NCBI GenBank assembly: GCA_963718895.1
Contig: CAVRAG010000008.1
Span: 1,216,001-1,280,000 of the forward strand
DNA from: an uncultured Nitrososphaerota archaeon
GTDB lineage: Archaea > Thermoproteota > Nitrososphaeria > Nitrososphaerales > Gagatemarchaeaceae
Reading direction: 5' to 3'
Length of the DNA stretch: 64,000 nt
Below the pieces are notes generated by a model. That model was not told the DNA's origin. It searched no databases and worked only from the letters and a program-made list of their open reading frames with translations. The position numbers were made by a program, and so were the translations under genes. Shown piece after piece: positions 1 to 64,000 of this stretch (the first letter of the stretch is position 1; each line of letters begins with the position of its first letter).

Positions 1-88
1 GAGCGAAACCGTACCCGATCGAGACTCCTAGCCCCAGAGCGACGAGCACGAGGGCGACCGAGACCAGAAGAATCCTTCTGACGTGCAA
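1..88 (-). CDS. Partial (N-terminus only) membrane/secreted cassette protein running off the window edge
   Basis: TTG at 88 followed by HVRRILLVSVALVLVALGLGVSIGYGFA (signal/TM); lies downstream of the core repeat at 125-145. Confidence 0.6.
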   Translation of the reverse strand, partial: MHVRRILLVSVALVLVALGLGVSIGYGFA

Positions 89-124
89 CTTCGGTCTTAC
101 CTGAATGACAATTGGCTGCATTCT

Positions 125-225
125 GATTAATAGTTATGTCCGAACGGCAGAGCCACTAGCCGTTTGTTGATTTGAGATGCATAAAAGAGCCATCGCTATG
201 TACAGGGTTCATTGCGCCTCCGCCG
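125..225 (-). repeat. Cassette-boundary repeat, type A copy 1 (21-bp core 125-145 + tail 205-225)
   Basis: GATTAATAGTTATGTCCGAAC...GAGATGC...GGGTTCATTGCGCCTCCGCCG; aligns with 5877-5963 and 6447-6546. Confidence 0.85.
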
Positions 226-552
226 GTGCATTTCATCCACACCTTGAATATCGTAGATCAGGACTTTCGCTAGATACAGGTAAGGCTTTGATGATTGCCC
301 TGAGGATGGGAGCCACCAGAGATGACCGCCGGCGGGGACGTAGACTACTCCATAGTGCGACAACATGTACGAAGCGGAGCCGTAAATCACCAGAGTCGGA
401 GCTGGTTCGATTTCAGTGCAGATGCACATACCATGCTGTGAATACAAGTCATAGGTCGTGACTATCGTCGGGATGATTGGAACGAGGAACAAGAAGGCCA
501 GCACACCAACAGCACCGATGCAGGCTACTGCCACCTTAGTGATGCGCTTCAT
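196..552 (-). CDS. Small membrane-anchored protein (FLxPIIP...YGSxS family)
   Basis: N-terminal TM, Cys pair, YGSASY motif; similar to 2595-2870 and 4917-5216. Confidence 0.7.
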   Translation of the reverse strand: MKRITKVAVACIGAVGVLAFLFLVPIIPTIVTTYDLYSQHGMCICTEIEPAPTLVIYGSASYMLSHYGVVYVPAGGHLWWLPSSGQSSKPYLYLAKVLIYDIQGVDEMHRRRRNEPCT

Positions 553-986
553 GCCATCGCCGAGCCAGCTCTGTAGCCAAGGAGCGTCGAGTTATCGAAG
601 TACATGTGCTGAACCGTGTCGTTGCCCGCAAAGACGTCGACCTCGATCTGGCCGCTCATATTGGGCGAGTAGAAGATTATCGTCTCGATCGAGGCTATGT
701 TAGGCCCCCAGCTGTAGCCGAAGCTCGAGTACGGCTGGACGTGGTACTGTATTCCGTGCGAGAGGGACTGGAACTGGGAGGTGTTCTCTATCATTGGAAT
801 GAGTGACGAGCCGAGGGATGATATCTGTGCGTCACCGGGGTAACCGGGAGGCAGAGTCGGAGCCGCCTGCCCGACCTGGGTACTGGCAGCGGTTCCTGAG
901 ATGTTGAGTCCAACCGCAATCAACAACAAGGTAATCATCGCCGCTGCGGAGATCGAGAGCGTCGCCTTGGCTTGGTGGGATGCCAC
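549..986 (-). CDS. Secreted/membrane-anchored hypothetical protein
   Basis: N-terminal hydrophobic helix; 4-bp overlap with the downstream gene. Confidence 0.7.
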   Translation of the reverse strand: MASHQAKATLSISAAAMITLLLIAVGLNISGTAASTQVGQAAPTLPPGYPGDAQISSLGSSLIPMIENTSQFQSLSHGIQYHVQPYSSFGYSWGPNIASIETIIFYSPNMSGQIEVDVFAGNDTVQHMYFDNSTLLGYRAGSAMA

Positions 987-1013
987 GTCGAACGGGGCAG
1001 CCTTCGTGTCTCG

Positions 1014-1054
1014 GGTTAAGGTTACTTCCGAAGACTCGGAATAAAGTATTTATC
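1014..1054. promoter_or_regulatory. Back-to-back divergent promoters with inverted repeat TTCCGA-N4-TCGGAA
   Basis: GGTTAAGGTTACTTCCGAAGACTCGGAATAAAGTATTTATC; each half resembles the 21-bp core; TATA-like boxes 24-30 nt from the starts at 986 (-) and 1077 (+). Confidence 0.6.
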
Positions 1055-1076
1055 AACAGAGCCATCCTTTTGACCG

Positions 1077-1709
1077 ATGTCGCGAGCTACCTTCGTCCTG
1101 GCGGTGGTCGTCGCGGTCGCGATAGTCAATACCGTGTTTCTGGGAGTCCATCTGGCGAGCCCGTCGGAATCTGGTCCCGCCCTGCAGACCTCAATCACGA
1201 ACCTTGGGACAGGAATCAACGGCTACACCGCTTCGGGTTCCCTCTCCCTCCCGCCAAACAACCAGCCGGCGTTCCAGTTCCTCCTCGCCAACTCTCCGGT
1301 GTTGTCCACGGCCAGTTGGGCGCTGGTAGGAGGCGTCTGGATCTGGCGGGGTAGGATGAAGTCGCGCTGGGAGAGCCTCGGCTTCGACTCTGGCATCTTC
1401 GACCTCTTCATCAAGATGAAGGGAGCCAAGACGAGGTTGAACCTCCTGGATGCGCTCTCGAGGCCGAAGGACAGGCTGCAGCTCGCGCAAGAGCTCGGCC
1501 TTGACTGGAAGGCCGTCGACTACCACATCGTCCTGCTCAACAGGTACGGTCTCGTCCACGAAGACCACGCCTTCGGGAACGTGAGGATGTACACTCTCAC
1601 GAGGCAGGGAGAGGTCCTGCTTCAACTGCTCAAGGAATTCAACAAGGAGATCGTGAGAGGCGCCGAACCGAGCGCTGCTGTCGTCCCCTCTACCCTGCCT
1701 ATCCCATAA
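1077..1709 (+). CDS. Membrane-anchored ArsR-like winged-helix transcriptional regulator
   Basis: Two hydrophobic segments, then TRLNLLDAL...QLAQELGLDWKAVDYHIVLL...YTLTRQG wHTH signature. Confidence 0.85.
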   Translation: MSRATFVLAVVVAVAIVNTVFLGVHLASPSESGPALQTSITNLGTGINGYTASGSLSLPPNNQPAFQFLLANSPVLSTASWALVGGVWIWRGRMKSRWESLGFDSGIFDLFIKMKGAKTRLNLLDALSRPKDRLQLAQELGLDWKAVDYHIVLLNRYGLVHEDHAFGNVRMYTLTRQGEVLLQLLKEFNKEIVRGAEPSAAVVPSTLPIP

Positions 1710-1938
1710 TCAGGGTGCGAAGCCGTTGCCGAAGCTCGTCGAAGAATTGAGCGACAGATGACACGTAATGACTTCAGGAAGCTGTCTGGCTGAACCGTCG
1801 GCCTGATTGGGGCGACGCTGCTCTGTGCGGTATTGCGTCGATGGTGGCCTTGCTCCCAGCGATTACGCTGTTCTGGGTCCTCAGCTGCAGTCCCATCGGC
1901 GGAGGTACGCAGTACTTCTGAGGTCCGAACAGAGGTTA

Positions 1939-2598
1939 TCAGAATTGGACGTACATTATACCCATCCCGCCAACGCTCATAGACACCGGTTGGAACGGTT
2001 GTCCGAACACGCATCCTTGAGGCTGGATGATTGTAAAGTCAGAGGCGTTCACCTGCGACGCCGCGTAGCCTACGGCCAAGGGGAACCCTCCATTGCAAAA
2101 CCCGGTCACGCCGGGGTCGTAGAATCCGGTCGCGTTGCCCAGGGCGGTGACCGTGTACACGACGGTGACGAAGTCTGTGGAGCTCGTCGCCTGTATGGAG
2201 CTTGGAGCACTGGTCACAGTGAAGGAATAGGAGGGGACAGGCAAGCATCCCTTGACGGCGCAGGTCTCGGTTGCCATAAGGAGCGTGAAGTTCTGGGTGA
2301 AGGGCTGGTTGTCGAAGGCGCTCGCCTTGCCTTGCCAACTCGACTGGTACGTCACGCAGACCGTTCCGGTCGACCCGGGCTGCATGAGCCAAACCGGGCT
2401 CGTGTTGGTCGAGGGACTGCCTGCGCTATACACCGGCTCATTGCAGGGCGTGGTGATGGTTACGGTGACTGTGGTCTTCGCTCCTCCGACTGCGACGAAC
2501 AGGCTCGCGGAAATCAGCACGCCGGCTATGATTATCGCCGAAGCGATCACTATGTAGCTCCGGTTGGCGTGGCCGCTTATGGGAGCCGGACCGCTCAA
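1939..2598 (-). CDS. Membrane-anchored secreted Thr/Cys-rich protein
   Basis: Likely TTG start at 2598 overlapping the upstream TGA; TM + Thr linker + beta-rich domain; N-terminus shared with 6557-7405. Confidence 0.75.
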   Translation of the reverse strand: MSGPAPISGHANRSYIVIASAIIIAGVLISASLFVAVGGAKTTVTVTITTPCNEPVYSAGSPSTNTSPVWLMQPGSTGTVCVTYQSSWQGKASAFDNQPFTQNFTLLMATETCAVKGCLPVPSYSFTVTSAPSSIQATSSTDFVTVVYTVTALGNATGFYDPGVTGFCNGGFPLAVGYAASQVNASDFTIIQPQGCVFGQPFQPVSMSVGGMGIMYVQF

Positions 2599-2870
2599 AC
2601 GAAACTCACCAGCGGCCCGTTCGGCTCGGAGAGGACGAAGACTCCGTGCTGGATCAGCGCGAAGGAGATCGAGCCGTAGAGGGGATACAGAAATCCGACT
2701 GGGCAGGAGCACTGAGGGCAGGTCACCGCGCAGGGGGTGGACTGGCCCATCGGGACTATCGGGACGAGGAGCACGAAGAGAAAGGCTGCGACGGCGACTA
2801 CGGTGACTGCAATCGGACCGACCGCTCTCCGATGTTGCACGGCAACTCGGCGGGTGAGAGTGGGATTCAT
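2595..2870 (-). CDS. Small Cys-rich membrane protein (FLxPIIP...YGSxS family)
   Basis: TM, LVPIVP, CAVTCPQCSC, YGSISF; true start may be GTG at 2840. Confidence 0.7.
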   Translation of the reverse strand: MNPTLTRRVAVQHRRAVGPIAVTVVAVAAFLFVLLVPIVPMGQSTPCAVTCPQCSCPVGFLYPLYGSISFALIQHGVFVLSEPNGPLVSFV

Positions 2871-2891
2871 GATTAATAGTTATGTCCGAAC
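2871..2891 (-). repeat. 21-bp core repeat copy
   Basis: GATTAATAGTTATGTCCGAAC, identical to 125-145; followed by AAAAAGCGTGCC, resembling part of the type A element. Confidence 0.9.
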
Positions 2892-2925
2892 AAAATCCCA
2901 AAAAGCGTGCCTACCCCGGCAAGCT

Positions 2926-3312
2926 TCAGTTGAACGGCTGGCAGGGGCTGGGCGTCAATGAAGAGCCTACGGACAGGAAACTGTTCATTGAGGTCACTAT
3001 CGCGATGTCCTGAGTCTCTTCGGCCTGAAGGGTGGCGATCATGCCGGCGTAGCCGGAAGGCTTGGTCGAGTTGAGGGCCGCGATTATCGAGTTGTCCATC
3101 TGTATCTGCTGCTGCATCGCCTGGGTCGTGTTGGAGTCGACTCGATAGGCGGACCCGGCCACGCTCGTGAGGGTGGTGCACACGCTCCTGCCGTCGCTCT
3201 TGAGCGAGGAGATCTGGGCGGTCGCGGTGCTGTAGTAGTATACAAGACTCCCGGCGAGTATCACAATCGTCAGGGCGGCCAAGCCTGCGTAAGTTCTGCC
3301 CCTAGAGTTCAT
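2926..3312 (-). CDS. Membrane-anchored coiled-coil hypothetical protein
   Basis: N-terminal TM, Q-rich helical region; start 28 nt from the core repeat at 3340. Confidence 0.75.
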   Translation of the reverse strand: MNSRGRTYAGLAALTIVILAGSLVYYYSTATAQISSLKSDGRSVCTTLTSVAGSAYRVDSNTTQAMQQQIQMDNSIIAALNSTKPSGYAGMIATLQAEETQDIAIVTSMNSFLSVGSSLTPSPCQPFN

Positions 3313-3339
3313 GATTATCCGGGTTTTGCGGCGCTTGAT

Positions 3340-3600
3340 GATTAATAGTTTTGTCCGAAGGCCATCCTACTCTGCGTTAAGTCCCACACCGGCCATGAGA
3401 CGCGACCGAGGATGGAGTCTCCAAGGCAGGAACAAGCGCTCGTCAGCATGGTCGAGCTGAAGAAGCTGGCCGGGACCAAGCTGCCTCCCTCGAGCGCGCC
3501 GAGGGACCTCATCCTCTCCGAACCGGGCCACCTTCCGAGCGATGAAGCCGCGGTCAAGGCCGCGCTCTACGCCATACTTCTCTATCATGAGCTGAAATGA
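3340..3600. repeat. Type B module copy 1 (21-bp core + spacer + small ORF)
   Basis: Clear nucleotide similarity to 7441-7700, starting exactly at the core. Confidence 0.85.
3412..3600 (+). CDS. Small helical protein (62 aa), paralog of 7514-7729
   Basis: MESPRQEQALVSMVELKKLA...RDLILSEP..LP...LLYHELK; GTTAAG TATA-like box upstream. Confidence 0.7.
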   Translation: MESPRQEQALVSMVELKKLAGTKLPPSSAPRDLILSEPGHLPSDEAAVKAALYAILLYHELK

Positions 3601-3872
3601 CGCAGAGTGTTCACTGACACGGCAGATTGGTCGGGCTCAGACTCGATCTCTCGCACTCTTCTTTGCCGGACGATGACGAAGAGGATGAACAGCACTATGA
3701 TGATTATCGTAGTTAGGAGACTGGCGCCCGATCCCAGACCCGGGAAGAAGTCCCCCAGAGCATAAAGGACGATGCCCCCTATCATTACCGAGGCGATTAG
3801 AAGAGTGGCGAGAGCAACCCAGGTGGTCGTCCCTCTTCGGGTTGTATCCAAATCGATCTTCTTGATTCTCAA
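3585..3872 (-). CDS. Small two-TM membrane protein
   Basis: Two hydrophobic helices followed by a basic patch. Confidence 0.6.
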   Translation of the reverse strand: MRIKKIDLDTTRRGTTTWVALATLLIASVMIGGIVLYALGDFFPGLGSGASLLTTIIIIVLFILFVIVRQRRVREIESEPDQSAVSVNTLRHFSS

Positions 3873-4088
3873 GCCATTCGTTCTAGATGAGCACAGCGCA
3901 ACGCCTCACAAATCTGGCCGCGGCCGGAATGCTGTCAACAACCGATCTTCGCGACGTCTCTGTCACAGGCCAGGAGCGCAATCTGCCGATAACGTGGAGA
4001 GGTGTTGACTGCTGTCCTCGATAGCGTGGCTATAAAGGAGGACGGCGACTAACTGCACATCAATGACCGTAATCGGCGGAGATGAGCA

Positions 4089-4433
4089 ATGAGCGGCGAA
4101 CCTGCGGGGAAGAAGTTCGGCCTTGTCGTCTCCGTCGAGTTCAGGGCGCTCTACCGAATGATGAAAGACGAGCAGATGAAAAGATCGATAGATTCGCTCG
4201 CTGACGCGCTCGAACAGAGGCCTCTGGACGCGGGCGCGTTCGTGCCGAAGGACAGATGGCCCGACGAGTACAGAACTATGGGATTGAGCAACGTCTACAA
4301 GGCCAACCTCGCCAAAGGAGCTAGGATCACCTACACGGTGACCCTGAGTCAAGCCGGAAGCGGTCTAGTAAGGGTGATCGAGTTCTTTCCCACGCACAAG
4401 GATTACGCGAAGAAGTTCGGCTACGGCGTCTAG
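4089..4433 (+). CDS. Putative RelE/ParE-superfamily toxin-like protein
   Basis: Size and pattern (VYKANL..GARITYTV...VRVIEFFPTHKDY) resemble RelE-fold proteins; TATAAA upstream. Confidence 0.5.
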   Translation: MSGEPAGKKFGLVVSVEFRALYRMMKDEQMKRSIDSLADALEQRPLDAGAFVPKDRWPDEYRTMGLSNVYKANLAKGARITYTVTLSQAGSGLVRVIEFFPTHKDYAKKFGYGV

Positions 4434-4723
4434 GCGCGCAGCTTCACGCTCGCCTTGAGGAGCGCTTCCAGCTTGGGGTTCTCGACCGCCACCCAGACGA
4501 CCCTGCCCTTCCCGTCGAACATGATCTTGTTTGACGCCTCCAGGTACTCCAGGACGCCGACGAACGTCTGGTACATCGTCTTCCGCGGGAGGGAGCGCCA
4601 CAGCTGCATCCTTGAAGGCGGGAGATTGCTGTTCTTGATCGCAGACTCCACCATCATGACGGTGTCTAGGGTAGGAGAATGAATCGCAGAACTGTCCTTT
4701 AGTCGATGGGGCTCCTTGAGCAA
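4430..4723 (-). CDS. Small winged-helix protein, candidate antitoxin/regulator
   Basis: HSPTLDTVMMVE...QLWRSLP...YQTF..VLEYLE.SNKI...VVW; convergent with the toxin-like gene, 4-bp overlap. Confidence 0.6.
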   Translation of the reverse strand: MLKEPHRLKDSSAIHSPTLDTVMMVESAIKNSNLPPSRMQLWRSLPRKTMYQTFVGVLEYLEASNKIMFDGKGRVVWVAVENPKLEALLKASVKLRA

Positions 4724-4916
4724 TGTGAGCGCTGGCTGAGCAACGAATTATATAAGTGTATATAGTTTTAATCAAGTTCTACTGCGAGATGGACGACAAC
4801 ACGGACTACTGCCCGCACACGGCCTTCGCGGCGGCTCTGCCACAGGTATGGGGTGCCATCAAGCGCTGAGCAGTACAGGAGGTTCATTACGCCTCGAGCT
4901 CGGCTGGAGGGATGGG

Positions 4917-5216
4917 CTACGGTTGCATGTCGGGGCAGGAGGAACTCAACTCTCCAGCCAGAATGTCTCGGGGCTGAGTAAGATAGTAGCCTCCGTTCGC
5001 CAGCGCAAGAGCTCCGCTTCCAAGATAGCAGAAGCTGATTGAGGCCGACCCTTTGTATACCACACTGCTTCCACAAGAGGGCTGGCTCGTCGCACCGCAA
5101 TTCACCTGATTGCCTGGAGGCGATGCCGAAACGGGAATGACGGGCAAGAAGTAGATGGTAACGAGCAGGGCCACGATGATAACTCCAACGATTGAAATCT
5201 TAAGGAGGCGCCGCAT
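4917..5216 (-). CDS. Small membrane-anchored protein (FLxPIIP...GSxS family)
   Basis: TM, FLPVIP, Cys residues, YKGSASISF. Confidence 0.7.
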   Translation of the reverse strand: MRRLLKISIVGVIIVALLVTIYFLPVIPVSASPPGNQVNCGATSQPSCGSSVVYKGSASISFCYLGSGALALANGGYYLTQPRDILAGELSSSCPDMQP

Positions 5217-5298
5217 GTGTCAGACGGGCGTCTACTTCTATTTACTCTTTGTTTCATCTTACGCTTCGGGTGGGGGAAGAAGAAGTCAAGCCATACCA

Positions 5299-5319
5299 GG
5301 TTTCGTTGCGCCTCCGCCG
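5299..5319 (-). repeat. Type A tail element (degenerate copy)
   Basis: GGTTTCGTTGCGCCTCCGCCG vs GGGTTCATTGCGCCTCCGCCG at 205-225. Confidence 0.7.
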
Positions 5320-5396
5320 CAAAATGCCCCCTTTCGCGATAAACGGCTGCCAAGGTCATAGTCTGCTCTGACACCCGTGGACCCATGACACCCGCA

Positions 5397-5845
5397 TTAG
5401 GGTGGCGCAGTAGGGTGCAATTCCGCGTGTAGCTTCCTGCTATCCAGGGTCCAGGAGCCGCCGATCATCCGCAGGAGGTAGCCGAAGGCGAACACGACGG
5501 CAACGGGCAGCAGGTTCAGCACGGCCCAGTTCGGCGGCTGATGCGTGGTCGACAGGTTGGCCACTCCGATCAGGAAGACGTAGCCGTACGCGAAGAGCTC
5601 CACGGCAACGAGCATCACGGTCCCCTGCCATGAAAGCGTCTTCGAGAACCAGATAGGCAGAAGGAGGAGGTTCAGGAGAAGGAAGAGTGAGAGGCCGTCC
5701 AGCACGTAGCCCCAGAGAGAGAGTCCCGGATAGCACGCGCACGTTCGATGGATGTCACCAAATGAAGCTGAATCGACTCTTCCACGATGAAGTAGACTGA
5801 GGTTGGAACCAGAATCAGTGAGAGGAGCCAGAGTCTGGAGCGCAT
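5397..5845 (-). CDS. Multi-TM membrane protein with apparent frameshift near 5740
   Basis: ATG 5845 gives MRSRLWLLSLILVPTSVYFIV..., continuing in another frame as ...YPGLSLWGYVLDGLSLFLLL; start 32 nt from the core. Confidence 0.55.
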
Positions 5846-5876
5846 CACGCGGTCTTGTTTTGGAAACCGTGTTTCT

Positions 5877-5963
5877 GGTTAATAGACTTGTCCAAGGCAC
5901 AGCCTTTAGCCGCTTGTTAGTCTAAGATACCTCAAAAGGCACGCCACGTATAGGGTTCATTGC
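5877..5963 (-). repeat. Cassette-boundary repeat, type A copy 2
   Basis: GGTTAATAGACTTGTCCAAGGCACAGCC..TAGCCGCTTGTT...AAGATACC..AAAAGGCACGCCACGTATAGGGTTCATTGC; upstream gene's stop codon lies inside the tail. Confidence 0.8.
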
Positions 5964-6421
5964 CTCAGTTGAATCTGGATGCTTCCCGGTCTGCGGAAGG
6001 ACTTGATCAACACGAATATTGAGAGGTTGATCGAAATGACCAGCGCTACGAGAGTTCCCCACCCTTCGGCAGCGCTGGGTATGGAGGGACAGACGCCCGG
6101 TGCGATGGGCTCCGTACTCATACAGGGAGGGGTGGTAACCCACGAGAGCCAGGCTAGGATTGCCACCAGCCCGATTATGACCCCGATGACGGAGATGAAC
6201 TTGATCCAGCGCAGCGCGGGCGTCAACTTGAACCAGTAGGAGTTAATCAGGGCAGCTGACGAGACGGTGATTACCAGGACGAGTGCTGCCAGACAGATAA
6301 GAACCAGCGCGATTCCCCACTCTTCGTCTGTGAGGACAGAGTAGGGCACCAGCCAAATCCACGCCAGGACGCCCACGAATCCGAGACCAATCCCAATCAC
6401 AGACGTGGCTCTCGGATTCAT
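5957..6421 (-). CDS. Four-TM membrane protein
   Basis: Four hydrophobic segments, Cys pair in a loop. Confidence 0.75.
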   Translation of the reverse strand: MNPRATSVIGIGLGFVGVLAWIWLVPYSVLTDEEWGIALVLICLAALVLVITVSSAALINSYWFKLTPALRWIKFISVIGVIIGLVAILAWLSWVTTPPCMSTEPIAPGVCPSIPSAAEGWGTLVALVISINLSIFVLIKSFRRPGSIQIQLRQ

Positions 6422-6446
6422 CGATGGGGGTCCCTTCGGTTCTCAA

Positions 6447-6546
6447 TGTATACGCCTTTGTCCGAACATAGTGCCTAGGCGCGGTCTGTTTCAGGGAGAT
6501 GCCGAAAGAAAGGCATGCCATGTATGGGTTCATTGCGCTTCCGCCG
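6447..6546 (-). repeat. Cassette-boundary repeat, type A copy 3
   Basis: TTTGTCCGAAC...GAGATGCCGAAAGAAAGGCATGCCATGTATGGGTTCATTGCGCTTCCGCCG. Confidence 0.8.
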
Positions 6547-6556
6547 GGGCATATGG

Positions 6557-7405
6557 TCAAGGACAAAGGAAGGATGGACCATGAATCGCGACCGTCACGT
6601 CCGCTCCGCTCACCGTGACGTTGCCAGAAGTGGGGTAGAGCACCTGGTTGGGGCTGACGGTGTAGTTGTAACTCCCACTAGGCAGCGAAAAGACGATCAA
6701 AGAATAGTTCACGTACGCCGGTGACCATCTCGCTTCTGTGTTGGGTATGGGAATGCTCGCGTTGGCCGGCGCCGCCTCCGTCCATCCGCCGAGGGTGACC
6801 GACCAAGGAGCTTGATAGACGGTGGGAATGATGCCGCACGAACCCGTCTCCTGGAACGTCACCTGGTACAGCCGTGCCGCCGTCAGGAAGACGGAGGGCG
6901 CTGTACGGACCGTCAGGAGGAGCGAACCATCCTGCACGATCCAGTCGATGTGCAGGAACCCGCCGAACATCGTCGCGTTCGCGGGGGCGGGTAGGGCCGC
7001 GCTGAACCCTCCCGGCCATGAGAAGCTGGCGTTCTGCGGCGGGATGATCACGCAGCTTAAGCTCGGCGGGCAGTTCTGGTCTATCTCGAAGGAGACCGAG
7101 GTGCCTGAGAGCTGTGAACAGGAGACCTCGTTGGCGGTGACGCATGAGGGAGACCACGTGTCGTTGATGAGGTAGTCCCCGACCGCGAAATCCCCCGGGA
7201 TGTCCGTAGGACGCGCGACCTGCAGAGTGACGTTGCTGCCGAAGAGGTAGGTCGCCTTCGCCGTCGTCGTCACCGTGGTGGTCGTCGTGCTGGTTGTGGT
7301 CTTCGCTCCGCCGATTGCGACGAACAGGCTCGCTGAAACAAGCACCCCCGCTATGACTATCGCCGCAGCAATCATGAGATAGCTCCGAACCGGCTGAGAG
7401 CTCAA
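6557..7405 (-). CDS. Membrane-anchored secreted protein with Thr linker and C-terminal archaeal surface-protein-like beta domain
   Basis: TTG 7405; RSYLMIAAAIVIAGVLVSASLFVAIGGAKTT; C-terminal YQVTFQETG...WSVTL...F.LPSGSYNYTV...SGNVTVSG pattern typical of thermopsin/S-layer-like repeats. Confidence 0.75.
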   Translation of the reverse strand: MSSQPVRSYLMIAAAIVIAGVLVSASLFVAIGGAKTTTSTTTTTVTTTAKATYLFGSNVTLQVARPTDIPGDFAVGDYLINDTWSPSCVTANEVSCSQLSGTSVSFEIDQNCPPSLSCVIIPPQNASFSWPGGFSAALPAPANATMFGGFLHIDWIVQDGSLLLTVRTAPSVFLTAARLYQVTFQETGSCGIIPTVYQAPWSVTLGGWTEAAPANASIPIPNTEARWSPAYVNYSLIVFSLPSGSYNYTVSPNQVLYPTSGNVTVSGADVTVAIHGPSFLCP

Positions 7406-7440
7406 ACCGAAGCGCCTTGAATCGTCGCGCCGGGCTTTGC

Positions 7441-7729
7441 GATTAATAGTTTTGTCCGAACGCCATCCCAACCCTGCGTTAAATCCCCCGCGGGCCATAA
7501 TACGCGACTGAGGATGCAGTCTCCCAAACAGGAACAAGAGCTCGTGAGCATGATCGACCTGAAGGACCTCGCTCGGACCATGCTCCCAGCCTCGAGCGTC
7601 CTTAGGGACCTGATACTGTCGGATCCAGACTACCTGCCGCGCGACTCGGCCGCAGTAAAGGCGCAGACCTACGCCCGCCTGCTCTACCTGGAGCTCAAGA
7701 GTTCACGGACCGACCACCGCACCGTGTGA
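7441..7729. repeat. Type B module copy 2 (21-bp core + spacer + small ORF)
   Basis: GATTAATAGTTTTGTCCGAACGCCATCCC..CTGCGTTAA...ACGCGACTGAGGATG; homologous to 3340-3600. Confidence 0.85.
7514..7729 (+). CDS. Small helical protein (71 aa), paralog of 3412-3600
   Basis: MQSPKQEQELVSMIDLKDLA...LRDLILSDPDYLP...LLYLELK. Confidence 0.7.
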   Translation: MQSPKQEQELVSMIDLKDLARTMLPASSVLRDLILSDPDYLPRDSAAVKAQTYARLLYLELKSSRTDHRTV

Positions 7730-8027
7730 TCCGCGCTTTCCCCGCTGGTCGGACAGCAGTGGATACAAGCTAAGTTCGTCGCCCGACCCGCCCGCGGGCA
7801 TCTGCGAATCCGCGACAGAGGAATCCTTATCACTCGGCGCGTTGAAATCCGACGCGGAGGTCAAGCAAGTGAGATACTCACCGAAATCTCCTCCTCTATC
7901 CCCACCTAAAATGGTAGGTAAATGTCCGGCCGCCCCCACCACCTTTGACTTGCAGAGCGGCCGCTGAAGCCCCTCACGATTATAGACTTAATGCTGGCGA
8001 GATTGGCGCCATTCGCGGGCCCACATC

Positions 8028-8228
8028 TTGGCAGAGTCAGAGACCGAATCCCTCGAGTCTCCGGAAGTGACGGGGACCGAAGAGGAGCTGTACGAGTGGT
8101 TCTGGGACAGAGTCCAGAACAAATGGGTCAAGATAACGGCTTCGAACAGCCAGGGAAGGCGCTGTGGTCGTTGCGGGTGTAGCTGTCCCTGCACGTGCCC
8201 TGACTGTCTGTATCAGTGCTGCTCATAG
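8028..8228 (+). CDS. Cys-rich microprotein (metal-binding candidate)
   Basis: Acidic N-terminus; C-terminal CGRCGCSCPCTCPDCLYQCCS; AT-rich promoter-like sequence at ~7979-7992. Confidence 0.5.
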   Translation: MAESETESLESPEVTGTEEELYEWFWDRVQNKWVKITASNSQGRRCGRCGCSCPCTCPDCLYQCCS

Positions 8229-8352
8229 AGGTTCGTTAGGCTCTCTTCGCCACGGGCCAACTTTCATGCGACCGTCGCGGCGGAACTCAACTCGGGGATG
8301 TCTCCCCGCTTTGCCATGATGGATTAATATCGGTCCAGACAGGTTTCCAGCT

Positions 8353-8829
8353 GTGCTGGACTTCGTTCCGATGTCGCAGGAAGGATACGAATCGTGGAGG
8401 GAGACTTCAATCACAGGGTACGCCGAAGAGAACATCGTATCCGGAAGGTGGACCTCACAAGAAGCCCAGTCGAGATCGGAGCAGGAGTTCGCCAAGCTCC
8501 TCCCCTACGGCCTATCGACGCCTGACAACTATGTCTACTCGCTCGTCGAGGCTCAGACTTCCGAGCCAGTTGGGATGATCTGGTTCGCCTTGGTCCGGGA
8601 GAAGGGAGAGAAGGGGCACGCCTTCCTCTACGACTTCCGCGTCTTCGAGGCATACCGCCGAAGAGGCTACGCCACACAGGCCCTGCTCCGCCTCGACGAG
8701 CGCGTCAGAGCGATGGGGATAAGCGCGATATCGTTGCACGTGTTCGCGCACAACACGGCCGCGAGGGACCTGTACGCGAAGCTCGGGTACAAGGAGACCA
8801 ACATCATCATGTCCAAGGAACTGAAGTGA
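8353..8829 (+). CDS. GNAT family N-acetyltransferase
   Basis: YRRRGYA motif A; N.AARDLYAKLGY motif B. Confidence 0.9.
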   Translation: MLDFVPMSQEGYESWRETSITGYAEENIVSGRWTSQEAQSRSEQEFAKLLPYGLSTPDNYVYSLVEAQTSEPVGMIWFALVREKGEKGHAFLYDFRVFEAYRRRGYATQALLRLDERVRAMGISAISLHVFAHNTAARDLYAKLGYKETNIIMSKELK

Positions 8830-8875
8830 CCGTGAGCGCTCCGAGGCCAGAGTTCACGTAGCTCTACTCGCGCAT

Positions 8876-9481
8876 CTACTTTTCCAGTGGGCTGGCATCG
8901 CTCACGAAGACGGGGAGAAATCCGAGGCAGACGAGGTCGTCTGCCGTGTACCATGGCCCCTCCCTCCATATCGCGGCCCTGCATGCCACCGACGCCCCGG
9001 CCTTGTTGGCCAGCTCCTCGAGAGCGCTCAGGGTCGCGCCGGTCGAGACGACATCATCTAGCAGGCAGACCCGCTTTCCGGAGAGCCACCGCATCTCCTC
9101 CGTGGTCAGAAGGAGCTCCTGCTCCGCCCTTGTGGTGATCGACTTGAGCTTCTGGGCCGCGTAGTCCCCCATGTACGACTTGATGCTCTTGCGTGCGACC
9201 ACGAAACGATCGCGGCCCAGCCTCTTGGACAGTTCGTATGCCAGCGCTATCGACTTTGCCTCGGCCGTCAAGACGGCGTCGATCTTGAGCGGCCGAATCT
9301 TCTTCGCGAGTTGTCCGGCCGCTACGGATAGGAAGCGGACGTCACCCAGGATCAGTGCGGCGTCCGACGCTATCCAGGTGTGTGGGTCTATCTGGACCAC
9401 CGGCAGCCTCCAGACGAGGTCGGAGAGCCTGACGACGAGCTCGGTCTGTCCTGTGTACTTCATCACGGGCGCCACTGGCAA
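8876..9481 (-). CDS. Adenine/purine phosphoribosyltransferase family protein
   Basis: PRPP-binding motif VCLLDDVVSTGAT; AEAKSI; ARKS. Confidence 0.9.
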   Translation of the reverse strand: MPVAPVMKYTGQTELVVRLSDLVWRLPVVQIDPHTWIASDAALILGDVRFLSVAAGQLAKKIRPLKIDAVLTAEAKSIALAYELSKRLGRDRFVVARKSIKSYMGDYAAQKLKSITTRAEQELLLTTEEMRWLSGKRVCLLDDVVSTGATLSALEELANKAGASVACRAAIWREGPWYTADDLVCLGFLPVFVSDASPLEK

Positions 9482-9529
9482 GACGCAGGGCCAGCTAACC
9501 CGCGATATATGTCCTCGACTCGAGACTGG

Positions 9530-11123
9530 CTACTCTGGTGGGATTTCCTTGTAAGCCAGCGTGACGTCGATTCCCTTGCCCGCGTAGTAGCGCTTGCACC
9601 CGAAGTAGAGGGCGAGGCCGGCTATGAACGAAGCGACGACGTAGCCATAGGCGTAGTAGTATCCGGCGATGCCGTTGATGACAGTCGACGTCCCCCAGAC
9701 CGCCGGGGAGGCGAGGAACTGGTAGGTGATGTATGAGAAGACAACGGCCATGAGAGCGCCACACAGGATGAGCAGGCTCTTGACCCGGCCCTGCTCGTTC
9801 CTGGCCCCGTGCAGTATGGCCGTTATGCCGATGAAGACGAAGTAGATCATCGCCGCGATCACGCCCGCGAACAGCGCCTGCAGCGTCCCATAGAATGCCG
9901 AGACGACCCCCACCAGCGACACGGTCAGGATCAGCACGATCGCCTGGGCGACGATTGGGGAGCCGGTCTGTGCGTTGACGTGGGCGACTTTGGCGGGCAG
10001 GAATCGGTCGAACCCCTGGGCGAGTAGGTATCTCGAGATCACAATCACGCCGTACGCGAGGATGCCGACGTTCCAGAGGATCCACGAGGCGCCTATGAAG
10101 GCCTTGAGCGCCATGCTGCCTGCTGACGCCCATCGCGAGCGTCCAGAAGTTGAACGAGTAGTTGAAGACGAGCGCTCCGTTGGATAGCGCGGCGTTGGTA
10201 AAGGCGAAGCCTCCGACGTAGTACATGGTGGCGAAGGCACCGGTCAGGAGCACGAGCACCAGCATCGAGGCCAGGGGCACGTTCCACTTCGCTGTCCCGG
10301 TGCCCTTGAGCTCCGAGCCGACCGCCGGCCCTGCGTTAATCCATGGATAGACGAATATCGCGAAGAACGGGAGGATCGAGATGGTAGCGCCGAGGTCAAA
10401 GGTCGACCCAGTGTACGAGCTGACCAGGGAGTTGTACGTGATCGGGTTGTTGCTGAAGTCCACCGCGCCTATGTTGTTTATGTAGCTCGCGACGCCGCTC
10501 TGGCCCGCAGACAGCAGGGTGGCAATCGCGGTGAGGATTCCGACCACGCCGAGCAGGATGGTCACCGTGACGATCTTGTATCCTATCTTCGGCCTTACCA
10601 TGTTGGCCAGGATGAGTATCGCGAAGATCGCCGCCCCGACTGCAAACTGCTCGGACGGCGCCGATCCCGGAATGGTTCCCGGGAGCGAGAGGCCGTGGAA
10701 ACTCGCGTTGCCCAACGCGACTCCCACCGAACCAATGGCGAAGACCATCGAGAGCACGATGAGGGCGAAGTAGACCTGGGTCTCGAGCACGTAGCCCATG
10801 AAAGACAGCGATCCGCCGAGAGCGCCGCCCAGTTGGCGTGTGATCCAGACATAGTCGCCTCCGGTCCTCTTTATTCGGCTCCCCATGAGAGAGTAGACAA
10901 CTATCTGCGGGACCGAGAGGATGAACGCTATGATGGAGGCGTAGACGAGGTTCACGCCTGCAACGGAGGTAAGCGAGGCCATGGTGAACCCGATCGTGGC
11001 GAGCGCAGCGCCCGCCGACATGTTCCCCATGTTCAGGGTCAGGGCGTCGAGCAGGGAAACGTTCTTCACGAGCCCCGTGCTCTCTCTAACAAAGACCGCA
11101 GGCTTCACCTTGTCGGCCATCAA
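9530..11123 (-). CDS. APC-family amino acid permease (frameshift near 10130)
   Basis: FVRESTGLVK, RTGGDYVW, C-terminal YKEIPPE in a second frame. Confidence 0.85.
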
Positions 11124-11292
11124 GAATGTCGCAAAAAGAATAGTGTATTTAATTGTGATTTCGCACGTAGTCGTTAAAACGGTCGCAATTTGCTAACGCG
11201 GAGTTTTGGACCGGTGGCAACAGTCCATTGACCCGACGAGTCTCATCGCGAAACAGTCGGGATAATAAACAGGGCCGCGACCGCGCAACGTC

Positions 11293-11919
11293 TTGGCCCG
11301 GCTGGATCGTTCATTCTACTCGAGATACACGCCAGACGTCGCCAGAGAACTCCTCGGGTCCGTCCTCGTCAGAGTGATTGACGGCATGGTCCTACGGTCG
11401 AGAGTCGTCGAGGTCGAAGCATACCGAGGCGCCGACGACCCCGCGAGCCATGCGTACAGGGGTCTGACCAAGAGGACCGCGGTCATGTTCGGGGAGCCCG
11501 GGCACGCCTACGTCTACTTCACCTACGGGTTCCACTACTGCCTCAACCTTACCACGGAGACAGAGGGCGAGCCCGGAGCGGTGCTGATCCGGGCGGTCGA
11601 GCCGCTGGAAGGTGTCGAGGAGATGAAGAGGAGGCGAGGCGTCGAGGAGATCACGAACCTCACCAACGGACCCGGCAAGCTCACAAAGGCAATGGGCATA
11701 GACCTCCGCCTGAACGGTGAGGACCTAGTCGAATCGGAGGAGCTCTTCCTGCTCTCCGGTCGCCGGAACGGTAAGGTCGCGGTCTCGACCCGCATAGGAG
11801 TCAGCTCGGGCCGTGAGAGGCTGTGGAGATACTACGTGGAAGACAATCCTTTCGTCTCGGGCGGGAGAATGCATAACTACCACACGCGCGAATCGGCGAG
11901 GAGAGGGGTCGTCGGCTGA
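11293..11919 (+). CDS. mpg: DNA-3-methyladenine glycosylase (MPG/AAG family)
   Basis: VEVEAY, DPASHA, YVYFTYG, AVLIRAVEP, GPGKL, RIG. Confidence 0.95.
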   Translation: MARLDRSFYSRYTPDVARELLGSVLVRVIDGMVLRSRVVEVEAYRGADDPASHAYRGLTKRTAVMFGEPGHAYVYFTYGFHYCLNLTTETEGEPGAVLIRAVEPLEGVEEMKRRRGVEEITNLTNGPGKLTKAMGIDLRLNGEDLVESEELFLLSGRRNGKVAVSTRIGVSSGRERLWRYYVEDNPFVSGGRMHNYHTRESARRGVVG

Positions 11920-12052
11920 GATCGTTCGGGACAACCTGACGTTCCAACGAGACCAGTCTGGTCAAGGCTTCAAGCCTTGGGTGATCCGTCAGACCTTCTC
12001 TCTGACGGACAAAGATCGCTTGAGAGCGCCGGTTCAAATCCGGCCGACCCCA
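11905..12052 (+). tRNA. tRNA-Pro(TGG) with two introns (D-arm ~11918-11954; anticodon loop ~11982-12016)
   Basis: Acceptor GGGGTCG/CGACCCC, anticodon stem CAAGC/GCTTG with CT-TGG-G, T-arm GCCGG-TTCAAAT-CCGGC; both inserts form hairpins. Confidence 0.85.
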
Positions 12053-12113
12053 TCATTGTCGCGAAAAGTGGTAGTCTTATTAGTTCATTGCGGCCCGAGG
12101 TGAATGACGAGCA

Positions 12114-12467
12114 TTGAAGATCGGCTCTGTCGTGATAGACTGCGTTGATTTTGAAAGGATGTTGGCGTTCTGGCAGGAGGCGCTCCGCTACGTCCCCAGG
12201 TCGCCGGCCAAGGACGGGTGGGTGATTCTCCGAGACCCCGAAGGAAGAAACGTCAGCGTGTCCCTGAATCAGGATCCTGAGAGAGCCCAGGGCAGGAACT
12301 GGCTGCACTTCGACCTCTATGCCGAGGACCAAGAGGGCGAGGTGGAGAGGCTGCTCAGACTGGGAGCGAGGCGCCATCCCCAGTCCTATAGGGGGGATGA
12401 AGACTTCCTCGTTCTCGAGGATCCCGACGGGAACCTGTTCTGCGTGGTCGACACCAGCGGACGATGA
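12114..12467 (+). CDS. VOC/glyoxalase family protein
   Basis: VVIDC, FWQEAL, LHFDL, LEDPDGNLFCVV. Confidence 0.9.
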   Translation: MKIGSVVIDCVDFERMLAFWQEALRYVPRSPAKDGWVILRDPEGRNVSVSLNQDPERAQGRNWLHFDLYAEDQEGEVERLLRLGARRHPQSYRGDEDFLVLEDPDGNLFCVVDTSGR

Positions 12468-12499
12468 AGCCGGAAGAATCCCGTGCGACCTCCGACCCG

Positions 12500-13996
12500 T
12501 CACTTCGCCTCTGGTGTGGGTGCCATCGTGCTGGTGTCCTCCTCCTCGTCCTCAGGGTAGGCTACCTCCCCGTGTATCGCGAAGTCTCCGACCTTGAGCA
12601 CCGATTCGGTCTCCCGAAGCGGGATCATCTTCCCTACCACCTTGAAGATGGTGAACGTGACACAGAAGCTGTAGACAATTGTCACCCCGGCCGCGAAGAC
12701 CTGGATCTCCAACTGGTAGAAGTTCCCGAAGATTGCCCCGGTGAGGCCAGGGTAGACATACTGGCTCACGTTGGGATCGGCGAGGACTCCGGTCAGGAGT
12801 CCTCCCGTCAGGCCCGCGACTCCGTGACCCGGGAAGACGCCCAGCGGATCGTCGACCTTTAGACGAGGCATCAGCTTGTACATCGCCAGCCAGGGGATGA
12901 TGCCCGAGCAGATCCCAATTATGATGGCACCCCAGCCGCTCACGTAGCCCGCCGCTGGAGTGATAGCCACCAGGCCGGTGATCGCTCCCGTCATGGCTCC
13001 GGTGAGGCTCGGCCTGCCGAACCCCTTCATGTCCATGCACATCCAGACGATGGCGCTCACAGCGGTGGCAAGGTCGGTGTTCAGGACGGCTATGGAGGCG
13101 TCGATCGAGCTGCCGTAGGGGTCGCCCCCGTTGAAGCCGTTCCACCCGAGCCAGACCAGGCCGCAGCCTATGAGGACGAACATGAGGTTGTTCGGCCTCA
13201 CACCCCTCTTGCCTAGCGCCCTCGGGCCGATGGCGAGAGCCGCGGCCAGACCTGCTATCCCCGCATCGAGGTGGATGACGAACCCTCCGGAGAAGTCGAC
13301 GGCGCCCATCTGGTTCAGCCAGCCACCCGCGAACATCCAGTAGGCAAGCGGGCTGTAGACCAGGAGGGACCAGACCGGTACGATTACGAGCCACGCCTTG
13401 AAGCTCATCCTCTCGATGATGGCTCCGATGAAGAGGATTGGCGTGATAGCCGCGAAGACGAACTGGAACCAGACGACCGTAGACGTCGGGAGATTGAGAG
13501 CCAGCTGCATCGGACCGACCAGCGCCTGCGAACCCTCGGTGAGCCCCGGAGCGACCGACGAGAGAGTGCCCAAGATCCCGTACTTGCCGATCGTGATCGA
13601 GGCCGCCCCGAAACCGAGGTTGTATCCGGCAAGAATCCAGACTACAAGCACGGCCGCGAAGGCGTAGAAGGTCATCATGGCTGTGTTGAGCGCGAACTTC
13701 TTCCTCGACAGGCCTCCGTAGTACAGTGCCAGCCCGGGGACGCTCATGAGGCCCACCAGCGTCGCCGCCGTGAGCATCCAGGCGTTGCTCCCTGTGTCAA
13801 GCCAGTTTGGCACCGCGGGGGCCGGGAAGCTGTTGAGGTTCGACGGAGGCGTAGTGGGCTGGGCCCCCGCCGCGTGCACCCCGAGTACGGTCAGCGCCAT
13901 CGCGAAGACTGCGAGGAGGGCGACGGCGCGCCAATCTCCAAGAGTTCCAAGAATCTTGCGGGTCGTGCTCTCTCGTAGAGAGGGCGAACTGTTCAA
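12500..13996 (-). CDS. amt: Ammonium transporter
   Basis: [49 protein letters not shown]. Confidence 0.95.
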
Positions 13997-14175
13997 TTCG
14001 GTCGGCCTAAACTGGCAGTATATTTAACCATTGCATCGCCATCTTTACAATTGATAACAAAACAGTATTGTTGTTGCACGTATGTGCAGTCGTGTTAAAT
14101 ATCATTGTACATCGTCAAACATACTAGAGAAGGAAGAAGAATGCAGATGGCAGCGCGGTCGTCTTCCTTCCAAGA

Positions 14176-14784
14176 GTGGGTGTGCAATCGCGCGTTGTGC
14201 GTGTTCGACGTACACGGGGCTATATACCAAGGTTGGCTCTTACTCTGTTGGATTCCACGAGGGTCTGTAAGAAATGCGGCAGGGAGCTGTCGGTTTCGTG
14301 CTTCTACCAGTCGCCTAGGTCAGGAACAAGATACAGTTGCAAAGAATGTTTTCTAAGGATGGGCGCAAACTATAGGAAATCACATAGAGAAAGTAAGAAG
14401 CGATGCTACAGAGATTACTCGATCAAGAATCCCGGAGGGCGATGGGCCATCGCCTGCCTCGCTGGGCACAGAAGGAGAGGGTTCACGACGGAGATTATAA
14501 CAAGGGAACTCTACCAGATGGCTTCGGCGACGGAGATGTGTTACATATGTGACATGCAATTGAACTGGGAGCTAGGAAACAAAGGTAAGATAAAGAGCAA
14601 CAGCCCCACATTGGATAGACTTGACAATGAGAAGGTGATAAGGAAGGACAACGTCGTGATTCTCTGTTACCGATGCAACGCAACCAAATGCGACAGAAGT
14701 ATGGGCGAGTTCCTATTGTATTGCTATTCAGTGGTCGCTAAACTTCACTCACACTTCGAATATCCACAGCTTGTGCATTTATAG
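14176..14784 (+). CDS. Free-standing HNH-like endonuclease with N-terminal Zn finger (start uncertain)
   Basis: CKKC...CKEC, CYIC, SPTLDRLDNEK....DNVVILCYRCNATK; lower GC than flanks. Confidence 0.75.
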   Translation: MGVQSRVVRVRRTRGYIPRLALTLLDSTRVCKKCGRELSVSCFYQSPRSGTRYSCKECFLRMGANYRKSHRESKKRCYRDYSIKNPGGRWAIACLAGHRRRGFTTEIITRELYQMASATEMCYICDMQLNWELGNKGKIKSNSPTLDRLDNEKVIRKDNVVILCYRCNATKCDRSMGEFLLYCYSVVAKLHSHFEYPQLVHL

Positions 14785-17021
14785 CACCCTCCTTCGAAGA
14801 TTATCGCGTTCTCGCCGCAGTCCGGGCACGTACCCCCTTGCACGAGTGGGGAGCTTGCCTCTTTGGTCACGCGCCCCGCCACCAGAACCTCCAGCGCCTT
14901 GGCGGTCGCGTCGGGGATTGACAGCAGCTGTACGCCCTCATCCCAGGAGACGTACTTGCCTCTGATGCCCTTCATCATCCTTATGACATTCTGTATGTCT
15001 CCTCCGTGCTGCAGGTAGAGGCTGATGAGACGTCCTATCGCCTCGGCGTCAGCCTTCTCGTCCCCGCCGAGCTTGCCAAGGGTTACGAAGACCTCCTTGA
15101 GCGCGCCCGCCTCGTCGGTGTTCGCGGTCACGTACAGGCTGCCCTGGGGGAGCTTGAGCTTCAGCGTCCTGCCGATCAGCACCTTCGGCCTCTCGAACTC
15201 GGACATGGTCTTCTGTTCCGTCTTCTTGTCGACGTTCTTGGTCTCGAGGATCCCCTCCCTGCTCCCCTCGCGATAGATCGTTATGCCCTTGCAGCCGAGC
15301 TTCCACGCGAGGAAGTAGATCTTCTCGACCTCTTCAGTGGAGATGTCCTGGGGCAGGTTGACAGTGCTGGAAATCGCAGTGTCGATGTGCTTCTGGATCG
15401 CGGCCTGCATCCTGACCCTCATCTCCGGTCTTATCTGGTGGGACGTGACGAAGTAGGACGGCAGCTGCCTCTCGTCGGTGATCCGGTGCACCTGCATGTA
15501 GTCCTTGACGAGCGGATGGAAGACCTTGAACTCACCCTCGCTCAGCGATTTGCTCCTCCGGGTGTAGGAGAGGGCGAAGACCGGCTCGACGCCGCTCGAG
15601 CACGCCGCGAGTATCGAGCCTGAGCCGACTGGCGGCACGGTCGTCACCGCCGAGTTCCTGATGCCCTGGGTCTTGATCTTCTCCTTCACCTTCTGGTCGA
15701 GCCTCTGGATGAACGGCTGTGCGAGGTGTTTCTCAGCGTCGAAGGCCGGGGCCGGCCCCTTCTCCGCGGCCAGGTCGGTCGAGTAGTCGTAGATTACGTT
15801 CTTGATGCGCTCGAAGAGCTTGTCGACGAACTCCACCGTCGCCTCGTCGTCATATTTCAGGCCGAGCTTGATCAGCATGTCGCCCAGACCTGTTATCCCA
15901 ACCCCAATCCTCCTGCTCCAGAGAGACGCCTGCCGCTGCTGCGGGAGGGGGTGTCTGTCGGCGTTGTAGTCCAGCACATTGTCCAGGAACCTCGTCGCGT
16001 AGTGAGAGGCCTGCACCAGCCCGTCCCAGTCGATGCTGGCTCGTTCGGTGAACGCGTCCTTCACGAAGTAGGACAGGTTCACAGACCCAAGGCAGCAGCA
16101 GCCATAGTTCTCGAGCGTCTGCTCGCTACAGGGGTTCACCCCCTGCACTTCCATGTTGTTGTACTCGGTCGTGGAGTCCCTCTTTATCGTGTCCCAGAAG
16201 AGCAGACCCGGCTCGTCACTCTGCCACGCCGCCTTCACCAGCTGGCTCCAGATCGTCCTCGCCTTCACGGTCTTGTGGAAGTCGACTCGTTCGTTCTTGA
16301 AGCGAAGCTCGAAGTCGGTGTCTCCCTCCACGGCCTTCATGAATTCGTCCGTCATCTTGACTGAGACGTTCGCGTAGTTGACCTTCTTGAGGTCCTTCTT
16401 GACGTTGATGAAGTCGAGTACGTCAGGGTGATCGACCCTTATGGAGATCATCAGGGCACCCCTCCTCCCGGCCTGCCCAATCGTGCCTGTGGTCGTGGAG
16501 AGCAGCTCCATGAAGGAGACTGATCCGGTGCTGTATATCGCGGAGTTGTTCACCGGTGAGCCGCGCGGCCTGAGGATGGATATGTCGGTGCCGACCCCCC
16601 CTCCGAAGCTGTACGTCCGCGCAGCTTCCTTGCACCAGTCGAAGATCGCCTCTATCGAATCCTCCTTAATCTTGAAGAAGTAACAGTTCAGAAGAGTAGC
16701 CCTCCTCGGCTGCCCTGCGCCGAAGAGAATCCTTCCTCCGGGTACAAACTTGAAGTCCTCCAGGAGCCAGTAGAACTTCTCGGTCCACTCCTTCCTCTTC
16801 TCCGGCTCTTCGACCGAGGCCAGCTCGCGCGCCACCCTTAGCCAGAGCTGGTCAGGGGTCTTCTCCACCTGTTTTCCGCCCGCGTCTCTGAGCGCATACT
16901 TCTCGTAGAACACCCTCGACCTTAGCTCGTCTCCGCCGAAGACGTCCAGGGTCTCCTGAGGTAGAGTGATTTCCTCCTTCTGTCCCTTCTCCGAGTCTTC
17001 CGGTTTTTCTATTGCAGTCAT
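14745..17021 (-). CDS. nrdJ: Class II (adenosylcobalamin-dependent) ribonucleotide reductase
   Basis: PGGRIL, LLNC, GGGVG, NPCSEQ, CCLGSVNL, ISSTVNLP, KGITIYREGSR; C-terminal TSCPD-like domain and Zn ribbon. Confidence 0.95.
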   Translation of the reverse strand: MTAIEKPEDSEKGQKEEITLPQETLDVFGGDELRSRVFYEKYALRDAGGKQVEKTPDQLWLRVARELASVEEPEKRKEWTEKFYWLLEDFKFVPGGRILFGAGQPRRATLLNCYFFKIKEDSIEAIFDWCKEAARTYSFGGGVGTDISILRPRGSPVNNSAIYSTGSVSFMELLSTTTGTIGQAGRRGALMISIRVDHPDVLDFINVKKDLKKVNYANVSVKMTDEFMKAVEGDTDFELRFKNERVDFHKTVKARTIWSQLVKAAWQSDEPGLLFWDTIKRDSTTEYNNMEVQGVNPCSEQTLENYGCCCLGSVNLSYFVKDAFTERASIDWDGLVQASHYATRFLDNVLDYNADRHPLPQQRQASLWSRRIGVGITGLGDMLIKLGLKYDDEATVEFVDKLFERIKNVIYDYSTDLAAEKGPAPAFDAEKHLAQPFIQRLDQKVKEKIKTQGIRNSAVTTVPPVGSGSILAACSSGVEPVFALSYTRRSKSLSEGEFKVFHPLVKDYMQVHRITDERQLPSYFVTSHQIRPEMRVRMQAAIQKHIDTAISSTVNLPQDISTEEVEKIYFLAWKLGCKGITIYREGSREGILETKNVDKKTEQKTMSEFERPKVLIGRTLKLKLPQGSLYVTANTDEAGALKEVFVTLGKLGGDEKADAEAIGRLISLYLQHGGDIQNVIRMMKGIRGKYVSWDEGVQLLSIPDATAKALEVLVAGRVTKEASSPLVQGGTCPDCGENAIIFEGGCYKCTSCGYSKCE

Positions 17022-17189
17022 TATGTACCACTTATTGCGAATTGCGCACTTTCACCCATTGCAGGTATATATCTCTACGACGCGAGATTGAAGTTGACCT
17101 GCGACGTTCTCTGCATGCTGAATCGGGAGTCAGTGAGACGCTCTTGGGTGAATTAATATTGACTTGTAGTCAATCGAATTTGTCATAAT

Positions 17190-19274
17190 TCATTCGGCCG
17201 TCGAGTAAAGAGTCGTCGCGGTTGACTTGCACTTCTTGCACCTTCCCGAGTCTGGCGGGAGCTTCGCTCCACAGTTCCTGCAGAACGAGACGGGTCTGTG
17301 CACCCTGAAGAACGGGATGCTCGAGGAGGCGGCCAGCATCATCTGGTAGGTTCCCCTGAGATCTGCCGCCGAGGCGTCGAGAATCACCGAGAAGCCCCCA
17401 GCGAGACCTCCGGAGAGCTTCGTGACATACTCGATCTTCTCCTGGTTCTGCAGGTCCTCGGGCGAGAGCCTCGGCGAGAGGGAGTAGCCCTGGCGGCCTC
17501 CCGCCTGTAGGCTGGCCTTGCCGTACTTCTCGGCATCAAGCGCCGCAAGCCTCTGGGCGCCCTCTTCCTCGATTATCGCGACACCGAGCCTCGCGTTCTT
17601 CGCTGATTTCTCCGAGGAGACTTGCGAAGCGGTCTGGATGATCTTCTCGGCAATCGACGACCTGGCCCCCAGGGAAGGGTCCTTCGTCAGGTTCGAGAGG
17701 GCTTCCTCTAGGCCGACGAGGTTCATCACCAGAGGCATGGCGTCTGTGCTCACCCCCTCTGAGCCGAAGCTGAGCGTCGGTAGGAGGCCCTTCTTCATGA
17801 CGCGCTCCAGGACCATCCTCCTTGTGGTGAGCGCGTCGGCCGCCACCCCTATGAGCATTGCCAGCTTCGCCCTGAAGTAGGTCTCATCCTGGTTCGAGTC
17901 GTAGGAGAGCCGCGGCAGGTTGAGGCTGAGGTTGTGGAGGACGCTGACGTGGTCCCCCTGGAGCTCGGCGGGGAGGATGTCGGGGTTGATTCCCAGCGAG
18001 CTTCTCTTCTGGCCGGACGGGAAGAGCGCAATCCTTCCTCCTGCGAAGATCGTGGAAGCCGCGTCCTTCAGGAACCTGTTGTCGTCCTCCTTGAGCTTCG
18101 CCAGCAGTATCCTGACCTCAGGCCTGGGTACCTGGTCAACCAATCCCCTGTATGCTTCGAGGGTGGCGTCGAGCACCTTCTCTATGAGTTCCCTTCCGGT
18201 CTCGTCCTTGACGTACGGGTCGAGCTCTAGCGCGATCATCGGCCTCTGGGAGGAGGGGAGCTGCGAGGAGGCCTGGTCGAGGAACCTGAGGATAGCGTCG
18301 ACGATCTCGTGCTTCGTCTTGGAGCGGGTGAACGGGGCGAGGTACTGGAGGAAGTTCCTGTACACTATCTCGACGGAAGCCTCCCTCCTGATCAGGGAAG
18401 TGATGTTGGATATTATCGTCATGGCGGACTCCAGCCCTTCGGGGCTCGGTATGATTGGGGCGTAGGGGAGCCTGCCCTTCGGGTTGAACCCCGACGCCCT
18501 CACAGAGAGGAGGTCGACGAATATCGTATCCGGCGTCAGCCCCCAGCTTCCCGCGTCGGCGATGTGGATGTCACCAGCCAGATGAGCGTCTGCGACATCG
18601 CGCGGAATCTGCTCCAGGAGGAGGTACTCGGAGAAGACAGACTTACCGGTCTGGTGAAGCAGCGACTCCACGTCGCTCCCGTCGTCTCCGGCCCTCGCCA
18701 GCAGCTGGGTGACGTCGTAGACCGGCAGCCCGAGGCGCGTAAGCTTGTGCCGATACTCCTCGAGGTTGTGCTCGACCAGGAGCGAGTTGACCATCTCGCG
18801 GATGAGCGGTGCGGTCAGATACTGGGTCTGGAACTTGTAGAGCCGCGACTCTGTCTCGCTTGTTATCTTCTGCGCGAGCTCGACGGGCATCCCCGCCTCC
18901 TTGACCAGGGATTGCAGGATCTTGTCGGCGTTGAACTCCTCCATCGCTTGCCGGGACGACCTTACGTAGAGCTTTCCGCTCTCGACCAGGGACTGTTCCT
19001 CGATCTGGCGCGTCAGGTTCAAGACCAGCCGCCCCAGGTTGGTCACGGTGTACTTCCTCTCCTGCCTGTTGAGCTGTATCAGGAGCTGCCTCACGAGCTT
19101 CCTCAGGTGATAAGCGAACTTCCCGGACTCCTTCTTCGACTTGAAACCTGCGAGCGTCTTGAGGGCGCTGTAGGTCAGGGGGCCCTTGACGTTCAGAATC
19201 TTCAGAATCTCCAGTCGCTGAGGTGATGCGATTACACTGTAGATCGTCTTGACTCTTCGCGGTGCTGCTTGCAA
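17190..19274 (-). CDS. HTH + ATP-cone + NrdD-like (anaerobic RNR-related) fusion protein
   Basis: N-terminal wHTH (ESGKFAYHLRKL), ATP cone (EEFNADKI..SLVKEA...LTAPLIRE), AHLAGDIHI, SLNLPRL; C-terminal CRNC..CKKC. Confidence 0.8.
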   Translation of the reverse strand: MQAAPRRVKTIYSVIASPQRLEILKILNVKGPLTYSALKTLAGFKSKKESGKFAYHLRKLVRQLLIQLNRQERKYTVTNLGRLVLNLTRQIEEQSLVESGKLYVRSSRQAMEEFNADKILQSLVKEAGMPVELAQKITSETESRLYKFQTQYLTAPLIREMVNSLLVEHNLEEYRHKLTRLGLPVYDVTQLLARAGDDGSDVESLLHQTGKSVFSEYLLLEQIPRDVADAHLAGDIHIADAGSWGLTPDTIFVDLLSVRASGFNPKGRLPYAPIIPSPEGLESAMTIISNITSLIRREASVEIVYRNFLQYLAPFTRSKTKHEIVDAILRFLDQASSQLPSSQRPMIALELDPYVKDETGRELIEKVLDATLEAYRGLVDQVPRPEVRILLAKLKEDDNRFLKDAASTIFAGGRIALFPSGQKRSSLGINPDILPAELQGDHVSVLHNLSLNLPRLSYDSNQDETYFRAKLAMLIGVAADALTTRRMVLERVMKKGLLPTLSFGSEGVSTDAMPLVMNLVGLEEALSNLTKDPSLGARSSIAEKIIQTASQVSSEKSAKNARLGVAIIEEEGAQRLAALDAEKYGKASLQAGGRQGYSLSPRLSPEDLQNQEKIEYVTKLSGGLAGGFSVILDASAADLRGTYQMMLAASSSIPFFRVHRPVSFCRNCGAKLPPDSGRCKKCKSTATTLYSTAE

Positions 19275-19375
19275 CTCAGCTGTGGCTCTGGGTCAAATGT
19301 ATTTAATCATGCCTCGGGTTCTGGTCAAACAAATTCGACACCTGCGTGGAGCAAGACCCCCCGCGACGCCGGGTC

Positions 19376-20314
19376 TCAGACTCTAGGGAAGAGCTCAGGC
19401 AGGGCTGAGCGCGCCGCTACGCCCAGGCGGGCTGCATCATCTTCCGATATGCCCTCATAGGGCCACCTCAGGCGGGTGAACAACCCCGGCAGCCAGCCTC
19501 CGGCCACCGCCATGCCTTTGTCCGCTGCCATGTTGGGGAATTTCTTCACCGTGATGTACGGTAGAACCTCCTGGGAGAAGAAGCGTTCTATCCTGTGCCC
19601 GAGCTCCAACCCCTCTTCCGGGTTTTGGCGGCAGAGTTCGTACCATCTCTGAGCTCCTCGGGGGCTCAGGCAGGCGACGTTGGAGTAGGCTCCGTGGGCT
19701 CCGCGCTTCAGGCCGGTCGCCAACGTGTGACCTGGAATGAAGACGGAGATGCGGTCGAGCACGGGCCGCATCTCTTCGAACCAGACAGCATCGCCGCCCG
19801 CCACCTTTATTCCGACCACGCCGGGATGGCGTTCCACGATCTCGATCCATTCCGCTGGGACGAGGTTTCGCTTGGCGTGAGGCGGGTTATAGAGGATCAG
19901 CGGAATAGGATCCGCCGCCGCCTCCATGACCTCGAGGAAGCGGTGTATGTCACCCATCGTCGGGGGAAACCAGTCCGGGAGGATGACCTGAAATCCCGAG
20001 GGCTCCCAGTCTCGAGCCCGGCGCAGGCGAGCGAGGGAGAGCTGCGGGCTCATGTGAGAGACCCCAATCTGGAAAGGAAGCCGCAGACGCTCGCATCCCT
20101 CTGCCAGGATCTGGTTCACAGAGTCGAATTCAGATTCCGTCTGGGTGTAGAATTCCCCCGCAGTGCCGTTGGAATAGACGCCGTTGACCCCTGCGGCACC
20201 GAAGTGGCCGATCTCGGTCTCCAGAAGACCATAGTCGATGGATTGATCGGCCCGGATTGGTAGAAGAAGGGTCGCCCAGTTTCCGCGTATCTCCGAAGAG
20301 CGAAGCGGGTTCAA
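19376..20314 (-). CDS. Dihydrodipicolinate synthase-family aldolase
   Basis: NGTAGEFY, LYNPP, VGIK (Schiff-base Lys). Confidence 0.9.
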   Translation of the reverse strand: MNPLRSSEIRGNWATLLLPIRADQSIDYGLLETEIGHFGAAGVNGVYSNGTAGEFYTQTESEFDSVNQILAEGCERLRLPFQIGVSHMSPQLSLARLRRARDWEPSGFQVILPDWFPPTMGDIHRFLEVMEAAADPIPLILYNPPHAKRNLVPAEWIEIVERHPGVVGIKVAGGDAVWFEEMRPVLDRISVFIPGHTLATGLKRGAHGAYSNVACLSPRGAQRWYELCRQNPEEGLELGHRIERFFSQEVLPYITVKKFPNMAADKGMAVAGGWLPGLFTRLRWPYEGISEDDAARLGVAARSALPELFPRV

Positions 20315-20418
20315 GGTTTCGGGCGCCCCGACCCTTCCGGAGATGCGGTCGACCTAGGGAGGATGCCTGCCCCGGTCCCGTTCCATCCCGTCGGGTCCCT
20401 CACGGTCGAAACCCTGTC

Positions 20419-22467
20419 TCAGCCGGTGACCGGGACCGGATCAGGAATCTTCTTGCTCATCAGCTCGAGCTCGCTGGTAGTGTGCGTCCTGCTTCCCTTG
20501 AAGGGCGTGAACAATCGGCCCCCTCCGTGAAGGTACTTCGAAAAGTGCTCGACATAGATCAACCTCGCACCCTGTATCCCGGGCTCGAGTATGCCCAGCA
20601 CGAGGTTGAAGATGTGCCCTGCGACCAGAAGCACGATTCCCCCTATGGCGAAGCCGATGCCGCCTAGCATGAGGCCGGGTTCGGCCGAGGTTCCGACGGC
20701 CTCCTTGTCTATCACATATGCGAGCACGAAGGAGGCCAGGAGTATCCCCAGCAACCTCGTGTACGAGATCATGTGGCTGACGATGGTCGGCAGCTCCACG
20801 AGTGATTGGGGACCCTCGCCGTAGGCGATCAACGCCAATCCCACCACAGCCATCCCGATGTAGACCCCTCCGAGAGGATTGGAGGTGGGGACGATGGTGC
20901 CGTGATGCAGCATCGTCAGTCCGATCAGTGCGATTCCCCAGGCCTCGAACAGCCACCCCAGCTTCGCCACGATGTGCTTCCTCTCTTGCATCCAGTAGCC
21001 GTTGACCATGCCCAGCACCAGCCCGAACGAGACCATGAACAGGCCGATGTATCCCGAGTAGAGTAAAAGCGTCTTCAACCCCCTAGTCGACAGCGGATCG
21101 AGGAACGTCCCGTTCGAGGGGAGGTTCGTGTGTAGGTTGGAGTTGAGGTACGAGAAGAGATACTGATTCAGCTGGAACCCGAAGTATGCGTTGACGAGGA
21201 AGCCCATCACGATCCCGACCATGCAGCCGAGGATCATCGCCATGGATAGTTTCCTGAACTGGGGCGGCTTGAGAATCTTCGACGCGAAGGACCTCAGCGC
21301 CACAGGGATCACCGTCCTTCTGTCCGGATGGTTGACCCTCCTTATGATCCAGACGGAGATCAACAGGATGGCCACCGCATATCCGACGTCCCCCAGCATC
21401 ATCCCGAAGAACACGGGGAATGCGAACGCGAATATTATGCTCGGATCGACCTCGTTCGACAGCGGGACCTGGTAGAACCGGATGAACGATTCGAAGAACT
21501 TCAGCCTCTTCGGGGTCTCCATCAGAGTCGGAGGCTTCGTGTCCTGTTCGATGGTGAAGAACGAGCTCGAGCTGGCGTGGCTTGTGAGTATCTCCTTGAA
21601 CTCCGGGAGGCGCCGGCTTGGCACCCATCCCTCCAGGACGAAGGTGTTGTCGGTGAAACCGAAGTTGTTCAGGACCTCGAGCTTCTTTGCCTCGATGGAG
21701 AGCTGCTCCTCCACGACGGACATGATGCCGTAGTGCTTCTCCGAGAGAGCGCGCAGCTGCGCGTTCGTCTTGACGAGCTCGGCCTCCTTGAGCCTCTTCT
21801 CCTCTCCGAGCGCAACGAGCAGGTCTGCCGGCTTGCCGGTCATCGGAGGGATCGGTTGCAGCCGGAGGTCGGCCTTCTGCACGATTGCGCCGAACTTCTC
21901 CAGGTCCGCCTTAGGAACCACCACCACGAGACGGACGGGGTCGGTCCCTGATGAGTAGGGCATGACGCCCTGCATCGGGGCCAGGTCGGTCAGGAGCTGC
22001 TGGTACGGCTTTGTGGGGAGTACCCCGAAGAACGAGGTCGCGCTCTCCAGGTCCAAGATGCTGAGGTCTCCGTTGATGAACGAGAGGTTCGTGACCAGTT
22101 CCATCCTGTTCCTCAGCTCGTCGAGGCGCAGCGAGAGCTGGTCCTGGGACTGCTTGAGCCGGGAGACTTCGTCGTCAATCCCGATCGATTTCGAGGTCTG
22201 CATGACCTCGGTGAACGACCCGAACCCCCTCTTCTCCGCGACCGTGGTCGGTGGCAGAGCGGCCTTGAGCGACCTTATCCTAAGAAGCTCCTGGGAGACG
22301 CCCCTCGCGTCGTCGGTCTCGAGCTCGGCCCTGAGATAGGCCTGTGACGACTTGGAGAGGGGCTCGATCTGGATGGCACCGAGGTCGTAGAGGATCGAGA
22401 CGACCTTCTGCCTTTCCTCGCGAAGGCCCACCACCGCTATCTTTTCCATCCGGGCGGGCTTCAGCAA
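20419..22467 (-). CDS. atpI: A/V-type ATP synthase subunit I (a)
   Basis: FFGMMLGDVGY, SYTRL, ARLIYVEHFSK. Confidence 0.95.
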   Translation of the reverse strand: MLKPARMEKIAVVGLREERQKVVSILYDLGAIQIEPLSKSSQAYLRAELETDDARGVSQELLRIRSLKAALPPTTVAEKRGFGSFTEVMQTSKSIGIDDEVSRLKQSQDQLSLRLDELRNRMELVTNLSFINGDLSILDLESATSFFGVLPTKPYQQLLTDLAPMQGVMPYSSGTDPVRLVVVVPKADLEKFGAIVQKADLRLQPIPPMTGKPADLLVALGEEKRLKEAELVKTNAQLRALSEKHYGIMSVVEEQLSIEAKKLEVLNNFGFTDNTFVLEGWVPSRRLPEFKEILTSHASSSSFFTIEQDTKPPTLMETPKRLKFFESFIRFYQVPLSNEVDPSIIFAFAFPVFFGMMLGDVGYAVAILLISVWIIRRVNHPDRRTVIPVALRSFASKILKPPQFRKLSMAMILGCMVGIVMGFLVNAYFGFQLNQYLFSYLNSNLHTNLPSNGTFLDPLSTRGLKTLLLYSGYIGLFMVSFGLVLGMVNGYWMQERKHIVAKLGWLFEAWGIALIGLTMLHHGTIVPTSNPLGGVYIGMAVVGLALIAYGEGPQSLVELPTIVSHMISYTRLLGILLASFVLAYVIDKEAVGTSAEPGLMLGGIGFAIGGIVLLVAGHIFNLVLGILEPGIQGARLIYVEHFSKYLHGGGRLFTPFKGSRTHTTSELELMSKKIPDPVPVTG

Positions 22468-22470
22468 CGG

Positions 22471-22809
22471 CTAGTCCTCCTTGAACTCGGATAGCAGGAC
22501 GTCGTCTACGATCTTCCGGAACTCCTTCTTGTCGAGTCTCATCGCGGCGATCTTTTCCACGTCCTTCGCTGCCGTGGACAGGAGCTTCTCTGCCTCGGAC
22601 TGCGCGGCGGATCGCGCAGTCTCTACCGACCTCGCTTCGAAGGCCTCGGCTTCGCCCTTGGCTTCCTCGATGGAACGCGCAGACTCCTCCTCCAGCTTGG
22701 TCAGCTCCTCCTCGAGCGCCTTCCTCCGCGCCGCCAGCTCTGTAGCAGCTGAGACTTCGGTCTCCTTCAGCTTCCTCAGCGTCTCCGCGTAGTCGTTGGA
22801 CGTGGACAT
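22471..22809 (-). CDS. atpH: A/V-type ATP synthase subunit H (G)
   Basis: E/A/K-rich coiled coil immediately upstream of subunit I. Confidence 0.8.
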   Translation of the reverse strand: MSTSNDYAETLRKLKETEVSAATELAARRKALEEELTKLEEESARSIEEAKGEAEAFEARSVETARSAAQSEAEKLLSTAAKDVEKIAAMRLDKKEFRKIVDDVLLSEFKED

Positions 22810-22813
22810 TATC

Positions 22814-23011
22814 TCAAATCATCCCCGCAATCAAGAGAAAGAGCGCCAGTACCGCCGCTACCTTGGCGATGTTGAAGCCAGTCATCACCAGCCGAAGCTT
22901 CCTCTGTTCCCTGTTGACGGAGCCCTGCCGAGTAACTGCCTCTGGGGTCTCCGAGAGATGGCCACGGGCTGGCGTTCCTAGCCTCGGCCCCTGTGGATTC
23001 TCCTCAGACAT
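22814..23011 (-). CDS. Small C-terminally anchored membrane protein within the ATPase operon
   Basis: 65 aa, one C-terminal TM; overlaps the atpD stop and abuts atpH. Confidence 0.6.
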   Translation of the reverse strand: MSEENPQGPRLGTPARGHLSETPEAVTRQGSVNREQRKLRLVMTGFNIAKVAAVLALFLLIAGMI

Positions 23012-23639
23012 GCTCCACTTCCTTCCTCTTGGCCATCTTCCTCTTCACGTTCTTCAGCTTCGTGAAATTCTCCCTCTCCATCTCGTCGAACCTGAGTTTA
23101 ATGTACCTCGCGGTGGCCTCCAAGCGAGGAATCAAGACGTTCTCAATTGCGTTCGAGCGCCTCTTCGTCTTCTCTATCTCAACGAGGAGTTTCCTCAGTG
23201 CGGTCTCCTTCTCGGCTACGTCGAGGACCATCTGGTGGACCTCCTGGAAGGCCTTGATCGACTGGTTGATCGCAACGGGGACCTCGATGAGGTACTCCTG
23301 GCCGGCGCCGCCCGATGCTTCCGTCGAGAGCTCGGGTATCTTTACTCCCATCACGTTCTTGCTCTTCACCGTCAGCTGGTGAATCCGTGGTATGCGCATC
23401 GACTCGTATTCCAGCCTCAACGGGCCGACGAACATCTCAGCGTTGTGGATGCCGTCATAGCCCCTGGCGAGCTTCGCCTGCAGACCGCTCCTCAAGCTGG
23501 CCACCGTCTTACTCATGTTGAAGAACTCGAGGATGAGCGCCGTCCTCTTGAGCTTGAGGAGCTTCAGTCCCTTGCGGGACATCGCGATCCTGCGAACTGT
23601 CCGCAGGTATTCCATTCTTGTAGGCCGGATGTTGCTCAC
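23004..23639 (-). CDS. atpD: A/V-type ATP synthase subunit D
   Basis: PTRME, GLKLLKLKR, TKRRSNAIE, ERENFTKLK. Confidence 0.95.
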   Translation of the reverse strand: MSNIRPTRMEYLRTVRRIAMSRKGLKLLKLKRTALILEFFNMSKTVASLRSGLQAKLARGYDGIHNAEMFVGPLRLEYESMRIPRIHQLTVKSKNVMGVKIPELSTEASGGAGQEYLIEVPVAINQSIKAFQEVHQMVLDVAEKETALRKLLVEIEKTKRRSNAIENVLIPRLEATARYIKLRFDEMERENFTKLKNVKRKMAKRKEVEHV

Positions 23640-23661
23640 GACTGGCAGTGTCTATCGCCGC

Positions 23662-25047
23662 CTACTTCGGAGCCTGTCTTCTCCGGTACTTCTCGATCAG
23701 TTCAGGCTTTATCCTCTTGATCTCGGAATCGGAGAGCGGGGATATCACCTCCCAGCCGAGGTCGAGGGTCTGCTCGATTGACCTGTCCTCGTTCAATCCC
23801 TGCCTCACGAACATCTTCTCGAACCTCTCGGCGACCTTCAGGAACTTCCTGTCGGTCTCGCTGAGCGCCTCCTCGCCGACGATGGCGGAGAGCGCGCGGA
23901 CGTCCTTCCCCTGCGCGTACGAGGCGTAGAGCTGGTCGGCCATCCCGCGATGGTCCTCGCGGGTCCTCTTCGGGCCGATCCCCTGGTTCATCAACCTGGA
24001 GAGGCTCTCGAGGACGTCGATGGGCGGGTAGATGCCGGACCTGTCGAGGTCCCTGCTGACATAGATCTGGCCCTCTGTGATGTAGCCGGTGAGGTCCGGA
24101 ATCGGATGGGTCTTGTCGTCTGCCGGCATGGTCAGAATCGGAATCTGGGTGATCGACCCCTTCCTCCCCTTGATCTTGCCCGCGCGTTCGTAGATGGTGG
24201 CGAGGTCGGTGTACATGTATCCGGGGTATCCTCTCCTCCCTGGGACTTCGCTGCGCGCGGCCGAGATCTCTCTCAGCGCTTCGCAGTAGTTGGTCATGTC
24301 GGTAAGTATGACAAGAACGTGTGACTCACTCTCGTAGGCCAGGTACTCGGCGGTCGTCAGGGCGAGTCTGGGAGTGAGGATCCTCTCCATGGCCGGGTCG
24401 GACGACAGGTTGAGGAAGAGGACCGTCCTCTGCAGCGCGCCCGTCTCCTCGAACTGCCGGATGAAGAAGTTGGCCTCCTCGCTGGTGATGCCCATCGCCG
24501 CGAAGACGACGGAGAAGTTCTCGGATGAGCTCAAGACCTTGGCCTGCCTCGCTATCTGCGCAGCGAGGACGTTGTGGGGGAGACCTGCCGCCGAGAAGAG
24601 CGGGAGCTTCTGTCCCCTGACCAGGGTGTTCATGCCGTCTATGCTCGAGATCCCTGTCTGGATGAACTCTGATGGTTCCTCCCTGCTGTAGGGGTTGATT
24701 CCTGACCCGACGATCTCCACCTTGTGCTTCGCGATGATGCCGGGGCCGCCGTCGCGCGGGTTCCCGAGCCCGTCGAAGGTCCTCCCGAGCATCTCGTCGG
24801 AGACCGAGATGCGGGCCGTCTCGCCGAGGAACCGGACGGACGTCCCCATGGTGCTCAGCCCCAGGGTTGCCCCGAAGACCTGGATCACGGCCAGACCTGC
24901 GCTCGAATCGAGCACCTGGCCGCGGACCCTCTCGCCCAGCGAGTTGGTCACCTCGACCATCTCGCCGTAGGACGCGTTCTGCACCTTGTCCACGAAGAGG
25001 AGAGGCCCTGCGACCTGCGAGACCGTCTTGTAGGAAATGGGTTCCAT
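23662..25047 (-). CDS. atpB: A/V-type ATP synthase subunit B
   Basis: ATG 25047; [38 protein letters not shown]. Confidence 0.97.
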
Positions 25048-26813
25048 CAGGCTCTTATCTCCCTTGCGAGTGCGCTGAACTCCTGGTCCAGGGTCCCGTC
25101 TATGTCCTGGACGAAGGTCTCGAACTCGTCCTCCGGCGTCCACTTCATCTTGGCTATCTTGGACTTCACTGGAAAATTCGCTATCTGAGACGCCTGCGCC
25201 CCGGTCTTGATGGCCTCGGCCTCCCTCTTCCCGAAGAAGAGAATCGTCTTCATCATCAGGTACTGTTTCCTGATAGACGAGAAGGTGTCTACGGGGTCAT
25301 AGGCGCTCTGCTGGAGGTAGTCCTCCCTGATCATCTTCGCAATGTCCATCACACCCTTCTCGGACTCGGGGAGAGCGTCGTAGCCCACGAGCTGGACGAT
25401 ATCCTGGAGTTCGGCCTCTTTCTGAAGGATCTCGAGTGCCTCAATCCTCATCTCAGGCCAGTCTTTCGCAACGGTCTTCTGGTACCAGTTCCGGAGATCG
25501 CCGGTGTACAGCGAGTAGCTCGTCAGCCAGTTTATCGAGGGGAAGTGCCTGCGCGCGGCGAGGTTTGCGTCCAGCGCCCAGAACACCCTCGTCACCCGAA
25601 GCGTGTTCTGAGAGACCGGCTCTGAGAAGTCGCCGCCTGGCGGGGAGACCGCACCGACCACGGTCACCGACCCGATGCGCTCCTTGGGTGAGAGGGTGAC
25701 CACCTTGCCCGCCCTCTCGTAGAACTCTGCGAGCCTGCTGCCCAGATATGCGGGGTACCCTTCCTCGCCGGGCATCTCCTCGAGCCTGCCCGAGATTTCC
25801 CTGAGCGCCTCTGCCCACCTGGATGTACTGTCGGCCATGAGGGCGACGTCGTAGCCCATGTCTCTGTAGTATTCAGCAATCGTGATACCGGTGTAGATGC
25901 TTGCCTCCCTGGCGGCGACGGGCATGTTAGACGTGTTCGCGACGAGGACGGTCCGTTCCATGAGAGGCCTCTTCGACCGGGGGTCCTCGAGTTCAGGGAA
26001 CGTCGAGAGGACTTCGGCCATCTCGTTGCCTCTCTCTCCGCATCCCACGTAGACGATCACGGTGGCATCGCTCCACTTGGCAAGCTGCTGCTGCGCGACG
26101 GTCTTCCCGGAGCCGAATGGACCTGGAATCGCCGCGGTTCCGCCCTTTGCGACAGGGAAGAACGTGTCGAAGACGCGCTGACCCGTGAGGAGCGGCGCGT
26201 CAGGCGGGAGCTTCCGGGAAATGGGCCTCGGTATCCTGACCTTCCACTTGTTCGCAAGGAAGACGTCCACCTCTCCGTCAGAGGTCTTTACCCGACCGAT
26301 GGATTCTCTGATGGTGAACTTCCCTTCCTTGATCTCCTTGAGCTCTCCGGTGACGCCCGGAGGTATCATGATCTTGTGAAGGACCGGGGGAGTCTCCTGG
26401 ACCGTGCCGATTATCTCGCCGGGCGAGACCCGGTCGCCCTTCTTCTTGGTGGGTACAAAGTCCCACTTCTTCTTCTCGTCGAGAGGCGGGATGACAAGCC
26501 CCCTGCTGATGAAGTCACCGCTCTGCTCTCTGAGGATGTTGAGGGGCCTCTGGATTCCGTCGTAGATTGAAGTGAGAAGACCGGGGCCCAGCTCGACCGA
26601 GAGGGCTTGACCCGTGTTTATCACCTTGTCTCCCGGCTTTACACCCGTCGTATCCTCGTAGATCTGAATGGTGGCGGTCCCTCCCTCGAGCTTGATGACT
26701 TCTCCGATCAGACCCAGCTCGCCCACTCTGACGACGTCGAACATCTTCGCCCCTTCCGGACCGTCTGATGTTACGACCGGTCCGCTGACTCTGATTATTT
26801 TGGCTTCCTTCAT
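25047..26813 (-). CDS. atpA: A/V-type ATP synthase subunit A
   Basis: GPFGSGKT Walker [21 protein letters not shown]; no intein. Confidence 0.98.
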
Positions 26814-27154
26814 CAGGCGCTCACCTTGAGGTCCACACCGAGTATGCGTCTCGCGAGACTCGCAATCGACTCTTCTGAAACGTCAGCGGTCAGCGACGGC
26901 ATGAAGACCACCAACGGGACTATAGACGACCTGAGCTTCTCCCTCGTCGTCATCGAGAGATCCCTTCGTGCTTCGTCTCCTACCACTATCAGGCTGTAGT
27001 CGCCCGAGTTGAATAGGTCGAGCACCGTCTTCTGGGTCTCGCCCTTGCGGGCGATGAACGCGTCCTGGACGCCGAGAAGCTGATAGCCAAGAACGAGCTC
27101 CCTCTCCCCCACGACCGCGATCTTGCCGCTCTGCGCAGGTGTTCTGGAGCTCAA
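26813..27154 (-). CDS. atpF: A/V-type ATP synthase subunit F
   Basis: [19 protein letters not shown]; RRILGVDL. Confidence 0.9.
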
Positions 27155-27160
27155 TTGTGC

Positions 27161-28225
27161 TCAAACCGCTAAAATTACAGACTTAATGTATTCTTCGGTC
27201 ATGCCATACTGCTTTGCGTAGGTTATTCTGCGGATGTTCTGCCGTTCTATCTCCGCCTGGAAGATGAAGGCGAACACCGATGTGAGCGAGAGCGCCATGG
27301 CATCCAGGCTGGGCAGCGACCTCGCGACGATGAGCTTGTCGATCGCGACCTCGAACTCGTTGAGGTTCTGGTCCAGGCGGTACTTGGCGAAGGCCGGCGA
27401 GAGGTCGAACCACGGCTCGAACCTCTTCACGACGTCTCCGACATCTGCCGAGGAGTACGCCTCGAGGAGACTGGCCTGGCTGACCAGACCGCCGTCGATT
27501 AGGTGCCTGGAGACGGTCTCGCGGTCCAGGTTCAACTCCTTCGACTTTAGTATGCTCAGCAGGTTCTTCTTCGCGATCTCAGACCGGATGTACTCGCGGA
27601 GGACGCCTTCGTCACCCTGGATGAATCTCAACTGCCAGAGCAGCTTGGAGTAGTAGTAATTCTGCAGGGCACCCGAGAAGACCCCGAGGTCCCCCGACTT
27701 TCTGAATTCTCCGAGCTGCTGGAGTAGGACCGCCCCGTATCCGTATCGCACGAGCGAGTTTATCACGCCCTCGATGTCCGGCTGTTCCAGCATCCCGCGG
27801 AGCTCGCTCAGAGGGATGACGTTGGTGGAGACGCCCTCGGGCAGGTTGCGGCGCGGGACCAGGAAAGCCTCCGTCTCCTCCCTGCTCCTGCCCAGGCTCT
27901 TGGCGGCAAGTATGAGTTCGATGTTCTCGATGTCCCATTTCGCGAGGTAGGCCACGAGGATGGTCTTGCCGGAGCTTGGGGTGACCGACAGCGCTATCTT
28001 GTTCAGGTCCGCGATGTGGCTGTTCACGGCGAACTCGATGAGCTCCGGGGGCTTGTGTACCGCCGCGGACTCCTCGATGTCGGCCTTGTACCAGGTGGCT
28101 TCCAGCCTCTGGGCGACCTCGGCCACGTCCTTGGACCACGCGAGCTCGTAGAGCTGGTCGTTCGTGAGGAAGTCTATGGACATCGCCTTCAGTCTTCCGA
28201 AGGCCCCGGAGTAGGATTGCTTCAT
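27161..28225 (-). CDS. atpC: A/V-type ATP synthase subunit C
   Basis: KWDIENI, EIERQNIRRI; operon position. Confidence 0.9.
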   Translation of the reverse strand: MKQSYSGAFGRLKAMSIDFLTNDQLYELAWSKDVAEVAQRLEATWYKADIEESAAVHKPPELIEFAVNSHIADLNKIALSVTPSSGKTILVAYLAKWDIENIELILAAKSLGRSREETEAFLVPRRNLPEGVSTNVIPLSELRGMLEQPDIEGVINSLVRYGYGAVLLQQLGEFRKSGDLGVFSGALQNYYYSKLLWQLRFIQGDEGVLREYIRSEIAKKNLLSILKSKELNLDRETVSRHLIDGGLVSQASLLEAYSSADVGDVVKRFEPWFDLSPAFAKYRLDQNLNEFEVAIDKLIVARSLPSLDAMALSLTSVFAFIFQAEIERQNIRRITYAKQYGMTEEYIKSVILAV

Positions 28226-28235
28226 CCGCGCCTGA

Positions 28236-28793
28236 CTACTCCTTGCCCATTATTGATGCGCGTACTTTCTCATCGTGGTTGCGGAGCATCTCCTCGAAGG
28301 TGAGGTCGAGCTCGAAGTTCCCGTCCTCGCTCTCTGCCTTGAAACCTCCAATCGCTGGAAGGTCCGCAGAGAGAACTCTGGCGCCGACCTTCTTGAACGT
28401 CTGGGCGTCTGCCGCCCTGCACCTCACCCCAATGTTCCCGCCGAGCCTCTTCGAGGCATATTGGACCAGCCTCGGGAGGAGCTGAGGATACTCCTTCGAA
28501 TCGGCAAACTCGGCCAGGACCTGCCTGAGCGCGGAGATGTTCGACTCGAGCATCTTCTCCGTCGCGTCGAAGCCCATCTTCTTGACCTGGAGCTTCGCGG
28601 CCCCGGCTATGCGCGCCTGTTCCTTTTGCGAGAGCAACGCAGCCTCTGTCTTGGAGGCCTCGATTATGCGGTTCCGCTCATCCGACGTGCGCTTGCGGAC
28701 TTCAGCCGTCTTGGCACCGTACTCATCCTCGAGCTGCTTGAGAGCCGCCTTCCGTTTCTCCTCAACCTCCTTCAGTAAGGTCTCGGTGCCCAC
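28236..28793 (-). CDS. atpE: A/V-type ATP synthase subunit E
   Basis: N-terminal coiled coil, IGGF...DLTFE. Confidence 0.9.
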   Translation of the reverse strand: MGTETLLKEVEEKRKAALKQLEDEYGAKTAEVRKRTSDERNRIIEASKTEAALLSQKEQARIAGAAKLQVKKMGFDATEKMLESNISALRQVLAEFADSKEYPQLLPRLVQYASKRLGGNIGVRCRAADAQTFKKVGARVLSADLPAIGGFKAESEDGNFELDLTFEEMLRNHDEKVRASIMGKE

Positions 28794-28811
28794 AAGGAAC
28801 CAGTCCGTCCC

Positions 28812-29036
28812 TTACAGGATGTTGAGTAGCAGTATGACGCCCAAGACGAACCCGATGATCCAGAGTGTCTCGGGGATGACGAAGAAGAATAGTACCGTGC
28901 CGAACTTCTCCGGCTTCTCACCGATGATGCCCATTCCCGCGGCTCCCATCCCGTGCTGAGCAATGCCAGTGGCGATCAGGCCCGAGGACATTACCATGGC
29001 CGCTGCTAGAGCTAGAGTTGTATCGACGACTACCAT
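28812..29036 (-). CDS. atpK: A/V-type ATP synthase proteolipid subunit K (c), single hairpin
   Basis: GIAQ..MGAAGMG..GEKPE..IPET with conserved Glu. Confidence 0.95.
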   Translation of the reverse strand: MVVVDTTLALAAAMVMSSGLIATGIAQHGMGAAGMGIIGEKPEKFGTVLFFFVIPETLWIIGFVLGVILLLNIL

Positions 29037-29168
29037 CTCTAAAGTCGTGCGGAGCGCCGATAAACCGTATTTATGTATATCTGTGGGAACAATCGCGAAT
29101 TCTCTCTCGCAGACAGTTTGGCCCGAGCCTGAGACGTCGCGTCGCCTGTCTTGGGCTCCATCTCTGGC

Positions 29169-30476
29169 TCAGTGCTCGGCCTCGGGCCCGCGACCCTCGC
29201 TGGAGAGCCTCATCGTGATGAAGGCCGCGACGCCCACCAGCAGGCCGGCGAGGATGAACGTGACGTGGAAGCCCAAGAAGTGGGAGACGAGCCCCGAGAC
29301 GACCGAGCCGACCGTGGTAGAGACTCCTACTATGGCGCTGTAGACCCCCAGGGACGACCCGTGGTTGTTCCCCCTTATCGAGTTGAAGACCATCGTGTTC
29401 GACGCGGTGTAGTATATCCCGTAGGCGACCCCGCTCGAGACAGGAAAGAGGATGAGCGCGGGGACGAAGAACCAGGTCCCGGCCACGAAGATGGAGACGA
29501 ACCCGAGGGCTGCGTAGCAGGCGCCCCTCAGGACGAGGCTCTGGACGGCGACTCTTGTCAGCGACCTGTTCGCTATGTAGCGCCCGGCGTACCTGAACGA
29601 GAAGACCGTGGCGACGAGCGCGGCGACGTTGAGCGTGTACACCTCGCTCTCGGTGAGCGAGTGCGAGTAGAACGAGGGGACCAGGGACGTGTTGAAAATC
29701 CCCCCGGCAAAGTAGAACACGACGATCGAGATGTAGAGCAGGGGGACGTAGCTGGTAAGCTCGTTTTGGAGACCCTTGAAGAGCCGCTGGAAGTCGGAGG
29801 GCCGGGGGACGTTGAGGAAGATGAGCGGGGATGCGGAGAGCCTCTGGAAGAATCCCGGCCGCTGCATGACGACGATCTCCTTCTCGAAGAGGAACGTCGG
29901 CTCCTGCATCAGTAGCGCGGCCGACGCCGCCGAGATGAGCGAGAGCAGGCCCAGAGGGATCATTAGCCAGACCGTCAGGTCCGGAAGGAACTGGGCCCAC
30001 GCGGCGCTGACGACGTAGCCGAGGATAGAGCCGACCGTCGACATGAGGGACAGCCTCGCGAACCCCGAGGCCCAGCGGCTCTTCGTCTCGGTCTCCATGA
30101 TGAGCAGGTTCAGTGGTGTGGCAGAGGCGGCGGAGATGAAGGAGACCAGGGAATAGACGAAGATCACCCCTGTGGTCGAGTTGGCGAAGAAGAAGGAGAA
30201 GAGGTAGATCGAAGTTATGGCATAGCTGGTCACGATGATGAGCCTCCGCCGGTGAAGCCTGTCGGTTACGATTCCCCAGATGATGGCGGCGGGGATGCTG
30301 ACGGCGCTGAAGAGCGAGAGAGCGACCGTGACATAGACGGTCCCCTCCTGGACCCCGTTGACGTGGAGCAGATAGAGCTGGACGTAGGTCCCGATGGGGC
30401 CAAGCGCTATGTTCACAGGAAGCGTCGAGTATACCCAGTCGATTCTCTTTCGTGGTGCCTTCTGTTTGGTGGACAA
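29169..30476 (-). CDS. MFS transporter
   Basis: WGIVTDRLHRRR motif A; ~12 TM. Confidence 0.9.
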   Translation of the reverse strand: MSTKQKAPRKRIDWVYSTLPVNIALGPIGTYVQLYLLHVNGVQEGTVYVTVALSLFSAVSIPAAIIWGIVTDRLHRRRLIIVTSYAITSIYLFSFFFANSTTGVIFVYSLVSFISAASATPLNLLIMETETKSRWASGFARLSLMSTVGSILGYVVSAAWAQFLPDLTVWLMIPLGLLSLISAASAALLMQEPTFLFEKEIVVMQRPGFFQRLSASPLIFLNVPRPSDFQRLFKGLQNELTSYVPLLYISIVVFYFAGGIFNTSLVPSFYSHSLTESEVYTLNVAALVATVFSFRYAGRYIANRSLTRVAVQSLVLRGACYAALGFVSIFVAGTWFFVPALILFPVSSGVAYGIYYTASNTMVFNSIRGNNHGSSLGVYSAIVGVSTTVGSVVSGLVSHFLGFHVTFILAGLLVGVAAFITMRLSSEGRGPEAEH

Positions 30477-30565
30477 TCGATTGTGGCGACCCTTCCTCGG
30501 ACTTGTTACGGACCCGGCGGCATGGTCATAAAGACATATACCGCGAGGCTCTGACGGAAGAGAGC

Positions 30566-30955
30566 TTGGTCTCGACGAGCGGCTTCATGCTTGGCGTAAT
30601 CGGGGGGTTGCTAGACTTCGCCTCAGCGACCAGCGTAGTCATCAACCAAGGAGGCAGCGGCATGATGAACGGCTATCTCCTCTCCCCCGACGGGTGGGCC
30701 GTGGTCCTCGTCGGCCTCGGCATCCTGGTGGTAGCCGTGGCGGTCCTCTCGGCGACCTCGACCGGGGTGATGCACCTGAAGGGCTTCTCCCTGCTCATGG
30801 TGCTCCTCGGGTTCCTCATGGCGGTCATCGGCACACTCATGTCAGCGGGCTCGGTCGAGGGGTCGTCGACGATCTACAGCTACGGGATGGTGATCGTGGG
30901 AGCGCTGATGGCTATAAACGGCGCCTTGATGCTCAGGACTCCGATGCCGATCTAG
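30566..30955 (+). CDS. Four-TM membrane protein
   Basis: Hydrophobic segments; TTG start inferred. Confidence 0.6.
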   Translation: MVSTSGFMLGVIGGLLDFASATSVVINQGGSGMMNGYLLSPDGWAVVLVGLGILVVAVAVLSATSTGVMHLKGFSLLMVLLGFLMAVIGTLMSAGSVEGSSTIYSYGMVIVGALMAINGALMLRTPMPI

Positions 30956-31014
30956 GTACGCGGCATTCGTGATCGCGCTGGGGAACGGGTGTCGCTGCCG
31001 GAACTGGAAGGCCC

Positions 31015-31308
31015 CTAGCTCCAGTGACCTTCAGGCGTGACGTCCTCTTCCATGACTCTCTTGAAGATGTACATCGATGCGAAGACGAGCACGACGACTA
31101 TGGCTATGTAAATCGGGACGAAAAACAAAGTCGACTGGGTCGGAACTGGGCCTTGGTTGCTTGGGAGGAGCGCCGTCGCGGCGAACGCGATGAGGACCAG
31201 AATCGAGCCTATCGGAACTGCGATGCGGATCATACGCGGCAGGACGGATGGGGCGGCCCCTTTGTTATGCGCGGGTTCTTCGTTGTTCTCGGGCACGTCT
31301 GTGACCAT
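31015..31308 (-). CDS. Two-TM membrane protein
   Basis: Two hydrophobic helices. Confidence 0.6.
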   Translation of the reverse strand: MVTDVPENNEEPAHNKGAAPSVLPRMIRIAVPIGSILVLIAFAATALLPSNQGPVPTQSTLFFVPIYIAIVVVLVFASMYIFKRVMEEDVTPEGHWS

Positions 31309-31404
31309 TACGCCCGAGGTATTTCATGTTTTTCCTTCCTCCCGGGGCTCGGGGCCGGCCGGATAGCTTCGACACGGCAAGGGGCCCAGCGGGCGTGATG
31401 GGTC

Positions 31405-31737
31405 TCAGGTGGTCAGCCGAAGGATCGCTTTGGCGACCTCGCCGTCAGACTCCTCGAGCGCTATCACGGCCTTCTCCTTGGTGACGTTCGCCTGCTGCTG
31501 AACTAGCAGTATGTCCTCGTCCGAGAACTTCTTCCTCTCCCTCTCAACCTCCTCCACCTCGCCCATAACCTGGAATATGCGGCTCCCCTGGGCGTTGACT
31601 TCGGAGACCTGGGCGCCCGTGATGTGGATGTCCTTCGAGGAGGTCTTGATCACCACCTCCTCGACGTCAGCGATCTCCTTCATGTTGATGCCCATCCGGT
31701 CCATCATGCGGCGGGTCTTCCTGTCATCCAGTTTCAT
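31405..31737 (-). CDS. nac: Nascent polypeptide-associated complex protein
   Basis: RMMDRMGINM...EEVVIK, EDILLV.QQANV...GEVAKAIL (UBA). Confidence 0.95.
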   Translation of the reverse strand: MKLDDRKTRRMMDRMGINMKEIADVEEVVIKTSSKDIHITGAQVSEVNAQGSRIFQVMGEVEEVERERKKFSDEDILLVQQQANVTKEKAVIALEESDGEVAKAILRLTT

Positions 31738-32219
31738 TCGTGAGCACTCCTCACCTTGACCGCCACCCCTGCCTTAAACTCTCTCATGAATGCGCCTGGG
31801 ACCTTCGCCCTTCCCACGGCTATCGGCGACCCGCGCTCGTCCAATACCACGACCTCCCCTCCGGGAAGGACGTGCTTGCCGGTCCTCACGACGAACTTGC
31901 AGAAGACGGACTTGCCCATGCGCACGAACCTGGCCGCCTCATCGCTCACCGTCACCGAGTTCTGCATGAACGCTCGGGAGGAGGCCAGGAGGCGGGCTGC
32001 ATACAGCGAGAGCGCTATGGCCCCGTTCGGCCTGACGACGGCGAAGATCTTCCCCTCGTGCATGACCTCCTTGAGTCGGTCGGACTTGCGCGAGTAGAGA
32101 TAGTCGAGGCCGTCCCGTGGGAGGGCGCCGCTCGTCCCCCTGCCGAACTCGTAGTCGAGCATCAGCGAGAACCTCCTCCGTTCGTCCAACAGCCTCAAGG
32201 CGTGACCGCCGCCGGTCAC
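31734..32219 (-). CDS. PUA-domain RNA-binding protein (ArcTGT C-terminal-like)
   Basis: DYEFG.G, GKSVFCKFV, EVVVLDE, AVGRA, AVKVR. Confidence 0.85.
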   Translation of the reverse strand: MTGGGHALRLLDERRRFSLMLDYEFGRGTSGALPRDGLDYLYSRKSDRLKEVMHEGKIFAVVRPNGAIALSLYAARLLASSRAFMQNSVTVSDEAARFVRMGKSVFCKFVVRTGKHVLPGGEVVVLDERGSPIAVGRAKVPGAFMREFKAGVAVKVRSAHE

Positions 32220-32290
32220 CGTGTTAAAAGGCTGTGCGCGGGGCTTTCGAGAGCTTTTTAAGGCGAAGCGATTTCGAAACTCCGGTTTCT

Positions 32291-32725
32291 ATGAGAGCAG
32301 CTTGCGAGGTCTGCGGCGGTCCCATGAGGACCGGGCCCAACAAGGTCGAGATTGACGGCGCGATCATGGTCGTCTGCAGTGGCTGCTCGAGGCTCGGGAG
32401 GGCGGTGGGGGGAGCCATCGTGAGGGAGACGCATGTCCGACCGATCCAGGCCAGCTTCAGACCGGCGGCCGCACCGGTGGCCTCCGAACCGGAGTATGAG
32501 ATGGATCCTGACTACAACGTGAAGATAAGACAAGCGAGAGAGAAGATGGGCCTCTCTCAGGAGGATCTCGGCAGGATCCTCAACGAGAAGCCGTCGGTCA
32601 TCAGGATGGTGGAGTCGAAGAAGCTCAAGCCGGACGCAGTCCTGACGCGGAAGCTCACGCACCAGCTGAAGGTCACGCTCCTTATCCCCCTGTCCGAACT
32701 GGAAGGGGGGAAAGTCGGCGCCTGA
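32291..32725 (+). CDS. mbf1: Archaeal multiprotein bridging factor aMBF1
   Basis: CEVCG...VCSGC Zn ribbon + HTH (IRQAREKMGLSQEDLG). Confidence 0.92.
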   Translation: MRAACEVCGGPMRTGPNKVEIDGAIMVVCSGCSRLGRAVGGAIVRETHVRPIQASFRPAAAPVASEPEYEMDPDYNVKIRQAREKMGLSQEDLGRILNEKPSVIRMVESKKLKPDAVLTRKLTHQLKVTLLIPLSELEGGKVGA

Positions 32726-32770
32726 GATAGCCAAGGAACCCCGGAGACCGAGGACTCTCATGGGCCTCTG

Positions 32771-33322
32771 GTGGAGAAGGACCTCTTGAACACAGTTAGG
32801 AGCATCAGGATACTCAGAATCGGACACAGGTACGTCAGGGACTACCGGACCCTCACCCACCTCTGTCTCGTCTCGCGCGCCCTAGGGGCTGAGGTCGTCT
32901 ACCTCGAGGAGATCGACGACGGGCTCCTTGAGGGGATAGGGGAGGTCAACGACGCCTGGGGTGGCGGCTTCCAGGTGCTCAAGGTCCCATCCTGGAGGTC
33001 CGCGGTCTCCGAGGCGAAGAAGGAAGGGAGGACCGTGGTCCATCTGACCATGTACGGCATGCCGCTCCAGGACAGGGTCGAGGAGCTCAGGAGGAGCTCG
33101 AAGCTCCTCGTGGCCGTGGGCGGCCCCAAGGTCCCGGCGGAGGCCTACCACCTTTCCGACTACAACATCGCCGTGACGTCGCAGCCGCACTCTGAGATTG
33201 CCGCCCTGGCGATAGTGCTCCACGAGCTGCAGGAGGGGGAAGAACTTAAGAAGGAGTTTGGCCCCGCTAAAATGAAGATAATTCCTTCTGAAAAAGGCAA
33301 AAAGGTTGAGAAACTAGCGTGA
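32771..33322 (+). CDS. trm56: tRNA (cytidine56-2'-O)-methyltransferase
   Basis: LRIGHR..RD.R..TH, VHLTMYG, QPHSEIAALA. Confidence 0.95.
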   Translation: MEKDLLNTVRSIRILRIGHRYVRDYRTLTHLCLVSRALGAEVVYLEEIDDGLLEGIGEVNDAWGGGFQVLKVPSWRSAVSEAKKEGRTVVHLTMYGMPLQDRVEELRRSSKLLVAVGGPKVPAEAYHLSDYNIAVTSQPHSEIAALAIVLHELQEGEELKKEFGPAKMKIIPSEKGKKVEKLA

Positions 33323-33828
33323 AAATAGAGTATGAGGATACATTCGTCAAGGTAGCCGGGCTCATCGGGGGTCCGGACTACGTGAGGGTAGCCAGGGCCC
33401 TCCTGAACAACGAGAACGCGACCGACGAGGAGATAGCCTCGGCCACCGGCCTGAAGATAAAGACCGTAAGGAAGGCGCTCTACGACCTCTTCGGCAGGTC
33501 CCTGATAACGGGCGTCAGGGTCAGGGACCCGAAGAGGGGCTGGTTCGTCTACAGGTGGAAGGCGCAGCGCGACCAGACCGACGGCTTCATTCAGACGCAG
33601 AAGAAGAAGATACTGAAGAGGCTGCTGCAGCGCCTGGAGTACGAGGAGGCGCACGAGTTCTACCACTGCGGGACCCAGACGTGCGTGACCCGGACCTTCG
33701 AGGAGTCGATGGAGTCCTTCTTCAAGTGCCCGACCTGCCAGCGGCCCCTCAACAGGATCGACAACGCCGACCTGAAAGCGGCTCTGCGCTGGAAGATCAA
33801 GCAGCTCGAAGAGGACATCAGCAAGTGA
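33319..33828 (+). CDS. tfe: Transcription factor E alpha subunit
   Basis: TDEEIA...VRKALY.L, GWFVYRW, FKCPTC. Confidence 0.95.
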   Translation: MKIEYEDTFVKVAGLIGGPDYVRVARALLNNENATDEEIASATGLKIKTVRKALYDLFGRSLITGVRVRDPKRGWFVYRWKAQRDQTDGFIQTQKKKILKRLLQRLEYEEAHEFYHCGTQTCVTRTFEESMESFFKCPTCQRPLNRIDNADLKAALRWKIKQLEEDISK

Positions 33829-34370
33829 TCCCGGACGAGAGACAGGCGCTCGCACTACACGCCAAGTACGGGAGCAGCGAGCGCATAGTCGAGCACTGCA
33901 GGACCGTCGCCAGAGTCTCAATGGTCCTCAGTGACGCGTTTGTGGCGCACGGCAAGAGCATCGATTCGAAGGCCGTACTCGCGGGCGCGCTCCTGCACGA
34001 CATCGGGAGGAGCAGGGTCCAGACCGTGGAGCATGGGTATGTCGGCGCGAAGATCCTCGAGGAGGAAGGGGTCGATGCGGTCGTCGTCGAGATAGTCAGG
34101 CGGCACGTCGGGGCAGGAATCTCGGAAGAGGAGGCGGCCTCGCTCGGGTTTCCAAAGGCGGATTACATCCCGCGTACCCTCGAGGAGAGGGTGGTCTGCT
34201 TCGCGGACAAGATGGTCAGCTCGGACACCGTGAGGCCGTTCGAGGAGGAGGTGAAGAGGTTCGAGAGGAAGGGGCACGATGTGCGGAGGCTGATTGCGCT
34301 CAAAGATAGCCTACAAGACGAACTCGGTGAGGATCCAGACAAATTCTTACTCGAGTCCGCTAAGACCTGA
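33825..34370 (+). CDS. HD-domain protein (HDIG)
   Basis: EHC, LLHDIGRS, RHVGAG, FADK; GTG overlaps the tfe stop. Confidence 0.9.
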   Translation: MIPDERQALALHAKYGSSERIVEHCRTVARVSMVLSDAFVAHGKSIDSKAVLAGALLHDIGRSRVQTVEHGYVGAKILEEEGVDAVVVEIVRRHVGAGISEEEAASLGFPKADYIPRTLEERVVCFADKMVSSDTVRPFEEEVKRFERKGHDVRRLIALKDSLQDELGEDPDKFLLESAKT

Positions 34371-34420
34371 TACGTCTCCGCCTAGTGTGGAGCTTATAGG
34401 CAGAGACAACCTCACAGGTC

Positions 34421-34837
34421 ATGAGTTTCGATTCCGGTGTAACCGAGCTTGAACTTGGATGGCTCACTGGACTGATAGATGGCGAAGGATGTATCCACGT
34501 GGCCTATTCGAAGAGAGATAATCTGACGTTCCCTCGTTTGCGAATCTATGGCACGTCGAAGCCTATCATTGAACGTGCTTGCCAGATTATGCGAATAAAT
34601 CCATCCCCGCGAAGAGATCACGGCAAGCTGCTGGGATGGAATGCGCAGGTTACTTCTCGTAAGGCGGTTTTCCTAATCAAGGACATCGGGCCTAGACTGC
34701 TTGATCCCTCAAAGAAGTGCCGTGCCTTAACGATTCTGAAGGTCTTCAGCAAAAGTGGAAGCATGCACGGGAGGTTTTCGTCAGCCCAAGTCTTCTCGCA
34801 TTGTCCACCGCCCCTCAGGTTCAGAGTTAGAAGATAG
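34421..34837 (+). CDS. Single-motif LAGLIDADG endonuclease-like protein
   Basis: LGWLTGLIDGEGCI; lower GC. Confidence 0.8.
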   Translation: MSFDSGVTELELGWLTGLIDGEGCIHVAYSKRDNLTFPRLRIYGTSKPIIERACQIMRINPSPRRDHGKLLGWNAQVTSRKAVFLIKDIGPRLLDPSKKCRALTILKVFSKSGSMHGRFSSAQVFSHCPPPLRFRVRR

Positions 34838-34914
34838 ATCTGGGTCGAAGAACTCCGTCCCTAGAGAGCCGCAACGGGTGGGAGAACAGCATTGAGATAG
34901 GTGATTGATAGGCT

Positions 34915-35349
34915 TTGAGTATTGCTTTGGAGTGTGATACCTTTGACAAGGGATGGCTCTGCGGAATCGTAGATGGTGAGGGATATATCCACATCCGATT
35001 TAGAGGCGATCGTGGAACGACATACCCTCGCTTGAGGGTATTTGTCAAGTCGAAACCCATTATCGATGAGGTAGGGCGACTCATGGCCGTCAACCCATAC
35101 CCTAGGCGTCGTCACGGAAGACAGATTGGATGGTATGCCTCGGTTTCGCATCTCTAGGCGTTGCGGGTTCTTCGGCTACTTACTCCACACTTGACAGACC
35201 CTTCAAAACATTGTAGAGCCAATCGGATACTCGCCTCCTTCGGAAGCGTCGGAAGCATCCGCGGAAGATTGAGCAGTTCTGATTTCTTCAGCGACTGTCC
35301 TCCCCCTTCAAGAGTTCGAAAATCCAGAAGGATAATAAACAGCAAATAA
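34915..35349 (+). pseudogene. Tandem paralog LAGLIDADG protein with in-frame TAG at 35155-35157
   Basis: GWLCGIVDGEGYI; similarity to 34421-34837 continues in frame past the stop (DPSK.CRA..IL..F...CPPP). Confidence 0.75.
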
Positions 35350-35361
35350 TCTGCTGCGGCT

Positions 35362-35475
35362 AGCGAGGTGGGGAAGCCAGGTCATCCCGGCGGGCTCATA
35401 AGCTTCGGCAGAGAGACCCGCAGACCGGAGATCGAGCTAAAATCTCGACCGGGGGTTCAAATCCTCCCCTCGCTA
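35362..35475 (+). tRNA. Initiator tRNA-Met(CAT) with two introns (37/38: 35401-35415; T-stem ~52/53: 35431-35454)
   Basis: A1:U72 acceptor AGCGAGG/CCTCGCT, GCGGG/CCCGC anticodon stem, CTCATA loop; BHB-like junctions. Confidence 0.9.
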
Positions 35476-35673
35476 CTCCTTCTTACTGAAATCTGTCTGG
35501 ACTGCAATAGCCGAAGCGGGATTTGATGAGGCCGCAGTCATAGCTTCGCCAATGATGCAAGCGTAAATCGCTGGAGTGTCACAGCCAATCAAGAGGACGT
35601 GGCATTTGAGTACTTTGCCCCCCAAATGATTATCATGAAGGCCCACTGTGAGGAAAGACAGGCTCGGGGGAAG

Positions 35674-36891
35674 ATGAGTCTCTATAGAACAGGTGCAAGC
35701 AGAACGAAGATAGGGATTGTTGTCGTGGTGGCAGCGATCGTAATCGCTACGGCGATGCTCGCTCCCGGCTTCGGCGGAAGATCCGGAACCACAACGACGA
35801 CTGCTGCTAGCCAAACGACGACTACTACACCTTCAGCTACCGAGGCCGCTGCGTCCATCAACGGCTGCGGGGGAACCCTGGTGTCCCCGTTGATGACGTC
35901 TTGGATAACAGTGTACGCGTCTGTCCAGCCGAACGTCCAAGTGTCTTACACAACAGAGGGAGGTACAATGGGGACAGCCTATACTACCACAAGGAGCCCA
36001 TGTCAATTCGGGGAGAGTGACACTTCTATTGCATCTACGCAATATACACTTCTTCCGACCGGTTCGAACCTTCTAACTATCCCGATATCTGACAGCGGAA
36101 TCGTACCTGCCTACAACCTCCCAGGAGTCACAGCACACCTGAATTTCACGGGTAACGTGCTCGCCGAGATTTTCTACGGGACGATTAACCAATGGAACGA
36201 CCCCCAAATAGCCTCCCTCAACCCTCACGTCACGCTCCCAGCGCATGCGATTCAATTGTACCACAGGTCCGACGTTAGCGGGAGCTCGTATGCATTCACC
36301 CAATACCTTTCAGACTCGAACTCCACCTGGGGGACCAATGTTGGATACGGCACCTCCGTCAACTGGCCCACTGGAATCGGATGCCCACACAACGATGGCG
36401 TAGCTAGATGCATAGCGGACAACCAGTACTCCATAGGGCCTTTGGAGGTTGCCTATGAGATCACCAACCCCGGCCAAATCAACTACGGAGCCGTCCAGAA
36501 TCACGCTGGAAACTTCAGCCTGGCTAACCTCCATACCATCCAGCTCGCCATGGATGCGGGCATAAAGAGTGGCTTCCCTGCGACACCCTCGCAGTGGTCG
36601 TCCTTCTCCATAATCAACAACATCTTCAACGACTCTGCGGACGCTGGCATCTATCCGATCACCACCTTCGCCTATGCCTTGATCTACCAGAACCTCAGTG
36701 CATCATACGCCAACACGAGTCGAGCCCAAGCTGTGGCCACTGTCAGCTTCCTCTTGTGGGTTGTGAACTCTGGCCAGAAATCCGGGGGCCCTCTGGGCTA
36801 TCCTGCGCTCCCGTCTAGCGCCGTCACCCTCGACGATCAAGTCCTTAGCTCAATCACCTACAACGAAACTCCGGTGTACACCGGACCCTAG
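35674..36891 (+). CDS. Divergent PstS-like oxyanion-binding protein (orphan)
   Basis: TM + Thr linker; IVPAYNLPG, WNDPQIASLNP, HRSD.SG, YPITTF; no pstCAB nearby. Confidence 0.85.
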   Translation: MSLYRTGASRTKIGIVVVVAAIVIATAMLAPGFGGRSGTTTTTAASQTTTTTPSATEAAASINGCGGTLVSPLMTSWITVYASVQPNVQVSYTTEGGTMGTAYTTTRSPCQFGESDTSIASTQYTLLPTGSNLLTIPISDSGIVPAYNLPGVTAHLNFTGNVLAEIFYGTINQWNDPQIASLNPHVTLPAHAIQLYHRSDVSGSSYAFTQYLSDSNSTWGTNVGYGTSVNWPTGIGCPHNDGVARCIADNQYSIGPLEVAYEITNPGQINYGAVQNHAGNFSLANLHTIQLAMDAGIKSGFPATPSQWSSFSIINNIFNDSADAGIYPITTFAYALIYQNLSASYANTSRAQAVATVSFLLWVVNSGQKSGGPLGYPALPSSAVTLDDQVLSSITYNETPVYTGP

Positions 36892-36962
36892 CCGAGGCGG
36901 AATCTTGGCGAAAGCCGAAATATGGTCCCCTCGCTACTACTTTTCGAACAACCCTTAACAGG

Positions 36963-38153
36963 GTGGGTACCAACCTACGCGTGTTGACCAAGGACTCCAC
37001 CCGGTCGGTCCACGGGACCGAGGAGCTCGACAGGAGCACGGGTTCCGTGCTCGCGCCGATCTACCAGACAGTTACCTTCGGCTTCAGGAAGGCCGAGGAC
37101 GTGGGGAGGGCGGTCAGGGGCGAGACCGACGACTTCGTCTACACCCGCTGGGACAACCCGACCACCCGCATCCTCGAGAGGAAGCTGGCCGACCTCGAGG
37201 GCGCCCAGGCGTGCGCCTTCTTCTCGTCGGGGATGGCCGCGATCTCGACCGCGGTGATGGCCAACGTCAAGAAGGGCGACCACGTCCTGGCGACGAGGGA
37301 CCTGTACGGGGAGACCTACAGGCTGATTCACGACATCCTCCCGCAGTTCGGCGTCCGGACGACCCTCGTCGACACCGAGGACCTCGAGGCAATGAGGCGG
37401 AGTGTCAGGCCGAACACGAAGATCGTGTACGTGGAGACCCCGACCAACCCCACGCTGAAGCTGGTCGACATACGCGGGGCCGCCAAGATAGCGCGCTCGG
37501 TCGGCGCAACGCTCATGGTCGACAACACGTTCTCCTCCCCCCTGGGCCAGCTTCCCCTGAAGCTCGGGGCGGACATTGTCGTCCACGGCGCTACGAAGTA
37601 CCTCAACGGCCACTCGGACGTGATGGCGGGCGCGGCAGCCGGGAAGAAGGACGCGATTCAGAGCATCAGGAGGATGAGGAAGGTGCTCGGCGGGACCCTC
37701 GACCCGCACGCGGCCTTCCTGGTCATCCGCGGGATCAAGACGCTCGCCATTAGGATGGAGAAGCACAACAAGAGCGCGGCGGCCCTGACCGCCTTCCTCG
37801 AGTCCCATGAGAAGGTGCGCAGGGTGAACTACCCGGGGCTCGAGAGCCACCCGCAGCACGACCTCGCGAAGAGGCAGATGAGCGGCTACGGCGGGATGTT
37901 CAGCTTCGAGCTGAAGGGCAGCATGAAGGACGCGATGCGCTTCACCGAGTCCCTGAGGGTCGCGACCCTGGGCGCGAGCCTGGGCGCCGTCGAGACCCTC
38001 GTCGTGCAGCCGGCGACGATGACGCACACGCAGCTTACCCCAGAGGACCGTCGGAGGACCGGCATCTCGGACACCCTGATCCGGGTCTCCGTCGGGATAG
38101 AGGACGCCGAGGACCTCATCGACGACTTCGAGCAGGCACTCGCAAAGGTCTGA
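36963..38153 (+). CDS. PLP-dependent trans-sulfuration enzyme (cystathionine gamma-synthase/methionine gamma-lyase family)
   Basis: YTRWDNPT, SSGMAAI, ETPTNP, DNTF, ATKYLNGHSD, SLGAVETL. Confidence 0.95.
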   Translation: MGTNLRVLTKDSTRSVHGTEELDRSTGSVLAPIYQTVTFGFRKAEDVGRAVRGETDDFVYTRWDNPTTRILERKLADLEGAQACAFFSSGMAAISTAVMANVKKGDHVLATRDLYGETYRLIHDILPQFGVRTTLVDTEDLEAMRRSVRPNTKIVYVETPTNPTLKLVDIRGAAKIARSVGATLMVDNTFSSPLGQLPLKLGADIVVHGATKYLNGHSDVMAGAAAGKKDAIQSIRRMRKVLGGTLDPHAAFLVIRGIKTLAIRMEKHNKSAAALTAFLESHEKVRRVNYPGLESHPQHDLAKRQMSGYGGMFSFELKGSMKDAMRFTESLRVATLGASLGAVETLVVQPATMTHTQLTPEDRRRTGISDTLIRVSVGIEDAEDLIDDFEQALAKV

Positions 38154-39468
38154 CGCCCGCCTGCCGGATCCAGCCCTCGACGATAGGGTGGGGGTGGTAG
38201 ACCTCCCTGCCGTAGCGTATCAGTTGCTTCGTGAGGTGCCTCTGTGCTCCCGGCGAGGGCAGGTAGACTCCGGGCTGGACGTCCCTCGGCACCGCGATCA
38301 CCCTCCTCGACGCTCCGCGCAGCCTTGCGCCGCACCCCCTGCACTGGAACCCCTTGTCCCGCCCCTCGGACTTCGTCCTTCTCCCGCAGTCATCGCACAA
38401 CGGGTTCTCACCCTTCAGCTTCTGCTCCGTGGCGAGGACCTCGATCTTCTCGACATTGAGAACGGCCGGATGCCTAGGGGTCGCCCTTCTCACGCCTCCG
38501 AAGACCCGCAGACGGTCGCCCTCGATCAGGTTCCTTGCCATCCTCCGAAGGTCTCCCGCTGGTTCGTAGACAGCGGCGGGCACAGTAGAACCCGACACAT
38601 CGAGGCTGAGATACAGGTGTCCACCCTCGCGCTCACGCAACGCCCTGATCGAACCCTCAAGCCACCCGGCGGAGTAGGCGGAGAGCGGCAGGGCGAGCCG
38701 GGTCGTCAGATGGGCGTCGGTGCACTGGTTTGAAAGGTAGATCATGTGACCCGCGAGCTCCTCCTCAAACCTGACCGACTTGAACGCTTGAAGCGCGGCG
38801 TCGGGCGAGTCGGCCCGCAGCCCCAGGAAGACGGGGTCCGGTCCGTGGGGCGCTATCAGGACCCTCCGAGCGCCATAGTCGTAGCTGTTCAGGCAGTGCG
38901 GGAACATCTCGCTCTCGGTCCGCTTGACCGACTCGGGGTCGATGAACCTGGGCTTCCCGCATTCGTCCGGCCGCCTGTAGGCGATCAGCTCGTAGGTGTG
39001 GTCGTCTTCCTCGCGGAATCCCAAGCTCGCCGAGGCCCCGACAAGCCCCATGCCGTTCCCGAGCGTGAAGTGTCTGATCCGGTGCTCCTCCAGAAGTCGG
39101 GCGACCTTCTTCCAGTTGACCACGCCCCGAATCGCCGCTTCGTAGAGAGGACGGAAGACATCGATTCTGGGGTCACCTTCCAGGAACACCGCCCCCGAGT
39201 TGGCGCCATTCTCGACGTCAGACAGCTGCCGCAGGAGCGACTCGGCGATCTCGAAAGCTTCGTCAGGATGTTCCGACTCGAAATCCAGGCAGACGGCGGC
39301 GTTCCCCCGCGTCTTGAAGGGGATGTTCGGATTGAGCCTGACGAGCCTCGGGTAACGATCAAACTTGCACCCCTGAGACAACAAGGCGCCGGCGACCCGG
39401 TAGCCGAGATGGGTCGTGCATCGCCCCATCCTCGAGTCAGTGTCATCGAAGGCCATCAGGCACCGCAT
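38116..39468 (-). CDS. tiaS: tRNA(Ile2) agmatidine synthetase
   Basis: DDTDS..G.CTT, RLNPNIPFKTRGNAA, NQCTDAH, C-terminal Zn ribbon, RHLTK. Confidence 0.95.
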   Translation of the reverse strand: MRCLMAFDDTDSRMGRCTTHLGYRVAGALLSQGCKFDRYPRLVRLNPNIPFKTRGNAAVCLDFESEHPDEAFEIAESLLRQLSDVENGANSGAVFLEGDPRIDVFRPLYEAAIRGVVNWKKVARLLEEHRIRHFTLGNGMGLVGASASLGFREEDDHTYELIAYRRPDECGKPRFIDPESVKRTESEMFPHCLNSYDYGARRVLIAPHGPDPVFLGLRADSPDAALQAFKSVRFEEELAGHMIYLSNQCTDAHLTTRLALPLSAYSAGWLEGSIRALREREGGHLYLSLDVSGSTVPAAVYEPAGDLRRMARNLIEGDRLRVFGGVRRATPRHPAVLNVEKIEVLATEQKLKGENPLCDDCGRRTKSEGRDKGFQCRGCGARLRGASRRVIAVPRDVQPGVYLPSPGAQRHLTKQLIRYGREVYHPHPIVEGWIRQAGVRPLRVPARSRR

Positions 39469-39679
39469 GGGGAACGGGAGACACGTGACAGGGAGCTTGA
39501 TTTAAGGGATGCCGGCTCAAAGGTGTTAAGGAAGATTCGTCGTCAGGATCATAGGAAAGATTGAAGCCCCTTACGCGCACAGCGGCCTCCGTTGCCATCC
39601 TGGCGGTCCTCGTCTCCGGTCCGCTGGTCGTGAGAGCGCAAAGGGAGACTCCGACGGTAACTCCGCCTTCCAGCCGAAG

Positions 39680-41107
39680 TCACGAAGATTCTCCTGCACC
39701 GGACGAGCCGCCAGAGAGTTGATCGTCCTGGCGGGCTCTCCCTGGCCTCCCCGACAGCAAGAGAAGCACGACGCCCGCGATTGCGGGGAGGACCAAGACC
39801 GCGGCGGCGATTACGAGTGAGTTGTTGGGTGTGGAGCCCCCGAGGTTGGACAGGGTGACAGACCTGGTGGAGTTACCCAGCACAAGCGGGTAGTGGTTGG
39901 GGACGAACTGCCCGGGCAACAGGAGGGGCGCCCGTACCGACTGAGAGAAGTCGAACGCGCCCATCAGGTCGTTGGCTGCCGCGTCCCTCGACGCCAGCGG
40001 CTGAAGCGAAAAGACCGTCTCGACGAACTTGAGGATCGAGGTGAAGTCCCCCTGCGTGTGGTCGATGAAGCCCTGCTTCGCATAGGGTGAGATTATCAGG
40101 CATGGGACCCTGAACCCGTAGCCGTACTGGTCCACCTGGGGTGGTGCCACGTGGTCGTACCATCCGCCGTAGTCATCCCAGGTCACGAAGATGGCGGTAG
40201 AGTTCCAGTACGGGCTCGCCATCACCGCGTTGATCTCAGAAACCACGTCCTGCTCGCCGGTCGATATGTCGTAGGGCGGATGCTCGCTGGCCTGGTCAGT
40301 CTCTGGCATGATCCAGACGGCGCTGGCCAGACGGTGGTTCGCGACGTCGGTCAGGAACTGCTGGGTGGGCGCGAGATCCTGGAGCCTGGTGTGGTTGTCC
40401 TGGAACGAAGCGAAGCCGGGCAAGGGATTCCAATTGTTCAGGACCCCATACCCTCCTGCGTAGTACTTCCAGGAGATGTGATTGGCGTCGAGCTCGTCCA
40501 TTATCGTCTTGAAGTAGAAGGTGTTGTCGTGCACGGTGCTAGAATTGTAGTTGAACTTCCCCGCTTGGGCATCGGTGATAAGCCCCCCTGACTGTCCTGC
40601 GATCAGGTAGAGATGATTGGGAAGGCTCGGGCCCAAGACAGGAGAGTAGAAGTTGTCGAGCAGGACGAACTGGGAGGCGTAGTCCCAGTAGTACGGGATG
40701 AGCGAGGGGTTGAAGTAACCCATCGTCAGGTTCGTGTTGGACGCCGCCACAAAACCGTCCATCCTGCCACCATCGTAGGCCTGGAGGGCGCACGCGTTGC
40801 TATGGCAGAGGTCCTGAGAAACGGAAGTCGTATTGATCATGAAGGGTTTGATGAGCGGTCTGGTAGCGGAGCCAACCGCAGGCTCCGGAGTCGCGCTGGC
40901 TATTCCGTTCGCGCCCGGGTACGTGCCGAAGTAGTTGTCGAATGTGTGGTTCTCCTCGACGATGACGATCACGTGCTTGATCGGGTCGGGACCGGTGGTG
41001 GACACGGTCGCTCCCAGCACCGGGGAGATTGCGGAAAGAACCAAGATAGAGAGGAGCGCGGCAGAGATGGCAGGGCTGGACCTGGTCCTCGAAGCGGTCA
41101 AGAACAC
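39680..41107 (-). CDS. Secreted phosphoesterase (phospholipase C/acid phosphatase family)
   Basis: [42 protein letters not shown]; signal peptide and C-terminal TM. Confidence 0.92.
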
Positions 41108-41192
41108 TGGGACAGAGGTGCTAGGAGTTCTTATTCGTTAGCGTTCTTTCTGCTGAAATAGTCTTCCTTGCCTAGTCTCTTGTGGAGAGGCG

Positions 41193-41439
41193 CTAGGCCG
41201 GGGAGTCGCCTTCGACGACAATCATGGTGAGGGTGCTGCGGACCCTGTCGAGCCTGCGGACCTTCCACGTGATTGTCTCTTTCACCTTGTCCATGGTATC
41301 AGACTTGACCTTGGCCACGATGTCGTAGACCCCGTAGACGACATAGACTTCCTCAACGTTCGGAATATCCTTCAGCTGCTTTACGAGATCCTCTTCAGCA
41401 CCTAGGTCAGCGTTAATTAGAACGAAAGGCCATCGGCAT
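41193..41439 (-). CDS. Lrp/AsnC ligand-binding-domain protein (1-nt frameshift near start)
   Basis: MPMA(F)VLIN..., VYGVYDIVAKV, VRSTLTMIV. Confidence 0.85.
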
Positions 41440-41487
41440 TGCCGGGTATCACCTAGTCCATTGTATGGCACCCATAGGTAATAACCG

Positions 41488-42201
41488 TTGCCTTTTTATT
41501 GCGAAACGAACTTCGTAGACGTGCCAGTCTACGATTCTTGGGGACAAGTGGCGGGATACTTCGACGGTGACGGGACAATCGTCATCTCCGACACCTCCAA
41601 CCAACCATACGAGCTGAGCCTTTCGCTCATCTTCACAGACCAGTCGGCAGAGCAGATATCTATGGTGAGGAACTTCTTGCAGGGTCACGGCATAAGGACC
41701 AGCAACGTCCTGAGGACCTCTAAAGGAACAGCGAATATGGTAGCTGTTAGCAGGTTCGGCAGCGTCTTGTCCGCTCTGAAGGAGATGCTTCCTTACCTGT
41801 TCAAGAAATCCAATGAGGCGACTGCGACCATAGCCTACTACGAGGGACGCATCAGAGGGGACGACCTTGCCTCCCTATTCGCTGACGAGGTGAGCGCGGG
41901 GAGGAGGGAAAACCACGAACGAAAGGTCGCAATCGGTGCACCGTTTACGTACCAGGAGGGGGACGCGATCATGAAGGTAAGAAGGAAGGAGAGGGTGAGG
42001 GCAGCAATCGCTAGGACCAGGGCCAAGGTGAGCAGGGAAGACTACGAGGCGATCCGAACCGATCACTTCAGTCTTGGCAGGTCCCTGAGCGAGCTGGCTG
42101 AACTCTACCCTCAGTACGCGCGGGAGACAATCAGAAGGATTCTCGGTCGAGGAAGAGGGTACGTCCTCATTTCAGGAGAGGGTCTGACGAGGTCGCCTTG
42201 A
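41488..42201 (+). CDS. LAGLIDADG endonuclease-like protein with C-terminal HTH-like extension
   Basis: WGQVAGYFDGDGTI, MLPYLFKK; SLSELAELYP..ARETIRRIL. Confidence 0.75.
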   Translation: MPFYCETNFVDVPVYDSWGQVAGYFDGDGTIVISDTSNQPYELSLSLIFTDQSAEQISMVRNFLQGHGIRTSNVLRTSKGTANMVAVSRFGSVLSALKEMLPYLFKKSNEATATIAYYEGRIRGDDLASLFADEVSAGRRENHERKVAIGAPFTYQEGDAIMKVRRKERVRAAIARTRAKVSREDYEAIRTDHFSLGRSLSELAELYPQYARETIRRILGRGRGYVLISGEGLTRSP

Positions 42202-42293
42202 TGGACTCCGCAATAGGTGGTCCGGAGATTGGTTATCGTCACATTGGTCTCCCGGAGGGACGTAGAGCGTGGCAGAGCCACTTTCAGCCCCGC

Positions 42294-43100
42294 CTACGCC
42301 GTCGAGTTGGTCACGGCGACTATCGAGAAGTAGACGTCTCCGATCAATAGTTGATAAGATACGCCGGGGAGCGTGTAAGAGCTTGGGAGGGAGGACGTCG
42401 GGTAAGTCAAGCAGCCGCCGAGATTCTGAGCATAGTTGGGAAACCCGTTCCCTGCCACGAGCTCGCCGTAGTAACTACACTGTTCCGGCTCCTGAGGGTT
42501 CAGGAGCCATAAGCCTCCGCCGGTGAAAGGGAACAGACCAAGCTGATACGTCCCGCTCGACCCGGAATTGGCTGTCACTGCGTAGGCCACCATCGCCCCT
42601 TCGTTCTCGTTCGTAGACCCTCCTATCGCGAGCTGTGACTGGCTGACGGAGACCGTGAAGTTCGAAGACCCGTCGAAAGACTGCGGGTAGTAAACGCCAT
42701 CACTGAGGACCTCCTGTACCGCCTGAATCGAGAGTGAACTGCTGACGTTCAGCAGCAGAGGTGACGACGCGTTGTAGCCATGGAACGAATTGTAGTAGTA
42801 GAACTGCACGCAGAAGACAGCAGGAGAGCTCGTCCCGGCGACCACGTCGATGAAACCTGTGCCATTGACCTGTCCGCCCGGGCAGTCTGCACCAAGGCCG
42901 CTGTCGATTGAGATTGAATTCGAGCTCGTGGTCGCTTGTCCCGTGGAGAAGGACGTGATGATGGGGACGGAACTTGAGGTTGAGGCGAGGGTCGTCGTGC
43001 CGGGTTGTGGGCTCCCTAGGATGGACGCAATCGCCACGAGCACGAGAACGACGATTGCGATGATAGCGACAAGCCTCCCAACCGTGCTCAAAGGCGGCAT
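42294..43100 (-). CDS. Membrane-anchored secreted Ser/Thr/Cys-rich protein (cassette-type cargo)
   Basis: TM + S/T linker; FCV.F...FTVSVS...VAYAVTA..GTY pattern echoes 1939-2598; preceded by the core repeat. Confidence 0.75.
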   Translation of the reverse strand: MPPLSTVGRLVAIIAIVVLVLVAIASILGSPQPGTTTLASTSSSVPIITSFSTGQATTSSNSISIDSGLGADCPGGQVNGTGFIDVVAGTSSPAVFCVQFYYYNSFHGYNASSPLLLNVSSSLSIQAVQEVLSDGVYYPQSFDGSSNFTVSVSQSQLAIGGSTNENEGAMVAYAVTANSGSSGTYQLGLFPFTGGGLWLLNPQEPEQCSYYGELVAGNGFPNYAQNLGGCLTYPTSSLPSSYTLPGVSYQLLIGDVYFSIVAVTNSTA

Positions 43101-43130
43101 ACGCGCTCTTGAGCCACGCCGCGAGGTTTT

Positions 43131-43151
43131 CATTAATAGTTTTGTTCGGGC
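43131..43151 (-). repeat. Distal copy of the 21-bp core repeat
   Basis: CATTAATAGTTTTGTTCGGGC, 17/21 identical to 7441-7461. Confidence 0.7.
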
Positions 43152-43244
43152 ATTTGAGAAGAAGGCCGACGATGCCACCAGCTCGACTCTACTGATTGGG
43201 TGAGGGTCGATTGTATAATAAGGTCGCCCGGGCCTCTCCTCCAG

Positions 43245-43754
43245 ATGAACATCCTCATCATAGACTACGGCCAGGACGACCCGGGCAAGTGCACGGCGAA
43301 GAAGATGGTCAAGATGGGTCTGGCCACGGAGGTCTCGAGGAAGTTCCATGCGGCCAGCTCGCTTCTCGTGCTGAACCCGTTCGCAGAGATCACCCTCTCG
43401 CCCGGGGACAAGGACAGCAAGGGCGTCCTTGACATCGACTGCTCGTGGATTTTCGCGAGGGATGTATTCCACAAGAAGCTGGGCGGGAAGCACAGGCGGC
43501 TCCCGGCGTTGCTTGCGGGCAACCCGACGAACTACTCTAAGATGGGGATGCTCAGCTCCGTCGAGGCGGTAGCCGCGGCCCTATACATCCTGGGAGAGAA
43601 GGAGGACGCGAAGCGTTACCTCTCGATATACAAGTGGGGTCCGACCTTCCTTACGCTCAACGCCGAGCCCCTCGAGGAGTACAGCAAAGCGGATTCGGAG
43701 GACGAGGTCCGCGACCTCGAGCGGGAGTTCTTTCCCCAGTTCTTCGTCCAGTAG
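43245..43754 (+). CDS. tsr3: rRNA aminocarboxypropyltransferase Tsr3 (DUF367)
   Basis: DDPGKCTAKK, DCSW, RRLPALLAGNPTNY, LSSVEAVAAALY, KWGPTFL.LN. Confidence 0.95.
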   Translation: MNILIIDYGQDDPGKCTAKKMVKMGLATEVSRKFHAASSLLVLNPFAEITLSPGDKDSKGVLDIDCSWIFARDVFHKKLGGKHRRLPALLAGNPTNYSKMGMLSSVEAVAAALYILGEKEDAKRYLSIYKWGPTFLTLNAEPLEEYSKADSEDEVRDLEREFFPQFFVQ

Positions 43755-43785
43755 AAAAGCCTAAAGCGGCTCGGGGGGACCCGGC

Positions 43786-44084
43786 TTCGACGCGAGCCGG
43801 CGGGTGGGCCACGGGGACCTCCTGGGGAAGTTCCTCCCTCACTGCAGGATGCATGACGCTGAGAAGCGTAGCCGGAGACGGTTGGCGACGGAACAGAAAC
43901 GATACCCGCCTCACCAAATGCGGTGACGGAGCAATCCCGAGATCGGTGAAAGCGGGGTGAAACGGCCGACCCATGCAGAGCAAGGCCGAACGTGGTCGTG
44001 GACGCGCCTGCACCAGACCAGGGTAGGCTGCTAAGCTGAATCCCGCCTAAAACAGAAGGAGGACTACGGCCGGCACGTGTCGAA
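43786..44084 (+). ncRNA. rnpB: RNase P RNA
   Basis: P1 TTCGACGCG/CGTGTCGAA; GGGAAGTTCCTCC pairs with GGAGGACT (P4); ACAGAAACG, GTGAAACGGCC, GAGCAAG and AACAGAAGG conserved regions. Confidence 0.92.
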
Positions 44085-44342
44085 CATAACCCGGGGCGGC
44101 AAAGGGCCACCCTTGGTTGTGGGCATGATGCGAGGAGCGGAGGAAGCTGGGCGCGCGGAAGGATGAACCGGTCACATGGCTCAGAGATGAGCGTATTCAC
44201 GATCTTGGCAGGTCAGAGAGCCTCATGACGCGCCCGACGTCACAAACGCGAGTGTGGCTCTCGCCCGCTGCCGCCTCTGTGGACATGGACCGACCGGAAG
44301 ACTCTTCCGTGCGAGTGAGACAAGTTGGAGGGCACGGGAGAA

Positions 44343-45050
44343 TTGGCCAAGAACGTGTTCGTCGGGGTCTCCGGCTTTAGCTACCCCGGATGGAAGGAAA
44401 GATTCTATCCTAGGGGGACGAAGAGCGAGGAGTTTCTCGCCTACTACTCTCAGCACCTGAACAGCGTGGAGATCAACAGCTCCTTCTACGCGCCACCCAG
44501 TGCTGCCGTGGTGAAGAGCTGGTCAGCCAAGGCTGATGGGAAGTTCAGGTTCGCCTTCAAGGCCCCGAAACAGATTACCCACATCCTGAAGCTGGGAGAC
44601 GGCTCATCTGAAGCGGCCGAGAGGCTTTCGAAGACGCTGGATCTCCTGGGCCCGAGGCGTGGTCCCGTCTTGTTTCAGCTACCCCCGTTCTTCAAGCAGG
44701 ACCTCAAGCTTCTCGACGAATTCCTTTCCAAGACCTCCGGGATCAGGAATCGCGTCTTCGAGTTCAGACACGAATCGTGGCTCCAGGACCCCACGTACCA
44801 ACTGCTGGAGAAGCATGGGACGGGCTTCTGCATAGCAGAGACCGAGGACATGAAGCCGGTATTCCAGGTCACCGGAGGGATTGCCTATCTCAGGCTGAGA
44901 AGAGAATCCTACGATGCGGAAGCCATCGACCGGTGGGCGGAGAAGATCCGTCAAACGATCAAGGGGCTAGAGGGGTGCTACGCCTACCTCAGACACGATG
45001 AAACGGGGGAGAACGCCGTCTTGGCTCGGAGGCTCTACGAGAAGCTCTAG
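44343..45050 (+). CDS. DUF72 family protein
   Basis: GVSGFSYPGW..FYP, VEINSSFY, KAPKQITH, LFQLPP, EFRHESW. Confidence 0.92.
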   Translation: MAKNVFVGVSGFSYPGWKERFYPRGTKSEEFLAYYSQHLNSVEINSSFYAPPSAAVVKSWSAKADGKFRFAFKAPKQITHILKLGDGSSEAAERLSKTLDLLGPRRGPVLFQLPPFFKQDLKLLDEFLSKTSGIRNRVFEFRHESWLQDPTYQLLEKHGTGFCIAETEDMKPVFQVTGGIAYLRLRRESYDAEAIDRWAEKIRQTIKGLEGCYAYLRHDETGENAVLARRLYEKL

Positions 45051-45198
45051 TCGGAAATCGGGTCTCTTCGGCGGGCTGAACGGGGACTTCGTCTCGAGGC
45101 TGATCCAAGTTGGTACGGAACGCGGCGAAGGCTGAAATCGGCGGTGTCTTCTACTGTTAAATAGGAGCGAATTTCCCATTGTTCAAGGCGCCCGGGCG

Positions 45199-45471
45199 AT
45201 GGGGTTTGGCAACGTGGATGATAGGGAATTTGTGCGCTCCATGGAAGGCTTTCAGAGCAATGTGGGAAATCTCCAGTCGATGATCAAGGGGGCTTTGACC
45301 GAAATTCTGGGCGAGCTCGGTGCGATCAGCGCCCTTTCGTACACCGGAGATCTGTCAGACGGCAACCTTGTGGGGTTCGCGAGGAGGGTGTACGAGCTCT
45401 TCGGGACCGGCGCTAGCAGGATTCTCGCAGACATCGTCTCCTGGGTAGCCGAGCGCGTAAAGTCAGCCTAA
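45199..45471 (+). CDS. Small helical protein (possible archaeal signalling output domain)
   Basis: ALTEILG...F...YELFGTGA..IL pattern; adjacent to a two-component system. Confidence 0.5.
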   Translation: MGFGNVDDREFVRSMEGFQSNVGNLQSMIKGALTEILGELGAISALSYTGDLSDGNLVGFARRVYELFGTGASRILADIVSWVAERVKSA

Positions 45472-45595
45472 AGAACGGCCCGACGTTTGGACCGCGTGAA
45501 TTGTCTCCGGGGCCTTAACTGCCTCGCCCTAGAGCCGCTGCGGGAAGACTTCGTGGCTAATGCGCTCTATCCGTCTCGACGACTCCGCTCAGGCC

Positions 45596-46069
45596 CTATG
45601 GAGAAGGTGAATTCTCGCGTCGCTGTCTGGCGAGCTCCTGCTTGCGCGTCTCGATGAAATCGACCACTTTCTGCTCGCTGTATCTGACAGCTTCCTCGCG
45701 TTTCTGAAGGTGTTTTTGGATGGTCCCCAGAACGACCGCGGCGTCCACCGGTTTGACTATGTAGCCGTCAGCACCCTCGTTGACCGCCTCGATCGCGTTC
45801 TGCATCGAGGGATAACCGGTGACCATGATCTTGGCCATCGCCGGAGTCCGTTCTCGCATCTTGCTCAGGAGTTCGGTCCCCATCATGTCAGGCAGACGCA
45901 TATCAACCAGGGCGAGGTCGTACAGCTTGTCGTTCGACCTAACGATGGCTATCGCACCGTTTTCCGCGGTGTCGACGTCATATCCTTCCTGTTCCAGGAT
46001 AGCGGCGAGCGAGGCCCGTATGCTCCGGTCGTCGTCCACAATCAGGATTGAGTGCTGCATGTTGCTCAA
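45596..46069 (-). CDS. Response regulator (receiver domain)
   Basis: ILIVDDD, DMRLPDM.G, TG, YIVKP. Confidence 0.95.
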   Translation of the reverse strand: MSNMQHSILIVDDDRSIRASLAAILEQEGYDVDTAENGAIAIVRSNDKLYDLALVDMRLPDMMGTELLSKMRERTPAMAKIMVTGYPSMQNAIEAVNEGADGYIVKPVDAAVVLGTIQKHLQKREEAVRYSEQKVVDFIETRKQELARQRRENSPSP

Positions 46070-47805
46070 GTCTTCTCGTTACCTCTAGGGTTCACGTCCA
46101 AAGGAACCGAGATGGTGAAGGTCGTCCCCTTCCCCGGCGTACTCTCCGCCGAGATTTCTCCTCCGTGCGCCTCTACGATTCGTTTGCATATTGAAAGACC
46201 GAATCCCATTCCTTTCGCTTTGGTTGTGAACAAGGGAGTGAATATCTTGTCTAAAACCTCTTTGGTCATTCCCCCGCCACTGTCGGCGAAGACGAAATCG
46301 ACCCGGCGATCTGTCTCCCTCGATTGTATCAGTAGCGATCCTCCACCGGGCATGGCGTCTATCGCATTATTGATAACGTTGATGAAGACCCTCTTCATCT
46401 TGTTGACGTCAATCCTGAGGATAGGCTTCGCCTCAGTCTCGTCCTGAACACGGACGGACTCGGGAACCGTAACAATCGACAGGGTTTCCTTGATCAGCTG
46501 TTGGGGGTTGGTCGCCGTCACCTCCAGGCGGATGTTTCTGGAATAGTCCAGAAGGTCGCTGACTATCTTGTCCGAGTACTTCACGTCCTCCTGGATGAGT
46601 GTGATCATCTCCTTTTCCTTGTCACCTACCGTCGGGCTTCGTTTGAGGTAGAACGCGGCGTTGGCTATGCCCTGCAGCGGGTTGCGGAGGTCGTGAGCCA
46701 CCATCGTGGCAAGCTCGCCGATGGCTGAGAACCGCTCGGATTTCCGAAGCTGGACGGTCTTCTTGTCGATCTCTCCAAGCATCGTGTTGATCGACGCGCT
46801 CAGGGAGGCTATCGCGTCGTCTCCTGAGACCGGCAGTTTCGCTGACGAGTCAGATTGACGGCTGATCCTTATCACGTCTTTGTCGAGCTTCAGCAATCTC
46901 GAGAGTACGACCCTCTCCATCAGGAAGAGCATGACTGCGCTGAAGGCGACCGCCGCCACGCCTACGGAAAGGTCGACGTAGTTCTCGGTCGCGAGGCCCT
47001 GATTGTAGGTGTCTCTCGACATTGTTGCCGAGAGGACGAGCGCCGGCTGGCCGTGGATGTCATCTATCACGTAGTATCCTGCAATCTGAGTTGCGTTCAG
47101 AGGATGCACATAAATCGAAGGAGCGGTCGAGGTGTATGACTCGACCTTGCTTCCCTCCTGACCGCTGTTGAATAGCGTCAGGCTGAGGGGAAGCCTCAGA
47201 GTCGTGGACAGCGAGTCGACGTATTGCTGGTCAAAGTAGCGTGCGAAGATGATCGTACCGTGGATGGGTCCCTGGGCCTCACTCGTCAGGATCGGCCGTG
47301 AAGTAACTATCAGAGGTCCCTGCGGGAGGACGACCACGCCGGTCAGACTGTCGTTGACGTTGTGGAAGTTCCAGATCTTGGAGTCTGTGTCTATCAGGTT
47401 AAGGAGGCTCTGGGGAACGGGCATCTGTGTATCGCTCACCAGGTTGAAGCCCATCCCGTCCACATAGGTTCCGCTCGAATTGTAGAAGAGTATGAAATTG
47501 ACCCCGATGCTGATGAAGGACGCTGGGACCATGTTGGCATCACGAAAGGCACTGTTGTTGTCCTGGACAAACTGATAGGCGTCGTCCCATATCCCCCAGT
47601 CGCTGAGCTTTGCACCCTGGACTGAGTATTGGTTGAGTAGCTGACTCTGGACCTGTTCAACTGTCTGGGTGGATTCCTTCTGTTCCAGCTGCTGGTAGCT
47701 GTTCAGCAGAAGGGTGTAGGATATCGTATGCACGACGGCAACTAGGCAGATAGTCGTTACCAGAAACAGTACCACTGTCTTGGTTCGCAGTTTCAAGGTA
47801 GACAA
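46066..47805 (-). CDS. CHASE4-HAMP sensor histidine kinase
   Basis: DWGIWDDAYQF (CHASE4), AHDLRNPL, NAIDAM, DSGGG, GMGFGL; start inferred. Confidence 0.93.
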   Translation of the reverse strand: MSTLKLRTKTVVLFLVTTICLVAVVHTISYTLLLNSYQQLEQKESTQTVEQVQSQLLNQYSVQGAKLSDWGIWDDAYQFVQDNNSAFRDANMVPASFISIGVNFILFYNSSGTYVDGMGFNLVSDTQMPVPQSLLNLIDTDSKIWNFHNVNDSLTGVVVLPQGPLIVTSRPILTSEAQGPIHGTIIFARYFDQQYVDSLSTTLRLPLSLTLFNSGQEGSKVESYTSTAPSIYVHPLNATQIAGYYVIDDIHGQPALVLSATMSRDTYNQGLATENYVDLSVGVAAVAFSAVMLFLMERVVLSRLLKLDKDVIRISRQSDSSAKLPVSGDDAIASLSASINTMLGEIDKKTVQLRKSERFSAIGELATMVAHDLRNPLQGIANAAFYLKRSPTVGDKEKEMITLIQEDVKYSDKIVSDLLDYSRNIRLEVTATNPQQLIKETLSIVTVPESVRVQDETEAKPILRIDVNKMKRVFINVINNAIDAMPGGGSLLIQSRETDRRVDFVFADSGGGMTKEVLDKIFTPLFTTKAKGMGFGLSICKRIVEAHGGEISAESTPGKGTTFTISVPLDVNPRGNEKT

Positions 47806-47976
47806 CTCATTTTCCTGAATTGGTGTCACTTTGTACGGGATATTAGGGTTTAATTTCGTGAGATTTCTGGTTTGTGAGGCGTTCCGGTGCTCCTCGCCTC
47901 GCTGGACTCGTCTCGCGTTACCCGCGGATACCATCCAAACAGAAGAGACCGGCTCTGCGAACCCCGAGCCATCCCG

Positions 47977-48741
47977 TCACTCGACGAATCCGTAGGCGGT
48001 GTATCCCCCGTCAACGGTCAGGCACTGGCCCGTGATGTAGGACGACTCTTCGGCCGCAAGAAAGAGCACCGAGTGCGCAATGTCCTCGACCATGCCGAAC
48101 CTCCCCAACGGGACACGTTTCAGGATCGCTTCACCGTTTATTGCTCCCTCGGATATCCTACTCTTGAGCATGTCAGTCAGGATGAATCCAGGGGCGACGG
48201 CGTTCACGTTGATGTTGTGCTTGGCCCACTCTATGGCTAGCTCCCTGGTGAGCATGATGACGCCCGCCTTGCTGGTGGCGTAGGGCGCCCGGTTCGGGAA
48301 GGGGTTTATGCCCACGATGGACGAGATATTGATGATTTTGCCGCTCTTCTTCGGGATCATGAGCCCCGCCGCAGCCTTGGAGCAGACGAAGATCGACCTC
48401 AGGTTGATGGAGAGGATTGTGTCCCAGTCGGCTTCGGTCATCTCCAACGCTGGCTTGACGATGTTGATCCCGGCGTTGTTCACGAGGATGTCGATGGTCC
48501 CATACTCACGCTTCACCGCTTCGAAGAGGCCGTCGACCGACCCCTCCTTGGAGATGTCGCAGGCGACCGAGATCGCCCTCCCGCCGCGTGACTCAATCTC
48601 CTTCTTTACTGCGTCCGAGTTTTCCCGGTGGACCGAGTTGACGACCACGCTGGCCCCTTCGTCGGCGAATCTGAGCGCGATTGTCCGCCCGATCCCTCTT
48701 CCGGAGCCCGTGACAAGCGCGACCTTGTTCTGAAACTTCAT
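47977..48741 (-). CDS. SDR family oxidoreductase
   Basis: TGSGRGIG, NNAG, YATSK, NAVAPG. Confidence 0.95.
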   Translation of the reverse strand: MKFQNKVALVTGSGRGIGRTIALRFADEGASVVVNSVHRENSDAVKKEIESRGGRAISVACDISKEGSVDGLFEAVKREYGTIDILVNNAGINIVKPALEMTEADWDTILSINLRSIFVCSKAAAGLMIPKKSGKIINISSIVGINPFPNRAPYATSKAGVIMLTRELAIEWAKHNINVNAVAPGFILTDMLKSRISEGAINGEAILKRVPLGRFGMVEDIAHSVLFLAAEESSYITGQCLTVDGGYTAYGFVE

Positions 48742-48873
48742 CGGTGCCCGACGGGGAAATATCGGTTTAAGCTTATCAGAAGACGCGTCCCGGGGGAAGC
48801 CATCCCGGTGGCGAAGGAGAGACGGAATTTCGTTTGATTTGGGAGTATGGAGGAGAGAGGATGCCGAGCCTCC

Positions 48874-51408
48874 TCAGACCCGTCTGAGCAGGTAGGGCAG
48901 GCAGACCCTGTCCGGTTCCTTTCTCAGGAACCCGGGCGCCCGGCTGAGCAGGTCGAATAACGGGCTCTTCATGCTGCAGTACTGCCCGACCATGACGTCC
49001 TTCCCGACCATCCCTATCTCGTCGTGAAACAGCTGACCTGTGAAGTCGAACATGTCCATGTGCTGTGGAGTGAACTTCACCTTCGAGGTCCCCGGGAGAA
49101 CTCCGCCGAAGACGTACCTGCACTTGAGCACTCCTTGATCCATGTAGTACCTGAACCTGAACATCACCGGGGAGAGAGTGGAATCTGAGATGAACCTACC
49201 CTCCCAGAGCCCTAGGACCTCTTCGGTCTCGGGCTTCCTCGTCTTCTTGGCGAAAATCTCCTGGAAGTCGTCCTGCGTCATGAAGTTGATGCTGTATCTC
49301 CTCGACATGGAGAAGGTGAGCACCTGCTCTCCTCTCGGAGGACCCCTACCCCCGAACGCCTTCCCGAGTATGGTGTCCTTGTCTACTATCTTGAGGAAGT
49401 CGTAGAACCCGGAGTAGAGCGCGTCGGTGTATCTGAGGCGAATCAGGGTGCCGAATCCAGGATAAGACTCGTCGAGAGCCTCATTCGCGGCGTTGACCGG
49501 CGTCTCGTAGGGATGGGTCACCCCCTTAACCCCGCCGTCTTCTTTCCGGAACTTCTTCCAGAACCCTCCCGCGTACAGCTCGACCCTCGTGACCAGGTCG
49601 CCGTCAGTCGGGAAGAATCCCTTCCAGTACCTGTCGTTGTAGATGGTCAGGGTATCTGTGTCGAATGACCAGTTCTCGCCGTCGACGATGTCCGCCTTGT
49701 CTGAATTGACGAGCGCCTCGCTGGGGAGAAGCGTGTCCCGCACCTCGAACATGTCACCGAGGCTCTTCGATCCGCAGTACATGGGCTGCCTTATCGAGCA
49801 AGCCTCGCCCAGGTCGTCCCCGATACTGACCGGCGCGAAGTCCTGGTCCCATCTGTGTATGATCTTCTCCGCGGTGATGGTAGCCAAGGACATGACCGTG
49901 AGCTGCGGATTGACGCCGACCGCGGTGGGGAAGACGCTGGCGTCGCAGACGAAGAGGTTCCTGAATCCATAGACCTGGCAGTTTGAGTCTACCACGCAGG
50001 TCGCCGGGTCGATCCCGATCTTGTTCCCTCCCTGGGGGTGAGCGGAACCCAGCAGCAGGTGCTTGGGGTCGTTCTTCATGGCGTCGATGAGCTCGGGAAT
50101 CTCCGCCTCGCTCGAGACTATCGGCTTCGCCATGTGCGAACTCACCACCCTCGTGGCGCCGAGCTTGAACCACATCTTCGCGATCAGTTCCGTGCCCTTC
50201 GCTATGTCACCCAGGGTTCGCGTGCTTGGTGAGTACGCCACCTTGGCCGATCCATCGTCGGTCAGGCTCACAGTCCCGCTCGACTCGTCGCGGACCAGTA
50301 CACCGGCCATGGCGAAGTTGTTGTACCTCTTCATGAGCTCGTCCCTCTCTACTCCGGCCGCTGAGATCAGAAGCGAGAACTGGAGCGGTGGAACGTAGAT
50401 TCCCTCCACCAAGAATCCTCCGTCCTGCACGCCGTTGGTCACGCCGAACTCGTGCAGCGTGTAGGCCATCGGGATCCCCTGGTTGCCCTTCACCTCGAAC
50501 TCGAAATCGCCGAGGATGAACGGCGCCGGATGGAGCGCCAGCCCCACACCCGCCTTACTCTGCGCAATCGAGTTCTTCAGGAGAAGACAGCTGGAGGCTA
50601 TGGTTCCGGCGGAGAGCACGACAATCCTGGAGTTTACCACTATCCTGTTCACGACGTTGTCGTCCCTGTCCAGGAAATCGCCCTCGACACTCTCGACCAT
50701 CCCGTCCTTGTAGTTGATCGACTCGGCCGAGCAGTTGCAGTAGACCTTGATGCTCGAACCCGGGTCGTTGAGCGCCCGGTGGATGTAGGTCACGCGCATG
50801 TCCTGCTTGGTCTCGTAGTGGCAGCCGAGATGGCAGAGGCCGCACTGCATGCAGTTGACGCAGTTCCTCGAGTTCGCATAGTGCTTCGTGTAACCCATGA
50901 GGTCGAGACCCCTTTTCAGCATCTGGCTATTCCTGTTCAGCTCGTCCTCCCTTACCGGGGTCACGCGGATCTCGTTAGAGACCTCCGCTGTGGCCCTGGC
51001 CCACTCGTCGTCTGTGATAGCGACTCCGGCGCTCCTCCACTGCGCGCTCGTCACGGCCGGGATTGGAAAGCAGACGGCGTCGTTAATCACGGTCGACCCT
51101 CCCAGACAGGAGCCTTGGGCAATCACGATCCGGAGGTCGTCCGTGAAGTTCATCCCGCAGTTCTTCCAGAGGAGGGGCATCATGTCCTCGTCCCTCTGGT
51201 TCATGTCCTCTCCCTCGAAGTATCCCCCCTTCTCGAGGAGCACCACCGACTTGCCCGCTGCCGCTAGCTTGTTGGCCAAGACGGCGCCCGCGGCACCGGA
51301 GCCTATGACGCATACGTCACAGTGCTCAACGACGTCGCCTTCGACCACCTGGTAGTTCTCCTTCCTTGGCCCCAGTCTTTCTGTCCCGAAGACCGCGTTG
51401 GTCGTCAA
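48874..51408 (-). CDS. GMC-family flavoprotein oxidoreductase with large C-terminal extension
   Basis: IGSGAAG, LGGSTVIN, CxxCGxCxxGC, SAHPQGG, DASVFPT..GVNPQLT. Confidence 0.9.
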   Translation of the reverse strand: MTTNAVFGTERLGPRKENYQVVEGDVVEHCDVCVIGSGAAGAVLANKLAAAGKSVVLLEKGGYFEGEDMNQRDEDMMPLLWKNCGMNFTDDLRIVIAQGSCLGGSTVINDAVCFPIPAVTSAQWRSAGVAITDDEWARATAEVSNEIRVTPVREDELNRNSQMLKRGLDLMGYTKHYANSRNCVNCMQCGLCHLGCHYETKQDMRVTYIHRALNDPGSSIKVYCNCSAESINYKDGMVESVEGDFLDRDDNVVNRIVVNSRIVVLSAGTIASSCLLLKNSIAQSKAGVGLALHPAPFILGDFEFEVKGNQGIPMAYTLHEFGVTNGVQDGGFLVEGIYVPPLQFSLLISAAGVERDELMKRYNNFAMAGVLVRDESSGTVSLTDDGSAKVAYSPSTRTLGDIAKGTELIAKMWFKLGATRVVSSHMAKPIVSSEAEIPELIDAMKNDPKHLLLGSAHPQGGNKIGIDPATCVVDSNCQVYGFRNLFVCDASVFPTAVGVNPQLTVMSLATITAEKIIHRWDQDFAPVSIGDDLGEACSIRQPMYCGSKSLGDMFEVRDTLLPSEALVNSDKADIVDGENWSFDTDTLTIYNDRYWKGFFPTDGDLVTRVELYAGGFWKKFRKEDGGVKGVTHPYETPVNAANEALDESYPGFGTLIRLRYTDALYSGFYDFLKIVDKDTILGKAFGGRGPPRGEQVLTFSMSRRYSINFMTQDDFQEIFAKKTRKPETEEVLGLWEGRFISDSTLSPVMFRFRYYMDQGVLKCRYVFGGVLPGTSKVKFTPQHMDMFDFTGQLFHDEIGMVGKDVMVGQYCSMKSPLFDLLSRAPGFLRKEPDRVCLPYLLRRV

Positions 51409-51992
51409 GTCGGCAGGACCGCCTCGTCCCAGCGCGTGACGTGCACGTGCGCCTCCTTTCGTGGCGCCTCCGGAACCTGGATGCCGTCGTAACCGAGGTC
51501 GGCCTGGAGCTGATCCCTGTAGACCGTCCAGCTCGTGATAGCCTCGACGAGGAGCGTTGAAATCTCGACCACATCGTCGTCAGATGAGTCTATCGCTCCC
51601 GCCTCGTTCCGAACAGCCGCGATCGTCCTGTCGAGGTTCCCCGCATAGATGTCGGGCTCGCCTGAGCTCGCCTCGACCTGACCTAGCTTTATCTGGAAAT
51701 CCATCCTCGTGGTCGTGTTCTTCTTGGGCGATGTCGTGAGTGTGATGGCCCCCTCCTCGTCCCTGACCATCAGGTAGACCGACGGCTGATTCTCGAACCA
51801 GTCCTTGAACGCGGCCGCGTCGAACGTCATGCTGAAGCTTCCTGACGCGTCCAGCCCCGACTTTCCCAGTCTGTCGTCAGGATGACCAAAGATGCCTGGG
51901 TCCTTGTCGAACGCCTGGACGACGTATCCTTTGCTTGTCGTCCCGTCGCTCTCCCTCACCCTCCCCGTAATCCTGTAGTTTCCCGCGGACAA
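51405..51992 (-). CDS. Hypothetical protein with transthyretin-like N-terminal domain
   Basis: ITGRV....V.AFDKD....DDRLG....G.F; 4-bp overlap with the GMC gene. Confidence 0.65.
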   Translation of the reverse strand: MSAGNYRITGRVRESDGTTSKGYVVQAFDKDPGIFGHPDDRLGKSGLDASGSFSMTFDAAAFKDWFENQPSVYLMVRDEEGAITLTTSPKKNTTTRMDFQIKLGQVEASSGEPDIYAGNLDRTIAAVRNEAGAIDSSDDDVVEISTLLVEAITSWTVYRDQLQADLGYDGIQVPEAPRKEAHVHVTRWDEAVLPT

Positions 51993-52140
51993 CCCGGGTA
52001 TTCAAGCAGAAGAAGCATGTGGTCATAGTTATGCGTTGCGCTGGTGGATTCCGCGGAGTCATACCGCGGCTTCGGACCGTCTTGGGCCAAAGGGCACCGC
52101 ATCCCCTATATGTCCAACCAGAGTGGAGCGGCTGGAGACC

Positions 52141-53010
52141 ATGCTCGTAGAGACCTTCGAATACGCCGTGAACAACAGGGAGCAGATCCTCTCGAAGATC
52201 GACTTCAGGGAACACGAAGCGGCAATCAGGAAGGCCGGCGAGCTCTGGACCGACTACGACCCGTCGGGGGGCCCCTCGTCGGCCAGGCTGGTCGGGATCG
52301 ACAGCAGCTGGAACTTCATGCCCTATCAGGGGTTCTATGTCTACGCGGTCGACGCCGTCTCCGTCCAGGGCGACGGGTCTTGCCTGGTCCCGCCCCTCTA
52401 CGACGTGGGTCTGAGCACGCTGCAGGTCAAGTCGGGCGAGGAGTACATCAACAGCCCCCAGCTCGCCCTCGAGAGCATAGGAATGGACTATGAGTTCGAG
52501 CAGGCAAAGAGCTGTTCAGGGAAGGCGGACTACACGCTGGTGGACGGGTCCCTGCTCGCCAGGTACTACGACCGGAAGAGGAGGAAGGAGCGCTCATTCT
52601 ACGACACCGCGAAGGAACTCATCAAGCAGCAGGGCACCCTGTACATCAGCAAGAAGTCGTTCAGCAACGTAGCGCTCGGAGGGGGACTCGGCGACATGTT
52701 CTACTTCAACAGAATCTCCTCCCGTCCCGGATACTCGGCACCTTTCCTGGACAGGAGTGGGGTCAGCGTAAGCTACCTACGTCTCGCGGAAGACACCCCG
52801 TGCATAAAACTCGAGATTCCTGGGCCGGCGGAGAAGCCCGACATCGAGAGGCTGATGGGGTTACTGGACCGAGACAGCGTCGACGGATACCCCTACGTTC
52901 TTAGACTCGCTCACGAGAAGGGCAAGATCAGTCACGAGGAGATGGAGAAGATGGCGAACATGCTCGGCTTGCAGGTGGAGTTCGGGGGTAGACAGGTGCT
53001 TGGAGAGTAA
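52141..53010 (+). CDS. nurA: NurA nuclease
   Basis: GIDSS, LVDGSL, ISK, GYPYVLRLAHE. Confidence 0.9.
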   Translation: MLVETFEYAVNNREQILSKIDFREHEAAIRKAGELWTDYDPSGGPSSARLVGIDSSWNFMPYQGFYVYAVDAVSVQGDGSCLVPPLYDVGLSTLQVKSGEEYINSPQLALESIGMDYEFEQAKSCSGKADYTLVDGSLLARYYDRKRRKERSFYDTAKELIKQQGTLYISKKSFSNVALGGGLGDMFYFNRISSRPGYSAPFLDRSGVSVSYLRLAEDTPCIKLEIPGPAEKPDIERLMGLLDRDSVDGYPYVLRLAHEKGKISHEEMEKMANMLGLQVEFGGRQVLGE

Positions 53011-54508
53011 CGCCGACCCGCTGGGGATCGTAGTAGGCCAGACGAAACCGCACTACTTCCGCTTCCTCGCGAAGAGAGCGATCAGCATGGGAGAGTACGT
53101 CACGGTGGGCTCGCCTGCGGGGACGATACTGGGGCTGACGGAGGACAGCACCACTAGGAGCGACCTCCTCGACAAGATGTCGGACTTCCCTACGGCTCTC
53201 GAGGCGAGGAGGGTCGCGGTCAAGAACTCGCGGGATAAGTCCTACAACGCGTCGGTGAAGGTCGTCGGCCTCCTGGACCACCTGAGGAACGGGAAGGTTG
53301 TGTTACCTTCTCTACCTCCGGAGCCCGGAAGCGAGGTCTTCGAGGCAAAGGCTGACGAGATAAGCGACATTTTCGACAGAAAGGAGAGAGAGTGGGTCCA
53401 GATTGGGAGGCTCTTGCGGAACACGGACGTCAGGGTCTCTGTCAACGTAGACAAGGTCGCGTCGCGACATCTCGCGATCCTCTCGGTCACCGGAAGCGGC
53501 AAGTCGAACCTCCTGGCGCTCATGGTCAAGCAGGTGGCCCTCCTGCAGGGGACCATGATAGTCTTCGATTACCACGGTGAGTACTCCGAGCTGGACATCA
53601 AGGGTGTGGTCCATGCCGAAGGAAAGATCAACCCGCGTTTTGTCAACTCAGAACAGCTGGCAGACCTCTGCGACATGCGGGGGAACGCCGACGTCCAGCG
53701 TACGGTGCTCGGGATGGCCTTCACGGAGGAGGTCAGGTCCTCCTTCAAGTTCTGGGACACCCTGCTCCAGAACGTCCGTGACATAGGGGAGAAGCAGAAG
53801 CATCATGCGCGCGCTGCGGCCAGGGTCGAGGACATCATACAGGTTGCAGTTAAGCGGATGCGGGCGGTCGTCGACCCGGGAGTGGGGGACGTGCTCGACC
53901 AGATCAAGCCGTCCAGGGTCAACATCCTGAACATGCTGGAGTTCACCGAGAGGCAGGCCAACGCCGCCATATCATACTACCTCGAGGAGATACTCGACGA
54001 CAGGAAGCGCGCGATGCGGAGCCGGGGCGAGGAGACGAAAATCAGATTCAAGACTCCCATAATCTGCGCCATAGAGGAGGCCCACGCCTTCATTCCGGCT
54101 GACCAGAACACAGACACAGCCTACATAGCCTCGAAGGTCGCCCGCGAGGGAAGGAAGTTCGGGATGTCCCTCATCGTCGTGTCGCAGCGCCCGAGACGGG
54201 TCAGCCAGGACGTCCTCAGCCAGATGGGGTCGTTCGCGATAATGAAGCTGACTAACCCGGAAGACCAGGCGCACGTCACGGAGGCGAGCGAGGCGATATC
54301 AGAGGACCTGCTGCGCAACCTTCCCTCGCTCAACACCGGGGAGGCGGTGCTTCTCGGGGAGTGGGTGAACATCCCCGCAGTCGTCAAGCTCGACCTGGTC
54401 ACCGAGAAGAAGACGGGCTCGGACATCAGCGCCACGGCTCTCTGGGCGGGCCAGCAGGCGATGAGCCAGGTCGCCCGGGAGAGCACCAAAGGCTTCATGG
54501 TGGAGTGA
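53000..54508 (+). CDS. herA: HerA helicase/ATPase
   Basis: RHLAIL..TGSGKS, DYHGEY, IEEAH, REGRKFG, SQRP. Confidence 0.95.
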   Translation: MESNADPLGIVVGQTKPHYFRFLAKRAISMGEYVTVGSPAGTILGLTEDSTTRSDLLDKMSDFPTALEARRVAVKNSRDKSYNASVKVVGLLDHLRNGKVVLPSLPPEPGSEVFEAKADEISDIFDRKEREWVQIGRLLRNTDVRVSVNVDKVASRHLAILSVTGSGKSNLLALMVKQVALLQGTMIVFDYHGEYSELDIKGVVHAEGKINPRFVNSEQLADLCDMRGNADVQRTVLGMAFTEEVRSSFKFWDTLLQNVRDIGEKQKHHARAAARVEDIIQVAVKRMRAVVDPGVGDVLDQIKPSRVNILNMLEFTERQANAAISYYLEEILDDRKRAMRSRGEETKIRFKTPIICAIEEAHAFIPADQNTDTAYIASKVAREGRKFGMSLIVVSQRPRRVSQDVLSQMGSFAIMKLTNPEDQAHVTEASEAISEDLLRNLPSLNTGEAVLLGEWVNIPAVVKLDLVTEKKTGSDISATALWAGQQAMSQVARESTKGFMVE

Positions 54509-54518
54509 CAGAGGGCCG

Positions 54519-55686
54519 ATGCTCATCCTCCATACCTCCGACACCCACCTCGGCTACGCGCAGTTCGACCTCGAGGAGAGGGAGAAGGACGTCTACGACG
54601 CGTTCTCCGAGGTCATCGAGACGGCCGTCAAGGACAGGGTGGACGCCGTCGTGCACGCAGGGGACATATTCCACATCCCGAAGCCAGCGGGCAGGCCGCT
54701 GGTCAGGCTCGGGGAGGGGATCAAGACCCTGCGCGAGAACGGCATCAGGTTCTACTTCACGCTCGGAGAGCACGACATCCTCAGGATGCGGGGGACGCCC
54801 TCCGCCCTCCTGTTCCAGAAGCTGGGTCTCGCAACCTACGTCGGCGACGGAACCCCGGTGATAGACGGGGACCTGATGATTGTTGGGTTCCACAAGAGGA
54901 GGAACGTCGAGATAGAGGAGCTCTTCCGAGGCTTCGCGGCAGGCTGACCAGGCCGCGAAGGACCACCCTGAGAAGAAGAGGGTCGTTGTCATCCACCAGG
55001 GGCTCAAGGAGTTCCATCCTTTCGGAGAGGAGATCACCGTGAACGACCTGCCCCGGAACTTCGACTACTACGCGATGGGGCACCTCCACGACCACGACGA
55101 GAGGCGATTCGAGCGGCTCGCAGGGCCCGGTCTGCTATCCCGGGTCGATCGACCCCACGCTCCTCGGAGGGGATCAAGGAGTTCAAGAAGGGATTCTACC
55201 TGGTCGACCTCTCCGGTTCGGAGACAAAGCCTGAGTGGGTCGGGCTGAAGTCGTCGCGCCAGCAGTTCAGGTTCGACGTCGAGTACGAAAAGCTCCGGGA
55301 GGACGATTGAGGGGATCAAGAGGAAGATCGAGCGAGAAGTCGCTCGAAAAGAAACCTGTCGTGCTGGTGAGGGTGAAGGGCGAGGAGATTGACAACGCGC
55401 AGGGTCTCGGCCGCGGTGTCCGGCCTGAGGGACCTCTGCCTCTACCCGGACTGGGAACCGATACTCACCGATGGAGTTGCGGGACAGCAGGTCCTGACTG
55501 AGAGACCCGGTGATGTACAGGAGGAGATGCTCCGATTGGCGACGGACGGCCCTAGGAGACGAGGATAGAGCGAGGTTTGCCGTGAGAGAGCTTCTCCCAC
55601 TCCTGGAGAGGGGTGAGAACGAGGAGGCCCTCGACCTTGTGAACAAGGCTTTCGAGGCCTCGCGCTTCAGGGGGGCGGTCCGGTGA
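54519..55686 (+). CDS. mre11: Mre11 nuclease (several frameshifts)
   Basis: HTSDTHLG, HAGDIF, GEHD, HQG, YYAMGHLH spread across frames; TGA overlaps the rad50 GTG. Confidence 0.85.
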
Positions 55687-58200
55687 TAAAGAACGTAGTC
55701 CTCGCGAACTTCATCTCCCATGGTAAGACCACCCTCCCGCTCAGGGACGGGATTACCGTCTTCGTTGGAAAGAACGGGGCGGGCAAGTCCTCAGTCATAG
55801 ATGGGATAACCTACGCTTTCTACGGCAAGCACTCGCGAGGCGACAACGCAGGCCTGGTGAAGGAACGAGCCGAGAACGCGTCTGTGACGGTCGACTTCTC
55901 CTCGGGAGGGAAAAGGTATAGGGTCCAAAGGGTGCTTAACAAGAAAGGGCAGCTGGAGCGGTCCCTCCTTGTCGAGCAACTCGCGGGAGGCGATGTAAGG
56001 CAGCTCGCGGCGGGAGAAAGGAAGCAGTTCGGTGAATCGATGACAGGCGAGATCGCCAAGATTCTCGGTCTGAACTACGAGCAGATGATAGTCGCAGGGA
56101 TAATACAGCAGGGGGAGCTGGACTCCATCGTCGATCTGAAGGCAAAGGACCTGAAGGACCTGGTGAACAGCGCCATAGGGATAGACAGGCTCGACGCGGC
56201 CTATGACTCGATGCGCGACGTCACAGACTCCTTCCGCGCGGTCGTCAGGAACAAGTACGGCTACGACGACCAAGACCTCCCGAATATCGTCAGCGAGATT
56301 GCGGAGACCGAGACAGCCCTCCAGACGAGCCTGTCCGAGCTCGGGAAGGTGGAGTCGGAGCTGGCTGTGCTGAAGGAGGATGAGAGAGTCCTGGAGAACG
56401 AGGTGGCCCTGCTCGAGCCTATGAGGCAGAAGGCCGCGCTCATGCGCCAAAGGTTCGACGAGCTCGTGGAGTACGTGGACGGCAAGAAGAGGGAGCTGGC
56501 GGAGGAGAAGGCGGATCTCGAGTTAGAGGTCGCATCGGCGCGGAAATTCCTGACGCTGCTCAAGGGTGAGAAAGTCCTCGGCGAGAGGGAGAGGGAAGCA
56601 CTCAAAGCGCGGAACGACAATGAGACGTCCTTGAACGACCTGTCTGGTAGGATAGGGGAGCTCGAAGCCCTCAGGGGGAGGCCAAGGGAGCTCGCAGGCG
56701 CCATCAAAGAGTGCAGAGAGGCTCTTCTAATCTTGCGCAAGGCAGACTCGATTACGGAGGGATTTGAGGCAGCGGAGACGCTTAACAGCCGACTCGATGC
56801 CGAGTCTGCGCTCGTGCAGAGTGAGATAGGGAAGCTTGAGGGGAACGAGGAGACAGCCCAGAAGCTCGTCTTCAGGGATCACATCTGCCCGATATGCGGG
56901 AGTCACGTGGAGAAGATCAACGAGCTCTTCGACGCCAAAGTTCTGGAGGTACATCTGAGCGAGAACCGCGCAAGAATCAAGCAGCTCGGGGAGGAGAAGC
57001 GGAAGGCGGACATCGAGTTCAAGCGCCTCCAGGAGCAGAGGGTGGCACTGGAGAGGGCTTCAGGGCTCTTGGACCGACACCAGGTGTCGGGTGGGGGCGA
57101 CGTCGAAAAGCTCGAGGCAGAGAAGAAGGAGCTGGAGTCGAAGTTGCTGGGTCTGCCGAAGTTGAAGCAGGACCAAAAGTCTGCAAGGGAGGGGAAGGAT
57201 AAGGCGGATGGGGAGCTCGCCGAACTGAGACGCCTAAGCGACGAGCTAGTCAAAGCCAGAGCATTTTTGGCCGACCACAAGATTTCCGCTTCGGATGACG
57301 TGCAGAAGCTCGCAGCAAAGATTGACGCTCTCGAAAGGACCATTGGTTCCATCCCAAAAGACATCCGGAAGACGCTGAAGACCGGAGACCTTGGCGCGCT
57401 CGCGTCGCTTTCGGTCGACGAACACTCTGCACGGCTGGGCGAGCAGGTGCGGGACCTGAGTGCCGAGGCTGAACGCTTCGACGAGAAGGCGTTCTCTGCC
57501 AAGGTGGCCGAGCGGAACGAGATTACAAAGGTTCGCATTCCGAAGAAGAGTATTGAGGAGGGCCGCGTGGAAGAACGGGAAGGAGAAAGCGGAGAAAAGT
57601 CTGGAGGTCCTGAGGAAGGCGGCGGTCGACCTGCAACAGGTCTCAGAATACCTGAATCTCCTCGAGAGAATCCGGAGCAGGGTATACCACAGGGACGGGG
57701 GCGTATCCAGGAGCGTGAGGTCTTGGGCCCTGACCCAGCTCAGCAAGAAGGCTTCGGAATACGCCCGCCTCTTCGAGATAGGCGTATCCAGCATCATGAT
57801 AAAGGAGACCGGTAGGGACATGGAGATCGACTGCTACGGACCGAGGGGGCACGTGAGGACGAGCTCGATGAGCGGCGGGGAGAAGGTGGCCATAGCCCTG
57901 GCGCTTCGCTTCGCGCTCGCCTACGTGATGGGCGGCTACAAGCTCGATTTCATCATACTCGACGAGCCTACCGTGCACCTTGACGCCGAGAGGAAGGCCA
58001 AGCTGGTCAACATAATATCGCGCCTGGGAGGAGAGGAGAGCCCGCTCAAGCAGATAGTGATCATCACGCACGACAGCGAGATATTCGACAATGCCGACGT
58101 CGACGAGGTCTGGAGGTTCGAGTCGGCCGCGGATGGGTCTCACGTCACGAAGGGGCTGGGGGAAGAGGTTCCGCAGGGTTTAGGCGTCTCGTCGCAGTAG
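55683..58200 (+). CDS. rad50: Rad50 ATPase (frameshift near 57550-57600)
   Basis: GKNGAGKSS, CPICG hook, SGGE, LDEPT, ITHD. Confidence 0.92.
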
Positions 58201-58232
58201 AGACGTTTAAGAATCCGGACCAGCTCAAAGGG

Positions 58233-59558
58233 ATGATTCAACTGCCCAGGAGGATTACTTGGCTCTCAAACGTGATGGCCGCCGAGGCCATCGGCTTCGA
58301 GGAGAAGGGCGCCAGGTCCATCGAGGTCGTCGAGAATCCTCCAGCCTGGATGTGCCTCCAGTGCCGAGGGGCGAAGCTGCTCTGCGGCAAGCCGCGCTGT
58401 CCGATAATCGTGAAGGCTCAGTCGATGGGGAGGGTAGGCGACGCTCCTTACTCGGACGTGATCTCAGGATCGTCGCCTCCGGGCGTCTTCGTTGGGAGGC
58501 TAGGGTATCCGAAGGTATCGATAGGACCTATGGTGCCGGCACAGTACGGAGACACGACGGTGCTGGACACGCCCGAGCAATGGCTGGGGAGGCCCATCGA
58601 CACCATAATCGACTACCGCTACTCGCTGGTGAGAGGCAGCACCAGAGCCCTCGTCGAGGACGCGGCGAAGCCCGGCTCGGCGCTGCAGAAGCTCCAGGAG
58701 CTCTCGATGGCCGCGCGTCCCGTCGACTCCGAGCTGAGGCTATCGAGGCACCCGAGAAAGATGCTGACGCTGAGCGAGGACTCGCAGCCCTACGGGCCGT
58801 CGGCACCCACGGAGAACTTCAAGACAGGGAACGTCTCGGTCGACAAGAGGATCGAGAAGGCATACTACGACAGAGACCTCAAGGCCTCGGACGCGATCTT
58901 CTCGCTCTACAGGGACGGCGCGATCGTCACCAGGCTCCAGCGCGCGCTCAGCATAGGGATGTTCGGAGAGGGCCATCGGAGGAAGCTCGTGCCCACTCGG
59001 TGGTCCATCACCGCCGTCGACAGCGGGATCAGCCTCAGGCTGCTCGAGAGGGTGAAGACCTACCCGACCATCGACGACTACAGGGTGTACAGGTACAGCG
59101 TCTACGACAACCAGTACGTCGCCATCCTGCTCCCCGAGCCGTGGAGGTTCGAGTGGATCGAGGCGTGGTTCCCAAACACGACCTGGAACCAGTACACCAA
59201 CGAGCCCTACATGATCGGCGACTTCGAGGAGCACTTCGGGAGGAAGACCTACGCCAAGGTTGGAGGGTGCTACTACTCGACGAGGCTCGCAGTGGCCGAG
59301 GAGCTCGAAAAGGAGAGGAAGCAGGCAGCGGCGATAGTGCTCAGGGAGACGTACCCGGGATACCTGATCCCGCTGGGGGTCTGGAACGTAAGGGAGAGCA
59401 TCAGGGCGCTCATGAAGGAGGAGCCGCAGAGGTTCGACACCTTCCGGGGTGCTCTCGACGCTGCTCTGAGCCAGATGTCTATCAGCAAGAAGAAGTGGTC
59501 GGGCACGTCGGTCCTGATCTCGAGGGAACTGACGCAGACGAAGATCACGGCCTACTGA
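58233..59558 (+). CDS. nreA: Nre DNA repair protein
   Basis: CLQCRG..LLCG...CP, SPPGVFVG..GYPKV, LVPTRWSITAVD, GGCYY; C-terminal PIP box QTKITAY. Confidence 0.92.
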   Translation: MIQLPRRITWLSNVMAAEAIGFEEKGARSIEVVENPPAWMCLQCRGAKLLCGKPRCPIIVKAQSMGRVGDAPYSDVISGSSPPGVFVGRLGYPKVSIGPMVPAQYGDTTVLDTPEQWLGRPIDTIIDYRYSLVRGSTRALVEDAAKPGSALQKLQELSMAARPVDSELRLSRHPRKMLTLSEDSQPYGPSAPTENFKTGNVSVDKRIEKAYYDRDLKASDAIFSLYRDGAIVTRLQRALSIGMFGEGHRRKLVPTRWSITAVDSGISLRLLERVKTYPTIDDYRVYRYSVYDNQYVAILLPEPWRFEWIEAWFPNTTWNQYTNEPYMIGDFEEHFGRKTYAKVGGCYYSTRLAVAEELEKERKQAAAIVLRETYPGYLIPLGVWNVRESIRALMKEEPQRFDTFRGALDAALSQMSISKKKWSGTSVLISRELTQTKITAY

Positions 59559-59595
59559 ACGTTCATAGACCGGCGCCGCCAAGGGAGGGCTTAGC

Positions 59596-60304
59596 ATGAC
59601 CAAGCCCCTGTACTGGGAGGACATGTACACCAGAGAGTTTGATGGCAAGGTGCTGTCGGTCGAAGGCAACAAGGTGGTCCTGGACCAGACCGCCTTCTAC
59701 CCGAGGGGCGGAGGCCTGGTCTCGGACACAGGCAAACTGGGGGCGGCGACGGTCACGGAGGTCGTCAAGGAGAACAACGAGGTCGTCCACGTGGTCGACC
59801 ATCCAGAGCTCCTGAAGGTTGGCGAGGCCGTGCACGGCTCGATAGACTGGGACAGGCGCTACAGCGTGATGAGGATGCACACGACGGCCCACATACTCTG
59901 CGCCATAGTGAACAGGGAGACCGGTGCGCTGATCACGGGCAACCAGATCAGTCCAGACGAGTCGAGGATCGACTTCAACCTCGAACAGTACGACAGGGAG
60001 AAGATCTCTGACTACGTGAAGGCCGCGAACGACGTCGTTGCGCGCGGGTCTCGAGGTGAAGAGCTACTTCATGAACAGGGAGGAGGCGCTCAGGATGCCA
60101 GGCCTCGTCAAGCTCGCAAACGCGCTCCCGCCTTCGGTCGACGTGCTCCGCATAGTGCAGATAGGCGACGTCGACACCCAGGCCGACGGAGGCGTCCACG
60201 TCGGGAACACAAGGGAGATTGGCGAGATCATCGTGAACAGGGCCGAGAACAAGGGCAAGAACAACCGGAGGCTGTACTTCTCGCTAAAGCAGCCTGCTAG
60301 CTAG
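59596..60304 (+). CDS. alaX: Alanyl-tRNA editing protein AlaX (frameshift near 60045)
   Basis: FYPRGGG, MRMHTTAH, DGGVHV, KGKNNRRL. Confidence 0.9.
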
Positions 60305-61187
60305 TGAGGTACAGAAGCGCTACGACGCCGGAGATCAGCGAGATCACTCCGATGACGTGATTTATCTCGAGTCTCTCTTTCAATAACACTATCGCGTAGG
60401 CGACCGTGACGGCAGCTGAGATGCCCCCGAAGGTCGCGAGGATCGGGACGGTCGCCGGGGACGGCGCTATAGTAACCCCGAGGCTGAATATCACGAGCCC
60501 GATGGTCTCGAGGGAGGCCATGACCAGGACCGTGCGGACCCATCCTCCTGACGGACGGGGGAACTTCGGCTTGATGACCGGGATGAGGGCGACCCCAACG
60601 GCGGCTCCTCCGAGCCTCACCGCTACGGCGGGGAGAAGGTACCCGATATGCTGGGTGGCGTATCCGAAGGAGGCCCACGACACTCCGAAGAAGATTGCGG
60701 CGAGGAAGGCCGAGCCGACGCCCGGGGCGAGGGGCTGGTTGCGCGTGAAGATCCTCCTCCGGAGGTCGGAGAGGCTCGTCGAGACCAGTACTATTCCGGC
60801 GATGATCACTCCGAGGGCAACGATCGCCCCTGTCGAGAAAGTCACGCCGAGGAAGACCACGGACATCGTCACCGAGACGGCTGGGAAAGAGTTCACTATG
60901 GGGGCAGTCAGCGAGAGCATGCCTCTGTTGTAGGCCCTGTAGAGCGAGGCGAAGGAGAGGAAGGTCGTGACCGCTATGAAGACCAGCACCGCAGCGAAGA
61001 ACGTCGAAATCTCAAAGTCTGACGATAGTATCAGTCCAGGGATGAGCGCGCCCACCCCGCTGAGAGCGAGGACGTAGATCGTCGTCCTGTACGGACCAAT
61101 CTTGGTCGTGACTCCCTTGGAGAGGAAGTCGGATGTGCCGAAGGAGAAGGCCATCACGATGCCTAGGAGGAATGGGATGATGTTCAA
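60297..61187 (-). CDS. EamA/DMT family transporter
   Basis: Duplicated 5-TM repeat, LLKERL. Confidence 0.88.
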   Translation of the reverse strand: MNIIPFLLGIVMAFSFGTSDFLSKGVTTKIGPYRTTIYVLALSGVGALIPGLILSSDFEISTFFAAVLVFIAVTTFLSFASLYRAYNRGMLSLTAPIVNSFPAVSVTMSVVFLGVTFSTGAIVALGVIIAGIVLVSTSLSDLRRRIFTRNQPLAPGVGSAFLAAIFFGVSWASFGYATQHIGYLLPAVAVRLGGAAVGVALIPVIKPKFPRPSGGWVRTVLVMASLETIGLVIFSLGVTIAPSPATVPILATFGGISAAVTVAYAIVLLKERLEINHVIGVISLISGVVALLYLTS

Positions 61188-61328
61188 TTCGATCTGTCTA
61201 GCGGAACAGATTCCGCGTTCACCGTCCCCCCTGCACCCTGTTATTATCGATTCAGCGGTTCTCCCTCAGGAATCGTCGCCAGCCGCGCTGCAAACCTCTG
61301 GAAACCCCGCCCTCCGCGTGTTTTCACA

Positions 61329-62372
61329 CTAGAGAAGGCCCTTCAGATACGCGGCGATAGTGTCAGCACCGTGATAAGGTCGCGGCTCTGTCCTCCGGTC
61401 GAGGTATCTCGGTATCAGGCGGTCGAGGTGGTCGACATCCTCGGGACTGAATCCCAGAGCTGCCGCGTTCTTCTCCTGCTCGGAATGGTGCTTGATTGGG
61501 ATGGCAATAATCGGCGAGCCATAGCTGACGGCTTCGTCTATGGTGCTCTTGCCTGCCGTCGAGATGATGAGATCTGCCGCCGCGACGAAGTCCTGGTTGT
61601 CACGCTCGAGGCCGAGGTATCGCACCCCTTCCCTCGTCGGCCCTCCAGAGAGCCCGGTGACCACCAGAGCTGCGTCCGGCAGGTTCAACCTCCCGAGGGC
61701 GGCGAGAACCCGGTCCAAGAGGAAGTCCCCTATGCCGCTTCCACTTGCGCTGAGCAGGATCATCCTCACGCCCTCTCCTAACCCAAAGCCGGCCCTCACC
61801 TCTTCCCTGGTCCTTGTGATGGCCCGGACGACGGGTGATACGAAGTGTATGTTTCCGTGGTCCTCCCCGAAGTCGGGCACCAGTATGCTTGACACCTGGT
61901 TCTGGAGGCTCGTGTACCAGACTGCCACCTTCTTCTCGATGTAGCGCGAGAACCAGCTCGTTGCGAAGCCGAGCTCCAGCTCGTCCGATATCATCGCGTG
62001 GCGCATCCCCTTCTCGATGGCGATCGAGACACAGGAGAACTCCTCGTCCCCTACTATCAGGGCGGGTTTCAGCCCGCCGACCAGCGCCTCCATCCTCGAC
62101 TTCGAGGAGCGGTAGCCGGACCAGTATCGCATGTACCAGAGTGCAGGGTGCCTCATGACCCCGTCCCGCTCCGAAGGCGTCGGCTCCCTGACGATGTCTT
62201 CGACCCTGAACCCGTACGAGCCGAGGAACGCCGCCGCGTTCCCGCCGGTGGCGAAGACCGGCTCCAGGCCCTCCTCCCGGAGTTCAAGCCCCACAGCGGC
62301 CGCCCTTGACGCATGACCCAGGCCGATGGGGCTCACCCCATAGAGAATCTCGGTCAAGCGACTCGCGGCCAT
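61329..62372 (-). CDS. Glycosyltransferase (MurG/GT28-like)
   Basis: GLGHASR, ADLIISTAGKSTIDEA, IP...HSEQEKNA. Confidence 0.88.
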   Translation of the reverse strand: MAASRLTEILYGVSPIGLGHASRAAAVGLELREEGLEPVFATGGNAAAFLGSYGFRVEDIVREPTPSERDGVMRHPALWYMRYWSGYRSSKSRMEALVGGLKPALIVGDEEFSCVSIAIEKGMRHAMISDELELGFATSWFSRYIEKKVAVWYTSLQNQVSSILVPDFGEDHGNIHFVSPVVRAITRTREEVRAGFGLGEGVRMILLSASGSGIGDFLLDRVLAALGRLNLPDAALVVTGLSGGPTREGVRYLGLERDNQDFVAAADLIISTAGKSTIDEAVSYGSPIIAIPIKHHSEQEKNAAALGFSPEDVDHLDRLIPRYLDRRTEPRPYHGADTIAAYLKGLL

Positions 62373-62460
62373 ACCAGGCTGCGTAATAAAATCAGCCTCC
62401 CGCGCTCGGCACCCGACACCGACACAACCGATAAGTAAAGCCGGGACGCGGGAAGGCGGG

Positions 62461-62844
62461 ATGAAGACGAGTTTCATCTACACCGGAATCAGAGTCAAGA
62501 ACATGAACGAGTCGATCGACTTCTACACGAAGGTCCTGGGGATGAAGCTCATCGGGCGGACCAAGATACCGATCGCGAAGGGCGAGGCCGCGAACCTGAT
62601 CACAGAGGGCGGCGAGTTCCCCCTGGAGCTGAACTATTACAGCAAGGCGAGCAAGTACGACTTGAGGTACACTGTGGGGGAGGGGCTCGACCACCTGGCA
62701 TTCGGGACCGACGACCTCGACGGCCTGATTGCCAAGGCGAACAAGATGGGTCATCCGACGATCGCCGAGATGAAGACGGAGACGAGCAGGTGGGTCTACA
62801 TCAAGGACCCCAACGGAATCTGGATAGAGCTGTGCAAGACCTAG
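62461..62844 (+). CDS. Glyoxalase/lactoylglutathione lyase family protein
   Basis: FYTKVLGM, LELNY, DHLAF, KDPNGIWIEL. Confidence 0.92.
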   Translation: MKTSFIYTGIRVKNMNESIDFYTKVLGMKLIGRTKIPIAKGEAANLITEGGEFPLELNYYSKASKYDLRYTVGEGLDHLAFGTDDLDGLIAKANKMGHPTIAEMKTETSRWVYIKDPNGIWIELCKT

Positions 62845-62861
62845 AGGCCCGGGCCCGCGGC

Positions 62862-63756
62862 TCACCCTACCGAGATGTGGAAGACGACGTGGATTACGGT
62901 CCCCAGAACGTAGAGCGCGACGGTCGCGCCGAGCATTATCCCTGTCAGCTCGACAAAGTCCCGCGCGAAAGGGCTTGTTTGAGATTATTGCGCTGTAGAA
63001 GCTGATGAAGGCGATCAGCAGCACGGCGAAGACCAGCGAGGTGCCGAGCGCCCAGGCCATCTGCTCCGTCAGGAAGTACGGGCTCGCCAGTATCAGGGCG
63101 GTGGCAAAGTAGGAGGCTCCGGTGTAGGTGGCCGACTTGCTGGCAGATCCCTCGAAGCCCTGCTTAGCCTGCGCGTAGGCGGCCGAGGACATGGCGAGCG
63201 AGGCCGCCGCCCCTGCGACGACCCCCGCGATGCCGGCGAGCCGAGTGGAATCGTAGATCCCAAGAGAGCCGGCGTGGATCCCGGCTATCTCCACGACCGC
63301 GTCGGCCAGGCCGAGCACTACGAACGAGATGTACCTTACCGCGCTCCCCTCGGTCTTCTTCTCGAACTCCTTCTCGTGGACGATCTCGTCCTCGAGCATC
63401 CTGTCGAACCGTGGCCGGTCGGCCTCTGGGATCAGGTGCGCGATGCTCTTGTACTGACGGATGACCCGGTTCTCATTTCTCTCAAGGAACGAGCTCGCGA
63501 ACGTCGTCCCGAAAAGAATCCTGAGGAAGATAGTCAGGTAGACGCGGAATTTACTGGCTCGGATCTTCGCGTCGGGGACGTATTTCATCCAGAACTCGTA
63601 GTGGCCGTGCTCCATCTCGGAGAGGGACTGCAGGACCTTCCGGAACTCCGGGTTCCTCTCGACGCCCAACCGCGAGAGCCTCCTGTAGACCTCGTGGTCG
63701 TTTATCTCGTCCTGGCAGCTCTCGCGCGCGATCCTCTCGAGCGTCTCTGAGGACAA
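62862..63756 (-). CDS. Erythrin-VIT1/CCC1 iron transporter fusion (frameshift near 62965)
   Basis: DE..D..Y, EHGH and EIVHE ferritin-like motifs; VLGLADAVVE VIT motif; last TM in another frame ending 62862. Confidence 0.85.
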
Positions 63757-63835
63757 GATTACCCCAGTTGGGGCGACGGACTTCTATAAGTTTGATGGCG
63801 GGTGTGGCTTTTATGCTGGACTAGAGTACAAGCCT

Positions 63836-64000
63836 GTGCGCGCAAGACGTCGAGTAGCCTGGTGGGTAAAGCATGGCAAGCCCAATCCAGGAAAGCCCTT
63901 AAAGAAGGGAAGTGTGCCATGGTCCAAAGGGAAGCCTCGTCCGGACATGATTGGCAACAAGTATGGCACCCTTCTCAAAGGCATTCCGAAATCTCGAGAA
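63836..64000 (+). CDS. Partial NUMOD3-motif protein (probable homing-endonuclease-like gene)
   Basis: GTG 63836; KKGSVPWSKGK...KGIPKSRE resembles NUMOD3 PWNKG repeats; runs off the window. Confidence 0.55.
   Translation, partial: MRARRRVAWWVKHGKPNPGKPLKKGSVPWSKGKPRPDMIGNKYGTLLKGIPKSRE

Follow-up and report, generated by a model that had tools for sequence, protein, structure and literature searches.

Integrons (IntI/attI/attC), including those of archaea (Ghaly et al. 2022, PMC9668308), form long arrays of a single orientation, with a conserved site after every cassette of one or two genes; their cargo is rich in toxin-antitoxin pairs, the order of the cassettes varies between related genomes, and arrays may stand without an adjacent integrase (CALIN-like). 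The arrays described below share all these properties and are far longer than the 12 attC sites per contig reported there for archaeal integrons. They are unlike integrons in that their site, the E repeat, consists of a 20-bp identity core that copies 23S rRNA trailer sequence and forms no attC hairpin, an adjacent IntI-type gene is absent, the rRNA operon serves as the anchor of the array, and many cassettes bring their own promoter.

A second similarity concerns tandem elements at the 3' ends of stable-RNA genes (tRNA/tmRNA islands), for instance, the Dehalococcoides ssrA islands (PMC3146451). In these, the target RNA gene has its 3' end duplicated as direct repeats, of which the first restores the complete gene, older units are displaced outward by each new integration, and cargo modules may lack an integrase of their own. 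The E array follows this pattern but differs in its target, which is the 23S rRNA trailer (processing stem) instead of a tRNA or tmRNA, and in its units, which are mostly 0.6 to 2.5 kb long, contain one or two genes, and number 60 or more. The Prochlorococcus tycheposons are a further example of this class. Archaeal regulon promoters also exist in which a transcription factor site is fused to the BRE/TATA elements. The second repeat of this locus, a 21-bp core, resembles these in being a fixed motif at promoter distance, oriented toward the gene, and common to functionally related genes; it is unlike them in having 21 invariant positions in 24 copies, in being found essentially in one genus, and in being tied to secreted proteins and membrane-tethered winged-helix (wHTH) regulators. 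The island to the left of the locus contains a VirD4/TraG-like ATPase, a ParB-N protein, a TFIIB homologue, and tyrosine integrases, as do the thaumarchaeal integrative-conjugative elements described by Krupovic et al. 2019 (PMC6563490); this likeness concerns the neighborhood and not the core or the E repeat, and the word "rRNA" is absent from the main text of that paper.

The window analyzed is a stretch of 64,000 nucleotides on contig C8 of an uncultured Nitrososphaerota archaeon; its positions 1-7729 had been described in an initial annotation as a candidate cassette array punctuated by the 21-bp core. Two distinct repeats, the core and the E repeat, alternate in this part. The core is a real repeat: read on the plus strand, GATTAATAGTTWTGTCCGAAC occurs without mismatch at 125-145, 2871-2891, and 7441-7461 and with one mismatch at 3340-3360, and these four window copies compare with no match in any of 100 dinucleotide shuffles. 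Two other proposed copies fared less well, since 5877-5897 was absent at up to 3 mismatches (about 6 by reading, upstream of a gene that looks frameshifted), and 6447-6467 is weak, sharing with the core only TTTGTCCGAAC while its TATA-like half differs (GTATACAT, gene strand). The half-site GTCCGAAC at 1923-1930 is present, with a second instance at 2001-2008, both read from the sequence. The four full copies were measured to be 27 to 36 nt from the likely start codon, within the 25 to 40 nt originally given. The cores and the genes next to them are as follows.

125-145, minus strand: 21-bp core, exact match, GTTCGGACATAACTATTAATC on the gene strand; putative BRE/TATA promoter with upstream operator
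TTG start at 92-90, minus strand: gene downstream of core 125-145, an ORF with an N-terminal membrane anchor that continues past the left edge of the window
1034-1054, plus strand: diverged core variant ACTCGGAATAAAGTATTTATC, read from the sequence, 22 nt before the ATG of the wHTH gene
1077-1709, plus strand: two-pass membrane-tethered winged-helix regulator (HTH_20/HTH_45-like; Pfam HTH matches weak, below curated cut-offs)
1939-2840, minus strand: two-gene unit from the ORF list, 2595-2840 (81-aa Cys-rich membrane protein) and 1939-2577 (212-aa anchored Thr-rich protein), the TTG start of the latter overlapping the stop of the former
2871-2891, minus strand: 21-bp core, exact match; putative promoter of this unit, GTG start 30 nt downstream
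2926-3312, minus strand: 128-aa N-terminally anchored protein (ORF list, anchor prediction)
3340-3360, minus strand: 21-bp core, 1 mismatch; putative promoter of 2926-3312, ATG 27 nt downstream
3412-3600, plus strand: type B module, a divergently transcribed 62-aa ORF, paralogue of 7514-7729 (68% identical)
6557-7405, minus strand: 282-aa anchored Thr-rich protein with six Cys from a large paralogous family (MSSQPxRSY...) (ORF list, anchor prediction)
7441-7461, minus strand: 21-bp core, exact match; putative promoter of 6557-7405, TTG start 35 nt downstream
7514-7729, plus strand: second small type B ORF, 71 aa, divergent from core 7441-7461 (ORF list)

Allowing up to 3 mismatches, the genome contains 48 copies of the core, and 24 of these are exact. 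An alignment of all 48 had sharp motif edges and unconserved flanks on both sides. The core is always oriented toward an ORF and occurs on both strands, following the direction of the gene; the chosen start codon was 22 to 40 nt downstream in 37 of 46 cases, as counted from the ORF list. An N-terminal hydrophobic anchor was present in 38 of the 46 core-preceded products versus 585 of 3,095 crude gene calls (Fisher P = 4e-20). Upstream of genes in general, the genome has the consensus AAAnnTTAAATA and an AT peak between −24 and −35; the core fits this pattern and resembles the BRE/TATA consensus of the genome. Its TATA-like part is about 10 nt farther from the start codon than is usual for the TATA position in this genome, which would imply short leaders. 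No sequencing run recorded as RNA contained this stretch. The identity of all 21 positions in 24 copies is far tighter than in an ordinary archaeal promoter and counts against a promoter function. On these sequence data, the core is nevertheless most likely a shared promoter/operator for secreted-protein genes and not a recombination site. In GTTCGGACAWAACTATTAATC (gene strand), ACAAAAC-TATTAAT would be the BRE/TATA part and the upstream GTTCGG the operator.

The core was found in 19 of 22 other genomes of the genus and in the single genome of a second genus but was absent from all 47 genomes that represented 8 additional genera of the family and from all 12 genomes of other families, so that it is confined to essentially one genus. 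The wHTH protein encoded at 1077-1709 has nine matches in its own genome and a match in 21 of 22 other genomes of the genus. The promoters of two of the paralogues, at C4:303598 and C8:104790, match the core with 4 and 3 mismatches, respectively, and the conserved wHTH gene is preceded by core variants in genomes G000, G006, G008, and G009. With the same motif in its own promoters, this membrane-tethered family is the most likely candidate for the cognate factor of the core regulon.

The initial annotation had placed the end of homology between copies on the cargo side of the core, which was not the case: in paralogous and orthologous pairs, homology covers the core and continues into the gene but does not pass the outer end of the core, GAAC (window positions 2471-2891, 7280-7462, and 6526-7461). 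One of these pairs is the 1939-2840 unit and its paralogous unit at C4:277879-278299, 88% identical up to the core; another is 6526-7461, 96.6% identical to the sister genome G010. On the outer side, the flanks are interchangeable as described, either the type A element, type B, or unique DNA. The genome has no type B ORFs other than these two, which lie at a distance of about 72 nt from their respective cores, and homologues of their DNA adjoin cores in G010, G002, and G007.

Blocks that end exactly at the outer core end (7461 and 2891) and a core joined to three kinds of flanks agree with the initial proposal that the core is itself the crossover site of an integron- or Xer-like recombinase, which would reconstitute a promoter for each cassette, and so does the unusual tightness of the 24 exact 21-mers. 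However, any block with a conserved promoter would seem to end at the edge of that promoter, a fixed spacing to the start codon would be needless for a crossover site, and cores on both strands follow the direction of the gene. Single cores also occur before genes that are conserved, among them that of the wHTH regulator in four species; a position at promoter distance, also before a regulator gene conserved across species, marks an ordinary promoter/operator, which the initial annotation had itself named as refuting its proposal. An E repeat was located within 200 nt upstream of the core in only 9 of the 48 cases, none within 3 kb in 25 of the 48, and none of the 16 cores of the complete genome G007 lies inside its cassette array. 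The initial annotation had suggested a search for a tyrosine recombinase to the left of the window, and two such genes are located 22 to 25 kb away (C8:1190962-1193692), but inside the VirD4/ParB/TFIIB conjugative-type island. Within the window, no recombinase domain was detected by Pfam in the 22 ORFs scanned, and no PF00589 match of the genome falls there. A crossover at the core is thus very improbable. Since homology ends exactly at the outer core end and not at the E repeat in three inter-genome or paralogue comparisons, some rearrangements use, or at least stop at, the core.

The junction between cassettes is instead the E repeat. This element, the former type A element, reproduces the end of the 23S rRNA gene together with the 3' trailer, and its 20-bp heart, GGCGGAGGCGCAATGAACCC, is one strand (3') of the pre-23S processing stem. 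The proposed cassette array with short conserved sites joining different cargos across genomes was thus recovered, albeit with another site. The E repeats of the window and the remaining cassettes are as follows.

196-986, minus strand: two overlapping small genes, 549-986 (145 aa) and 196-552 (118 aa), with membrane-anchor-like N-termini (ORF list), no Pfam family for either; 196-552 extends into the E repeat
204-242, minus strand: E repeat, covering 11 nt from the end of the 23S rRNA gene and 28 nt of trailer, with 97% identity to this 23S 3' end/trailer; 20-mer exact at C8:1216205 (window 205-224), trailer-like tail to about 146; upstream of core 125-145 with 59 nt between the two
3439-4870, both strands: module S1, genes 3585-3872 (minus), 4089-4433 (plus), and 4430-4723 (minus), near-identical in three other species, no Pfam family for these genes
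4881-4905, minus strand: degenerate E repeat after gene 4917-5216, weak trailer match (15 nt, 93%)
4917-5216, minus strand: 99-aa anchored Cys-rich protein, ordinary TATA (TAAATAG), no core; third extra cassette compared to G010
5299-5325, minus strand: E repeat after gene 5397-5900, 20-mer with 2 mismatches (motif search)
5397-5900, minus strand: membrane-protein gene, probably frameshifted (two overlapping frames), decayed core 5877-5897; second extra cassette
5934-5963, minus strand: partial E repeat, 3' part of the 20-mer plus trailer (90% over 30 nt), tail to 5898
5957-6421, minus strand: 154-aa multi-pass membrane protein, its gene preceded by the half-core variant 6447-6467; first extra cassette
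6509-6552, minus strand: E repeat with trailer, 1 mismatch in the 20-mer, tail as far as 6468 (motif search, trailer alignment)

The genome contains 81 copies of the E 20-mer at up to 3 mismatches, 67 of them on one strand of C8. The genuine 3' end of the 23S gene, 350 kb to the right of the window on this contig, is where the main array begins; the array comprises 63 copies in one orientation between C8:1441758 and 1567992 (126 kb), directly downstream of the 23S gene. The first of these copies represents the real end of the 23S gene: the Rfam LSU model stops 8 nt short of it, and its pairing with the 23S leader, which is single-copy, has an energy of −95.6 kcal/mol. The layout of the array in G007 is the same. 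The copies separate units of one or two genes rich in toxin-antitoxin pairs. The cargo, typical of cassettes, includes PIN, MazE, HicAB, CcdA, DUF433/DUF5615, TumE, GNAT, SDR, and transporters. The repeat was present in 52 of 57 genomes of the family versus 14 of 194 elsewhere in the order, each of the 14 with a single match. The initial statement that the array was not of the attC type is correct also for this repeat, which gave no hairpin signal (fold z between −1.1 and +2.8).

Cargo order and content differ between relatives, as a comparison proposed earlier revealed. Compared to G010, the window contains three extra units (4848-6525), each ending in an E repeat, and the 97%-identical block shared with G010 ends exactly at E repeat 6509-6552. 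Module S1 is 96%, 95%, and 92% identical in G001, G010, and G007, respectively, whereas the housekeeping flank is 73 to 77% identical. In metagenome contigs, the sequence departs into many differing flanks at 204 and at 241-246; position 4847 in module S1 is another recurrent breakpoint, with contigs that join it to an E repeat. No excised circle was seen in this search, which covered short contigs only. Alternatively, nothing in the window may be mobile, and the region may be a fast-evolving island of tandem surface-protein paralogues with regulatory or terminator regions kept by selection. Several cargo genes are paralogous (MSSQPxRSY family, 81-aa Cys-rich family), and the T-runs in the trailer-like tails could be terminators; but modules of 92 to 97% identity, in differing order in relatives and shuffled in order and orientation in G007, adjoin that far less similar flank, the three-cassette indel is bounded by E repeats, and the "intergenic region" duplicates the end of the 23S rRNA. 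This explanation is accordingly hardly credible.

Cassettes with 89 to 97% identity stand in differing order in different species, with homology ending at the 20-mer. Among 15 homologous blocks between arrays (at least 250 nt, at least 85% identity), 8 had both ends within 25 nt of the 20-mer edge in both copies, mostly within 15 nt, one of them common to the array of G007 and the C4 island of G000; 6 ended at an E repeat at neither end and 1 at one end only. The E repeats may be real borders that need no dedicated enzyme if general homologous recombination after uptake or conjugation uses the 20 to 130 bp of 23S end and trailer, and arrays grow through such exchanges and unequal crossing-over. 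In many E copies, the shared sequence is much longer than 20 bp (about 35 nt of 23S arm and as much as about 75 nt of trailer), the genome has conjugative-type elements, and no recombinase family was found inside or beside the main array, nor any array unit with a recognizable integrase; the single PF00589 match of G007 is 36 kb from its array. Against this speaks that the 8 blocks end near the 20-mer edges even where the arms differ completely and that only the trailer strand was multiplied, in one orientation and from a genuine gene end, which is the signature of repeated integration at one att site. Homologous recombination as the sole process is thus unlikely, although less so than the two alternatives above, and a dedicated enzyme would perform the crossover. 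A PD-(D/E)xK-like protein adjoining the 23S end is a weak candidate for this recombinase.

A core that acts as a promoter together with an E repeat that acts as the attachment site of a cassette system is, in our judgment, the probable explanation. It is most likely the E repeat and not the 21-bp core that marks movable gene cassettes, both in this soil archaeon and in its relatives. One- or two-gene cassettes would be inserted, lost, and exchanged between species via recombination inside the 20-mer, which would serve as the attachment site. The core would drive a genus-specific regulon of small secreted or membrane-anchored proteins, Thr/Ser-rich and with even numbers of cysteines, and the window would contain a small satellite array, several of whose cassettes by chance have this secretome promoter at their 5' end.

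The window corresponds to C8:1216001-1280000 of an archaeal assembly (3.13 Mb, 59% GC), and the A-type ATPase encoded in the window had its closest matches in Thaumarchaeota/Nitrososphaeria MAGs. DNA sequencing runs with words in common with the window were peat and soil metagenomes, with small shares. The source lineage presumably belongs to the non-ammonia-oxidising Group I.1c. Window 14745-19274 encodes a class II-type ribonucleotide reductase carrying a TSCPD domain and, next to it, an anaerobic NrdD-like reductase in fusion with HTH/DUF7347 at the N-terminus and an ATP-cone.

Two repeats need to be considered, a 21-bp core and the E repeat, which is a copy of the 23S rRNA 3' end plus trailer with a conserved 20-mer at its heart. 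The core is probably a promoter and the E repeat the junction of rRNA-anchored cassette arrays, a cassette being the unit between two repeats. The more striking of the two would thus be the ordinary one, and the supposed “flank” the unusual one.

The recurrence of the core GATTAATAGTTWTGTCCGAAC, reported in the initial annotation, was confirmed in part, by exact copies at 125, 2871 and 7441 and one with a single mismatch at 3340; dinucleotide shuffles yielded no match (0/100). A copy claimed at 5877 has decayed, being absent at up to 3 mismatches and differing at 6 positions by eye count, and at 6447 the GTCCGAAC half is present while the remainder is not shared. The whole genome contains 24 exact copies and 48 copies with up to 3 mismatches. 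When these copies were aligned on the core, the information content reached zero by 2-3 nt beyond either edge, which indicates that the site itself and not a duplicated segment is conserved.

On the gene strand the core reads GTTCGGACAWAACTATTAATC, and 46 of the 48 copies are followed within 90 nt by the beginning of an ORF with 35 codons or more; the chosen start codon is 22-40 nt past the core in 37 of these 46 (counted by hand; 36, 30, 27 and 35 nt for four copies in the window). Transcription of archaeal genes starts about 25 nt past the TATA box. Upstream of 322 unambiguous ATG starts throughout the genome, an AT-rich peak was located at −24 to −35; the consensus recovered by an EM search was AAAnnTTAAATA. 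The core has the same BRE/TATA pattern (ACAAAAC-TATTAAT), oriented with the gene; compared with the general peak, its TATA-like part is about 10 nt more distant from the start codon, which suggests short leaders. By placement and composition, the core is a putative promoter, unusually rigid yet of an ordinary kind. No dyad was found in the 21 bp, and the 60 kb scanned with Rfam yielded rRNAs and one group II intron but no family for the core or the E repeat. An N-terminal hydrophobic anchor is predicted for 38 of the 46 products encoded downstream of a core and for 585 of 3,095 genome-wide, the latter being a crude gene set (odds ratio, 20; p = 4e-20). Most of the anchored products have one anchor, followed by a Thr/Ser-rich stretch and cysteines in even number.

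With 2 mismatches allowed, 19 of the 22 further genus genomes contain the core, as does the one genome of a second genus. Under the same limit it was absent from 47 genomes representing eight more genera of the family and, with 1 mismatch allowed, from 12 genomes of other families. A two-pass membrane-tethered winged-helix protein (wHTH) with weak Pfam hits to HTH_20/HTH_45 is encoded at window 1077-1709; it has 9 matches in the assembly and at least one in 21 of the 22 other genus genomes. Diverged copies of the core occur in promoters of this family at window 1034-1054 and at C4:303598 and C8:104790 on two contigs of the assembly, and also upstream of the wHTH orthologues, on the same strand, in three relatives (G006, G008 and G009). 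Because its own promoters carry core variants, we infer that the wHTH family would be the cognate, autoregulated factor of the core. The TFIIB homologue of a mobile element was also considered as a reader of the core and was rejected: close homologues (at least 48% identity) exist in only 6 of 23 genus genomes, and the core-rich G002, G007 and G013 showed only a match of the housekeeping type (~31-33%), as far as incomplete genomes allow this comparison.

On the gene strand, the 20-mer of the E repeat reads GGCGGAGGCGCAATGAACCC; it occurs 15 times exactly in the genome and 81 times with up to 3 mismatches, 67 of these 81 being on the minus strand of contig C8. The main array consists of 63 co-oriented copies at C8:1441758-1567992 (126 kb), mostly spaced by 0.6-2.5 kb, and adjoins the 23S rRNA gene, assigned by Rfam to C8:1568000-1572001, with the 16S gene just upstream and both on the minus strand. 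The end of the Rfam LSU model and the first 20-mer are separated by a gap of 8 nt, and the semi-conserved upstream arm of many E copies (GTCGACTTACCATAGCCCAACGTGTGGATGAA) is the last ~35 nt of the 23S. This is the pattern of an att duplication, with repeats that correspond to the 3' end of the target, a first copy in the intact gene and one orientation, and it is also seen in the complete genome G007. A long duplex (−95.6 kcal/mol) is predicted between the 20-mer and the 5' leader of the 23S, so the 20-mer is the 3' strand of the stem at which pre-23S is processed. The opposite strand of this stem, in the leader, is single copy in the genome, so that RNA-level cassettes bounded by both strands were ruled out. 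A peptide gene in the E repeat was likewise rejected, since the 19-codon frame on the opposite strand has stops in three copies and its third positions are not freer. An attC-like hairpin was not found in 10 copies on both strands (z of −1.06 to +2.82 against shuffles), and this lack of a self-folding signal argues against an attC-like site. The E repeat was found in 52 of 57 genomes and 7 of 8 genera of the family, several genomes having 10-17 copies; in the rest of the order, 14 of 194 genomes had one match apiece, which is about the level of the reversed-pattern control. The 23S genes of the assembly (~4.0 kb) and of G007 (G007:C1:1592999-1596884, ~3.9 kb) are longer than the 2987-nt model and hence contain insertions; inside that of G007, Rfam called a group I intron (L118:9779-10154).

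The units between the repeats of the main array contain one or two genes, with 123 genes on the array strand and 72 on the opposite strand by crude calls. According to Pfam, they include toxin-antitoxin parts (PIN in at least 15 ORFs, MazE/AbrB, HicA/HicB, CcdA, DUF433/DUF5615, TumE and Fic) as well as GNAT, SDR, MFS and ABC transporters, thermopsin, NHL-repeat proteins and cyclases. Four genes at C8:1546863-1553106, for a zinc-ribbon protein, a Double-GTPase-like protein and two proteins of 603 and 828 aa without a Pfam family, are located within an 18.8-kb repeat-free gap and adjoin a gene for a 1587-aa TIG-domain surface protein; they may be a defence system carried as a single large cassette. 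In G007, a single contig, 40 co-oriented repeats extend over 65 kb, starting at the 23S 3' end. Only five blocks are common to the two arrays, at 89-95% identity and in different order, and in four of the five the homology starts and stops at the 20-mer, even between wholly different arms.

Blocks of at least 250 nt and at least 85% identity were compared between six stretches, namely, the main array, an island on contig C4, the window region, the G007 array and pieces of G033 and G015, and an end was counted when it was no more than 25 nt from a 20-mer edge. Eight of 15 blocks had both ends at a 20-mer edge in both copies, one had one such end, and six had neither end at an E repeat. The eight include a cassette, 93% identical between its two copies, that is found in the rRNA-linked array of G007 and, in opposite orientation, in the C4 island. 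This second satellite island (C4:263000-303000) contains 15 E repeats on both strands and at least 12 cores; its E repeats have a different, longer trailer-like tail (…GGCTTCAGGCC…GGTTCGCACG…) ahead of the core.

A cassette array with shuffled cargo, as postulated in the initial annotation, is thus present, with the E repeat and not the core as its border. The core had been taken for the crossover site, which does not agree with its promoter-like placement or with the 25 of 48 cores that have no E repeat within 3 kb. An E repeat is found within 200 nt upstream of only 9 of the 48 cores, and a core follows only 9 of 99 E repeats. Some exchanges may nevertheless use the core: three block ends are exactly at its outer end and not at an E repeat (window 7461, 2891 and 7462), and identity of 21/21 positions in 24 copies is tighter than expected of a promoter alone. 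A conserved promoter by itself would, on the other hand, yield such apparent ends. With the core as promoter and the E repeat as junction, the composition of the window can be described by the following copies.

E repeats in the window
204-242, E repeat
near 4881-4905, E repeat, decayed
5299-5325, E repeat
5934-5963, E repeat, partial
6509-6552, E repeat

From its repeats and shared modules, the window is read as a satellite cassette array, in which the core seemed to be the punctuation because several cassettes bear the putative secretome promoter at their 5' edge. From ~7971 on, the housekeeping flank is 73-77% identical to G001, G002, G005, G007 and G010, whereas the module 3439-4870 has 92-96% identity to G001, G010 and G007, a difference that points to recent transfer; the block 6526-7461 is 96.6% identical to G010. 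In G010, 30 nt separate this block from the 3439-4847 module, and the window has three extra units between them (~6525-5964, 5963-5326 and 5298-4906), each terminated by an E repeat. The shared modules are in another order and on the other strand in G007. At the matching chromosomal site, G002 has six co-oriented cores with different cargo, and no cores were found in the 12.6 kb fetched from G005. Short metagenome contigs link position 4847 to an E repeat via 31 other letters and split at 204 and 241-246 into many different flanks, one of them reading as the genuine 23S end. The module 3439-4870 comprises four genes without a Pfam family, including a convergent overlapping pair, 4089-4433 (plus strand) and 4430-4723 (minus strand). 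A membrane-protein gene at 5397-5900, split into two frames (5672-5848 and 5397-5900) and preceded by a decayed core, is probably a pseudogene with its promoter decaying alongside.

An enzyme that could carry out such exchanges was searched for by domain. In the assembly, PF00589 was matched at C8:1339140, C8:1191328, C8:1192853 and C4:99048, with a further match below threshold on C7; none is an IntI-type recombinase next to the rRNA-linked array, and the single match in G007 is 36 kb from its array. Pfam detected no recombinase domain in 152 array ORFs, hence no integrase-bearing unit. The leftward search for a tyrosine recombinase suggested in the initial annotation did reveal two integrase genes 22-25 kb away, housed in an ICE-like island (C8:1164-1193 kb) where Pfam found VirD4/TraG, ArdC-N, ParB-N, a TFIIB homologue and integrases together. 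This gene set is the one described for thaumarchaeal ICEs by Krupovic et al. 2019 (PMC6563490).

Genes of the left island
C8:1171080-1173506, TraG/VirD4
C8:1166027-1187, TFIIB homologue
C8:1190962-1193692, two tyrosine integrases

The region C8:1155000-1216000 (loci L089-L092) contains two related conjugative-element-like islands in tandem, the second copy being located at 1201-1212 kb. Three cores adjoin a third TraG (71% identity) at C7:468477. A second copy of the TFIIB-like gene (C8:1203045-1209997, L091) is in three pieces, parted by a pair of reverse-transcriptase/maturase ORFs of group II introns (1203643-1205397 and 1207319-1209073); in addition, Rfam assigned L092:807-904 to a group II intron domain. 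Short fragments corresponding to the C-terminal ~40-85 residues of two proteins of the island (C8:1178833-1180782 and 1181763-1183763) are found again adjoining integrase-like genes on C5, C9 and C11 and at C4:387-389 kb and C8:1302-1305 kb, and may be att-site remnants of other integrative elements.

An ORF near the 23S end of the main array, on the strand opposite to it (C8:1564356-1565654), encodes an uncharacterised protein that may be PD-(D/E)xK-like; nucleases of that superfamily have an alpha/beta core of the restriction-endonuclease type with a D...(D/E)xK motif. Homologues are 74 nt off the first repeat in G007 and within the arrays of G015 and G033, whereas G009 and G018 have paralogues outside arrays. 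The protein had no sequence match in Pfam, NCBIfam or PDB, 20 longer relatives yielded no Pfam family, and Foldseek against PDB gave no match at E ≤0.001. About 150 representatives exist in 1.8 billion proteins. Among 25 sequences, D273 is invariant and E287 and K289 (ExK) are nearly so. In the AF2 model (pLDDT 87), residues ~228-344, a C-terminal stretch of ~115, resembled PD-(D/E)xK nucleases at middling VIA Z scores of 7.0 (exonuclease 3syy), 6.5 (Hjc, 1gef), 6.5 (splicing endonuclease 2zyz) and 5.8 (I-Ssp6803I), all below the clear-match level of 8. The protein is rated a weak candidate for the crossover enzyme. Circle junctions, core-to-core or E-to-E, were absent from the short DNA contigs of four runs, a result that is uninformative either way.

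Integron attC sites are imperfect inverted repeats (R''/L''...L'/R') that form a hairpin as a single strand, with IntI adjacent and divergent. The arrays resemble integrons in layout and cargo, with short co-oriented cassettes of which order and content differ between relatives, but the E repeat has no attC structure and the array no adjacent IntI, so it is not classified as an integron. The E arrays agree in pattern with integration that occurs again and again at a stable-RNA gene's 3' end, also known from tycheposons. Dehalococcoides ssrA islands are another example (PMC3146451). The E arrays differ from such islands by the 23S trailer as target, by unit size and by having no integrase-bearing units. 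For archaeal integrons, Ghaly et al. 2022 (PMC9668308) give canonical attC sites and no more than 12 of these per contig. In the main texts searched, neither rRNA-linked cassette arrays nor this promoter was described; the per-genome attC tables of Ghaly et al. and the genome tables of papers on soil Thaumarchaeota could list these genomes.

A wider proposal, which we regard as unlikely, is a family-wide gene-capture system of soil and peat Thaumarchaeota, integron-like without attC or IntI, with the 3' strand of the 23S processing stem as attachment site and a new enzyme. The cassette store would then hang directly on the rRNA operon, crossover would be performed by the new enzyme, with the array-proximal, divergent PD-(D/E)xK-like protein as candidate, and cassettes would move between species and seed satellite arrays like that of the window.

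As to the biological meaning, the core promoter would, if read correctly, provide a handle, one motif and one candidate regulator family, on the control of the secreted proteome in an uncultured archaeon. Should the reading of the arrays hold, an rRNA processing element can act as an integration hotspot, and Archaea would possess, besides integrons, another way of storing genes in integron style, distinct in mechanism and conserved throughout a family abundant in acid soils and peat. Per contig, its arrays have five times the length of published archaeal integrons.
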